Part shown: positions 1 to 64,000 of the stretch, in pieces | Layout: each line of letters begins with the position of its first letter | How positions within the stretch are numbered: position 1 is the first letter of the stretch | Assembly (NCBI RefSeq): GCF_041146345.1 | Contig: NW_027191414.1 | Coordinates: forward strand, 682,001 to 746,000 | Reading direction: 5' to 3' | Source: Neodothiora populina | Taxonomy: Eukaryota | Length of the DNA: 64,000 bases | Notes under the pieces: model-generated | Told to the model about the DNA's origin: nothing | What the model saw: only the letters and a program-made list of their open reading frames with translations | Database searches by the model: none | Made by a program: the position numbers and the translations under genes

Positions 1-581
<581 letters not shown>

Positions 582-1276
582 CTTGGTTATATTAGCACCT
601 TAGGGTGGCCTTCTTGACTTACGCCAAGGGGGAAGGGAAGAAGAATGTTCGCGTTTCGCGATTGGACATATTTTTTTTGATTCCTGGGGTCCAAGGGCTC
701 GATGGGGTCGAGTTTGTTTCGTTTGCACCGCTCTTCTTGAGGCATCTTTGTGGGGTAGATCGCTTATTGTACTGTGCTACAGCAGTGTTCACGGCAAGGT
801 ACCTTACTGCACCTCAACCACTCCTTGGATATCATAAGTATGGGAGTCGCTGGTACGGACTGCTCTGCTATTACGGGGATGCCGGTGCATTTTCAAAGTG
901 TTCCTGCAGACCTGAAGCGCAATCGTGTGGTCCGTCATGAACGTCGCAATGGAGACCCTGACGCACTGGAAGGCAGGCCATGATGATTCGCCTATCACCT
1001 CTCACGACCTGCTCTATTCGGACATCCGCGGCGAGAGCTGCGGGGTCAAAGTGATATGTGCTATACGCTATACATACGTGATATCTGTATACCTTAGCTA
1101 CAATTCGCGTGATGTGCAGAGGTCATGACATCACTTCTCAAGGGATAAGGAGATAGCTATGCCACTTTGACAAGGTATATATCAGCTCGGGGTCTAATAG
1201 AGATTCACTGCGACGTCGATCTCACTATCTACTCACCCTACACATCATATTCGTAGTAGTCGTAAAGTGCTTAGAG

Positions 1277-2320
1277 ATGCATCTACTCTGCGCTTTCCTT
1301 GCCACTGCTTTGACGTCTGTACATGCTCAATCCCTCGACACCCAGGTACCTCTACAGCCATTGACCTTAGCCGAAATACCGCACCTTGGGTTTGGCACCT
1401 GGAATCTCCAGGGGAAGAATGCAACCAAAGCTGTGTGTTTCGCGCTCCAGGCCGGATATAGACATATCGATGCTGCAGCCATATATCGAAACGAGCCCTA
1501 CGTAGGTAAAGGTATCGCGGATGGGCTCTCGAAAGCTGGTCTGAAGCGTAGCGACATCTGGGTGACATCTAAATTGTGGAATGACCAGTAAGAAACAGCG
1601 ACAGGTCGATGTGATTGTTGCATTATTTTCTGATTGCTTCGATCCAGCCACGCTCCAGACAAAGTCGAGGCAGGAATCGACAAGACACTGACAGATCTCG
1701 GCCTCGAATATCTGGATCTGTACCATATGCATTGGCCTGTGGCAGCTAACGAGCACGGTTACGACATCAGCTTTCTCCAGACTTGGGAAGCTATGGTACA
1801 ACTCCTCCAATCTGGCAAGACACGTAACATAGGAATTGCCAACTTCTCGCCAGCGCAACTGGAGCTGTTGCTGAACAGCACGACTCACCCGCCTTCGGCA
1901 CATCAGATGGAATTGCATCCATATCTCCAACAGAAAGCCTGGATTGAGTTCCATGAGGTTCATGGCATTCATGTCACAGCATATAGTCCTCTGGCTGGAT
2001 CCAATCCGATCTACAACGGTGAGCCGGCCGGTGGCCCGCCGCAGCTGCTGAGAAACGAAGACTTCATCAAGATCGGTAATAAACACGACTGTACGCCAGC
2101 GCAGGTTGCGCTGGCATGGGGCCTTAGCAGAGGGACTAGTGTCATACCAAAATCGGCGCATCCTGACCGTATCTCTGAGAACTTCGACAGCCCGTCATGC
2201 GAGCTTGACGAAGAGGATTACGAGGTCATCGCTGACATTGGAATGAAGCTGACTCACCGCTACAACAACCCCAGTCGCAACTGGGGCCTGAAGTTGTACG
2301 AAGGACTTGAAGACTCGTAG
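1277..2320 (+). CDS. Aldo-keto reductase with N-terminal signal-peptide-like leader
   Basis: AKR motifs IPHLGFGTW, GYRHIDAAAIY, DIWVTSKLWN, LDLYHMHWP, HQMELHPY and VIPKS. One GT-AG intron at 1588-1647. Confidence 0.92.
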
Positions 2321-3142
2321 AGAGGCCCTTGCCATTGTCAATGAGCAATGACTTCACCTACGGTTTGTGGGACCCGATGCTGGCTGCACAATCCAGAACA
2401 GGGGCTGGCTCCGCTTTTGTACCGTACATAGCATCTGCGGGTCCATCATATTTACAGTATGTCGAATGCACTATATATATTACTTCCCTTGCAGCTGCTG
2501 GTGTGACGGTATTTCCGGAATCTTCTGCCCCATACGTCGCAGGAGACACGATGCGGTGGCGCCACCCTCATTTAATAGACCAGGCTCTCGGAAATTGCAT
2601 CATGATGCTGCTATTGGAGAGCTGACGACACTGCTCGTGTTGTGAATCTGAGCATGCAAACCCACCGCGCTGCATTCCAGCGGAGAGCCTGATGAATTGT
2701 AGTAATGACCTAGCTTTCGTATGTATCAGGAGGTGATGTTCTGGTAAGGACTGTAGGTTTGAGTTCTTCAATTCCATGTCACAAGTGGAGTCCGGCCACG
2801 AGAAGGCTTGGTTCGCAAGGTCATATAGATAAGATTTGACGGAAGGAGAGTAGATAAACAATGCATCATAAAAAGGGCAAGCCTGACCCTTTGATTGTAA
2901 GTGGGCTGCCCGCTTACATGTAAGTCCTGTCGTTGAACGTGACATCGAAAAATAGCAGCTCGTGCGCCGGAGTCCTCCTCAAACGTTATTTTGTTCCCCT
3001 CAAGTACACGCTGGATCGCACCACAACTTGATGCGTGTATCCTGCTCTTTTGTAGCTTCTGAATAGAACAGGAAACAAATGCCCATATATCCACGAAAGA
3101 AGAAACATACAAAATCTATAATCAAGTATAGTCGCTTCGAGT

Positions 3143-4483
3143 TCAGGCGGATCTCTTCCTTTTCTTGGTGTCTCGCCCTTCACCTTCACCTTCGTCGTCT
3201 TCTTCCTCGACCATGTCCTCTTCATCTTCACTGTAATCTCCGTCATTTTGTGTTCTCCGTGTGCTCTTCTTGGTCGCCTCACGACCCTTCTTCACAGCCA
3301 CGTTGAGACCTTGTTTGCGAAGTGTTTTCAACAGACTGCTACTCGCGCGCATTCCAGGGAACTCTTTGGCGCTGAACACCTCGAAGGGATCCGAGTAGAT
3401 TTGTGTCTGAATCTTGGTTGTACCACCAACCTCTAAATGAAGTGGGTCGACTACAATCAACCTGAACAGGAATCGATATTTGCCTGGACTCCTGCACGAT
3501 AGATCTGGGAAGACGAAAAACGTGCCTTTGCGGCCGCTTTCATCCTTCCCAGGAAATGGAGAAGCAACACACGTTCCCATCAGGCGTTGTGTCATGGCCA
3601 TGTCCGTTCGACTTTGCTCGATCTGAGACGCATCTGCCAGCGTATCCGCATGCACTATGGTGCAGTGCAAGGTCGTATAGACGTGCGGAGCTTCGTCTTC
3701 ATTGTCTCCGGTTTCTCTATCGACAAGAGAGACGTCCACAATTGGTGGAGGATCAACGACTCGGCGATCCCTTTCACCGAAACCGCAGGCGCGAGCAGCT
3801 ATTGGCTGTTGACGCATACTAAGAGTGTATCTCACCTGAGGCACAGGACTGATTTGTGAAGTCACGGCTTCAAACTTGCCAGACACAACTGAACGAGGTG
3901 CGCGTGGAGAGCACGCCGACCCAATAGATGCCGAAGAAGGGCTACCCGAAGTGTAATTCGGACTCTGAGTAGCGCCACTTATGGATGCGGTCCTCACAAA
4001 ATTACTTGCATCGCTGTGGAGCTGGTACTGTTCAGACGTTCTCCTAGTGACCAAAGGAAATGAAGGTCCTGATGGAACAGGAAATGCGGATCTCTCAGTA
4101 GCGGCAGCAGCGCTACTCGGGGCGACCTCAGGTGAGTAGTGCGGTGCTGAGGGGAGCGCCCTCTGATGAGGAGCCGAGGGAGGATCCGAGAGGAGTGTTG
4201 ATATGGGGACAGCCTGACGAGCATTACTTCGTGGCGTTGACGAAGATAGCTTTAACGGAGGCAAGATGGGAAACGATTGTGGCATCCCTTGTCTCCCTGG
4301 TCCAGTGTCCATAGGCCCGTAAGTAGGATGATGTACGACACCACTACTGCCATGATAGCGTTGTGGATGGCCTAGAAATGAAGGAGCTGGGAAAACTGGG
4401 GGCAATTGAGTATCCGTCATACTTCGTGATGAAGTACTGAAATCGCGAGGATGCACTGGCGAAGGAGGATTCGAATGGGACAT
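3143..4483 (-). CDS. velC: Velvet-domain transcription factor, VelC-like
   Basis: 446-aa ORF with a Pro/Ser-rich N-terminus and a C-terminal velvet domain (RQQPIAARACGFGERDRRVVDPPPIV; FFVFPDLSCRSPGKYR; SDPFEVFSAKEFPGM). Acidic tail and basic KKRKR end. Confidence 0.85.
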   Translation of the reverse strand: MSHSNPPSPVHPRDFSTSSRSMTDTQLPPVFPAPSFLGHPQRYHGSSGVVHHPTYGPMDTGPGRQGMPQSFPILPPLKLSSSTPRSNARQAVPISTLLSDPPSAPHQRALPSAPHYSPEVAPSSAAAATERSAFPVPSGPSFPLVTRRTSEQYQLHSDASNFVRTASISGATQSPNYTSGSPSSASIGSACSPRAPRSVVSGKFEAVTSQISPVPQVRYTLSMRQQPIAARACGFGERDRRVVDPPPIVDVSLVDRETGDNEDEAPHVYTTLHCTIVHADTLADASQIEQSRTDMAMTQRLMGTCVASPFPGKDESGRKGTFFVFPDLSCRSPGKYRFLFRLIVVDPLHLEVGGTTKIQTQIYSDPFEVFSAKEFPGMRASSSLLKTLRKQGLNVAVKKGREATKKSTRRTQNDGDYSEDEEDMVEEEDDEGEGEGRDTKKRKRSA

Positions 4484-6562
4484 GCGTATGATTTAGGTTA
4501 TTGGGTCAGAAACGACAGCCGCATTTGCAAAGTTGCGGTGCGGCCAGATGTTGACACGCTCACAGCATTCGTTATGAAAACGAGGAGGAAATGCGTAGTT
4601 AGAGGCTACGAAGTTTGATCGTAGTCTTCGAATATGTCGTGCAATGGTCGATTGGTATTGGTGCGACGGAGCAGATTTGTAGTCTGCTGCATGCTCTAAG
4701 AACAAAGTACCAATTACACCGGAGACGTCGCGTGGGTTCCAAGATCCTGGACACAACGTAGCGGGGCGGCTTGCAAGATAAAGGTAGCTTGCAAGGTGTG
4801 GCTTGTCAGACAAGGATGTTGTTTGTCCCTTACAGACCACAGTAAGAATGATATGCGGGAGGGCACAGGTGCAGGTTCACCGGGCAGGGAAATCTCCTCA
4901 CATGTGAAGCGTGTAGTAATGGAGAGAGATCAATGAGGAATGATGCCAGGTTTTGACCATATCTTTATGTCTAACGATGGGGGGCACAGCTAGCACAAAT
5001 AGAGTGCCCCATCTGCACGTACACGCTTTGGTTTAGGCGGGTGCATTGACGTGTTGCAAGGGTCGAAGTTAGGCACAGTAGTTGCAGGCGCGAGGCGCTT
5101 GAGCATACTTGTATCGACAGATGAAGGAAGCCAAGCGAGCTGACCTTATGGGCACTGTGCAGATAAATCGTAGCGCCGGTGTACACCTGTACGGCGCCGT
5201 TCCAGATCTTCGTGTGCAGAGCAAAAGCTGTCCCTTTTCAGTGTTCGGCAGGAATTTTCCGTCTGGCAATCGGACAGTCGCGGCTCGTGGGAAAAGTCAC
5301 AGGAAATAAGAGACTCTTCGCACGGCGATATTGCCGCAGCGAATGGATGATATTGGTGGAATCACCTAACTCCAAGTCTGCTCAAGCATCTTACTTTGGT
5401 CACCAATGTCCTCCAGGAAGCTAGCAAGAGTCACGCCAATACTCGGTGGCACAGAAGTGCGGGACCCAAGCACGCGTCACATCCTAGCAGCATCAGCTAC
5501 CAGGTTACAAAGCATCTGAGCGTCTTCGTGCTCTTTTAGTGGCGTCGACGTGGGGTCCACTAAGGCCTTGTGTTGCACTAGTTCCCACCGTACTGGATGC
5601 AATACAGCATCAATATGTATCGCGGTAGCTGCGAGGCCAGCGGAAGCGGACTCTTACTCGACATCCACTGGGCCGAGGTTAGCTTCCGAGTCCACGGTGG
5701 CCCACAAGCTCATTTCGACTCTCTTTGCAGAGTCCGAAATTAGCTGTATAGCGAATGATTGTCCATCCCTGTCCGACTCAATATAAGCCAGGTCAGCGCA
5801 GCGCTATCTCCGGCTTGGTGTCAGGGTGTGTAAGCTCTTTGTCTTGAATCCGGGTTGGAGGAGCTTAGAGCACCTGTCATGCGACAATTGTGTGCATGAG
5901 CCAACACTAAATGCGTGTTTAGAAAATCTAGAGAAAACAGGCACCACAAGTTTTGAACGCACCAATTGGAGTACATGGACTTTCTTATTCGCTTACGTTG
6001 GTAACTGCGATTCGTTCGCAGCAATTGAGACCTTGCATTATCACAGGCTTTATGCAGCCACCACACGTGTCAGTAAGTACCATGGAAAAAAAGGATGTAT
6101 CATTTTTTGACTTTCGGACCGTTAGGATCTCGAGGTACGCTAACCACGAACCGAGCCGACGGGCGGGATAAACGGTCTCACGGCCCACTGTACAAGTAAA
6201 GTAGGTAGCAAGGGTAAAGATGCCTTGCCTCACTGTACGGCGAATGCATCGAATGGGTCAGTGTTTGTGCATTGATGAGGACTTTAATTCAACATTGCGA
6301 CCCATATAACAGAGGCCCAGCTCATGGATCTTCCGCAGGACTTTTCTTAAGCTTCGCAAGTTGGCGGCCCGTCCAGAGTTTTAGGTATCCGAGCCTCGTC
6401 AACTTTCTTGAACATGTTGCGACGTTGGGATTGTCGGCTTGATAAACTTAAACAGATCATGAATGCGCAAGCTTCGAATGTTTATCCATTGACTGAATTC
6501 AGGGCATGCTGCGTCTCGTATTCCGCCCATATAGGGACCATGCGTAAAACGATTTACAACGT

Positions 6563-7488
6563 TTATGTGAGACGAAATTGTTTTGCAACCTCGATGCCTT
6601 CGGCAAATGTACCAACCCTCGCGTCAATAGCATAACCCTCATTCTCCAATCGACGACATTCTTCGTAGAGATTGGCCAGTGGAACAGAGAAACATTCAAT
6701 GAACTCGCTCTCCTCCAGCTCGGGCTTTGGCGACTGATTCTCGGGCTTGGACATGTCCACGCTGACATGGATCATGAAAGTATTGGTGTTGCAAAACCCA
6801 GGATCTAATGGATAAATCAGCCTGCAAGCTGGTTTGAGTCGCTTTTTGGATTTACCGTTGAACATGAGCGGTGTTACGCCTAAATGTCCTTTGATCACTT
6901 CGCCGATAAAGCCCGTCTCCTCCTTGAGCTCTCTGATTGCGGTCTGCTCCGGTGTCTCTCCTTGATCAATGAGGCCGGCTGGGACTTCGATGGACACCCG
7001 ATCTATCGGTGCCTGCGTACGAGTTGCGTCAGAAATTGTCTTTGGTTGGACGACGTGAGTCAAGAGTAGAACTCACTCGATACTGTTTCTGCAGGAGAAT
7101 TTCCGGTCCAGAGGCCTTCTGTAGAATGGCGACTATGCCAACTCCATCAACAAGGCTGTCTTTTGGTCTGGTCTTCCTCTCGGCGCTTTCCCATTGCCTA
7201 GTCTACAGATGTTCAGCACTCTGAGAAGCTCATTTGATATTACAAGCCGTTGCAGACCTTTCCATCTGCCGATTTGTATGTGTTTCTTCGCAATAGATTA
7301 GTTTTGCCATTCAGGTTTGCCACACGACAGCCGTAAAGGCTTACTTCATTAGTCGGATCCATCGAGCATCTTCACTCGCCTATCATGCGGTCAGGTGGTA
7401 CGTTCTCTCTTCCTGGGCATCACGTTCAGCCACGGCTTACTAGAGGCTCCTGCTTCTGCACCTTGCATTTCTGTAAAGAGGACGCCAT
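6563..7488 (-). CDS. YSA1: Nudix ADP-ribose pyrophosphatase (Ysa1/NUDT5 family)
   Basis: Spliced product MASSLQKCKVQKQEPL/ASEDARWIRLMK...RQWESAERKTRP...QKQYR/APIDRVSIEVPAGLIDQGETPEQTAIRELKEETG (Nudix box). Five GT-AG introns. Confidence 0.88.
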
Positions 7489-8758
7489 GTTCAGAAAATG
7501 TTACAAAGCGGAGAGATGGGCCAGATACGGTCGTCGTTTGCGTTCCTCGATAGCTTCGTAGCTTCAGCGTTAGTGATATGCAAGGAACGTGGCTTAAGGT
7601 TGAATCAAAGATCAGGATCAGGTCGTATGCTAGCACATGCATGCATTTCATCTAAATGCGCCCGCTCTAGTGTTATACAGTAGGGGTAGGTACAATATCG
7701 ACTGACGTCACCGCATACCCTTGACAGCACGCACAACAACATGACGGCGAAGTGAGGAAGGGTCGTCGGAAACCAATACCCCGGATAGTTATCTAGCCAT
7801 TCGCAGTTTAGAGAGCTTTGACTCCGACCTCGAGCTACGTTCGCAATTTCGGCTTCTGCAAATGAGCGGTGCAAAGTATGGTCAGAGGCACCGTAAAGGA
7901 TGCACGAATCCATCAAGGGAGGAACAGCCACGCCCAAACGAGTGATATGCAGAAAGCCGACTTCGTATACGGCGTACCTTTGGCACATTGGTCACACATT
8001 CCAGATCAGACTACAGGACCACAAGACGAGTGACAACTCGCTTAAAAACTGGCAAATCATGGTGTATTATTGGATCTTCGAACAACATTTGGTCGTGATC
8101 AGGGATCCACAGGGCGATCGACGCAGATGCACAATGCATTAGGAGGTGCTGAACTTGCACTATACGCTTACAGTAGTCTGAATCTGCATGGTCTAGATAA
8201 TCCGGAAAGATATGCATGCATGCATGTATGTACAGTATGTGCTGCGGAACATTACCTTGTGGTGCGCTTGGGACTATTCGGTCGGTCAGACTCAACGGGT
8301 CGCAAATCAGGCCAAGAGCATGAAATCTGTTGATAATCCTAGATGCCGTTGATCAGCCAGCACGCAGGAAACGCGCCAACGCCCCAAAAACAAGGGGGTG
8401 GTACAAAGGGGTGCGTTATTCTTGATTGACCCGTGAGCCGGAGTCTAGCCGTGCTCGGGGTCCAGCAAGAATTACGAGCTCCTTTGTACTGTGCAGTACC
8501 TTATGTGGGGGAGTATAATATCTCATGATAGAGGAATCAACATCACGCGGCATGGAGCAATTAGTAAAATCGAAATCGGACCCTTGATCCCCATACATTT
8601 TATCGTCGTACGATTGGCTTCATAGATCGAGCGACCTGATAATCGCCCGTCTGTTCACATGGTAAACATGTCCGACTGATCGTTTTTCTTTTTCTTTTCT
8701 ACGTATTTTCTTTTCACGATAACGATTGCATACGATCTACAGGCAAGGTATCATAATC

Positions 8759-10310
8759 ATGCCGCTAATACTGGATTCCGTGGTTGAGAAAGCCACACCT
8801 GCTACACACCTCGAAGAGCGGCGGCGAGTTCACCATGAGGCAGATGTTGTCGTTGTCGGAGCCGGTGTTTTTGGCTGCGCAATCGCAGTGGCGCTGTCCA
8901 ATCAAGGTCGCAGTGTTATTTTGCTAGAAAAGTCGCTTAAGGAACCGGATCGTATCGTCGGCGAATTGCTACAGCCGGGAGGCGTTGCTGCACTGGAAAA
9001 GCTAGGCATGCAGGACTGCCTCGAAGGCATTGACGCCGTCAAGGTCTATGGTTACGATGTAATCTATCACGGACAGGAGGTCCCGATTCCATACCCCGCA
9101 GATGCGACTGCGACCGTGGTGGACGAAAGTGCAGCGGGAGGAAAGAGCAGCAGGAGCCAAAAGAAACCAGAAGGACGCGCCTTCCATCATGGACGTTTCA
9201 TACAAAAGTTGAGAGAAAAGGCTATGGGGTGTCCAAACGTCACCGTCGTAGAGACCACCGCCACGGACCTTGTGAGGAGTGAACATACGGGACAGGTCCT
9301 TGGTGTACAATGCACGACAGCCGGAGCCAAGGACTACTACTTCGGACATCTGACTATCGTGGCCGATGGCTATGCTAGTAAGTTCCGTAAGGAAGTTCGG
9401 AGTGACACGTCTGTGGTACGGTCGAAGTTCTGGGCTCTGGAATTGATCGATGCGGATCTGCCTATGCCCAACCATGGACACGTCCTACTTAACGACGGCT
9501 TCCCGGTCCTGCTTTATCAAATTGGCACTCACGAGACGAGAGCACTCTGTGATATTCCAGAAAATCTCGCCGCTGCATCCCACCACAATGGCGGCACCAA
9601 AGGTTACTTAAAGAATGTTGTGTTGCCGTCATTACCAAGCAGAGTGCAACCATCGTTCAAGGCTGCCTTGGAGAAGGATCGCTTACGCTCGATGCCAAAT
9701 TCATTCCTCCCTCCGACCAAGAACAAGATCCCAGGATTGATCGTCTTGGGCGATGCGATGAACATGCGTCATCCCTTGACTGGTGGTGGTATGACTGTGG
9801 CTTTCAATGACGCTGTGCTGCTATCGCAGGCTCTTAGTCCAAAGAATGTGCCACACCTGGACGACACACCTATGATCTTGAAGCAGATGAGTGCTTTCCA
9901 TTGGCAAAGGAAGAGCTTCTCGAGTACAATCAACATTTTGGCCATGGCTTTGTATGCATTGTTCGCGGCGAACGGTAAGTCCATATATCATATCTTTTTG
10001 TTTCATGGCTTCAATACAGTCTAACACCATATCAGATCCTCAGCTCAAGGCTTTACAGGCTGGGTGCTTTCGATACTTTCAGCTCGGTGGTCAGTGCATC
10101 GATGGCCCAATCGGTCTTCTAGCCGGAATAATACGACAGCCGATGGTGTTGATCTATCATTTCTTTGCTGTCGCCCTTTACTCCATTTGGATCTACATCA
10201 CATCCGGCAGTGTCCTTGCGATACCATTCAGGGCAATCGCTAGCGTTGGCGTTTTCTGGAAGGCTTGCGTCGTAATCTTCCCATTTATCTTCTCAGAATT
10301 GCGAGGCTAG
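8759..10310 (+). CDS. ERG1: Squalene epoxidase (squalene monooxygenase)
   Basis: FAD motif VVVGAGVFG, plus EPDRIVGELLQPGG, FHHGRFI and GDAMNMRHPLTGGGMTVA. C-terminal transmembrane segments. Intron at 9975-10035. Confidence 0.96.
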
Positions 10311-11176
10311 GTCAGCATGATATTGACAGCGAAATCATTTGAGCGTGGCGTTGGATTGGGTGGAATCTGCATTGCCTTACTGACTATGAGCACCACGTCC
10401 CTGAGTCAAAGTCTTCGCGCGGTCAGACCGGGTTTTCACTTGAGATCGTCGACCTCCAATCCCTTAGGTCGTCTCTGGGATCACCATCATGTACTTTTAT
10501 TGCCTTCGTTTCGATGTCCTGTATGTGTACACGTATATAGTCGTTCCCGTGGGAAAATAATTACCGCAAGTCTCGCGGATGTAATAAAACATAATATGAA
10601 CTTCCTGTCCTGGCAATGGCGCCTGGTGTGCTGTACATCTGTCGTCCACTCGAATGTTTTCCCATGCCGCAGTCCGCATGATACCACGAGGATGGAGATG
10701 GTTAACCACAAAGCTGCAACCATCGCCGAGATCACCGCATGAGGTCAATTCAGGCTCTTCGAGTTACTGTGTGCGCCTGTTTAGATGTCGCTTGAATGGG
10801 TCCATTTTATTGAGGCTATCAGCACAGGCTACCGTTGCTTGTGATGAATCGAAGAGATACCAGGATTCGCGTTTTAACAACCCCATGCTTAGTGAGCAAC
10901 TAATAAGTGCAGGCAAGGGACAAAGTTCTCCCCGCATGGGCACTCAACTCTAACGCACGGATAAGGCATGAAGTACTTGAAACGCTTGCACTTGTGCTCT
11001 GCCGACTTTGCGTAATAAACGTCAAGAATCTTGAACCCTGTATTGGCAATAACGCTGCACGCTGCCTGTACCTGCTGACATACTGTAGCGCTAAATACAC
11101 AAAGTTGTTGCGATTAGTCAACTTTCTTCATCACGAATCCTATTCCATCCAGGCCGCGAACGGATAGAGAATAGTC

Positions 11177-12463
11177 ATGGAGCCAGAAACTTCATCTTCT
11201 TCTTTACACAGCAACAAGTCAGGCTGGGATGGTAAACTACGAGTCGACAAGGAGAAAAAGGCTGTTCTTGTGAACCCGGAGGTCTTCTCAGACCCCGAAT
11301 ACTCCGACGAAGATGCACCACCGGTAGATGAGATTGAAGCCGACGAAGGTGAGACGCCCGCGCGTGATGTTTGATATAGCGAGTATCTCGCTGACCAGTA
11401 CCGCGCAGATCTCCTCGATCAAGAAGATCCCGATGTAGAAGTATGCTCGCTCCCGAAACAACAAGCACCTCCTCAGCACTAACCTTAGTGCAGGAAATAG
11501 ACGTGCAACATAGCAGAGTCTCCTCCATACCGGCTCTAAGACTAGAACGCTTCAAGAAATTAGAGAGACTTTGCTTGCGACAGAATGCCATACACTCGAT
11601 GGAGCTTCCGGAAGAGATCGCGCCAACTCTGCAAGAGCTCGAGCTTTACGACAATCTAATATCACATATCAAGGGCTTGGAATCCTTTACAGAACTTCGT
11701 AGCCTCGACCTAAGTTACAACAAAATCAAGCACATCAAACGGGTGAACCACCTCACGAAATTACATCACATCTATTTCGTTCAGAATAAGATATCTAAGA
11801 TCGAAGGTTTAGAGGATCTGGTCAACCTTAAATATCTCGAGCTGGGCGCAAACAGGATTCGGGTGCGTTGCAGTCTGTTATTCGCACGTTGTTCCCAAGG
11901 GCTTATGTTTCGCAATAGGAAATCACTGGGCTCGATAAACTCAAGAATCTGGAATCGCTTTGGCTTGGACAAAACAAGATCACCGCGCTCGCTGGTTTAT
12001 CAAGTCTGACCAATCTGAAAACATTGTCCATACAGGCCAACCGTATCACCTCCTTAGCAGGCCTGGAGGATTTGCCTCAACTCGAAGAACTTTACATCTC
12101 CGACAACATGCTCTCGTCTTTGGAACCTCTCTCTAGTACTCCTAATCTTACAATCCTGGATGTTCAGAACAACCCTCTTAAATCTTTGAAGGGCGTCGGC
12201 GGCTTGAAGCAGCTCGAAAATCTATGGGCCAGCAATTGTCAATTGGATAGCTTTGACGACATCGAAGCCGAGCTCAAAGACAAGGACCAACTATCCGAAG
12301 TATACTTTGAAGGTAACCCCTTTCAGAAGGCGAACCCTGTCTTGTACAGAAACAAGGTCCGATTGGCATTACCTCAAGTGTCGAAGATCGATGCCTGTAA
12401 GTCTACCGCTCCCTAGGCTGCTTGGTAATTACGCTGACCAGAGTAGCGTATGTCCGTGTATGA
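11177..12463 (+). CDS. SDS22: Protein phosphatase 1 regulatory subunit Sds22 (leucine-rich repeats)
   Basis: SGWDGKLR N-terminus, LRR units (LCLRQN, LELYDNLI, LDLSYNKI, LELGANRI) and LRRcap YFEGNPF...YRNKVRLALPQV. Four introns; last exon 12447-12463. Confidence 0.93.
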
Positions 12464-13897
12464 GGGTATTGGTTCACAACATGCTCGCCCCGTTCACCGA
12501 TGTAATCGATGTAAGATGAGCGAGCAATTGCATCAATAAGGAACCTTGCATTGCTCATGATGTGGCATTAGGTACGATGGTGACGATGCACGTGCAGTCT
12601 CATTTGGTAGTGATCGGGCTGTTTTGGCAGGAACTCACGCAGAGTCCCACGATATGCAATCGACGGAGGCATTGCGGCTGCGCTTCTCGGTTGTACTCAT
12701 GCGCAGCTTACCGTGTTTCAACGACAATTGAAGGTGCATTGCAGACCATGAGGGTGCGCAGAGTCTCGCGCGTTCGCCCCGAACCCGATGCCAGAACTTT
12801 GTCCACATGTTCATCCGACGATGTTCCCGGTAGGCATCGAGGCTGTCGCGGCACGCGATATTGCACATCCCTGTCAAAATAGAGATATCATGATTCTTGG
12901 CGTGCTCACCTGACCGAACGGGAATGCCGGTATACAGAGAACCATGCCAGGAACGAGTGTTCCTATTATATCAGACGATAACTTCGCCCATTGTGGGAGC
13001 TCAGGGGATATATCGCGATCTGAACATCATGTGTTAGTGTATCTGAATGGAACCCACAGTGATGTCTACGTTATGAATTTGGCTTGACCAGCGCTAGTGA
13101 GCTTAACTACGTCATTATCCACTCGGAACATTGCACGAACTAAGATTTTTTCCATATCGTGATGCTTATTGGAAGACATTATTCAGACAGCCGGATGTAA
13201 GGTAGCGGATCGTGAAGTACAGGAACTCAGTAGTCCGAATATCCGCACGAATGTGATGTAGCGTGTCCAAGATCGTGAGGCGTTACTCCACACCTTTCAC
13301 CGAAGCACAGCAAATGGTAAGGTACAGTCACTTTCCTCGAGTGTCTCTGGTGTCGTTGCCAATGTTAAGCTTTCAATTAGAGTTCTTATAAACCGTTGGT
13401 ACTTCCTTCGACCTCACACCACGCCACATAACTCAGGGACATCTACATGTCGACATGTCTGAATGTGCGCCCCGGAACACCACGATAGGAGCATAGGTAT
13501 ACCAGCGGAAAGAGCGGGGCTTCGCGGAGCCGTCCCACAATCTTTGTTTCGCCCACCTTCGGTGGCATCTCGTTGACATCTACAAACTTGTGTACGGACG
13601 TCTCACGGACGTTCGGATTCACCAGTCTGTCTGGGGCAACGTCTGCTGCGATGACTTGGTCTGATGTCATCTTCACCTTTTAGTGGTCTTGGGACTTAGG
13701 AAGCTCGCGGTAAGTCTTCGCCTACATCGTGGCACATGAGTGATTACACAGCAGTAGTTACAGGGCATCGTGTAGGTATAAGGTGAGCTTGCTTTTCTGT
13801 TCGTTGGTGGTTTGGTATATTGCTATCTTCTTCTCCCCTTCATATGGCTGGCCGAAGAACCAATCCTACCATTAAAGTTGCACTATAAACACATAAA

Positions 13898-15691
13898 ATG
13901 GCTTCGCGCTTCATGAGAGGGCTTGGCCTTGGAGACAAGAAGGCCGGTCCTGGGCCGATAAATGAGCCCCCCTCGGGTGAGTAGCTACACATCATGTTCC
14001 TGTATTGCCTGCCAATACTGACCATTCCCCAAGATGGTGAGAAGTATCACGAGGAAGACGCAAGCCGGTCTTCAACTTCGGCTACCAAAACCAATTGTGA
14101 GATAGTGGATTGGGATGGGCCTGATGATCCCGAGAACCCATTCAACTGGTCTCGCAAGTACAAGTGGCTACTCACCATCACAACCTGCTTTATATCTATC
14201 CTGACCGGTCTACCTGCTGGAGCATACGGCGCGGCGAATGATCAGATGTCAGAAAGATTCAACGTCAGCAACGATGGCTTCCCATACCTGGCGTTCGCAA
14301 CAGCTTCTTGGAATGTCGGTGCAGCCGTTTTCCCCCTGCTCTTCGTCCCTCTCACAGAAAACACCGGCAGAATGCCTGGCTATTTTGTGTCTTATGTCCT
14401 CTTCATCATCTTCCTATTTCCGTCAGCTTTTGGTAAAAACTTCGCCACGTACGTCGTTACTCGATTCATAGGAGGTGGAGCTTCCTCTGTCAGTATCAAC
14501 ATTGTCGGTGGAACCATCACGGATATATGGAAAGGACCAAATGAACGGAGCTTGCCCATGTCAATCTTTGGCATGACGTCCGTCGTTGGTATCGCCCTCG
14601 GACCCTTCATTGGAGGCGCGATACAGCGAAATCTGAATTGGCGCTGGATCTACTACATCCAGATCATATTCGATGCCGGCTGCCTGCCATTCTTCTATCT
14701 TATTCTTAAGGAGACTCGTGGCGATATTGTGCTTGCCAGAAGAGCAAAGAACCTCCGCAAACAGGGTCGCAACGCCTATGCGAAGTCAGAGCTTCAATCA
14801 GAGAGCGTACTCAACATGCTAAAGATATCCTTCAAGCGACCAACAATGATGTTGGTTACTGAGTTCGTGGTGATCTCATTCACAATTTGGGTATTTAGCG
14901 ATATACAGCGACATTGACGGACATATCACTAACATCTGCGATAGGTATCATTTGCCTGGGGCATCCTGTTCCTTTTCCAGTCTAGTATCACGCAGGTAAG
15001 CATAGGTGTATGAAATGTACAATGCAGCCTTGGCCGCTGACGTCTCGATGCATAGACTTTCCAGGCCAACTACGGCTTCTCCGTATTCCAGACCAGTATG
15101 ATACAGCTCGCAATCTCTGCGGGTGCCGTTATTGCTACTGTCCTCAACCCCATTCAAGACAAGCTATATTTGAAGTCAGCCAGCCGCAACAAGGAGACAC
15201 CAGGGAAACCGATCCCCGAAGCCCGACTATACTTTGCCGTCCCTGGAAGTCTGCTTTTCGCTTCTGGAATGTTCATATATGGATGGACAAGCTATCCTTT
15301 CATCCCATGGATCGCTCCGACCATCGGTATCGCCGTCGTCGGCGTTGGCATCTACTCGATCTACCTTGCAGTCGTCAACTACCTCGCAGATGCATACGAA
15401 AAGTACGCTGCTTCCGCGCTCTCCGCGGCGTCACTCGGCAGGAATATATTCGGCGCCTTCCTGCCCTTGGCTTCACCAGCCTTATACAGGAACGTCGGAT
15501 TCCAGTGGGCTAGCTCTTTGATTGGCTTCATTGGGTTTGCACTGAGCGCAGTACCCGTTGTGCTGCTCATATACGGACGTCAACTCCGAGCTCGGTCACC
15601 GTTCATGAGCGAGTCTACTTATGACGAGGGCGAAGCAGAAGATAGACAGAACGTTCGGGCCAGCGTCCGCGGAGATGACAGCACAGTATGA
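13898..15691 (+). CDS. MFS transporter, DHA1 (12-TM drug:H+ antiporter-like) family
   Basis: VDWDGPDDPENPFNWS, GIALGPFIGG, WRWIYYIQ, PEARL and YLADAYEKYAASA motifs. Three introns. Confidence 0.9.
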
Positions 15692-17962
15692 TCAAGACAG
15701 TGCTACGATGAGTTGTTTTCGCGCCTGTGCATTTTCATATAGGAAGCGTTCTTCGATGTGTGGGCAGTCATAATGATTATCTCATCTCTAGTACTAGACA
15801 CGAATAAATGTATTGCTTATCTATCACTTCAGGTAGCACAAAATGTTTCTAATATTTCCCGGTAGACGTCGTCGGCTGACTCATGAGCGAAATCGTTACA
15901 CCTCTGTCTCCCCACATGGAGTTTTAGATCAGTGCTACAATAATCACATTGAGCATGCGAACGAGGAATCAAGATCGGGCCTCATGTACAGCAAATCGTA
16001 AGATACATACGGACGAGCTTCTCAATTTATTGCTCGAAGAGGAGAAAACAACAGTATGATACATATCTCATGGCCAACCAAAAACGAGTCTAGTCTGTAC
16101 AGTCGACACCGTACTGCATCGACAGCGCTGGAGATCTAACCTCAAGAGGCTAGCCCACTTGTCTTAACCCACTCGCAGGTCTTAGAAAATCAAATACAGA
16201 ATTGATTGCCTTGATAGAGAGCTTGAACGACTCCTCGTCGCGATAATAACAAATACTTATAGCGACCCAACAGATCATTCATTCAGTTGGTGCTTGAATA
16301 GACATCACATACGGCGATCAGGTTTTACATTTTTCGGAGCTACTGGGCTACGACTACAATGGAATATTCGTCCTCTACCGTTTGGTTCTGTGGATATATA
16401 CCATGAGCGACAGATCGATCGCATTCAGGACCATGTTAAGGCCATCTGCGGACAATGAGGCGCATAGGAAGGACTGGAAGCGGAAAAGGCTCGCTCAGCC
16501 AGATATGTAGCTTTCCAGTCCGGGATTAATTCTCACGGTAAGACTGTATACAGATATACTTCACCTGTGATTAGTATGACTGCGAGCTAAAAGTGTTATT
16601 TGGTCGATCGCTCCAATCTAAATGTATCTTGAACTGGAGAGTACGTGAATGATATGACGAGCAGGCATGCGTATCATGGAAGCAGATCCTGAGCAACAGC
16701 CAGCGTGCTTATTCCAACGGGAACAGTACTGGATGACTACCTGGCTGTTGGTGGTCCGCTTTTGTGCCAGAATTTATGTCCGAAACTTTGCAGGGCCGGG
16801 CAGGCCCCTGAGGGGGTATGCGAGCAAGATAATGCAAGTTACCGCCGGAAATACTTACTCTATTGAGGGTCATAACCACCACACTAGAGATGCACAAGGA
16901 TAGTGCTTTGCTTCTCAGAAAATCATGACTCTATCAAGACCTACTAAGTTTTCAGACGATTAGATTATATCACATATGTGGTGGCAACATACAGGCTTAC
17001 GCGGAGCTGCGTACCAAGAATCCTTTCCCGCCTACACAACGCAGTCCTGCACCAAGCCACGGGACTTGCCGACTAAACTTTTCGTTAAACATTCAACGAA
17101 TCCATGCTTGAAAGCCCTCCCTGTTTGACCTTACGATAGTCCACCATATGACAAACCAGTTGGAGTAGCTAGACCGACTATATGTGGGTTATCTACAAGT
17201 TGTCTTAGCCAACAGATTGAATGGCCAAGGCATACTGTTGCACATCCCCATACGGTTTTGTGTATGCATACTGGTGGAACCCCATGTCGTCAGTCCACAT
17301 CGGCGCCTGGTTCATCAGGGGATGAGGTGTTTGGTCGTGTACCACAATGCCTTTATATCGCCGCCGAAGGTGTCTCGATGTCTCTTAACACACGGGCAAC
17401 ATCCCCAGTAAACAAGTGATGGCTAAAATTGTGGTCCAGTTAATTTTGTACGAGTGTAGCCCAGACACCTTCATGTCGACCTCCGACACCACAAGGACCT
17501 CCACCAAGCCCGGGTGTGGAAGGCAAACAGCGAAGGAATGCAAGGGTCTAACTCCTTTTGGCTAGCTCAAAGCCTTCTGTAGCGATGCTTCAATCGCTTT
17601 TTGCCGTAGATGTGCACAAATCGTTGGATGTATTAGATTATTGTGGGCGCAAATGGCCGCCAGAGTAGTCTAAAGATGAATTTTATTCGAAATCAGTAGT
17701 TTCGTGAATGGATTGGTACTGTTAAGCGCTCGTCGACACGTTGCTTAGGGTTGAATGGCCAGCTCTGAATTAGATATGTTCTCGAAGTAATATGTTCTTA
17801 GTTATCGGGCAGCAGTCAATGTAGTTTGCTTGGTGGAGCAGTCACGACAGAGAGAGTGGACTAGTATCAAGGAAACGTGAAAATAGATCGTCAAAAAGTC
17901 ATGTACATTCGTCAAGTCATCACATACTTTATAATGATCCATATCCCGATACCAAACCTCCT

Positions 17963-19417
17963 TTAAGTTGAAACTACTGGTATAGGATCTCCTAATGCGA
18001 CCGATGTGCCATTGAACTGTAGCCGAGTGGTATACATTGCTCGAACACGACCAAAGTGTGTTGTGATACGAGCATGAAACGCCATTTGCACCTGCCCACT
18101 GCTACTTCTCCTCATGCCGATCGAGCCCGGCGACGATAAGCCAAAGTCTCCGGACTTGAGGAGAGGATAATTTCCTCGGGTATATGGACCTGTAACGTTC
18201 TTGGCCCAGGCGTACTTAACGTCGTATGAGGGAGCTCGCGTGCACCCAGACGAGAAAAAAAGAAAGTAGAAGCCGTCGTCAGTGCGGATGAGCGATGGTG
18301 CTTCGACCAGAGGACCATCACCCTTCTCACGGTCCATGATGGAGATAGGCTCTCCATCAAGTGTGACTCCATCAGCTTTCAGTCTACTGATCCTTATCGG
18401 CGTGTCGACTAATGGTGGTACTGTGTTACCACATATTCCACCATGTCCAGCGTTGTTGCCATCGATCTTCCAAGCGATGTACATAGTACCGTCAACATCG
18501 ACAAAAGAAACTGGGTCGATCGCACCGCCTACGTGTACAGGGCAGACGATAGGCCCGTCCAGTGCGGTGTAAGGGCCAGCCGGACCCGAATCTGATATGG
18601 CAGCGCCGATGCAATGAGATCCCGTTGCATTCTTAGCTGCTGCAGAGTAGTACATGATGAACTTGCCATCGTCGGGACGTTGCAAGATTTCGGGAGCCCA
18701 CACGTTAGCCTTGGGCACCGGGGGATGAGTATCGGACATCTGATTGGTGACCCATGCTCCTAATGTTGGTAGTGGGTCATGTAAAGAATCCATCAGCGTC
18801 CAATTGGCGTAGTCCTTGCTGGTAGCAATTTGTACATTGCTTGAACCAAACTCATATGAGGATTGATTGGTAGGCATTTTCAAGATACCGGCAGCATTGT
18901 TGGTCGCGAAGGCATACCACATGCCTTCGTGTTCGATAATGGCAGGGTCTGGAAAATTTGCGTATATCGCTTGTCGAATGGGCGAAAGATGTGGATGCGG
19001 AAAACGGTGTCGTCCGCGACCGCATTGGTAGATTGTCGCAAACACAGCACATAACACGATTGCCACAATCATGAGAAATAATAGTCCGAAGCAGGTCAGA
19101 GACCCTCGAGACAACAGAGAAAAGCGGCCTGGTTGAGGTGCTTGCCCATCGTCTTCGGTCCCCAATCTAGGGATCCGGTAGAAGTGTCTCTTGAAGAATG
19201 AAGGTTTCGTGGTCACGGAATGGCCATACTGTGATGTAGTGACCGCATTCTTTTCACCAACCATTACGGCAGCGTCTTTTTCTTGTGGCTCGAGTGTATG
19301 AGCTGGGAAGGAGCGTCTCCGTAGCCCTGGGCTGAAAGGAGTGGTTGGCAGGGAAGGTGCTTTTGGGTCAACGCCAGAAGGCTGCCACAAGTCGCCAGCG
19401 ACTGTACCACTCTGCAT
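17963..19417 (-). CDS. Glycoside hydrolase family 43 (arabinanase/xylosidase-like) with an internal N-terminal TM anchor
   Basis: FPDPAII, VWAPE, GAIDP and LVEAP beta-propeller motifs. Hydrophobic segment around aa 107-130. Confidence 0.88.
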   Translation of the reverse strand: MQSGTVAGDLWQPSGVDPKAPSLPTTPFSPGLRRRSFPAHTLEPQEKDAAVMVGEKNAVTTSQYGHSVTTKPSFFKRHFYRIPRLGTEDDGQAPQPGRFSLLSRGSLTCFGLLFLMIVAIVLCAVFATIYQCGRGRHRFPHPHLSPIRQAIYANFPDPAIIEHEGMWYAFATNNAAGILKMPTNQSSYEFGSSNVQIATSKDYANWTLMDSLHDPLPTLGAWVTNQMSDTHPPVPKANVWAPEILQRPDDGKFIMYYSAAAKNATGSHCIGAAISDSGPAGPYTALDGPIVCPVHVGGAIDPVSFVDVDGTMYIAWKIDGNNAGHGGICGNTVPPLVDTPIRISRLKADGVTLDGEPISIMDREKGDGPLVEAPSLIRTDDGFYFLFFSSGCTRAPSYDVKYAWAKNVTGPYTRGNYPLLKSGDFGLSSPGSIGMRRSSSGQVQMAFHARITTHFGRVRAMYTTRLQFNGTSVALGDPIPVVST

Positions 19418-21259
19418 GCTGGGTTGTCACCTAAAAATTTCTGTTGAAGGGTGTATGATGTCAATGATCGCAGGAATAGAATATTGGTGTAGTGCTACAG
19501 TGCATTGAACACAGATCGTCATGTCGAGACAGTAGTGCCCTGACCGGCCTGATCTAGAATCCTAGGACGTCGACCATGGAGCATTCAGGGGAGAGTAGGA
19601 AGATCAATTGGAAAAAGAATCACAAAGCACCAAGTATTGGCCGGGGGTGTCGCGAGGACTTGAGCGGTCGAGAACAACGCCATTGCACATGTTCATGACC
19701 GGCAGGGATAGGCGCCGAGGTGTTTATTTCCAAGTACCCAAACTCTCAAATATTGCTGTACTTCTCAGCAATGGCCAACTCACAAGAAGATCTGTGGAGG
19801 ATCCGTTTCAGAGTGGCCCGGGGTATCAAAGTTTTAATTTTATTTATAGCTTCACTTCAGGCGAAATGTTTTGCACCGTCCACACAGAACTTATGCACTG
19901 GCATCTTGTTCCTCCCACCCTCAGGGAAAACAATAACCAGATGTTCACTGCCAAATCCCATAATCGTGACAAAAGCCGAGGCGTGATTGGGCACTAGGTA
20001 ACACTGCTGAGTAGTACATCTACAAGCGCTGTCAGTGCTCCATAGATCCGGGCTGACCGGTCAGGCGTCACGACCGTTACCTTAAACCCCCCATATGTGG
20101 GTCTAGAACGTTATTATACGAAGACTCCGGCTGAGCTGACAGCGCGATTTTCGAAGACAAGCACGTGGGGCTATGGGACAATGCCAGGCACCTGTGCACT
20201 CGCATCTCGCATAAGGTACTTTTGATAAGAGAAGGCCCTTGGTCCGAGTACGGCTATAGTGGGTATTGCTCGTCATCATATTTGTTATAGCAAGTGTTCT
20301 TGTCATGGAGGATCAGTCAAGCTTCCCCAGCGCCGTTAGGATAAGGTACAGACTTCACAGTCAATAATGTCAAGATACGTTAGGCATACAATGTATCATT
20401 GTTATGCCGTCGCCGGTCAGCTGAAGCACGTTGCGATGTCTTTGATGAATTGATATGAGCCGCTTTGGCCTTGCCTCAATTAATCGAATCTAAGTCCAGA
20501 GCAGCCTAAGTAGATTTCACCGCGGTGCTTATGTGGCTTGCTACTTGCTCCGTATTCACGGATCCTTCTTCCGTTTATAGCAAACTAAATAACAAATACG
20601 ATATCGTTACATTATGCTTCAACCTGTTGTGCTTGTCGATCTTCCTGCCTTGTTTCCTGTTAAATGCATCGTCCCTCCGCTCTACGGTGTGCTCTGCAGC
20701 CTCACATTCACGAGCAAAACCAAAACACTCGATCTACCCTCGACAACATGCAGAACTTAGTCATTTACTCCATTTCGTTACTGTTCCTTCGCGGACTGCT
20801 CTCTGCTGAAGAGTACCGCCTCCCATACTACATTGGTCAATTCAAGAAATTGCGTCTCGACAAAGTCACTGTGCGGAACGGACAAATCACTATGGCTATA
20901 TGAGAACGATACCAGCCTACGAGTATAGAGAACTGCCCTGCCATGATTTCCTATGCCTTCCTACCTTTCGACTTTCCAGTATGCTGCATTGCTCAATTGC
21001 ACAAGACTACACACAATTTTCAAGGGACAAATCCTTGCCGTAGTCGCAGCGTGCAATACGGACTCTACGTTCATCATACGCTACGAGCACCGCGTGCCGA
21101 GACAAGCAAAAAGAAAAGATCTCAAGAACAGTCTGGCAAATCCGCCATGGTGGACTTTGATCAATGCACCAGTGGAGCACAATCCATCTCATGATTAAGC
21201 CGAATGCCCTTTCGCCTCAGTTCTGGACAATGCACGAACGAGTGCTTCTGATCAGTGCG

Positions 21260-21281
21260 CGCTGCTGCTGCTGCTGCTGCT
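21260..21281. repeat. (GCT)n microsatellite, about 7 units
   Basis: gctgctgctgctgctgctgctg seen directly. Confidence 0.8.
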
Positions 21282-22169
21282 GATCGAGCCCGACCCTCCA
21301 TTTTCTACATTGACACGGCATACCTCCTCGCGTTTCTGACATATGAAGGAATAAAATAACAGTGCGATGGCAGTCTCTCCCATTGCCAGAACGGGTGTCT
21401 TAATGCCGGCTTCCGCCAGAGCCGCAGCATATTGTCGCTTAAGGAATGTCTCAGGCGCGATATTCAAAGACTCATGACCGCCCGGCTAGAAATACCCGGG
21501 ACCGACGAACCGCCATACTCATCCAGCCCTCAAGTCCTTGCTGTGTGCGGGTCTGGCCTCGTATCTCGACTATGATATGTTGGAACTCCTCGACTCGCGT
21601 CATATGAGGCTCCAAACCACGAGGCGTGTCAAAAGATGTGCTCTGCTGTTATGGTCGCATGTCGTAAAGTGGACACAGTGAGCGCCGAATTCTGGGGCTG
21701 GCGAAACTACCCTATGTTGTTATGGACACAAATAACGACTTGAATGATGTTGCGACGATCTCAATCTTAGGAGGACTGGGAAGCAATGACGAAAATAACG
21801 ATTTGATACATGACAAAGTCGTGAATCTGCAAGATTGAATTATATATTATGGAATCATGTTATTGTCCCAAGACTACATGTTGTCGTCCATGTTATGATG
21901 TTTTCGCGGTATATCTGTTGACACGGCTCATCTCACTGTTCTGCATTCACCGTGGACCAATATTGACGGCGATGTGGTGAACATGGAAGTGACACGAAAG
22001 GCGAACGGCAACATAAATAATCACTGCACATGTGCGGAAGCAAGAATTATTGAACCATGTCTTCATTAAAAGGAAGTAAAACTAATCACGGGGTATCCTC
22101 ATGAAAAGAATCTATCGGACTCTTGTCTTGTCGTGCATGTCCGAGACATCAGGACGTCAACTCTTGAAT

Positions 22170-22474
22170 CTAGTTGGAAACCTCTGTGAGCTGTCGTTAG
22201 TGCATTGTGTGATGACAGCGTTTTATTTCTGAACCTACTGTCAGGGACGTTCTTGCCAGTGGCCTTTTCAAACAGACCGCGAGCCTTGTCGGTGATCTTC
22301 TCGTTGGTAGATCTCATGGCGGAGGGATCCTTGCCACCGTACTTCTGAAATCATTGTCAGACGACGATCATCGCGATCGTTTGGGCAAAAGCGTACCTTC
22401 TCGACGGCATCAAGACCCTTGTCGAGGTAGTCCTCCTGACCAGCGGAGTTTCCTTGACCTTGGGGAGCAGACAT
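22170..22474 (-). CDS. Small (65 aa) hydrophilic fungal protein of unknown function
   Basis: Exons 22474-22397, 22344-22239 and 22183-22170 with GT-AG introns and branch sites give MSAPQGQGNSAGQEDYLDKGLDAVEKKYGGKDPSAMRSTNEKITDKARGLFEKATGKNVPDKVSN. TATAAA at 22590-22585. Confidence 0.8.
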
Positions 22475-22568
22475 GTTGATTTTGTATGTGGTTTGACTGA
22501 TTTGATTTGGTAAAAAGTGAAGTGGTTGTAGTATGTAGTTGAAGCAAGTTAAGGTACGTCCAAAGTGT

Positions 22569-22826
22569 AGGGGAGCTTGAGCTGTTTATAACCACCAAAG
22601 AGGACCCTTACCTAACGTGCCTGCCTGCCTGCCCGCCCTGCCTCTGACCTACCTCATTTCACTCTCACAAACCTGCTTCTAGCCTCTTACATCGAAGCTT
22701 TGGAGTGTCATGGCGATCGTACGTAGAGCAGGGTAAAGGTACCTTGCGCCATTACCTTATCAGGGACCTTTGACCTGCCCCTCCAATGACGTAGGTGTTT
22801 TAGGCTTGCGAATCCCCCTCTCCCCT
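22569..22826 (-). promoter_or_regulatory. Putative promoter of the small protein: TATA box plus STRE-like (CCCCT/AGGGG) cluster
   Basis: TATAAA (minus strand) at 22585-22590. AGGGG at 22569-22573; CCCCT at 22778-22782, 22815-22819 and 22822-22826. Confidence 0.4.
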
Positions 22827-24263
22827 CCTTCGGCCAGACCAGACCAGGCCATTCCCCAATCTTGGTTTGCGGTGGATCAACATACTATGGATCATCACAT
22901 GCGGTCCGCCCCACTTGCTTGTATTACGTGCTTGTCTGTCGTCGCCATCATGTTGTGTCACTTGTCCAGCAACGTCGTCCTCTAGGCAGGAAAGCTTGAG
23001 CACGTCTAGGTAGGTATGCATCAGGACTGTGGTGGCGTGATTGAGAAAGGTACGAAAGTATGCGAAAGCAAGACTAAGGTACTCCGGGTGTTTGAAGTCT
23101 CGCTCAAGTCGAGTATGGTATCTCACAGCAGCATATGTGAATCGTCGTGAGCATGGTCCTAGTAAAGCGCAGTAGGCGTCTTAAGCAAGGTACAGTGTGA
23201 GGACCATAAGGCACAAGCCCCGGACCGTATACCTCCACTCTTTCCCAGGTGAGGTCATGCTCTCGGGTCTCGCGGTGCAGGTCCCAATGTTGGCAGAATG
23301 GTTTTGATTATTATGGGGAGGTGAACTCCCTTTTCTCCATTGTAAAGAGATCCGATCTGAGATCATTCTTCCCAGCTATTTCTGGATCTCTCTGGGACTG
23401 GAGAAGAGGTATGACGTAGATTGTGCAGTTTCTCGATAGGCGCTTCACGGACCGAGAGTGAACTAATTACTGTGATGTGTCGTGCGGCAGATCTGTGTAG
23501 ATGGTGAGGTATAGTTCTACCATGTATAAGGTTTCATAGTAAGCTGACCCCTCTGGAGAACTGATCTGGAAGTGAAAGGTACCTTAGATTTCTAGCGAAG
23601 AGTTGACAGTAAGGTAGTTTTGCGGGCAAACAAGGCGATCGATTTTTTCCGTTATTGTTATATACAGCCTTGACCAATGTAGTCGGCTTGTATTTTTAGG
23701 TCTCTATCTTTAATATTACACGCGAAGTAGTCTTCCATTTTTTTCAATTTGATCAACCATGGCCATTGTCCACATCTGTTGTGGATGCCCGGTTGTTGTT
23801 GCCGACCAAGCAAAGTGTGCACTCGTCGTCTGTTATCCATGAGCCCGGGTCCTCACTCACAGCTATATTTGTATACCTTATTCATCCAAGCCTCTCCTTC
23901 GATCTTCGTGGAGGCACCCGAAAGAAAGTTTAAGCCTGGGTATTAAAAGGGAATCCAACCAATTGTCCACCAGTCCACCCACCGCCCATCAGTTCATGCA
24001 GCCAATGGTAAACGAAAATGCAATAGAAACGTCAGAAAATGCACAGTGGAACGCCCTGTAATGTCCCATGTGCCAGTGTAGGGTCATGCCTACACGCGTG
24101 CATCGTACGTCTCCCCAGATCAATATACCAAATTTGAAACCCCCGCCCCATCCCAAACTATGTGCACTTTCAAGACAAAAAGATTCATGTGGTTGAATAT
24201 ATTGTTTTTCTGTTGTCTGGCTCGTCAAAACTCTCGTCATTTTATTCGTCATGCCTTTCCAAC

Positions 24264-27200
24264 CTAGCTCGCAGTTATGCTCTCAGGTGGACTCATCATA
24301 GCTCCTGTCTCTTTCTCGGGCTCGTTCGTCGCCTCTTTCTTCTCCGGTAAAGGCAGCTTGAGCGGGGCGATCGGCCTAACGGACCCTTTATTGTTGTCGT
24401 CTTTACTCTCTTCAAGCTTACGCTTCTTTTTGGCTGCCTGTTGCTGTTCTCTGATGGGTCGCTTTCGCGGCGATGAAATACGACCATTAGGTGGCAGTCT
24501 TGGGCGGGGGAACCTTTGTTTCTGTGGTAGATCTTCGTCTTCGATGAGGGGCCTGCCTTGATTGGCTGCAAGCTTCGTCGCAAAGAAGTCGCGTACGAGT
24601 CCGATCTGGGACGGAAGATTATCGGTGGTGATCGGCTCGTACGGTTGCGGAAGAGGGAAGACAACACCGGAAGAGACGACCGAGTGTGTATTGTGCGCCT
24701 GGTATGCACTGTGCATTCTATTTTGGAGTAAGTGCAGCGGCACGCTGAGGCTCTCCAAGCCAAACTCGTCGGCCAAACCGAGTTCTTTGAAGCCGAAGAA
24801 GTCCTCGTCAATGTCTTCAGCGAAATCTCCACCAACGAACTGGTCGCTACCGTCTTGAAAGGCACCGGCTCCGTCGGCACCGACATTTTCTCCCAGAGCA
24901 GGACGCTGCGAGCTGTTAGCAAATCCAAATGTTGTAAAGAATTAAGCTGTGGACCTACAAGGAGGTCTGCCAGATGCGCCTTCATGCGCTCGTGCACAAT
25001 CAAAAGTTTCGAATTGAGCCTCTCGACATCGTCTTTCACATAAGTTTCGAGAGAATCCAGGTCCAGCCCGTTTCTATGTAAGGTGTGCAACACTTGCTCC
25101 TCAGCAGTGTAATGCGGTGAATATTCCTCATCCTTTGGCAGTTCGCGATATGTTGTAAAGGTGCGAATAAGTTTGGAGAAGAAGTCTGCCGCGACATCGG
25201 TCGCAGCTTCCAATGCAGATGGCTGGAAATCTTCGAAACCTGCGTGGTAGAAGATCTTTCCCACGGCCCGCTGGAACGCCGCACGATTGACCCAAGGAGA
25301 CATTAGAGGACCATCTTCAGACACAGCAAGAGGCCCAACGTCTTGCTCAACAAATGGCTCCGGATCGTATTTTTGGAATTGGTTCTGATAAGTCTGCATG
25401 TACTGTTAGTTGGGAATCTGCGATACAGATTGCCGATGAAAGCCTACCTGCGCTTGTATTTGCATCTGCTTCACGATGCCAATTTTTGCGCAAACCTTAC
25501 GGGTCTCTTGCATTTGTCGCATATTGGCCTCTACCCTTCTGTTCAGAGAGCCTTCTATAGGCTTGAAACTTTTACTTAGGAAGAGGCGCAGGTATTCTTC
25601 TTTTTGTGGTACGACCTTTCCTTCGGAGTCTTCTGTCCACGTCAAGGCATCTCCCAAGGAGGGGATTGATGTCAAGGCATCGTAGTAGTCCGGAAGCGTC
25701 AGATCTTGATCCTTCTCAATGCCCTCAGCCAGACTTTGTCCTGTAGAAGTCGTCTCCGGCTCCGCGCCCTCAGCATCCGGCTTCTTATCAGGGTCGAATT
25801 GTTGCTGCTGCCTCAACCATCTCCTCATGCCAGCTTTGGACCGCAGCAGTGCGGGCTCGTCTACGTTAAGATGATCGCCGCGGAAAAGACGGTTTCGCTC
25901 TGCGGCGGCCATCGCACGGTCCTTCTTAGTGACTTGCTTCCATGTCTTGAACTCGGCATCGTCTTCATCCGCATCATCAGGCAGGCTGATCGACGTCACT
26001 GTACCATCGATGTCCATTGCATCGCTCTGACTCTGGCTCAGGCCGTTCGTGCCAAACGGGGTTGCTGTGCCTGCTAGGCCTGGAGGAGGTGGTGTGGAGA
26101 AACCATTCGAGCTCGCGTCCAAAGGCGCGTCGGACTCGGCACGTAGGAACTCGTTACGAAGGCTGTTTGTGGAGGCATGTAATGCTGGCTTAGACTCGAC
26201 GGCTGGAGTTGCTTCCAGATCCGTCTCTGGGCCCTTGCGATGGGTTGCGCTCTGACCCTTCTTGCCTTTACTTGGGGCCTTTCTACCACGAGAAGCCATG
26301 ATGGGCTGGTCATCGTCGCTGTCCTCGCCGCCGTCGAGATCAACATCCAGATTTTGTAGGCGCCTTTCCTCAGCTTCGACCTCGGCCCTGTCTCTGACGA
26401 CAATGTCAGGAATTAGAGGTACCAGCTTGTCCGTCTCTTTGCGCATATATAGCGCTTTCTTCCGTAGCGGGTGATTTGGGTCAGCATTGTAGGTCAGGCA
26501 ATTTGTCCATATGAGGGAGAGATCGCTGACGAACTCCTTCTTTGACTTGTATGCCAAGCTCTTAAGCTTTTTGATCATGCTGCCAATATCCATCGGGTGT
26601 TTGATTATATGGAAGTAGTCGGGAGCGTCGCGTTTGTTCACTCTCTGGAGGAAGGGCGTAGAGTACTCGGTCATTGCCTTCAGTTCCATGAGAACCTTCT
26701 CAGAGGCCTCGTAGAGCTCCTCTTGACCAATCTTGTCCTCACTGGCCCACTTGCTCCGTCCCTTGCGGACCTCGCTAATGAGTGTGCGTAGCTGGGTGTC
26801 GTTTGCATTGACAAGATTTCGCTTCGCGTCAATCCTAGCAATCAGATTCTTGAGAGTCAGGCTCGACGCGCCGAGGTCGGCATTGCTGAGGGAGCCCTGC
26901 GCTTGAGTATTTGTGGCGCCAGATGCAGACGTCGGGCCTTGGGCGTGGGACATTTCGTTCTCGACCTGTCTGTCCAATTCGTCCAGTTTTTGCTGTTCCA
27001 GCATGGCGTCGCGGTCGAACTCGAGAGTGTAGAATGTTGTATGGAAACTGCGCTTAGCAGCTTCTTCGGCGGCTCTCTTGTCTTCCTCGAGTTTCTTGCG
27101 CACATCTTCCGAGGACTTGAGTAGATCCGTAGAAGAGGTTGCGCTGGTCCTGGTGTCGATGGGTCTGAGAGCTAGCGAAGGAGATCCGTTGGACATCGGG

Positions 27201-27706
27201 GGCTTGTCTTTGGGTCGCGAAGGGGAAACAGCAGCAACAGATGTGGCTTCGTTGTCGCCGTCACCGTTCTCGTCTTCGTCTTCATCGTCATCGTCACCAT
27301 AGTCATCCTCATCGATGGTGCGAGCAGGTCTTCGAGGAGCAGGCTCGGGGGCTGTACCCGGTGGGGGGTTATTCGAATCCAGCGCATTGTCAGGTTGTTG
27401 TGACGAGTCAACAGGGGATTGCGCAGTATCGGGGACGTCGCGAAAAAGATCTGCGATCCTAGACTCGGAATGCGACCACTTCTCCTTCAACAATAAGTGA
27501 ACTGGATCATCCTCTCCTATAGTCTCGACTTCTGCCTCAGAGGGGGCCATTGCATTGGTGATGCTGCCAATTGATCCGGCTCTGGTCACACTCCGAGGGC
27601 CTGCGCGAGCAGGACTGGTACCGTGTGCGCTCTTTGCTCTATTGATGGATGCATTGCTTGCGCCTGTGAGATGTCGCGGTCGATCTCGATGGATGGTGCC
27701 GCTCAT
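24264..27706 (-). CDS. SPT7: SAGA complex subunit Spt7 (bromodomain plus histone-fold)
   Basis: RSKWASEDKIGQEELYE; bromodomain [23 protein letters not shown]; later HAGFEDFQPSAL and [22 protein letters not shown]. Two introns near 25.4 and 24.9 kb. Confidence 0.93.
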
Positions 27707-28241
27707 TCTTCTGGCGACAGTTCACACTGCCCTGTGGACGTGTGGCACTTCCCTGGCCTAAGATGGGAATATGGGAGATGCACCATCGAAGGCAGAAATT
27801 GATGAAATCAGAACGATATTGATGAAAAAGCGACTGTAATCGATGAACTGTCCCTATTGTCGTCACTTCCACAATGGCCAACCACGCGATGAAGTCGACG
27901 ACGCGGGCACCTGCCAAGACGCTATTGTTCCTTCCCCAGTTTGTTGTACCTTCTGTATTGTACGAGTACTTTGGGAGTAAACTTGGAAGCTACGATACCG
28001 CTACCGCTACCGCTATTCATACCTTATTCTGTTACCTGACCCTATTGTGCTGCAACAAGGTGACGGGAATAACTGTATTGACGATTGAATGAGTTGTCGG
28101 AGATCACTAGATTCCTCACCCCCGCCTGTTTTCTTCGTCCAGGTCGGAAATCAAAATTCAGCGGACACATTCAGTTCTCATTCAGACTCCAGCTTGAGGT
28201 AGACCGAGCAGGCAACTGCATGTCCACAGCATAAGAGGGAT

Positions 28242-29060
28242 ATGAGGATTCGTAAACCATTCGCCGGTGAGCAAAGGGCGCATTGCAGCGCATCCAAGTA
28301 TTATAGCATCTACGGAAAATGCTAACGTCCGGCTCAAAGCGGCCTTCGTGATACTGCTGCTCATAGCAGCCAGTCTCGGACTCGCGCCAAACCGCCTACC
28401 GCAATACAAGCAGAGCGACAAAGTCTTGCACTTCATAACTTTCTTGCTCATTACCGTGAGTCGGATCCGCCTCTCTCGAGGATAACGCTTCGACGTAGAG
28501 CGATGGCTGACATAAAACAATACAGTTGTGCTTCTATTGGATACTCGAAACGAATCGTCGTCGTGTCATCCACCTTACTCTTCTCATATGCACCGCCGGC
28601 TTGAGTATCGGCTCGGAAGTTGTCCAGGGACTGCTCCCGGTTTGTCTACCCTTCGTTTCCTGCGCAAGCTGTTCGCTTTCGCTAATCACCCACGCAGAAC
28701 GGCCGCGAGTTCGACCCTTATGACATCCTCGCAAACGTCTTAGGTTCTGGTCTGGCCCTTGGAGCATGCAGCTGGTACCACAAACGAATGCTGGAGAGAC
28801 GGAGAGCCGCCCGAAAGTATCACATCGTTCCCGGCGAAGATGGCGATGGCAATGATGTCGAGCTGGGCGAGTCTGTTGGAGTGCTGGGTGGTCAGGAAAG
28901 CGGTGTGATACCCGCGGCTGATCCGCCGAATGTCACGGAAGAGCTGGACAACTGGGACGAGAACGCGGAGGACTGGGACGATGACAACGTGGACACTGCG
29001 GACGCCCCAAAGGCATCCGTCGGTGTTGATGCGGCAGAGGGCAAAAAACGAAGCGATTAG
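28242..29060 (+). CDS. VanZ-like domain membrane protein
   Basis: Spliced MRIRKPFA/AAFVILLLIAASLGL...SDKVLHFITFLLIT/LCFYWIL...SIGSEVVQGLLP/NGREFDPYDILANVLGS, followed by an acidic tail. Confidence 0.82.
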
Positions 29061-29351
29061 TGTGCAGTGTACGTCTACGTCTTTTGCGATGAAAAATAAT
29101 GTAATGGCAAGCTTGAACATCAACATCCGTAGCGGCTGGCCGCTCGTCATGCATTCGATAGTTTTTATCTAGCCACTATGGCAGAATGCTCGTAAAGGCT
29201 AGATCGCGTTGATGCCGAGGTTCTCCATCGGAGAGGAGACAGCATTCCGGCATGATACATTTTTCAATTTCTATCCCATGAATGCAACCTCGCGCCTGCC
29301 TAGTCCTGGAGACAGACGCCTTGACAAAAATCCCTGAACGAAACACATCGT

Positions 29352-30037
29352 TTAAGCAGCAGCACCGGCCGAGACCTTAGCGGCTTGCTGAGGGGTGACC
29401 TTCTTGCCGTCCTTGTTGTAGCGAACTCTTGGGGGAGGGGCACGGTTGCGGCGGCCGTCACGGGAACGGACACTGTGGAGGTCAGCATCAGTATCGAGAC
29501 CATGTGTGTGCCGGAGCTCCTATTCCAGGCTTTCGTTCGACGATTGATGAGAGAGAAACGTACCGGACAATCTTTCCGTGGATGGCGCAAGAGACGCAGT
29601 ACTGGAGCTTCAGGTACATCTTTGGGACGGCGTACTCGGCGAAGACGGAGGCATCAGAGATATCACCTGCAAAAGTAACACAGCGGGTCAGTTCCTTGGT
29701 CCTCAGGTATCGCTGAACAAAGTCCTCCGATGGTCCGATCCAAACACGTCGTGGCGGTCGTTCCTTCTCCGCCACCTGTCCCTCCAAAATCCAAAGTGCG
29801 TGGGAGAATGGCGAAACGTACGGATGGCGGCAGACTCGACCATGTTGCGGATGGTGAATCTCTTGATTGCCTTGTCCTTGGGGGTGCATCGCGAGCAGTT
29901 GGAGCAGCGGACGGGCTTGACGTGACCACGTCCCTTCTTGTTGCGGCCGCTGTAAGGAGACTGTGTCAGCGATGTCATGTTCGCCGGGAAGCACGAGTTG
30001 CTGGGCATGCGTACTTGGACGCTCTCTTCTTGACCAT
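29352..30037 (-). CDS. RPS26: 40S ribosomal protein S26 (eS26)
   Basis: [58 protein letters not shown]...[17 protein letters not shown]. Three introns. Confidence 0.97.
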
Positions 30038-30734
30038 GTTGGGCGACTGGTACAATTAATCTCCTGGACAGTAAAGTATAGGAACGTCTTGTATCCCAGG
30101 TGGAGGCGTTTGGCGTTGGATGTGTCGCTGTCGCGGTCTCGAAATTCAATAGCTTTGCGGGCAAAGGTGCAATTTCGTAAGTGCAGGCCGTCACGTGTCT
30201 AGCGAGGTCTCGCCAAGCAGAGTGTGCTGTGCCAAGAGTAGCTAGCCAGCTGTGACGCTGTGTGCTGGGAGAGTGAGTAGCCTGACTACCTGAGAGCCAA
30301 GCTGACCTCGGCGGAAACATACCCCGCTTCTCCGTGATGACCATCTCGCTCCTTTTGCCCCCGAGCCCCCTTGGCTGTGCGGAATGCACGCCTACAGCAC
30401 CTTAGGGGAAGAAGAGATGGAAGCTTTTCTGCAGTGCCTCATCCCGGCTCCCAGGGTCCCGTTCAAGGGTCCCGAGGGCGACCGAGCTGCCCGTCAGTGT
30501 CTCATGCCTACGCCGCACGGACCTCCCTATTCTTGGTTTGTTGTTTACGGGAGAAATGTACATAGAGGCACACAGGCATAACTCATAACTCTACCCCGTC
30601 TTCGGTGTTATTACCACTTTGCCCTCAGGCTCGGACCTCCTGAAAGTGCAGATACAGTACACCGCACTGCTACAAGACAAGAGGCTGCTGCTAAGGTCTC
30701 CACCTTAATATTCCTGATCTCCAACCGGCCAAGG

Positions 30735-32937
30735 ATGTCCGCCACTGGCACATATAGAGGAACTCCAAAGTCTCGGGGTCAAATCCCGTTTCATCAAGAC
30801 AGCCCCTCTGCGATTCCCAGACCAAAATACGAATCATCAGCCAGTGCTGCCAGCGACGCCATGTCGACACTCAGCGCCAGCAGGGCGAAGCAGTCCAAGA
30901 GGGACGAGGTGTGTAAAATCCTTCTTCGTGCCTGACGCTGTCTGGTGGTGCCTGATGGTGCCTGAATCGCGTCTCTAACCATCGTTCTCAGGCTATCCGG
31001 AGGAAGATTGAGACGGATCTGAGCAAGAAGAAGAACAATCCGGCAAGAGCGAGACAGTCCCGTAAAGCACCCCCTGGCACCGTTCTGGCACTCCGACCCA
31101 GTCCCGCCCTCCAGATCAAGCCCAACACCACTGTCGCCGAAGCTGCCCAGTTGATGGCAGCGAAGAGAGAAGACTGTGTCCTTGTCACTGATGATGATGA
31201 TCGCATCGCCGGTATCTTCACCGCCAAGGATCTTGCATTTCGAGTGGTTGGAGAGGGCATCAAAGCAAACAGTATCACCATCGCCGATATCATGACCAAG
31301 AACCCATTGTGCGCAAAGACAGATACCAGCGCGACAGACGCTTTGGATCTCATGGTGCGCAAGGGTTTCAGACATCTTCCGGTCATGGATGAGAACCACG
31401 ACATCTCGGGCATTCTAGATATCACAAAGTGTTTCTACGATGCCATGGAGAAACTGGAAAGGGCGTACAGTTCGTCTCGCAAATTGTACGATGCGCTCGA
31501 AGGTGTACAGGCCGAACTCGGCTCCAGTCAGCCCCAGCAGATTATCCAGTACGTCGAAGCTATCAGACACAAGATGTCCGGTCCAACTCTCGAGTCCGTT
31601 CTCAACGGCCTACCTCCCATCACCGTTTCGGTGCGTACCTCCGTAAAGGAGGCAGCGGCACTCATGAAAGAGAACCACACAACTGCGGTACTTGTTCAGG
31701 ATCAAGGGTCAATCACCGGTATCTTTACTAGCAAGGATGTCGTTTTGCGCGTCATCGCTGCAGGTCTCGATCCGTCAAATTGCAGCGTTGTTCGTGTCAT
31801 GACACCTCATCCCGATTTTGCGCCTATGGACATGAGCATCCAGTCTGCTCTGCGAAAGATGCATGGTATGTTATTAGCGATAAGTACAGTCGGATAGGGA
31901 CTTCGCTGAATCGTCTACAGACGGACACTACCTGAATCTGCCTGTTATGAGCAATGAAGGCGAGATCGTTGGCATGGTGGATGTGCTCAAATTGACATAT
32001 GCCACCCTTGACCAGGTAAGCGCCATCGAATAGCATGAATTTGGGTTCATGAAATTGACGTCTCTAGGTCAACACCATGTCGACTGGCGACAGCGAAGGC
32101 CCCGCATGGAACAAATTCTGGATGTCACTGGACCACGAGACGGAGTCCATGATGTCAGGTGAAGGTGGAAGCCACCACCCGCGTACCGAAGATGCACGCT
32201 CTCTCGTTTCTCCCGAAATGCAACGGCCAGGAATGGACCGACTTGAAAGTGTCGCTCCAGCAGACTCGGCATCGCACCACGGTCGCGACTCGCCCGAGCC
32301 TTCCGCGGTCACTGGCGCCATGACTGCACCCATCGAGAGCACTCCCTTCCCCTTCAAGTTCAGGGCGCCCCACGGCAGAATGCACCGTCTCCAGGTTGTG
32401 GCATCAGAAGGCATGGCCGAGATGATTGCCAATGTCGCGGAGAAGCTTGGTGCGGAGGCCAACGATATCGGCGGCGTGCCTGTGTTCGAAGATGGCAAGC
32501 TCGGCCACGCCGGGTTTGCGCTCAGCTACCTTGACGACGAGGGTGACACAGTATCGATCACGACTGACCGGGACCTGTTGGAGGCGATTACACTTGCGAG
32601 GCACGGACACAGGGAGAAGGTGGACTTGTTCGTACACGACCCAGAGCAGCCGCCCATCCCTGCAACAATGGCTCCCCAACCGGCCGTATCGCAGGTCGCA
32701 ACGCCTCCAGAAAGCTCAGTGAGATCAAGAAGAACGCACATCGAAGATGATGAAGAGGATGCCGAGGAGATGATGGAGCGGCGAAGAGAGAGGAGGCCGA
32801 CAAGTGGTCATGGAAAGGCTGAAGCGGCGCAAGTCATTGCCGGCGTGCCCAACGATCTCTTACTACCAGGTGCCATCGTCACGCTAGCTGTGGTGATTGT
32901 CGGTGTTTTTGCCATCGGCAGGGCTACCAGCAAATGA
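30735..32937 (+). CDS. CBS-domain/PB1-domain protein with C-terminal TM anchor (Mug70-like)
   Basis: Tandem CBS repeats (GIFTAKDLAFRVV; GIFTSKDVVLRVI), PB1 motif LSYLDDEGDTVSITTDRDL and a hydrophobic C-terminus. Three introns. Confidence 0.88.
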
Positions 32938-33793
32938 GTGGGTGGACGGCAGGCAGCATGAAGGCATACCAAAGACGGCACTTCATGCGGACCACCGGCA
33001 ACAACTCTGACATTCAGCGCTCCCAGCGATACCATCTTTAATTGCTCTTGTTTCTCTGTACATGTCATCACACATGGTTGTCATTCGTTTTCTGGCTCGC
33101 GCTTCAGAAGGCAATGGACGCTACTATACTAGGTTTTACCGTATTTCGTTTCTGTCGTTTCAATGAACATCTTAATGTCTCAAGTGGTCTTGGTGAAATT
33201 CTACGTGTCCGTCCCGGTGTCCTGCATGTCCGGCTCCAGGACGACTGTCTGGTGGTAATGACGAACATACAGTAGGCATACGGTAGTAAATGAGGTAGGT
33301 TAATCCTATTGGCCATAAAGTGCAGGGAGCCCAGGACTTTTGACTTATTTGGCCGCAAGGAATGGTTGCCTTTTGTTTAACTGTGTACAGTCAGGTAGCC
33401 TTATTAGGAGCATCACAGATGAGACCCTGGGAAAAGTTGCCAGCCATCCCCCACAAAATAACAAGACTTCAAGCATCTTTGACTCGGTCCTGATTATTTA
33501 TTTCCCATACCACTGAGATTTCTTATCTGCCCACGCTAAAAGCCTTCGCTGTGTATCACGTAACGACACACCCACACAGCGCAATCATCAAAGAGTGTTC
33601 GAGGTATCCATGTTCCACTGCGCGTCTATATTTGATAAACACGACCTGACACATGTGCACACAGGGGCCAGTCAGACATTCTTGGCAGCGGCATTATTTT
33701 TAACACAGCAGATTGCATGTGCGCCTGGAGGGGAAACATCTCTCTCTCTTTCTGCATCTGAAGAAAAATCATCACATCTTCTTCCTGTCAACC

Positions 33794-36700
33794 ATGTCGG
33801 TGTTACCGCCCGAAGTGCACTCGGCACTGAACAATCTGCTTCAAGGCCTACAGTCGACGGACAACACCCTTCGCACGCAGGCTGAAGAACAGCTCAACAC
33901 AGAATGGGCCCAGGCACGACCCGAGGTGTTGTTGATGGGGTTGGGAGAACAATTGCAAGGCTCCGAACAAGCTGCGGTACGGAATATGAACGACGACGAC
34001 AGCGAAAAGAAAGAAAGTGAGCGTGTCGCTGACGGAATTGCTTTCACAGACACGTTCATTTGCAGCAGTCCTGTTTCGCCGGATATCTACGCGCACCTCC
34101 AAGGACCAGGCCGGACAATCTAAGGAACTGTTCCTCACCCTCCAGGAAGGTCAGCGCAATGCTATCAGGGGCAAGGTCCTAGAGTGTCTTGCCAGCGAGA
34201 CCATGCCCTCCGTGCGCAACAAGGTCGCCGATGCGATAGCCGAGATTGCCAGACAATACACCGACGAGCACGTCATGAACTCCGATGGCTCAAGAGACAC
34301 CTGGCCGGAATTGCTGGGATCCTTATTCCAGGCCAGCCAGTCCGCAGATGCTGGTCAACGAGAGGCTGCCTTCCGCATCTTTGCCACCACTCCCGGCATC
34401 ATCGAGAAGCAGCACGAGGAGGTTGTTCTGGCCGCCTTCACCAAGGGTTTCAAGGACACCGATGTTGCTGTAAGATCTAATGCCTCTGCATACATTGATC
34501 CTGATGTGCTAACACGTGCCTGTTAGGTCCAACTCGCTGCCATGGACGCATTCGCCTCGTTCTTCCACTCGATCAACAGAAAGTCTCAACAGAAATACTA
34601 CGCACTGATTCCCGACATTCTCAATATCCTTCCGCCGCTCAAGGAGGCCAGCAACTCAGACGATCTCACCAAGGCTCTTCTCGCCATGATCGACCTGGCA
34701 GAAGCGGCACCAAAGATGTTCAAGCCACTGTTCCACGACCTCGTGACATTCAGCATCACCGTCATCCAGGACAAGGACTTGGACGACCAGGCCAGACAGA
34801 ACGCCCTCGAGCTCATGGCCACCTTCGCAGACCAGAACCCGCAGATGTGCCGCAAGGACGCCTCGTACACTTCTGAGATGGTCACCCAATGCTTGTCGCT
34901 CATGACCGATGTCGGCATCGACGACGATGACGCCGAGGAGTGGAACGCATCAGAGGATCTCGATATTGATGAGAGCGACATGAACCACGTCGCCGGTGAG
35001 CAGACAATGGATCGCCTTGCCAACAAACTCGGCGGTCAGGCCGTTCTACCACCCACCTTCAACTGGCTTCCCCGCATGATCGCTTCCGGAGCGTGGAGAG
35101 ACCGTCACGCCGCTCTCATGGCTATTTCTGCCATCTCTGAGGGTTGTCAGGAGCTGATGGAGGGCGAGCTCGACAAAGTCCTGGAGTTGGTCGTCCCAGC
35201 GTTGCAAGACCCGCATCCCCGTGTGCGATGGGCTGCTTGCAACGCGCTCGGCCAGATGAGCACCGACTTCAAGGGCACGATGCAGTCAAAGTATCACAAC
35301 GTCGTTCTTCCTGCTCTCATCCCTGCTTTGCAGTCGACCGAGCCTCGTGTCGCTTCGCACGCTGCCGCTGCTCTGGTCAACTTCTGCGAAGAGGCCGAGA
35401 AGGAGACCCTCGAGCCTTACCTGGACTCGCTCCTCAACAATCTGCTCACTTTGCTCCAGAGCCCCAAGCGTTTCGTACAAGAGCAGGCTCTGTCAACCAT
35501 CGCCACCGTGGCAGACTCGGCCGAGTCCAAGTTCGGCAAGTATTACGATACCCTTATGCCCTTGCTGTTCAACGTGCTGCGTGAGGAGCAGAGCAAGGAA
35601 TACCGTCTTCTCAGGGCCAAGGCCATGGAGTGTGCCACCCTCATCGCTTTGGCGGTTGGCAAGGAGCGCATGGGACAGGATGCCATCGCTCTTGTCCAGG
35701 TGCTCGGAACCATCCAGCAGAGCATCACCGAGTCAGACGACCCTCAGGCTTCTTACCTGCTGCACTGCTGGGGTCGTATGTGCCGTATCCTTGGCGCAGA
35801 CTTCTTGCCTTATCTTCCCGCAGTCATGCCTCCACTTCTCGAGCTTGCCAAGGCTAAGGCTGATATTCAGCTTCTGGATGACGAGGAGAACGTTGCACAG
35901 ATCGAACAGGAGGAAGGCTGGGAGCTTGTGCCCCTCAAGGGCAAGTTCATCGGCATCAAGACCAGCACCTTGGATGACAAGCACATGGCAATCGAGCTCA
36001 TTGTCGTCTACGCCCAACATCTCGAAGGCGCCTTCCAGGATTATGTCCTCGACACCATGGAGAGCATTGCTATCCCAGGCCTCGCCTTCTTCTTCCACGA
36101 GCCTGTACGCGTTGCTGCCGCCAAGTGTGTGCCCGCCCTTTTGAGCTCCTACAAGGTCGCACAGGGTCTGCAATCGCCGCAGTTCCAACAGCTGTGGCAG
36201 AGTACCATCGTCAAAGTCTTGGAGGTGCTTGAGCCCGAGCCATCCATCGATACCCTGGCCGAGATGTACCAGTGCTTCTACGAGTCGGTTGAGGTTTGTG
36301 GCAAGGGTTGTCTCAGCAACGAGCACATGGCCGCCTTTGTCACTGCCGCCGAGAGCGTGCTCAAGGAGTACCAAGTCCGTGTGACGGAACGTCTGGAGGA
36401 CGCCGCAGACCGCGACGACGGTGAGGAGGCCAGCGAAGAGGTGCTCTTCGCCATCGAGGACGACCAGACTCTGCTCTCAGACATGAACAAGGCTTTCCAC
36501 ACCATCTTCAAGAACCAAGGCACATCATTCCTTCCTCACTGGGAGCGCCTGCTACCTTTCCTTGACCACTCAATCACAAACCCTGACTCGACGCAACGAC
36601 AGTGGGCGCTCTGCATCATGGACGATGTGTTGGAGTTCTGCGGCCCCGAATCGTGGAAGTACCAGTCGCATATTGTCCAGCCGTTGGTGGACGGCATTCA

Positions 36701-37292
36701 AGACGACATTCCGGCCAACCGACAAGCAGCATGTTACGGCGCCGGTGTGCTCGCTCACAAGGGCGGCGAGCCCTGGTCCCAACTCGCCAGCGCCAGTCTG
36801 CCGCTCCTTTTCCAAGCCACGCAAAGACCGGACGCGCGTGAGGATGACCACGCCTTCGCTACCGAGAACGCATGTGCAAGTATCGCCAAGATTCTTCAGT
36901 TCAACAGCAGCAAGATACCCAATGTGCAAGAGGTTGTCACTGGCTGGATAGACACTCTTCCCGTGGTCAACGACGAGGAGGCCGCACCCTATGCTTATTC
37001 CTTCCTCGCACAGCTCATCGAACAGTAAGTTTTTTTACCCTCCTTTCGCAATACTTTTAGATCAGGAACTGACAATGGCCCAAGAAACAACCCGGCTGTG
37101 CTGCAGCAAGCGGCGCGATGCTTCAACTTCATCGCACAGGCACTGGAAGCAGAGACGCTGCAAGGACAGACAGCCCAGCGCGTGGTCAACTCGGCGAAGA
37201 CGCTGATCGCCGCAGCTCAATTAGATGCCAACCAGCTACTTGCCGGTATGACACCCGAGACTCAGCACACGGTCCGCGCGTTTTTTAGCTAG
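33794..37292 (+). CDS. PSE1: Importin beta-3 / karyopherin Kap121 (HEAT repeats)
   Basis: WRDRHAALMAISAISEGC, DPHPRVRWAACNALGQMSTDF and ATENACASIAK motifs. Three introns. Confidence 0.93.
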
Positions 37293-38563
37293 ACTTAGGT
37301 AGAGGCAGAGAGAAGAAATTATTACAGGTCATGAAACAAAGGAAAAAATCTCAAACACCCAATTTTTCGATTCATGGAACCCGTGAGAGAGTATTTGGAC
37401 CTCCTTCAGCGAAGTTGGCGCAGTAGAGCAGAGACGACCTGTCGTGCTGGATTCGAAACCCCGTCGCAACGTACACTCGTGACAACGCACGCATTTTGCC
37501 AAAGAAAGCAGCAAGTTGGTAACAGTGAAGAGCCAACAGTTCTCTTCCAGCTCTCATTTTCGTCGCACCTAGATTTCAGTAGGCTTTTGCTACTCATTGT
37601 CATTAGAGATGATGACGATCCCTTATGTGTCTACATCCATGCTGACGATGGTCCTCTCGGTTCTACTCTGTTTCTATTTGCCATAACCTTCCAAAGCACC
37701 ATATCACTACTTTCACAAGTCAGTAATCACATCCTATCAGAAACAAAAACCCCTGACTTCGTCCAAATGGCTCTCGGAACCGGAACCTTGATCAAAATAA
37801 CATGAAGCAGATATATGAAGCAAAAAGGGCGAGGAAAGGAAAGACGCATATCAAAGACGTGTGATAAACAATCCCTGCTCTGTTCATGAACCAAGAGGGA
37901 GGGGCATGAAGAAGCAGAACGAAAATAAAGAGATGCATAAAGAGTAAAAAGAAAGAGTGGGTTTGTTCTTGGAGGGCTGATCATAGGGAGACCCTGTCCA
38001 TTATCTACTTGCTCCTGTCACTCCTACCTCCTGTCCTCAATCCTTGGACTTCGATAACAAACTCCCTGTTTTTCCGATATCGCTATGTCCCTCTCCTCAT
38101 CAATGAAATTTTTGCTGCTCAGTTGCTCACCTCCCACTGCTTGCTGGCTGGCTGTCGGGAACATGGCAGGACTCGGTAACGCTGCGATAGATGCGACGGG
38201 CAAAGAAAACACTGAGGAGTCGTTTCGAATAATTGTCGTTGTTTCTACTATGCGATTCTACTCTACTGTTGTTGTTTTCTGTCTTCTTCCTCGTCACTAC
38301 ACAGACCTCTGAGATCGATCGCATCTTTCCTCTCTTATTCACGAGTTCGCGCGCCTTGGTCGCTGAAAAGACGGGAGACACGCGGGTGCGAGAGAAATAA
38401 AAATCAGAGCAAGGAAAGAAACGAGGATGCGAAAGACTTTACTTCGGCTTCATGTATGTCTGTATATAGATGTAGCAATCCAATCCGCTATAGGTAGAGC
38501 TCTCCACGGACGGATCGATACGGCACAGCAGAAACGAGAAATCGAAAAGGAAAACAAAAAAAA

Positions 38564-40172
38564 TCATGCGCCCTCGCTGCCAAACTCGGCAGTCCATTCG
38601 GCGTTTCGCGTGAGATCTTCCCCGCTGACCGTCGGTCGCGAGGCCTTGATTGCCCTCTTGAAGTCTTTGACCACGAGAGGGGGCTCGAGCAGTTGGTCGG
38701 ACTCGACTTCTGTCCAGGACATTTCTGTCGCGCCGTCGTCTCCTGGTGAGCAGGGGGTGACTTTCTCTTTGCCGTCTACCATGACCTGTGAGGAGGTGTC
38801 AGTGATTTTGTGGGAATGGTGAGAAGGAAAGCGGAATAAATACCTTCTTGTAATGAGTGGCTGTTTGAATCTTTCGGACGGGTTGCATCAGGGCATCTTG
38901 CACGGCAATGCTGATATCACTTCCAGAGTACCCCTCGCTCAGCGCGGCGAGTTCCCTGTAGTCTTCCTGCTTCAGGTCGCATGGGGTGGTGCCGACGGCG
39001 AGCTCGAACATTCTCATGCGAGCAGGCAAGTCGGGAAGACTGATGTGCACTCGGCGCTGGAAACGTCTTCGGATGGCCGAATCGAGCTGCCAGGGGATAT
39101 TTGTTGCTCCCAGAATCAGCACGCCCTTGGAGTCTCGACCCACACCGTCCATCTGGACCAGTAGTTCGGTTTTGATACGTCGCGATGCTTCTGACTCGCC
39201 TTCTCCACGCGGACCACACAGCGCATCGATCTCGTCGATGAAGATGATGGAAGGCTTGTTTTCTCTCGCCATGTTGAATAGTTGCTTGACCAGACTGGCG
39301 AAAACGTATTAGTCTCCGAAAGCAGCATTTTGCGCGTCGAAAAGGAAACATACCGTTCACTCTCACCCATCCATTTGCTGACCAAGTCACTACTGCTCAC
39401 ACTGAAGAAGGTACTGTTTGCTTCCGTAGCCACGGCCTTCGCGAGGTAACTCTTACCGGTACCGGGGGGACCGTAGAGCAGGATACCTTTCCACGGTTGT
39501 CGCTTACCAGTAAACAAGTGTGGGAATTTGATTGGCAGGATGACGGCTTCCTTGAGAGCTTCCTTGGCCTGCTCCAGACCTGCGACGTCTTCCCATTTGA
39601 TATTTGGTTTTTCTGACAAAATAGATCCAGCAAGAGCACCTCGGAGTTTCTTGGAGTCTGCATCTTCGCCGTCTTCGTCGTCGCCCCTAGCGAACGGGAA
39701 ATGTTAGTGAGATGCACAGAACATGATGGGACCAAGTTGACACACTTCTTGCCTCCTCCGCCAGACACCTTGCCGTTGGACCCCACAGCACTCGGCTTCT
39801 TGTTATTAGGTTTATCTTGTTCCGCCAGATGGTTCTTCAACTTCTCGGCTCGGTCCATGTATTCTGCGGTTTTCGTACGGATCATCTCCTTGGATTTGGC
39901 ATTTTTCTCCCCTGTTCAGTCCATGTCAGCAGCTTGATGCGCAATAGATGAGGTACGGCAAGCAAACTTACATTTCAGAGCGAGCATGAACAGCTCGACT
40001 GTTTCGAAAGGTCAGTGACTGCCTGCTGAGTGTCTATGAGTGTGCAGCAGGTGATCGACGCACGTGCTTGGTAATATGTCTGATATGCCTTTTCATATTC
40101 TCCCGCTGTGTCTTGTTCGATGGCCTTCTTGACCACGTCGATCGCCCTCCCCAGGAAGTCTGTGTTGCTCAT
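38564..40172 (-). CDS. VPS4: AAA-ATPase Vps4 (MIT plus AAA domains)
   Basis: [14 protein letters not shown] domain; [13 protein letters not shown]; Walker [15 protein letters not shown]; end motif EFGSEG. Five introns. Confidence 0.96.
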
Positions 40173-40891
40173 CTCGGCCGGTCGTCGCGATGTTGTGCTA
40201 TGCTGTGTTATGCGGTGCTCTTATTGTTGAATTGTTCCTAGATCGGTGTCTGATAGCGACAGAGGGGCGACAGTGACTCGGTTTGTGTGCGCTACCTCTC
40301 GAGCCAGAAGGATGTTGTTGTTGTCGCAGATGCGCAGATGCCTAGACTGTGTGACTGTGATGGTTGGAGTTGATGCGTATCCCCAGAAAGGCTTCAGCTC
40401 AGTCTATTGCGATTGGAGAACAGAATGGCGCGCGTGGTGTTGAGGATAACGAACAATCTTGAGGCGTGAGAGAAGAGGAAGGAACTTGATCGCAAGCGGC
40501 AGGTACTGGATGGCATGTGAAGCAGGTACGGCAAGACAACCCTACTGATACTCCATCTCTATCTCTATACCTTACAGCAGCACCTCATGTACAATCAATA
40601 GCGGCCGGTCCCCGCGGTGAAACCCCACAATCTTGAGGTCTTGGTCTGGATTTGGCCGCCGCTGCCGCTTCCGTCGCTGTCGTCAGGTACACACACCACT
40701 TTCTACCGACCTACCTGACTCTATTCATTGTTATATACTATATCATCTCTCACTCTCATTGTGATTACGACATATAGTTGTTTACCGTTAACAAGGCAGG
40801 TTCTTGCGCTTGTTCAAATGTTTCATTTTCTATTCGACAGCTTTATATCACTAATGCGCCTAACAACGACTCATGCTAGAAACTAAACAAT

Positions 40892-42710
40892 CTACCTCAC
40901 CCACTTCTTAGTTATTAGTTTGGCGACATTCATGCCCATGAGTGAACTAGTCTCCATAGTAGAGATGAAACTCTCGATTCCACTCGTGTACCACAATCCT
41001 GCCTCGTCCAACTCGATCTCCTCAAATGTCACCCTCGGATACTCGTATGGGTAGCTGTGCCATACCTTCCTGTACATCCAGCTCACATCGTCCTCTCCCA
41101 TTTCTATGTCATCTTGCGGCAGCGGCAAACCAAAGATGAAGGAGAGAAACGTGCTGTTCACGGTCTCAGGCGAGAAGATCTTGTACAGGAATTCTTTGCC
41201 GTGTCTACCCTCTCGCATGTCCATGGTCGGTCGCAGCGTCGAGATGCTGAAGAACCCTGGCGAGCCCACGCCATTGGGTGAACTACCATATTGTTCACCG
41301 GGCGGTAGTGTCGTCAACACAACCTCCGGAACATTTTGGTCCGATGGTAGATTGAATGCGATCGGCGAGAGACGGTGCCGAGATGTCAGTAACGTGACGT
41401 GCAATTGTACGTAGGGAATCTCATCCGGCACATGATTGGGCTTCGGGTCAATGTTGATGTTGGAAAACTGTTTCGGAGCTGCAAGAATTACTTCATCGTA
41501 GATGGCTTCTTGCTGGACTTGAGCCTCGTCCTTGTCTGCATTAGCCGAGTAAGACAGCTTCATCCCACAGCTGCTGGTCTTTTCGATTGCGTTGACTTGC
41601 GTATTCAACATGACATTTGCATATGAGGCCTCCAGCATGTGAGCAAATATTTGCCAATTGCCACCCTCGACAGCCATTGCGCCTTCGGCAGCTATTGTCT
41701 CGTCAGCGATGATCCTGTCATGATCACAGACACCACTTGCCCATGCAGACCATAGCCTCAAGACCATGTATCAACCCAAGATTCTGCGCGTAATTGACCC
41801 TCGTACTCGCCTGCACAATCTCGTTGGCAAACAACTCGCCCACGGAGTTCTGAGTCAAAAACTGCTCGCCTGTCGACGACGTGACGCCCGTCAAACCAAC
41901 CTCGTGAGCGACATCACTCAGCGAACTCCACGGAAAATAAGGCTCGTTGTACATCTTGAGGAACTTGCCCACCGTGCTCTTCATGAGCCGGATAGTCCTC
42001 AGCGGCGCAAGTCCATACTTCCAGAACAGTTTCGCCGTGTCCCACCAGCCCCTGCTGCCGGGAGCCTGAGTGAAGACAAATTCGCGACCATTCCAGATTC
42101 CCAGTGTTGGAGTGTTACCGTCTACTGCGGCAGACTCGAGGCCATCGATGGAGAGATTGAACTCCTTGACAGCATCAACGAGGTTCCGGTTCACTTGCAC
42201 GAAGACGGAGGCGCCTAGCTCGGCGGGCTGGAATGGGTCGTCGTAGACGTCGACCGTCGTCGAACGACCTCCGACGTAGGATTCTCGCTCGTATACGGTG
42301 ATGTTCAGTCGATGTTGGTCATTGTCGTTGAATTTGCGTAGGTAGTATGCAGTCGATGCTCCCGCGCTGCCCGCTCCTTTGAAAATTCATTAGATGAAAT
42401 GTTATATATAATGATGCATACATCAGAGCAAATTGTTGAATCCTGATACATGAACGATGTTACTGCGAGGCTCACATCCCGAGGCAAAGTGAAAGACAAA
42501 GACATAAATTATGGCGCATCTGAATTGATGGAACGAACGAATAAACATACCTACTATCGCCACATTCTTCACCGGGCGAGAATCGTCCTCATTCTCTCCG
42601 AACACCACTTGCGAGCCAGCAGTAAGCTCTGCTTTGCTGGGAGATACGAGACAGCAGTAAGCGCATACGGCAGCAGCAGCGGTGGACAAGACGCCGTCCG
42701 GCCTCATCAT
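40892..42710 (-). CDS. Prenylcysteine oxidase / farnesylcysteine lyase
   Basis: Signal-like N-terminus, VAIVGAGSAGAS FAD motif, ELGASVFV, STRVNYAQN, VEGGNWQIF and SGIESFISTMETSSLMGMNVA. Introns at 42550-42378 (GT-AG) and 41740-41692 (GC-AG). Confidence 0.9.
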
Positions 42711-43727
42711 GAAAGGGAGGTAGTTTCAGACTCTCACTCAAGTATGTGTAATGTTAATAGAACAAGAACGAGCAGACCATATAGCAATCATCACAAGAAA
42801 CCTCGGTATGCCTTGTACAGTATTCGTTGGTAAACGATGAAGATGGTTATACGATACTTACCTTATCCAAATGTGAACTTACCTTAGGTATGCATCTGCC
42901 CACCAAGGTACCTAGGTAATTAGCCGAGCTTACGAGACGATGGAGACGCCGCCACCCCCGATGATGCACTTGTTTGCTCGTGTTTGCGGCTGCTTATGTG
43001 TGGCTGATGGACCCATCTCTAACCTAACATCATGTCGTTTCAGGTCTTGCTGCAGCAGTGGACATACAGTACATGATGTTCAATGTGGTTGTTTCTCTAT
43101 TCAAGCTTGCATCTGATTGGATTTGGATGAGTCGTTTGTTCGGCTACGGAGTAGTGATTGATTACTGCATTCTGGCGCAGTTTCACCTTAGGTTAGCCCA
43201 TCCTATGATTGATCAAGGGGAACCCTGTCCATCATCACTCATTCTTCGAGTACACAGAACTTCGACCGATAAGGTCGCAGTCACATTCGAAAGGCTCTCT
43301 GTAGCTCTCGTAGTTGCGCTTTTCCATTCCACTCTTATATCTAAAGGTTATGGACAAGCCCTCCCCCTCCTTCTATAATTGGTCAAAGTACGTAGATTGT
43401 ACATTTGACCCGTACAGCCAGCCCTGCCGTTCGTTTGGATCGCCTCATTTATCAATAAGGCATATTATAAGTCATATATGTGTAAAAGCGTGCGGGTCGT
43501 GATTCCATGATAGAGCAATGCACTGGTCATTCAGACTAATGTGCGTGTAGTCTGCTGCGGCTGTATCGAAGACTGATCAGTGGAGCTGTTCACAAGTGTC
43601 AGCGAAGTGAAAGTCTCTTACCATGCCGCGCGAGACCAAGATTAGGTTGTGTCAATGTCCAAGCTTTTGACCAATGGCAGATCGCGAAGGTGTTATGGTC
43701 TACGGGAAATAGACCCAAACAATCGCG

Positions 43728-44099
43728 TCACGAGGACAGCTCTCGCATCGAAGTAGCATCCATAGTCGACACTCTATCCGCAAATGTTGCCGCAGCGCCC
43801 GAGTTGACGGTTCGCATGATGCGCTGGACTTTGAGCTGACCAGCTTTCGGTACAGTGACGAAACGGAGGAGTGCGCAGGCGGCTGTAGAGACGACGAGAG
43901 GGAACAGGTAGTACATGAGCAGCGCCAGGATTGATAGGACAGTTGAATTCAGGATGAGCTTCTCTCCGGGACTCATGACATAGAGCCCGAATGTAACCTC
44001 ATATCTAAAGTATGCTAGCCGCAGGTGATATTCCAACAGGGCAACCGGAGAGCCATTGCCAGGGCGGGAGGGTGCGGTGGGTGGGTTGTAAGTGGGCAT
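43728..44099 (-). CDS. Serine palmitoyltransferase small-subunit-like protein
   Basis: Motif YFRYEVTFGLYVMSPGEKLILNS followed by a TM segment, as in ssSPT-like proteins. Confidence 0.7.
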   Translation of the reverse strand: MPTYNPPTAPSRPGNGSPVALLEYHLRLAYFRYEVTFGLYVMSPGEKLILNSTVLSILALLMYYLFPLVVSTAACALLRFVTVPKAGQLKVQRIMRTVNSGAAATFADRVSTMDATSMRELSS

Positions 44100-45130
44100 G
44101 CTGTAGGATGAGACAAGGTAAGACTCTGAGGAAAAGGCTGAGGTGCGTTGATTGCTTTCAAGATCGTAGTAGAGTGCTGAGCCAGTCCGTGAGGAGGAGG
44201 TAGCAACACGAGCATGCGAGCATAGTTATATGCGAGAGAAAAAAAGATGCTATCATCACTAGGCTGATGTAATGGTATGGTCAGGATAGCCTTACTAGAA
44301 TGCACGGGTTTCACACTCGTCGGGATTGGCGGAAGACATGGCCCATACCAATCACTAAAAGCTACCTTGCGCATTTTCCTCGGGGGTAGCGAACAGTTGC
44401 GGTACAATTCATCGCATACCACTATATGCCTCCGGAGACAACGGAATTACTTCGCGCGCCTCAGGTGACACACAGAGTGGCACAACTGTATGAGCGAGGA
44501 TATGGTGATCAATCGGGAAGCAATGCGCATAACGATCGATCGGAACCAGCATCGATGGAGAAAGCGATGGCCGGAAGGAAGGCATGTCACTTCTGATTAG
44601 AGATGACTTTCTCTGATGCTCTCAGAAAGTCAGCGATCTGGTAGTCATAGCTTGACATTCAATAATGGATGCCCAGTGTGCAATGATGCAAGTAGGGGTG
44701 CAAAAGACTCGGGGTCGAGGACGATGAGACCGGTATAGACCGAAGACGCTAGACCATTTCTTTGGTGAAGCGTAAATTGTTCGGATAATGTACGGATTTG
44801 GTTTGTCTTCTCGGGCTCTGTATACTTGTAGGCATTAATATGAGCGCGACAGAAAGCAATCGAGATCGATCGATAAAGTGCTCTTTTCCTGAGAAAGACG
44901 GCGAATCCGGCAGCTACTCCGGGATAGTCGAGGCTTGGCGGCACAGGGCGTTGTGTTTGTTTGTCTGCGATGTTTGCTTATTTTGTTTAATGCCGAGTCG
45001 GATGTGAAGACGATAGCGCGATAAAGACAGTGGAGAAATATTAATGTATTGATGCCCCTCGTAAACAACACTGGTCGCGACCTAGACTACAACAGCAACA
45101 AGGCAAGTAAAGGCAGTTAACGCGAGCCTC

Positions 45131-48100
45131 ATGTCTGCACAACTGCCTGTACGTCCTTCGAGGCGCACTGTGGCGCGGCGGCGAGCGGTGCTCGATTCGG
45201 ACGACGAAGAAGATACCAAACACAGCATAAACACTGGCGACAACGCCGAGAACGAGGACGAGAGCACTGCTCTGGACGACACACCGGCTCCTAAGAAGAG
45301 TCAAGCGCAGTCCAGGAAGATATCAGATGTGACGGCAACTCCGCGCACCACAGATCACTCGCGCCGCATGCGCCAGTCAATAGAGCCTTCACAGATATTC
45401 AGCCCGCCTGAGAGTGTCATGGACATTGACGACCCTTCCTCTCCGGTACGGTCAGCACCAAAGCCTCAGAGAAGAAGTGTCAAGAATGTTCGCGCTTCGA
45501 GGAAAAGCCATGTGTCTGTAGCAGTCGCAGAGGAAAGTGTAGACCAGTCGCAAACACTGCTCAGTCCGGAGCCTACAGCATCACCCGACGCTGCGAGGGC
45601 TAGACAATCCACGCCTCTTGCTGATATCACCGAAACCGCACTGAACGAACAGCAGACGCCTCGTCCACAGTCTTCCCAGAATGTGCAGAAGGTCGATACC
45701 AACATCACGCATCTGGACAAACCTATGGACATTGTTGTTCGCACTCGCGCTGCGGCATCCATACCAGTATCGCAGGAGCCAACGGAACCCAAGTCCCGCA
45801 CAGTCATCACTCATCTAGTACTAACCAACTTCAAGAGTTATGCTGGCAGGCAAGAAGTTGGTCCATTCCACGCCTCATTTTCCTCTGTGGTCGGACCCAA
45901 TGGCTCCGGCAAGTCCAACGTCATCGACTCTCTATTGTTTGTCTTCGGTTTCCGCGCCAGCAAGATGCGTCAGGGCAAGATCTCTGCGCTCATTCACAAT
46001 TCCGCGCAATTTCCAGATCTAGACTACTGCGAGGTCGAAGTCCACTTCCAGGAAGTCATGGACCAGCCCGGAGGCGGCCACGAGGTTATCCCTGAGTCTC
46101 AGCTCGTCATTTCCAGACGCGCTTTCAAGAATAACCAGAGCAAATACTACATTGATGGGCGCGAATCCAATTTCACAGCAGTCGGCACGCTATTGCGTGA
46201 TCGCGGCGTCGATCTTGACCACAAGCGCTTCCTCATCCTTCAAGGTGAGGTTGAGTCTATTGCCCAGATGAAGCCCAAAGCTGTCGGTGACCATGACGAC
46301 GGTCTTCTCGAATATCTTGAGGACATTATTGGCACTTCCAAGTACAAAACCCCGATCGACGAAGCTGCAGCTGAAACCGAAACCCTGAACGAAGTATGCG
46401 CCGAGAAAAACACCAGAGTGCAGCACGTGGAGAAGGAGAAGAGTGCGCTCGAGGACAAGAAGGACAAGGCTCTGACATTCATCCGCGACGAGAATGAGCT
46501 GGTCACGAAACAATCCGCACTATATCAGATCTACCTTGCAGAATGTTCCGACAACGCCCAGGTCACCGAAGAAGCAATCGGCCAGCTGAATCGCCAACTC
46601 GAGGACGAGCTACAGAAGCATCAAGGCAACCAGGAAGGCATCAAGAGACTTGAGAAGCAGTACAAGGCGGGTGCGAAGGAGGTAGACGAGTTAGAACAGC
46701 AAGCGCAAGTTCTTCTCAAGGAAATGACCAAGCTCGACAAGGAGGCTGTCAAACTGGCCGAAAAGGAGAAATTCCTGAGCAACAAGTCCAAGAAGTTGGA
46801 GAAGACGGCCGAGAGCAGCAAGTTTGGCGTTTCTGAGTCGTCGACACTTGCCACACGCGCTCAAGACGATGTCCAGAGAAACACAACCACCATCTCGGAG
46901 CTTGAGCATGAGATGGAAGCCGAAGAACAGCAGCTCTCGCTGATCCGAGAAACCCTGAAAGGCAAGACCCAGGGCTTCTCCGACCAGATTGCCGCAAAGC
47001 AGAAGACACTCGAGCCATGGAATGCCAAAATAAACGCCAAGCAGTCCGCTATAGCCGTTGCACAAAGCGAGCTCGACATTCTTCGCGAGAGGGAGAACGC
47101 GGGTGCGACAGCTGTACAAGAGGTAGAGCAGAAGATCGCTGCTTTCAATGAAACTCGGGAGAGCAAAGTCGACGAGTACAAGCAATGCAAGCGAGAGAGA
47201 AAGGAGCTGGAGAAGGCAACACAGGACGTTCAAGAGCGCATTCAGGAGTTCCTTGCAAAGGAGCTCGCCATCCGCACCAAAGTGTCAGGCGCTCGTCAAA
47301 AGGCCGATGAAGCTCGTTCCAGTCTCGCCGCCACACAGACACAAGGCAATGTGCTTACCGGTCTCTTACGCCTGAAAGATTCTGGCAGGATACACGGCTT
47401 CCACGGTCGACTTGGCAACCTAGGTGCAATCGACCCCAAGTACGACGTCGCGATCTCTACAGCTTGTCCGTCTCTCGAAAATCTGGTGGTTGATACCGTT
47501 GAAGTCGGCCAGCAGTGTATCGAGTACCTAAGAAAGAACGACCTCGGCCGCGCCAATTTTATCCTGCTAGATCGTCTACCGAAACGTGATCTGTCAGCAA
47601 TCAAGACGCCAGAGAACGTTCCTCGTCTTTTTGATCTGATCAAGTCAAAGCACAACATGTACTTGCCCGCTTTCTACAGCGTGCTTCAAAACACCCTCGT
47701 CGCCAACGACCTAGAGCAAGCCAACCGCATCGCATACGGAGCCCAGCGATGGAGAGTTGTAACCCTGGACGGTCAACTCATCGACAAGTCAGGTACGATG
47801 AGTGGTGGAGGCACGAGAGTGGCACGAGGTGCCATGTCGGCCAAGGTCGTTGCCGATGTTTCGAAGGAGCAAGTCTCAAAGCTGGAGGTCGACAGGGACA
47901 ACCTCGAAGAGATGTACGGCCAGTTCCAGGCCAATCTTAGACAGCTAGAGTCTGAATTGAAGGAGCACCAAGACCGTATCCCCGAAGTCGAGACTCACGC
48001 CCAGAAACTCACTCTGGAAATCGGCAGTCTCGATAGGAACATTGCAGATGCCCAGCAGCGTATCGAGGAACTCGAGGCAGAGAGTCAACCTTCTCAATCA

Positions 48101-49578
48101 AACGGCAAACGTATCGCCGAGCTAAAAAAGATGATCGCAAAACTGGAGAAGGAAGTCGAGGATCTTCAATCAGAAACTGCAGACATCGAGGCCGAGATCA
48201 AATCCCTTCAGGACAACATCATGCAAGTCGGTGGCGTACAACTACGCAGCCAAAAAGCCAAGGTCGATGGGCTGAAGGAGCAGATCGATCATCGCATGGA
48301 AGAGCTTTCTGCTGCTGAAGTATCCAAAGCCAAAGCCGAAAAGCAGCACTCAAAGCACGTGAAGGCCCTAAACGATGCACTGAAGGAACTGGAGAAAGTT
48401 GCTCGGGACCTTGAGAAGGCCCAGAATGACGTTCAAAACCACGCGAGCAGCACTGCTGGCTCTAGGGAAGAAGCAGAAGAGGCTCAGCAGGCGCTGGAGC
48501 TCAAGAAGGACGAACTCCAAGCACTGAAGACAGAGCTCGACGAGCAGGTTGCTGAGCTCAACGAGACCCGTGGCGTCGAGATCGAGATGCGCAACAAGCT
48601 TGAAGAAAACCAGAAGATCCTGGTCGAGAACCAAAAGCGCCTGAAGCACTGGCGCGAGAAGTTGAGCAAGCTAACGCTCCAGAACTACGGTGACGACGGC
48701 GAAGAGCTGGAGCCAATGCCACTGACCGAGTACTCACGCGACGAGTTGGACGAGATGAACAAAGATGACCTGAAAGCTGCGATAGCGCAGCTTGAAGAGT
48801 CCACTTCACAAAGTGTCGAGCTGGCTGTGCTGGCAGAATACAGACGCAGAGTCTCCGAGCACGCTTCTCGAAGCGCCGATCTGAACGAAGCATTAGCAGC
48901 GCGCAACGTTGCCAAAAAGCGCCTCGATGACCTACGCCGTCTGCGTCTCGAAGGATTCATGGAGGGATTCTCCTCGATCTCGCTTCGTCTCAAGGAGATG
49001 TACCAGATGATCACCATGGGCGGCAACGCCGAGCTCGAACTCGTCGACAGTCTCGATCCCTTCAGCGAAGGTATCTTGTTCAGCGTCATGCCTCCTAAGA
49101 AGAGTTGGAGGAACATCAGCAATCTGTCTGGTGGTGAGAAGACGTTGTCGTCGCTTGCACTTGTGTTTGCACTTCATCATTACAAGCCCACCCCACTATA
49201 TGTCATGGACGAGATTGACGCTGCTCTGGATTTCAGAAACGTAAGTACTGATCTGTACCCCCTTTCTTATGATCCTTCCATAATGTGGTTGTCCTCCTTG
49301 ACTATAATTTCGTTACTGACAATCGCAAACCAGGTCTCCATCGTAGCCGCGTACATTAAGGAACGCACGAAGAACGCTCAGTTCATCGTCATCTCCCTCA
49401 GAAACAACATGTTCGAGCTTGCGGCCAGGCTCATCGGCGTGTACAAGGTCAACCACATGGTAAGTGTTACTCCCAACAGGAGTTCGATGAATTTTGTGAC
49501 GTGTATGACTAACAGGCATATGCGCAGACCAAGAGTGTTACTGTAGAGAACAGGGATTACATTACTGGCAGAGCTTGA
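45131..49578 (+). CDS. SMC4: Condensin subunit Smc4
   Basis: NFKSY, Walker A GPNGSGKSN, hinge GFHGRLGNLG, LSGGEK signature and YVMDEIDAALD. Two short 3' introns; last exon TKSVTVENRDYITGRA. Confidence 0.96.
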
Positions 49579-50169
49579 GGTTTTGGTTCGTCGAGTCTGC
49601 GTTGTGCTCAATGAATGTATCGGAGTTTGGGAGATGATTCAGGTTTAGGAAGGACTGTTTATATTCTTGGGTAAGGGTATACGTTCACGACAGGGCCTTG
49701 GCATTGGCGTTTGTAGGGGGATTGTCCTACGTACCATGGTCTGGAATGATACCACTCAATTATGCTTTGCACATGTCAACTAACAATGAACTACTCGTAA
49801 ACATGGTAGATCCGTAAGTCGTGGGCCCTTGGATGACAACTCTTGGGCCGACTCATACCTTGCAAGACACATCACATAAAGGGGGAAAACAGCACTGCTG
49901 CGCAAATTGTAAGACGTACTGATATACGCCACAAAGAGAGTATTATTTCAAGTGACTAGTATGTTTTCAAGAATTTTCCTTGAGTTTCGGGCTTCTGTCC
50001 AGTAGAAGTCCTTTTCTACCCCCCTACTAAATGTACTCACTCGAGCAGGTGCAGCATTTGAAGTGATCGCCGCCGTTCCTTGTCGTTGAGCCAGAATGTC
50101 CGGCATCAGTAATCATCGACCCAATACAGAAGACCCGCGAGAAATCGCATGTGTGGCGAAGTCTGTTGT

Positions 50170-50929
50170 CTAAAAGCTGTAGACAGCGGCAGCCATGACA
50201 ATGACGGCGAAGGCTGGGCCAGCACGAGCAGAAACACCCTTGTTGACGACTGGGCCAACGATGGACGAACTGGCTGCAGCACTGCTGCTTGAGGAGCCGG
50301 AAGCAGTAGTGCTTCCATAGTGGGAAGTCGTAGTCTTGGTGGAAGTGCTGCTTGTGACTTCAGTGGCAGTAGTGGAAGTATCAACAGATTTAGACGGTGG
50401 CACTGAGCTAGCGAGAGAGCTGCCGGGAGGAGCTGTAGTGGAAGAAATCGAAGTGAATGAGTCAACCGGAGAGGAGGCCACAGGGCCAACTTCACTGGAC
50501 GAGTATGGTGAACTGGTGGCTGGGCCAGAGCTTGGGATTGAAGACTGCTCAGTAGATGCAGCGGCTGGGGGGTAGGATGTAATCAAGGACGAGGCAGATG
50601 AACAAGCACTATCGGCGCAAGCAACAGCGACAGTAGTGGTGGAAGTGGCTGTGATGGTTGGAGTGTAAGGAACAGGGAGAGTGCCGAAAGCCGAGCACTC
50701 GCTGATTGTCACAGTAACGGTAGCTATACAAAGTCAACTTTCCATCGAAGGCACTAAGGGAGAAGCTAAGCATACCTGCTTCAAAGAGACCGCATGGGCA
50801 GGTCATGTCTTGAGCAGCAGCAAGAAGGCCTGACACGATTAGCATGATGATCAGACCAAGTCTTTTGTGAAGATACCACATACCGAAGGCGATGACAGCC
50901 AGGGCTTGGAAGATAGCTACGCACTTCAT
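50170..50929 (-). CDS. Ser/Thr-rich secreted, probably GPI-anchored cell wall protein
   Basis: Spliced signal peptide MKCVAIFQALAVIAFGLLAAA, short Cys-containing region, S/T/P-rich body and hydrophobic C-terminus. Two introns. Confidence 0.78.
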
Positions 50930-51830
50930 CTTGACGGAAGTAGAGCAGATGTCTGAAGCTTCTGGTCAGTACTGAGAAGTAGATGATGGTTACAGAAACT
51001 GCTACACTGACTCACAAAAAAGATGTACGAAAGTAAGAGCTACGCTGTTACGAAGGCGTGAAGATGTTATTGGATATAGTTGAGATGTGGTGATGGATGG
51101 AGGCCTCTGGGTTTGAAAATAGTTGGATGCGTGAGGTTGAGGGTGGAAAGGCGATAGAAGAAGCTAGAAATGGCGGTTTATATCACCAACAAAGAAGCGC
51201 TAGTGCGGGAGGTTGGAAAGTGGGAAGACCAAGCAGGAGCATTGTACATGCACAAGGCTTCTGTTCTGTCGACCGACCAGAGGTGAAACACGTTTGGGGC
51301 ACTGATGCATATGCAGTGTACTACTTACTCTTCATTAGCCACGTTACACCGCGGCTATTTACAGCATGTCAGTTCTGATGGCGAAGATGCCAATACACCT
51401 ACCATGCAGAAAGTTGTCCTGCTCTCCTGGATGAAGATATACTGCAAATCAAGGTAACCTACCTGACCTGCCGTTGGCTATAGCACGTTGGTGCAGAGCA
51501 CGGTTGTCCTGATCCAAGGTGCTTGTCCAACGATAAAATATGGTGAGGACGTACCTTCCATTCGCGATTTTGATGCTTCGTTGAGTCGTAGCCAGAGATT
51601 CCTTCCTCACGAATACCATCAGACCAAGCTCGATCCTCAGGCGAGTATTTCAGGACATTTCGCACTCTTGAATTTCCATCTTCTTCTTCATCAGTCACCA
51701 CAAGCAAAGCTCTTACAGCACCACAATCATTCTACTTCTTGGTCGTGCCTTTTGGACTCACAGATATTCTTGTTTTCGTCCAGTTCCACAGGAATCTTTT
51801 TTCCATTACGGTCAGCCAAGAACCGACAAC

Positions 51831-53190
51831 ATGAAGTTCTCAGTCTTCGTCTCCATTACGGCGCTGGCTCTTCCAACCGTTCTCGGTCAACTCGACATCG
51901 GCAGTTAGTCCCTGTATGGCAGTTCGTTACATCTTCGACAAGGCTAACGATATCTTGCAGGCATCATCAACCAGATTGCAGGCTCACTCGGTATGTAGAG
52001 GGTGTGTGTTCTTTGCTTGATGAGGTTGCGTCTGATGTCGTGAATCAGGAATCGTTAGCAATGATACGCACGTCGTTCTTCCAAGCTTGGGCCCAGCATC
52101 TGAAAGCATGAAAACGACTTCCGCAGTCATTGTGCAATACCAGCCAGCTGTTTCAACCTCGACTGTATACGACACCAGTGAAGTCACGGTCTACAGCTGT
52201 GGTCCAGATGTTACCGACTGTCCATTGAGAAGAAAGACATCGGTGGCTGTCGTGACAGCTACAGTGGCTGTGTCCACCACCATCTGTCCGGCCACCATGA
52301 CCAACACCTTCATCGCTCAGTTCACCGTACCGGAGACCTCCACTGGTCCCACTGCTTTGTCGACTTACTCCATCGGAGACACGTCAGAGTCATCATCTCC
52401 ATCAGTCACATCTCCCCCTACGCCTTCATCTTCCCTGGCTACGATCTGGTACACAGCCAGCAGCACCGTGACAATCGGCTCATCCGGATCTTTCAGCTTT
52501 GCGTCATACTTCACATCCACTGGCTCCTCGGGTGGTAGTGGAGGTGGCACCTCAAGTGGTGATGTCTCCTCGACTGGCAGTATCTCCTCGACTAGTGGTG
52601 GTTCTTCGATTGGTAGTAGTGTCTCTTCGATGTTCACATCGGAGTATCCTGCAACCTTGACGCCTTCAAGCAGTACCGCATCTTCGGAGTCTACAAGTAC
52701 GGCTACCAGCACATCCGAGTCATCCGAGTCATCAGTCTCAACAAGCAGTGTCACAACAAGCACTATCATTTCTGCCAGCACTATGACTTCCACACTCACC
52801 AGTGTCAGTTCATCGAGCACCATGACGTCGACTATGACGAGCACGACCATGATGACCAGCACAACCTTGCCACGCCTCAACACCTCGAGCTCAAACAGCG
52901 TCTCATCATCGGATACGCCCCTCGGGTCCATTACTATTCTCGTCGGTAACACCAGCACCTCGGTCGGCTATGAAACTGTGGTACCACTGGCCAATCTCGG
53001 AACTGGCATCACAACGCCAGCCATCAGTGGCCCGACTGCCGGCAACTTCTCTGCACCATCCAGCCCAAGCGTATCGACTCCCTCGGCTCCCACGGCCCCC
53101 ATGATTTATGCTGGTTCTGCGTACAAGCGTGCAGCTGCTGCTCTCACGGCTATCCTGATGGCGACGGTGCTGGCTGTGGTTGTCGGATGA
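51831..53190 (+). CDS. Ser/Thr-rich secreted, probably GPI-anchored cell wall protein
   Basis: [19 protein letters not shown] signal peptide. Two introns join it to the 52087 frame. [14 protein letters not shown] motif, very S/T-rich body and hydrophobic tail [19 protein letters not shown]. Confidence 0.8.
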
Positions 53191-53657
53191 GGCATGCATT
53201 TGCTCGATTGATTGTCCAGATGGGTCGCCAACAGAGGTGATTGTATCAGGCTTTGACTGTTGACTCGGCTTCTCCTCTTCTCCTTTTCCTTTTGTTTTTG
53301 TTTCAACAGATTAGACAATATGTCATTGTACAGTGCATAAGCAGATAGAAAGCAGTAGGATGTGTCCATGTCGGACCATCTATTAGATGAACAGGGATAA
53401 CAGATAGCTCTGCAATGTACTCTTACAAACTTTTGGTGCCTTTTGTCCTTTTCGTCCTTCTGATAAGTGAGGTAGATGTTGTTGAGAATGCAACACGAAC
53501 CCTTTGGCGAGAGCTGCAGACACTGTCGGCAGTAATAGGTCGTCAATGCTTGGCGCGTAGCAACCGCAGATGCATCTCTAGATCTTACATAGCTCATGAC
53601 AGAGTAGGAGATGTACATGTGTATAGACATGTTGGCAAAGCGACCAAGAACAAGAAG

Positions 53658-55094
53658 TCATCGGACTTTGCCATTGCTAGCATCGTCGTGGCGTTGCCTG
53701 TCTCTCAGGAGATACTCCCTCATAAGAGCCTCGGTGCTTTCGGGGTTGTTCATCTCCTTCCTCTCCCGCCAGATGCGCCAGAGCTCGAAGACGACCTCGA
53801 CAGAGATGAGGAAGATGATCAACCACTCGAGATCAGTCGAGTGTTTCTCGCTCAGCCGCTCGCGGAGCACAGTGGCGATCTCACCAGCGTAGTCAATCTT
53901 CTCATTGAGCACGCGAATGCGACTAGGCACGTCGAGAGCGAGGCCGACATCATCATAGTACTCACCGAGTCCAAGCGACGAGGGCGAGTCCCAGAACAAA
54001 TCGGGCATTTCGTCCGTCAGCTCCGAGTAGAGGTTCAGCTGGGCGCGGATGGAGAGCAGCTCGCCGGTCTTGCGCAGGATGAAGCTGCGCGTGAAGGGAG
54101 GTCTGCTGCCGCGGCTTAGGATCGTGCTGATTGTGCGCGTCGAGGCGAAGTAGGAGGTCAGTTGGTTTTCTAGCACGGCTAGCTTCGTGCTACGTGCTAG
54201 GCCGGAGGAGAAGGCTACTTTGGCTAGGATGGTAGAGAGTTCTGGCGAGGGCTGGGCAATATCTTCTGTTGTCGACGCTGATGCTGGTGCTTCGTCGGCG
54301 GAAGAGGAACCGTTGATTGGTTTGACGCCGAGGATGATGGTGTCGCCTATCATGCGACTGGTATGGTTCGAGTCGTCCTCGAGATACTCCAGATGCTCCA
54401 TCTCCACGGTTTCGAGATGTGGGTTCTCCAATGCGGCCGGCAGGACCCTGTTGATGATATCCTGTTGCTGTGCTTCCGGTACGTTCCAGGTGACTATGGT
54501 GCCGGAAGGGAAAACGAACAAGTCACCACGGTTCTCGAGAGATTGTGTCTCATCCGCGCCGCGGTTGTCGGTGGCGAGACCGGGCGTCTGCACGTGGATG
54601 ACCTGGGGATATAGGGCTGTTTTGAAGGGATCCACGTCGAAGCCCTCTTGCTTCAGGAGACGTCGCGCGACAGGGATGCTGTACTGCTCTGCTGTGCAAT
54701 AGGCGGCAATCTGCTTGGTTTCTGCCTCGGGATCCACGAAGCGACGTTTGCCGCTGCGCTTGATAAAAGCCTTGCGCTTGAAATTGATATCTGGGCCAGG
54801 CCTACGTACGAGGTTGATGGGGGTTGCCGCCAGGTTTGGTCGGAGTGAGTCTCCTGCAACAGGGAGCGCATCACGCTGAACCGCAGACACGTGGGTGGAA
54901 GAGAATGGTCGCCACTGATGATTGTGATATTGCGCCGTGCCCAGAACGACACGACGCGCTGTTGTGCGTGAAATCCTGGTAGCAGTAGAGGTATCACACT
55001 TTGAGATGCCAGATACTCGACCAGATGGGTTATACTTGGCTATGAGTGTCGGGACGTGGAGCGCATCACGACGCAGACACGATGGAGAATTCAT
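53658..55094 (-). CDS. DUF155 / RMND1-Rmd1 family protein, probably mitochondrial (Mrx10-like)
   Basis: AYCTAEQY, FVFPSGTIVTWN, FSSGLARSTKL and PDLFWD motifs, plus the C-terminal TM LEWLIIFLISVEV. Arg/Ser-rich N-terminus. The start ATG at 55094 is inferred. Confidence 0.85.
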   Translation of the reverse strand: MNSPSCLRRDALHVPTLIAKYNPSGRVSGISKCDTSTATRISRTTARRVVLGTAQYHNHQWRPFSSTHVSAVQRDALPVAGDSLRPNLAATPINLVRRPGPDINFKRKAFIKRSGKRRFVDPEAETKQIAAYCTAEQYSIPVARRLLKQEGFDVDPFKTALYPQVIHVQTPGLATDNRGADETQSLENRGDLFVFPSGTIVTWNVPEAQQQDIINRVLPAALENPHLETVEMEHLEYLEDDSNHTSRMIGDTIILGVKPINGSSSADEAPASASTTEDIAQPSPELSTILAKVAFSSGLARSTKLAVLENQLTSYFASTRTISTILSRGSRPPFTRSFILRKTGELLSIRAQLNLYSELTDEMPDLFWDSPSSLGLGEYYDDVGLALDVPSRIRVLNEKIDYAGEIATVLRERLSEKHSTDLEWLIIFLISVEVVFELWRIWRERKEMNNPESTEALMREYLLRDRQRHDDASNGKVR

Positions 55095-55883
55095 GTGCGA
55101 GTATGCAGGCTGGCTTAGTGCTTGATACCTGATGATCAAGCTACGACGTCTAGCCACTAATATGAGCGACGTGCCACACGTAGGTGTTCTGTACAGTAGT
55201 ACGGTCTGCTCTGGTACCTATCTTATCTACCTTGGTCTTGGGGCGCCTAAGGGACGAACAATCTCCTCGGCTGTGGATGAAAGAGAAGATTGGAAATATA
55301 AAAGATCATGCGCCGCAGCATGGCGTCATGTGAAGCAAGCACGATTGGATGCAGTAATTAAGAGAGCTCCAGCTATCTGTTTCTCCCCCACGTAAAGAAT
55401 CATATACAGGTGTCAGACTACTGTACGTATGTATAGTAGCTTGGTCTTAAGATTCTGAAGAAGTGTGTTCTCCTGTCCTACTTTGGCTTCTAGAGTAGCG
55501 TAGTGCGAGGGTACACTGTACTGTACCTTACTTATCTCAACCTGGCTAGTTTGAAGCCCAAAGTCAGTCTGAGCGAAGCGGGTTGGCGTCATATTATTAT
55601 TGTACTGTGTGTACCGTAACTTGGTAGTTCAGTTCTATACAGCATCTTAGTCCGCAAGCTTGTCTACACCAATAACCACCGGACTCGTGCTTGTACTATC
55701 ATCCTCCATACCAGGTCCCAGCAACCCGGGTCTCTCTTTTCTCTTGTACACCGCAACAGGACATAAACAACAACAATCTTCGGCACACATCGAGCTTCTG
55801 CATGCCGCTACACTTGCACCTCTCGAGTCCGCGATTGGCGCACTCCTAATCGCGCAGTGCACGTCACCGTCAATGCCTGCGGC

Positions 55884-58800
55884 ATGGCTGCTGGCGAAGA
55901 GAAGGAGGATGAGTCCCAGCTCGCCGACAGACTCACTCCCGACGAGCACGACGGCAATCACAAGACCAGTGGATCCAATGGCGGGAGTGTCGATGACGCA
56001 GAGCAACAGACTCACCATGGCCCCGAAGAGCAGGCAGGGAACGGAGACGCAGACGAAGAGGAAGAAGACGACGACGATGAAGAGGACGGGGAGCCAAAGC
56101 TGAAATACACAAAATTGACGGGCAGCCTGGCCACCGTCTATCGGAATGGTGATGCGACAAGCGCCTCCTTGCTCGCGGGCGACAAGATGGTATGCAGGAT
56201 TACACTCGGAATACTTGTCACTCCATGTCTGATCCTCTCTCTCTCTCTCTCACTAGGTCATAGGTACACATAACGGAAACATTGTGAGCTCCATCATTTT
56301 CTTTTGGATTGACACCTTTGCTGACCCAAGATGCAGCATGTCTTCTCTCTTCCCACCGTCCAGTCGTTACGAATGTACCACGCGCATTCCGCCTCCATCA
56401 CCGCCGTCTCCGTCTCACCGATCCCGCCTCCACCGCAATTGCAAATCACCCGACAGGAGACCAATGGGAGATTCGCCGTAGGAGGCGCCAGGCCGCTGTC
56501 CAGAGCGCCATCCTCGCAAACCATCAAGCCTTCACCAACTTCAGCATCGGCTTCGTCTCGTGCGAAGCAATCCGCCGTTCCCCCCACCTCTTCAAACCAG
56601 ATATACATTGCGACCTCCTCGATTGATGGCCATGTCTGTGTTTCCTCACTGATAGATCCCAAGGATGTCACCTTGCGCAACTTCTCCCGCCCTGTCAACG
56701 CTGTTGCACTTTCTCCCGAGTACAAGACAGATCGAACATATCTCTCCGGCGGTCTTGCTGGCTCGCTCATACTCACTGTTGGAGGAAAAGCGGGAGTCAG
56801 CGCTGATGCAAACACGAGCACCACTGCAGCGGCCGCGGGATGGTTTGGTTTTGGACAGGCCTCGGGCAAAGATACCCTGCTTCACTCTGGAGAGGGCACC
56901 ATCAGCACGATCAAATTCTCTACGACCGGTACCTTCGTTGCCTGGGTCAACGAACACGGCATCAAGATCATGCGCTCGCATCTGAACCTTGACTCTGCAG
57001 ACGCCGACCATGCTTGGAAACGCATTGGCCACGTGGATCGCCCGAATCGCCCAGTTTGGGAGGACATGGCCAGCGTCTGGAAGCCCCGTATTCAATGGAT
57101 AGATGACAGACATGTCGAAGCCGACGACGATGTGGCTGTTGCACCCAATGGAGGTGCTGTCGACGATCTAAATCCAGCTCTACCACCAAAAAAGAAGCGG
57201 CGGCCGGAAAAGCTCGTTGTCGGTTGGGGAGATACCACTTGGCTCATTCACGTGCGCGTCGGTGCCCTGCCCAAAAATGGCGCCACTCGCCTGCCTGGAA
57301 AGGCCGATATCATTCACAAGCTGACATTCGACGATTGCGTTGTGTCTGGTCTATCGCTCTATACCCCTACCTTACTAGCTGTCCTCTCGTATCGCACCAA
57401 GGACGACGACGACAAACCCATTCCATCTGGATATCAAGGCAGACATAAACGCCAAGCGGGTCTCCAGCCGGAGCTGAGACTGATCAACGCTGAGTCTGGA
57501 GAAGAGATCGACGTCGATACTTTGACCATCAGTCGATATGAAACCCTGTCAGCCGCGGACTATCAGCTCGAGACCATGTATATTCCCTTACCGCCACAGG
57601 TGCCTTCGAATCAAAAAGGCGCCTTCGAGAGTGTTGGTGCGGGTATATGGGAAGCCACAGCCAACGCGACTCGTTTGCTCAGCTCCAACGCTAGCATACT
57701 AAGCCTGCCGACTACTGACAGATCCTCAACCAAATCGCCTTCCGGATCACTCAGTAATGCGAGACTCCCGACCCCACGCAAGGTCGCCAACGCCAACCCC
57801 TTCTTGTCCTCGATGGGACTGAAAATCATGATCTTCAGTCCTTATGACTGTGTGCTGGCGATCAAGCGAGATCTGACGGACCACCTTAGCTGGTTGATGG
57901 AGCACCAGCACTACGATCGAGCGTGGGCGCTCGTGGATGAGCATCCAAGCATCGTGACGCTCTCGGACGATCGACTGTCTTTGCCATCGTCTCCGAGCAC
58001 GCCTTCCGTTGCCGCAAAGGGTAGCCTTGCCGACTTCTTTGGGGACGATACCTCTTCGCAGGCAACCGTATCGAACAAGTTGCAAGATTCGGCAGTCCAA
58101 AGCGAGAAGCAACGAATCGGTGACATGTGGGTCCAACAATTGGTTGCCAAAGAAGACTGGGCAAAGGCCGGGAAAGTTGCCGGAAAGGTCCTTGGTGAAT
58201 CTTCGCGCTGGGAGCACTGGGTGTTGGCGTTTGCTCAGTCGAACCACTTTGACGAAATAACGCCGTACATCCCGAGTACGAATATGAAACCAGCTCTGCC
58301 GTCTTTTGTCTATGAGGTAGTATTGGGTCATTATATTGCCCACGACCCGCCACGTTTCCGCGAACTCCTCGACTCCTGGAACCCAGGCCTGTTTGACGTC
58401 AGTAGCGTCAAGACCGCTGTTGAGAACAAGCTCGAATCTGGCAGCGTAAGCGAAGAGAGCGAGGAAGGAGGCGAACAGGGTCGAGATTGGCGCGTTCTGC
58501 TAGATGCCCTTGCCAAACTCCTCTTGGCCGACGGTCGGCCGCGAGACGCACTGCATTGCTACATCAGACTGCAAAACGCAGACGCTGCCATGTCTCTTAT
58601 CAGTGAATACCACCTGGGCGATGCCATATCCGATGACATCCCTGGACTACTGATGCTCCGTGTATCACGCGAACAAATACGCGAATCTTCAATCGAGGAC
58701 CTTGAAGAGTCTTCTTCCGAAGTTGTACGTCTGCTGGTAGGCGAAGCCTATCAGGGCGTTGTGTCTCCCGAAGCGGTCGTGTCGCAACTCGAGGGGCGAG

Positions 58801-60093
58801 ACTCGTCCTACCGACCTTTTATTTACTTTTACTTTCGCAGCCTCTGGCAAGGCCGGGCCAGCATTGCGACGCAGAAACCCATGCTGTCCCGTGCGGAGCG
58901 CAGACGTCAAGATCAACAGGTCGAGGTCGGTCGTCTGATAGTCGAAGAGTACGGTGACCTCGCCGTGGACCTTTTCGCTGCATACGACAGGACCCTTCTG
59001 ATGGAGTTTCTGCGGTCCACGACTGCCTACACCTACGAGCGAGCATCCACTATCTGTGAACAGAAACACTATATCCCCGAGCTTGTCTATGTTCTGTCCA
59101 AGACCGGGCAGACCAAGCGTGCTCTGTTCCTCATCATCGGCGAACTGGGAGACGTGAGCCGGGCGATTTCCTTCACCAAGGAGAACCCGGATCTGTGGGA
59201 CGATTTGCTAGATTACAGCATGGACAAGCCGGCTTTCATAAGAGCATTGCTGGAGGAGGTGGGCACAGCCATCAACCCCATCACGCTCGTCCGTCGCATC
59301 CCAGACGGCCTCGAGATCGAAGGTCTGAGGGACGGCATCGGCAAGATGATACGAGAGTACGAGATCCAGTACTCCATCAGTGATGGCGTTGCAAAAGTGC
59401 TGCGGGGCGAAGTGGCCGCAGGCATGGACGCACTGCGAGCCGGCCAGAAGAAAGCGATCAAATTCGACATCGAGCACGACTTTGACGGGTCCGAGGAAGA
59501 AGCCGGCAGTGGGGGTGCGGGTGGGCAAGTAGAGATGTACGTCGAGGACGCAGGAGACCCCGAGTCATCGCACCCTCACGAGCTGGAAGAGGAGAAGACG
59601 CGAAAGGAGGCGCTCAAGCCCGGCCACTGTGTCGGGTGCAAGGACGCCTTCGACGAAGACGGTAAGGACCCTTTTGCTTTCCTACCTAATCACCATTCTC
59701 GCAATACTGACCTTCTCACTAGAAAAAGAAACCCTCGTCGGCTTCTCCTGCGGCCACGTCTACCACCTCTCATGCCTGCTGGACGCCACAGACGGCGTCG
59801 ACCAAGCCCTCATCGAAACCCTACAACAGGGCCAAAGCCACCATCCCACGAACAACAGACTCTCCGCCCCAGAAAACGACCTCGACGATGGAACAACACA
59901 ACAACCACAGCAGGCGCAGCAGCAGCAGACTCGAAGCGTCAAGGCCAAAGTCCAGCACGCACAACGCATCAAACAGGCTCTGAACAGTAACAGACAGAAC
60001 AGAGGCGCGGCGCGGAGAGAAGAAGAAGACGCCGATGCGGGCGGGGGCTGTGTGTTTTGTAGCAGTAGACTTGTGGACGAAGGCGCGAACTGA
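55884..60093 (+). CDS. VPS41: HOPS subunit Vps41 (WD-like N-terminus, clathrin repeat, C-terminal RING)
   Basis: EPKLKY, IATSSIDGHVCV, RPVNAVALSP, LWDDLLDYSMDKPAFI and CVGC...CGHVYHLSC...CVFC. Three introns. Confidence 0.92.
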
Positions 60094-60677
60094 GGCTGAG
60101 ACGAAAGACAAGTCGCTGTTGTTAATTGACTGATTAAGGGCCGTGTCACAGGGGCTGACGAGGGATAAGGGCTCTTCCTGCTTTCATGAGGCGAAGGAGA
60201 GCAAAACCGACCATGTGTATGTGCGTATATGTGTTGTGGATGGGTTCCGGATAGATGAAGAGATCCGAGCTGGGGTGGGAATAGTTGTGTAATTATATAT
60301 ATATATCCAGTTAAAACAGTCGAGATCTAATCGGATCTTCACATTGTCTTATCATTGCAGATCACAGTGGGGGATGCTTCTTCGAGATCTGCCAATTTTC
60401 CCACTCTCCTGCCATGTCACATAGACTGACGTTTCGGGATGTGAAAGCCAACAAGACCATGGTGGTCTGCCAAAAGCCATCAGAACGACTCGGTATCGCC
60501 ATTCACCATCGACGTGATATATGCGAATTGCACCATTATAAGAGCATGGAGATCAGTCTTGGAATATATACAATCCTATAATGGATTCCTCGGTCAGTTT
60601 TCCACACACATGATGTTTTGTAAGGCAAGTATCAGGTAACAAAACCGAGGTAATGCATGAATGCAAAAAAAGGGAGT

Positions 60678-60749
60678 TCAGAGTGTGAATAAAGTCTCAA
60701 CAGTAGTCTTCAGACAGGGATAACTGTTTGATTGGAAATTTCTCATCAT
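60678..60749 (-). ncRNA. snR38: Box C/D snoRNA, snR38-like (copy 3)
   Basis: Minus strand ATGATGA(C)...AACAGTTATCCCTGT-CTGA(D')...TTTATTCACACT-CTGA(D). The D' guide is complementary to the conserved LSU rRNA sequence ACAGGGAUAACUG. Confidence 0.85.
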
Positions 60750-60980
60750 ATAGCTTGTGAAAGCTCAAAGGGGATATAGGGTAGGTAAGATTAGAATAAC
60801 AAGGAGGACGAAAACGTACTGTGGTGGGCTTGTCCTTGCTCGATTTGGATGGAGATGGTCTCCTGTTCGTGACATGTCTGCCCTGAAGCTTTGCGCGTAG
60901 TCTATATTTCCAGGTCAGCTTTCATGATTGTTTAAGCAGTTGACGATGTGATCAGGGAAGTTTTAGTGTGGATGTGTGGG

Positions 60981-61051
60981 TCAGAGTGTGAATAAATTCT
61001 CAACAATAGTCTTCAGACAGGGATAACTGTTTGATGAAAATTTCTCATCAT
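60981..61051 (-). ncRNA. snR38: Box C/D snoRNA, snR38-like (copy 2)
   Basis: Same box C, D' and D and same guides as the other copies. Lies inside a GTAAGT...GCTGAC...TAG intron at 61106-60902. Confidence 0.85.
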
Positions 61052-61234
61052 GGTAGACACGAAAGGAATATGCAATTTCGAACGCTAGGTGAAAAGTGGT
61101 ACTTACGGCATAGACAGCATTGTGTTGCTGATCAGCGCATATTGACACGATTGCGTGTACAATCTGTGAGTTCCTCAGTCAGCTTCTACATCTGGTATTT
61201 CAAGATGGTAATGTATTCGAGGTGATGCAAAGGA

Positions 61235-61305
61235 TCAGAGTGTGAATAAAGTCTCAACAATAGTCTTCAGACAGGGATAACTGTTTGATAAAAGATTCTC
61301 ATCAT
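61235..61305 (-). ncRNA. snR38: Box C/D snoRNA, snR38-like (copy 1)
   Basis: Same boxes and guides. Lies inside a GTGCGT...GCTGAC...CAG intron at 61344-61164. Confidence 0.85.
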
Positions 61306-61621
61306 GGAAGCAGGAGGTGATTGCAAGAGATGGCGGAAACGCACCTATTGGGCAAAGGGGCCATGCCGATATCGAGTCTTCCTGTGCAAAGGGCCAACGC
61401 CGAGGCAGTCATGTGTTTCCGAACAACGGTGTGCGGTAGGGCGGCAAGTAATCAATGGGGCTTGGACTCGACAATCCACTGTCCACCCTGGCGCAGCTGG
61501 GGCCTCTCGCTTGTAGCTGATTACGAGGTGGCAGTCTCTCGACTAGACAGAGCGCGGCATTTCAATGGCAAGTGGTCGATAGACAGAGAGGATGAAAGGC
61601 AAAGGATATCTCTCCGGCATC

Positions 61622-62217
61622 TCAAGCACCGCCCTTGGGAGGAAAGGCACTTTCTCTCACTCGACCAGCCTTTTCGACGCGCACGAACTTGATCTGACCG
61701 AGACCAACCCATTCACCCTTCCACTCCTTCAGCTTGGCCAGGTTGTTGGCGTCTTGCATATCGGGCATCCAGAAGCCGTACTCGTACTCCCTCTGTTCGG
61801 TAGCGCGCTGCTGCTCGAGGAGGGTCTGCTTTGGGTTTGGGGGCCTGCCAGGGCGACGTTCGGCCCTGAGATCATCGAGAGTCTCGTTGTCGCGGTCGAG
61901 GTAAGAATTGATGGCCTCGTGGACCTTTTCATCAGACAAGGGCTCTTGGTCATCGGCAATAACATCGTGGAAATGAAGGACTCGGAGCACTGGAGAAGGG
62001 GGTGATCAGGTCAGTGATGGCCAGTAAAGAGACTCATGCGCCACTCACTGTGGGGCTCATTGTGCTTCTCTCTCAGAGCTCCCAGACGAGCGACCCGGTC
62101 GTCTCTGGCAACGGCACTTCGCAGACGGAGAGCATCTCTGCTGTTCTCGTGCAGCGCCGTCGTGTTGCCCTTTTTCTTGTTCACCCGCTTCTGCACCTTG
62201 TGGAACTTGGACGGCAT
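61622..62217 (-). CDS. TMA16: Translation machinery-associated protein 16 (pre-60S factor)
   Basis: MPSKFHKVQK...LHENSRDALRL...ERRPGRP...EYEYGFWMPDM...WKGEW. One intron at about 62048-61990. Confidence 0.85.
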
Positions 62218-62562
62218 TGCGAGAGTCTTTTCGGTCTGTCTGAAGAATGAATGTCCAATATGGAGATGGCAGGAAGACAGTCTCAGAGAAGGAAAAGAAC
62301 AAAGAATAAACACAACAGATACGACACTGTACCAAGGCCACTAGCTCAGCATGAGAGAAAAAAATCCCAGACGCGCTCGACCCTCGAAAATGCCCGATGG
62401 AGATAATCATTTTGTATGTCCGAGAGGAGCTTCCTTGCAAGGCTCGGCCCGTTGATCTCTCGTGACAGTACTACGGTACAGTGCCTCGGTATAACCTTAG
62501 TACAGTCTCTGATTCGTCAATGCTGAGCGTCAGGCGGCAAGAGTTGCCTTGGAACAGTCCAA

Positions 62563-62568
62563 ACGCGT
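62563..62568. promoter_or_regulatory. MCB-like element (ACGCGT) upstream of EXO1
   Basis: Exact MluI box about 280 bp upstream of the EXO1 ATG, with TCGCG adjacent. Function is inferred only. Confidence 0.3.
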
Positions 62569-62842
62569 CAGGTCGCGGCCCACTGTGTCTTCAAGTCAAG
62601 GTAGGAGCGTTCCCTTGTGCCTTCTGAATCTGGACTTATTCGCCTCCCCCTTCGTCGGACTTGACTTTTGAGGAATCCCCTTTGCTGTTGGTCAGAGTCA
62701 ATAGCAGGTCAATACTATAGCAACAATCCACCATGCTATGAATCAGACGACGATGCAATAACATCTGCCAAACAAAATCCACCCCAATTGGCCATTGGTG
62801 GGGCGATTCATTGGTCCTTGTATGGCGCTGAAGCAGAACACA

Positions 62843-64000
62843 ATGGGTGTCTCAGGTCGGCATCTCCTTCCTACTGCACACAGATCGAGACACAATTTCT
62901 TACATGAACAGGTCTGCTCCCACTGCTAAAGTCTATCCAGAAGCCTACGACTCTCGACAAGTTCTCGGGACAAACCATTGGAGTCGATGCATACGGTTGG
63001 TTGCACCGCGGTACCATTGCCTGCGCTATTGAACTGGCCCAGGGCAAACCCACGACCAAGTATCTCTTACCTGTACACTACCACACAAGCTCGACTGACA
63101 CTATACAGATGGCTCAACTTTGTCATGAATCGTGTGCGCATGCTCATACATTTTGGAGTCAAGCCATATCTGGTCTTCGATGGTGACTACTTACCCAGCA
63201 AATCAGGCACTGAGAAGGACCGCGCCGCCAGGAGGAGAGAGAGCAGGAAGAATGGCTTGGAATTCCTCGGCCTCGGCAAGACCTCCCAGGCTCAGCTCGA
63301 ATTGCAAAAGAGTATCGACGTCACTCCAGAGATGGCTCGCCAATTGATCGACGAATTGAAGAGGGCAAACGTGCAATATGTCGTCGCCCCTTACGAAGCC
63401 GACTCTCAGATGGTCTACCTGGAGAAACAGGGAGTCATACAAGCCATCCTCTCCGAGGACTCGGATCTGCTCGTCTTTGGTGCCCAGTGTCTGCTCACCA
63501 AGCTCGATCAGTACGGTGCCTGTATCATGATCGATCGATCCGACTTTACTGCATGTCGCGACATCAGCCTCGTCGGATGGTCTGACTCGGAGTTCAGGGT
63601 CATGTCCATTCTCAGCGGCTGCGACTACCTTGCTAGCATCGACAAGATGGGTCTCAAGACAGCTTATCGCCTTATCAGGAAGCACAAGACGGTCGAGAGA
63701 ATCGTCAAGGCTGTGCAGTTCGACGGAAAGATGAAGGTACCTCCGCACTATCTTGAAGCATTTTACCGTGCAGAAGCTACTTTTCTCTATCAGTGGGTTT
63801 ACTGCCCTCGTGCTCAGGGCCTCGTCAATCTCAGTCCTCCATCTCCAGACGTCAAGCTAGAAGACTTTCCGTGCATCGGTAGATTTGTTGAACCACATCT
63901 TGCGACAGGTGTGGCAAAGGGTGACCTGCACCCGCACACGAAGCAACCGATTGTTGTCGCGACGCCTGCTCGACCCGCCTCACGCCCATTCTTCCCAGCG
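62843..64000 (+). CDS. EXO1: Exonuclease 1 (XPG/Rad2 family), 5' part (runs off the window end)
   Basis: Spliced MGVSGLLPLLKSIQ...GVDAYGWLHRG...YLVFDGDYLPSK...APYEADSQM...SEDSDLLVFG...SGCDYL. Two introns. Confidence 0.94.

Follow-up and report, generated by a model that had tools for sequence, protein, structure and literature searches.

Three spliced introns downstream of TMA16 in Neodothiora populina each hold a predicted snR38-family box C/D snoRNA

A short core of 71–72 nt occurs three times on the minus strand in a 64,000-nt stretch of the Neodothiora populina genome (contig NW_027191414.1, positions 682,001 to 746,000; hereafter the window, in whose coordinates all positions are given), next to the gene TMA16. 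What is this repeated unit, do all its copies work, and which transcript carries them? The repeat search, together with a strand reading of 60400–61600, returned one family of three 79-nt copies, spaced by 303 and 254 nt, and these coincide with the three units that the first-pass annotation had located at 60678–60749, 60981–61051 and 61235–61305. The three-copy repeat is beyond a chance explanation. The copies and their parts are as follows:

61232–61310, minus strand: predicted snoRNA copy 1, from the repeat search (Rfam snoR38, 43.7 bits, E 3.1e-5 on a 3-kb scan)
61305–61299, 61285–61271, 61270–61267 and 61238–61235, minus strand: box C, guide, box D' and box D of copy 1
60978–61056, minus strand: predicted snoRNA copy 2, from the repeat search (box C starts at 61051, box D ends at 60981; snoR38, 46.2 bits)
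60675–60753, minus strand: predicted snoRNA copy 3 (box C starts at 60749, box D ends at 60678; snoR38, 41.6 bits; Afu_328, 41.8 bits)

Read on the minus strand, every copy runs from box C (ATGATGA) through the guide AACAGTTATCCCTGT, box D' (CTGA) and a C'-like TGTTGA to box D (CTGA), an order of boxes that had been recognised on first reading in all three units. Written as RNA, AUGAUGA is followed by a short variable loop and the guide AAACAGUUAUCCCUGU; then come D' CUGA, a spacer and UGUUGA, and a second conserved stretch leads to the closing CUGA. All three copies thus carry the box C (AUGAUGA, against RUGAUGA) and the box D (CUGA) of a box C/D snoRNA, and the internal pair is also present: D' directly follows the guide, and the C'-like UGUUGA departs from UGAUGA at one position. 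These two internal boxes are invariant across the three copies and 10 fungal relatives, in an alignment of correctly oriented loci; the row of locus L090, given on the wrong strand, was disregarded. No terminal stem conserved across the three copies was found in the Rfam alignment or in the folds; an external stem of 4 bp (GUGU/ACAC) was seen in copy 2 only, both in the Rfam alignment and in the fold, and folding of the three units gave no advantage over shuffled sequences (z of +0.80, −0.80 and +0.78). Many intronic snoRNAs lack a terminal stem.

The first-pass annotation had taken the units for snR38-type snoRNAs and expected this family to be returned by Rfam, and RF00213 (snoR38/snR38) indeed matched all three copies. 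Its gathering score of 45 is reached by copy 2, while copies 1 and 3 fall 1–3 bits under it (E from 8e-6 to 9e-5 over the three copies on the 3-kb scan, copy 3 being at 9e-5). At gathering thresholds the whole 64-kb window gave a single match, snoR38 on the middle copy, and at E<=0.05 the whole-window Rfam scan returned no families besides snoR38 and Afu_328 on the same three copies. Membership in RF02403 (Afu_328) was considered and rejected, as the three copies score 39.0–41.8 bits against a gathering score of 70; the guide and the size are homologous, and the model is narrow. The D' guide of the three copies is identical to the consensus guide of RF00213, and judged by sequence the units are snR38-family box C/D snoRNAs.

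By the +5 rule, the D' guide selects the second residue of the GGG within the complement ACAGGGAUAACUG, the nucleotide that had been proposed from the start as the one modified by yeast snR38. The target of yeast snR38 is given as 25S position 2815 (PMC8527467), and the table rows under RF00213 list Gm2805 for plant snoR38Y, Gm4362 for human snR38A and Gm2812 for yeast snR38 (PMC3511168). In filamentous fungi, two published homologues are expressed intronic RNAs (PMC2780460, PMC2377427). CD23 of N. crassa, the snR38 homologue, is a 72-nt intronic RNA with a D' guide directed at 26S-Gm2773, and the guide core in its supplement row is the same, CAAACAGUUAUCCCU (PMC2780460). Afu-328 of A. fumigatus is 75 nt long, gave a northern signal at 75 nt, and lies in intron 2 of Afu6g04570 with Gm2792 as its site (PMC2377427). 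The family in the window would likewise guide 2'-O-methylation of a conserved G in domain V of the LSU rRNA, equivalent to yeast 25S Gm2815; on the rRNA of the organism itself this is a predicted site, and mature RNAs of ~75 nt would be expected from the copies.

Each of the three copies lies on the sense strand inside an intron that is actually spliced:

61164–61344, minus strand: intron 1, 181 nt (GTGCGT, CTGAC, CAG), holds copy 1; skipped exactly in the contig of run X2
60902–61106, minus strand: intron 2, 205 nt (GTAAGT, CTGAC, TAG), holds copy 2; skipped in the same contig
60576–60819, minus strand: intron 3, 244 nt (GTACGT, CTGAC, TAG), holds copy 3; skipped in the same contig

The splice motifs are canonical in all three (GTRNGT..CTGAC..YAG), and the donors, branch points and acceptors are those first predicted. 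Splicing at all three predicted junctions is shown by a single 3601-nt contig of run X2, which skips 181, 205 and 244 nt exactly at the predicted introns (the cut of intron 3 was placed by alignment at 60574/60819, and a shift of +1 fits equally). The skipped segments have CT..AC ends on the plus strand, that is, GT..AG on the minus strand, and the depth of X2 is zero in the intron-interior bins. The same contig also comes without the TMA16 intron, so that four introns are removed in one contig. Run X2 shares its sample with the genomic run X1, and this sample is probably the source organism. Run X2 is labelled 'DNA?'; we take it to be cDNA because the four introns are missing from a contig that is otherwise colinear with the genome. 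This support for the junctions comes from one contig of one sample, which tells that the spliced form exists and does not address its abundance or small RNAs. Run X3 contained only two short unspliced pieces, 60068–60244 and 61187–61374, which are uninformative.

Counted on the sequence, box D stands 56, 66 and 84 nt from the branch-point A, within the range of about 55–85 nt that had been estimated at first, and box C stands 39, 55 and 70 nt from the donor. The three box D distances are near the value known to favour splicing-coupled snoRNP assembly. A role of this distance has been described as important (PMC2780460). That the locus contains three spliced intronic snR38-type snoRNAs, whatever their host, we consider very probable.

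The identity of the host is less straightforward, and it depends on how the exons around the three introns relate to TMA16:

61622–62217, minus strand: TMA16 coding region, ATG at 62217, stop TGA at 61624–61622, 178 aa
61990–62048, minus strand: TMA16 intron, 59 nt, its removal shown by the loose end of the X2 contig
61345–61621, minus strand: interval from the TMA16 stop to the first snoRNA-intron donor, 277 nt, either TMA16 3' UTR or first exon of the host
61107–61163, minus strand: host exon between introns 1 and 2, 57 nt, from the sequence and the X2 contig
60820–60901, minus strand: host exon between introns 2 and 3, 82 nt, from the sequence and the X2 contig
60000–60575, minus strand: terminal host exon, 3' end unmapped, covered by the X2 contig over 60000–60574

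TMA16, a pre-60S ribosome-biogenesis factor, was identified by its Pfam domain (PF11176, Tma16; 118.1 bits for exon 2 and 26.1 bits for exon 1). The X2 contig covers 61345–61989 without a break and in colinear order, its loose end past 61989 corresponds to the final 30 nt of exon 1 of TMA16, and, provided that the 232 loose letters are colinear with the genome, the contig would reach to ~63 nt upstream of the ATG of this gene. As no gap separates the TMA16 coding sequence from the host exons in this contig, a 3' extension of the TMA16 unit is the simplest reading. The host would then be the TMA16 transcription unit, in the form of an extended 3' UTR or a read-through transcript, and TMA16, a gene of ribosome biogenesis, would double as a snoRNA host. 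Contigs merge overlapping transcripts and cannot prove that TMA16 and the host exons are joined in one molecule. The X2 contig has 2009 letters more beyond 60000, which take it ~2 kb into the convergent gene VPS41 (identified by Pfam), and overlapping transcripts were thus merged at least once; the 3' ends of the TMA16-side host and of VPS41 overlap or were merged in the assembly. We infer a single transcript of TMA16 and host.

A smaller but appreciable probability goes to the same functional intronic snoRNAs being hosted by an independent, UHG-like non-coding gene, with its promoter within the 277 nt that follow the TMA16 stop and its 5' end overlapping the 3' UTR. The merging of neighbouring transcripts, seen where the contig enters VPS41, is in favour of such a gene, and TMA16 would be spared the cost of nonsense-mediated decay (NMD). 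Non-coding multi-intron snoRNA hosts are also known from N. crassa, where clusters I–V have only short ORFs of 159–267 bp (PMC2780460). In the spliced transcript past the TMA16 stop, the longest ORF has 100 codons, begins with ATG and crosses all three junctions in frame; an ORF of at least 100 codons arose in 11.7% of 2000 dinucleotide shuffles, and its codon score of 0.121 was reached by 8.4% of shuffled ORFs of at least 60 codons (n=1231). On the other side, coverage by the X2 contig is unbroken from the TMA16 coding sequence to the first donor, and neither an AT-rich, promoter-like nor a poly(A)-signal-like element was seen by eye in 61345–61621 (GC of 0.57 over 61345–61600). AT-rich elements of the TATATA/TATAAT type appear only past the last exon junction, in the last exon, and an arrangement behind RPS25 in other fungi, described below, suggests recurrent hosting behind a coding region. 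Where the first-pass annotation had proposed an ORF-poor non-coding host, the exons past the stop gave no significant coding signal, but the contig is continuous with the TMA16 coding exons. The idea that the exons serve only as splicing scaffolds is not established, because the host may be the 3' part of a protein-coding unit, 277 nt past the TMA16 stop, and 'dosage amplification' by the triplet was pure inference and is not established either, a probable fourth copy being located elsewhere.

The reading that makes TMA16 the host has a cost of its own. With three introns past the stop codon, the TMA16 mRNA would be expected to be exposed to NMD, an odd cost for a housekeeping gene, and this counts against that reading. 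In human, snoRNA host genes and 3'-UTR introns have been linked to NMD (PMC5238794); for the present fungus NMD of the transcript is a prediction. A broader proposal, which we regard as unlikely, is that TMA16 captured the three-copy array in its own 3'-UTR introns, that NMD couples or trades protein output against guide-RNA output, and that this is a recurrent route. If it were true, the snoRNA-yielding transcripts would carry three post-stop exon junctions and should be NMD substrates, and genes related to translation would receive new paralogues from an ancient eEF1-gamma intron in their spliced 3' extensions. Titles and abstracts of the literature on TMA16 and snoRNAs described no host relation, and a search on snoRNAs in 3'-UTR introns of fungi found no description of such an arrangement.

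Scanning metagenome contigs with the guide plus D' gave 107 loci, 80 of them with flanks, and the genes around these loci place the TMA16 arrangement in context. An eEF1-gamma homologue is found on the strand of the snoRNA at 30 loci, and at 26 of the 107 loci the snoRNA lies inside an eEF1-gamma intron, with the N-terminal part of the protein encoded upstream and the C-terminal part downstream; Pfam EF1G/GST matches confirmed this gene at L043, L078 and L003. The closest relatives of the window copies (L003, L043, L036, L029, L027 and L015; 88–98% identity over 54–85 nt) are all of the eEF1-gamma type, with one copy each. For L020, the closest relative of copy 2, two upstream ORFs gave no Pfam match. 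Against RF00213 the relatives score 44.7–63.9 bits, L031 (63.9 bits) being the highest among the loci scanned. At five loci (L012, L014, L032, L038 and L075) the snoRNA intron is located downstream of RPS25 on the same strand, and at L032 it starts ~330 nt past the RPS25 stop, as measured by eye. The snoRNA core of L032 is identical to that of L078, which has an eEF1-gamma host. The arrangement downstream of RPS25 is an independent parallel to the one behind TMA16.

None of the 107 metagenome loci has the snoRNA next to TMA16: tblastn with TMA16 and VPS41 found no match at E<=1e-3 in these loci, and the best at E<=10 had an E of 1.2. Because eEF1-gamma introns host the snoRNA at so many of these loci and TMA16 at none, the TMA16-linked triplet would be the derived arrangement. 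Two or three copies are present at L006, L030, L050, L069, L080 and L106 and at L031, L033 and L071; among the loci looked at, L050 and L006 have two copies in a single stretch after a coding exon, a layout that differs from that of the window.

The genome of the sample probably contains a fourth copy elsewhere. In the genomic run X1, contigs of 4893 and 3237 nt end or start inside the snoRNA and continue into unlike sequence, and short unitigs over the shared core have depths of ~60 and 89 against ~30 for single-copy sequence; the contig breaks and the raised depth together fit one further copy. The form attributed to this copy has one base missing at 60994, which gives the second-stretch form of the eEF1-gamma copies of the relatives, a weak hint that the fourth copy may be the ancestral eEF1-gamma copy.

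How the triplet itself arose can be approached from its surroundings. Exon 2 and the last exon begin alike (ATTGTACA and GATTGTATA), and introns 1 and 3 resemble each other around the branch point (z 3.2). Immediately after box D, intron 1 has 13 identical nt in common with an eEF1-gamma intron, that of L029 (z 5.7, 0/200 shuffles). Out of 60 flank comparisons between window and relatives only this one, intron 1 against L029, stood clearly above shuffles; most were not significant, and we do not base the duplication route on this match. Taken together, the alike exon starts, the similar branch regions and the 13-nt match suggest that DNA or an intron was copied, and that a unit of intron plus exon was then duplicated in tandem. 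By this putative route the triplet would have been formed by local tandem duplication, and the duplicated unit would ultimately descend from an ancestral snoRNA copy in an eEF1-gamma intron.

A probable fourth copy with the commoner sequence form also raises the question of whether the three copies in the window work at all, and it is one of the points in favour of their being decaying or neutral duplicates (snoRNA pseudogenes) that are passively spliced while the working gene is the fourth copy. In fungi, most snoRNA families are represented by a single member in each genome (PMC5824354), copies 1 and 3 stay below the Rfam gathering score, and a conserved terminal stem is missing. The alignment of the three introns argues in the other direction. 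From box C to box D the copies agree with one another at 66–68 of 71 positions (93–96%), whereas identity falls to 33–59% in the aligned flanks on either side within the introns. Boxes C, D', C' and D and the 16-nt guide are invariant in all three copies, and the seven variable core columns avoid them: five are in the loop after box C, one is in the spacer between D' and C', and one is just past C'. Such a pattern is unexpected without selection on each copy; the invariant boxes and guide, with a core so much better kept than its flanks, indicate purifying selection on all three, each of which would have been retained while its surroundings drifted. We therefore hold the pseudogene reading to be very improbable.

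Even less credible is a small protein-coding gene of 100 aa with the snoRNAs riding in its introns, for its ATG ORF does stay in frame over all three junctions and its codon score exceeds the off-frame 95th percentile (−0.023), but its length and score are not significant against the shuffled transcripts, the score is ~1.1 sd below the mean of coding windows (0.292 +/- 0.151) and GC at first codon positions is 0.42 against 0.57–0.65 in the neighbouring genes, and we treat the ORF as chance.

The best explanation of the locus is that it holds three working paralogues of a snR38-family box C/D snoRNA, one per intron, each of which would come free once its intron is spliced out and the lariat is debranched and trimmed by exonucleases. 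The full statement, in which the three paralogues sit in their own introns within the TMA16 transcription unit and form an eEF1-gamma-derived triplet, we favour with moderate confidence.

The snoRNA family, its target and its intronic hosting are textbook matters, and the main value of the locus is a clean, RNA-supported annotation of a real but fairly ordinary snoRNA gene duplication. What is new is modest: the triplet is homogeneous, it stands directly behind TMA16, and it would mark a switch away from eEF1-gamma. This would be a case of host switching, from an ancestral eEF1-gamma intron to a place behind TMA16 here and behind RPS25 elsewhere. If the introns are truly part of the 3' UTR, snoRNA production would be linked to NMD-sensitive mRNAs of the translation apparatus. 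Duplicates are thought to be suppressed in N. crassa by RIP. With this, and with fungal snoRNA families described as mostly single-copy (PMC2780460) and their paralogues as sporadic (PMC5824354), a conserved triplet and a probable fourth copy would amount to an uncommon paralogue gain in a filamentous fungus.

Among known systems, S. cerevisiae snR38 (RF00213) shares with the window copies the C/D architecture, an identical D' antisense element, the conserved LSU target and the intronic location. It is a single copy in yeast, unlike the three copies found here in three consecutive introns behind TMA16. Its host is presumably the intron of TEF4 (eEF1-gamma), with which the eEF1-gamma introns among the metagenome loci are consistent. 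Tandem arrays of one and the same snoRNA, made of repeated intron-plus-exon units with one copy per intron, are known from mammalian SNORD116 and SNORD115. Those arrays are imprinted and contain orphan guides in tens of copies, whereas the window has three copies with a canonical rRNA guide in a compact locus.

The filamentous-ascomycete homologues, N. crassa CD23 and A. fumigatus Afu-328 (RF02403), resemble the window copies in size (72 and 75 nt), in being intron-encoded and in using a D' guide; they are reported as single intronic genes, unlike the triplet. Hosts with one snoRNA per intron are known in filamentous fungi (PMC2780460), and the nearest in layout are the UHG/gas5-like clusters I–V of N. 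crassa, which resemble the window locus in having several short exons with a single box C/D snoRNA in each intron, canonical splice signals of the fungal type and no ORFs other than short ones (PMC2780460). Each of those clusters contains different snoRNAs (PMC2780460), whereas the locus in the window contains the same snoRNA three times, and its host, unlike theirs, abuts the TMA16 coding sequence and is contiguous with TMA16 in RNA.

The genome probably holds a fourth snR38-type copy outside the three-intron host, as judged from the assembly of the genomic sequencing run X1. Two long X1 contigs break within the snoRNA at window 60980-61051 and then run into unlike sequence (records 2-6), and the X1 unitig depth there is about 60 and about 89 vs about 30 for single-copy sequence; together, the breaks and the raised depth point to the additional copy elsewhere. 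This probable copy lacks one base at 60994, as do the copies that relatives carry in the eEF1-gamma intron.

All three window copies share a conserved stretch, ATTCACACT, upstream of box D, and the copies at 8 relative loci with an eEF1-gamma host have it too; in three of the metagenome loci (L078, L032 and L075) its position was occupied by other sequence. This stretch could act as another guide or make an accessory pairing, of the kind reported for snR38 (PMC3116282). Separately, the eEF1-gamma-intron copies of four loci (L036, L029, L015 and L026) carried AGAUGAA at the box C position, not AUGAUGA, while the guide and the remaining RNA were conserved.

At the 3' end of the window host, the spliced RNA contig of run X2 continued unbroken from the last host exon (window 60000-60575) into the 3' end of the convergent VPS41 gene; therefore, either the 3' ends of the two transcription units overlap, or they were joined during assembly.

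Other arrangements of the snoRNA were found among the metagenome loci:

L050 1870-2130 and L006 1370-1660, two snR38-type copies 224-257 nt apart, in one stretch after a coding exon
L032 2400-3230, minus strand, snoRNA copy in an intron downstream of RPS25 and on the same strand as that gene; also in L075, L012, L014 and L038

The L050 and L006 pairs, found on GC-rich contigs (0.59), look like intronic clusters and not like one copy per intron. An identical snoRNA core was found in L032 and in L078 (2236-3651, plus strand), on contigs from one metagenome data set, the L078 copy lying within an eEF1-gamma intron and the L032 copy downstream of RPS25. If both contigs share one source organism, this would be a second case of host duplication. 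RPS25 was identified by the Pfam domain Ribosomal_S25 (94-95 bits), and in L032, read by eye, the snoRNA intron starts about 330 nt past the RPS25 stop codon. The snoRNA intron downstream of RPS25 in these other fungi parallels the arrangement downstream of TMA16 in the window.
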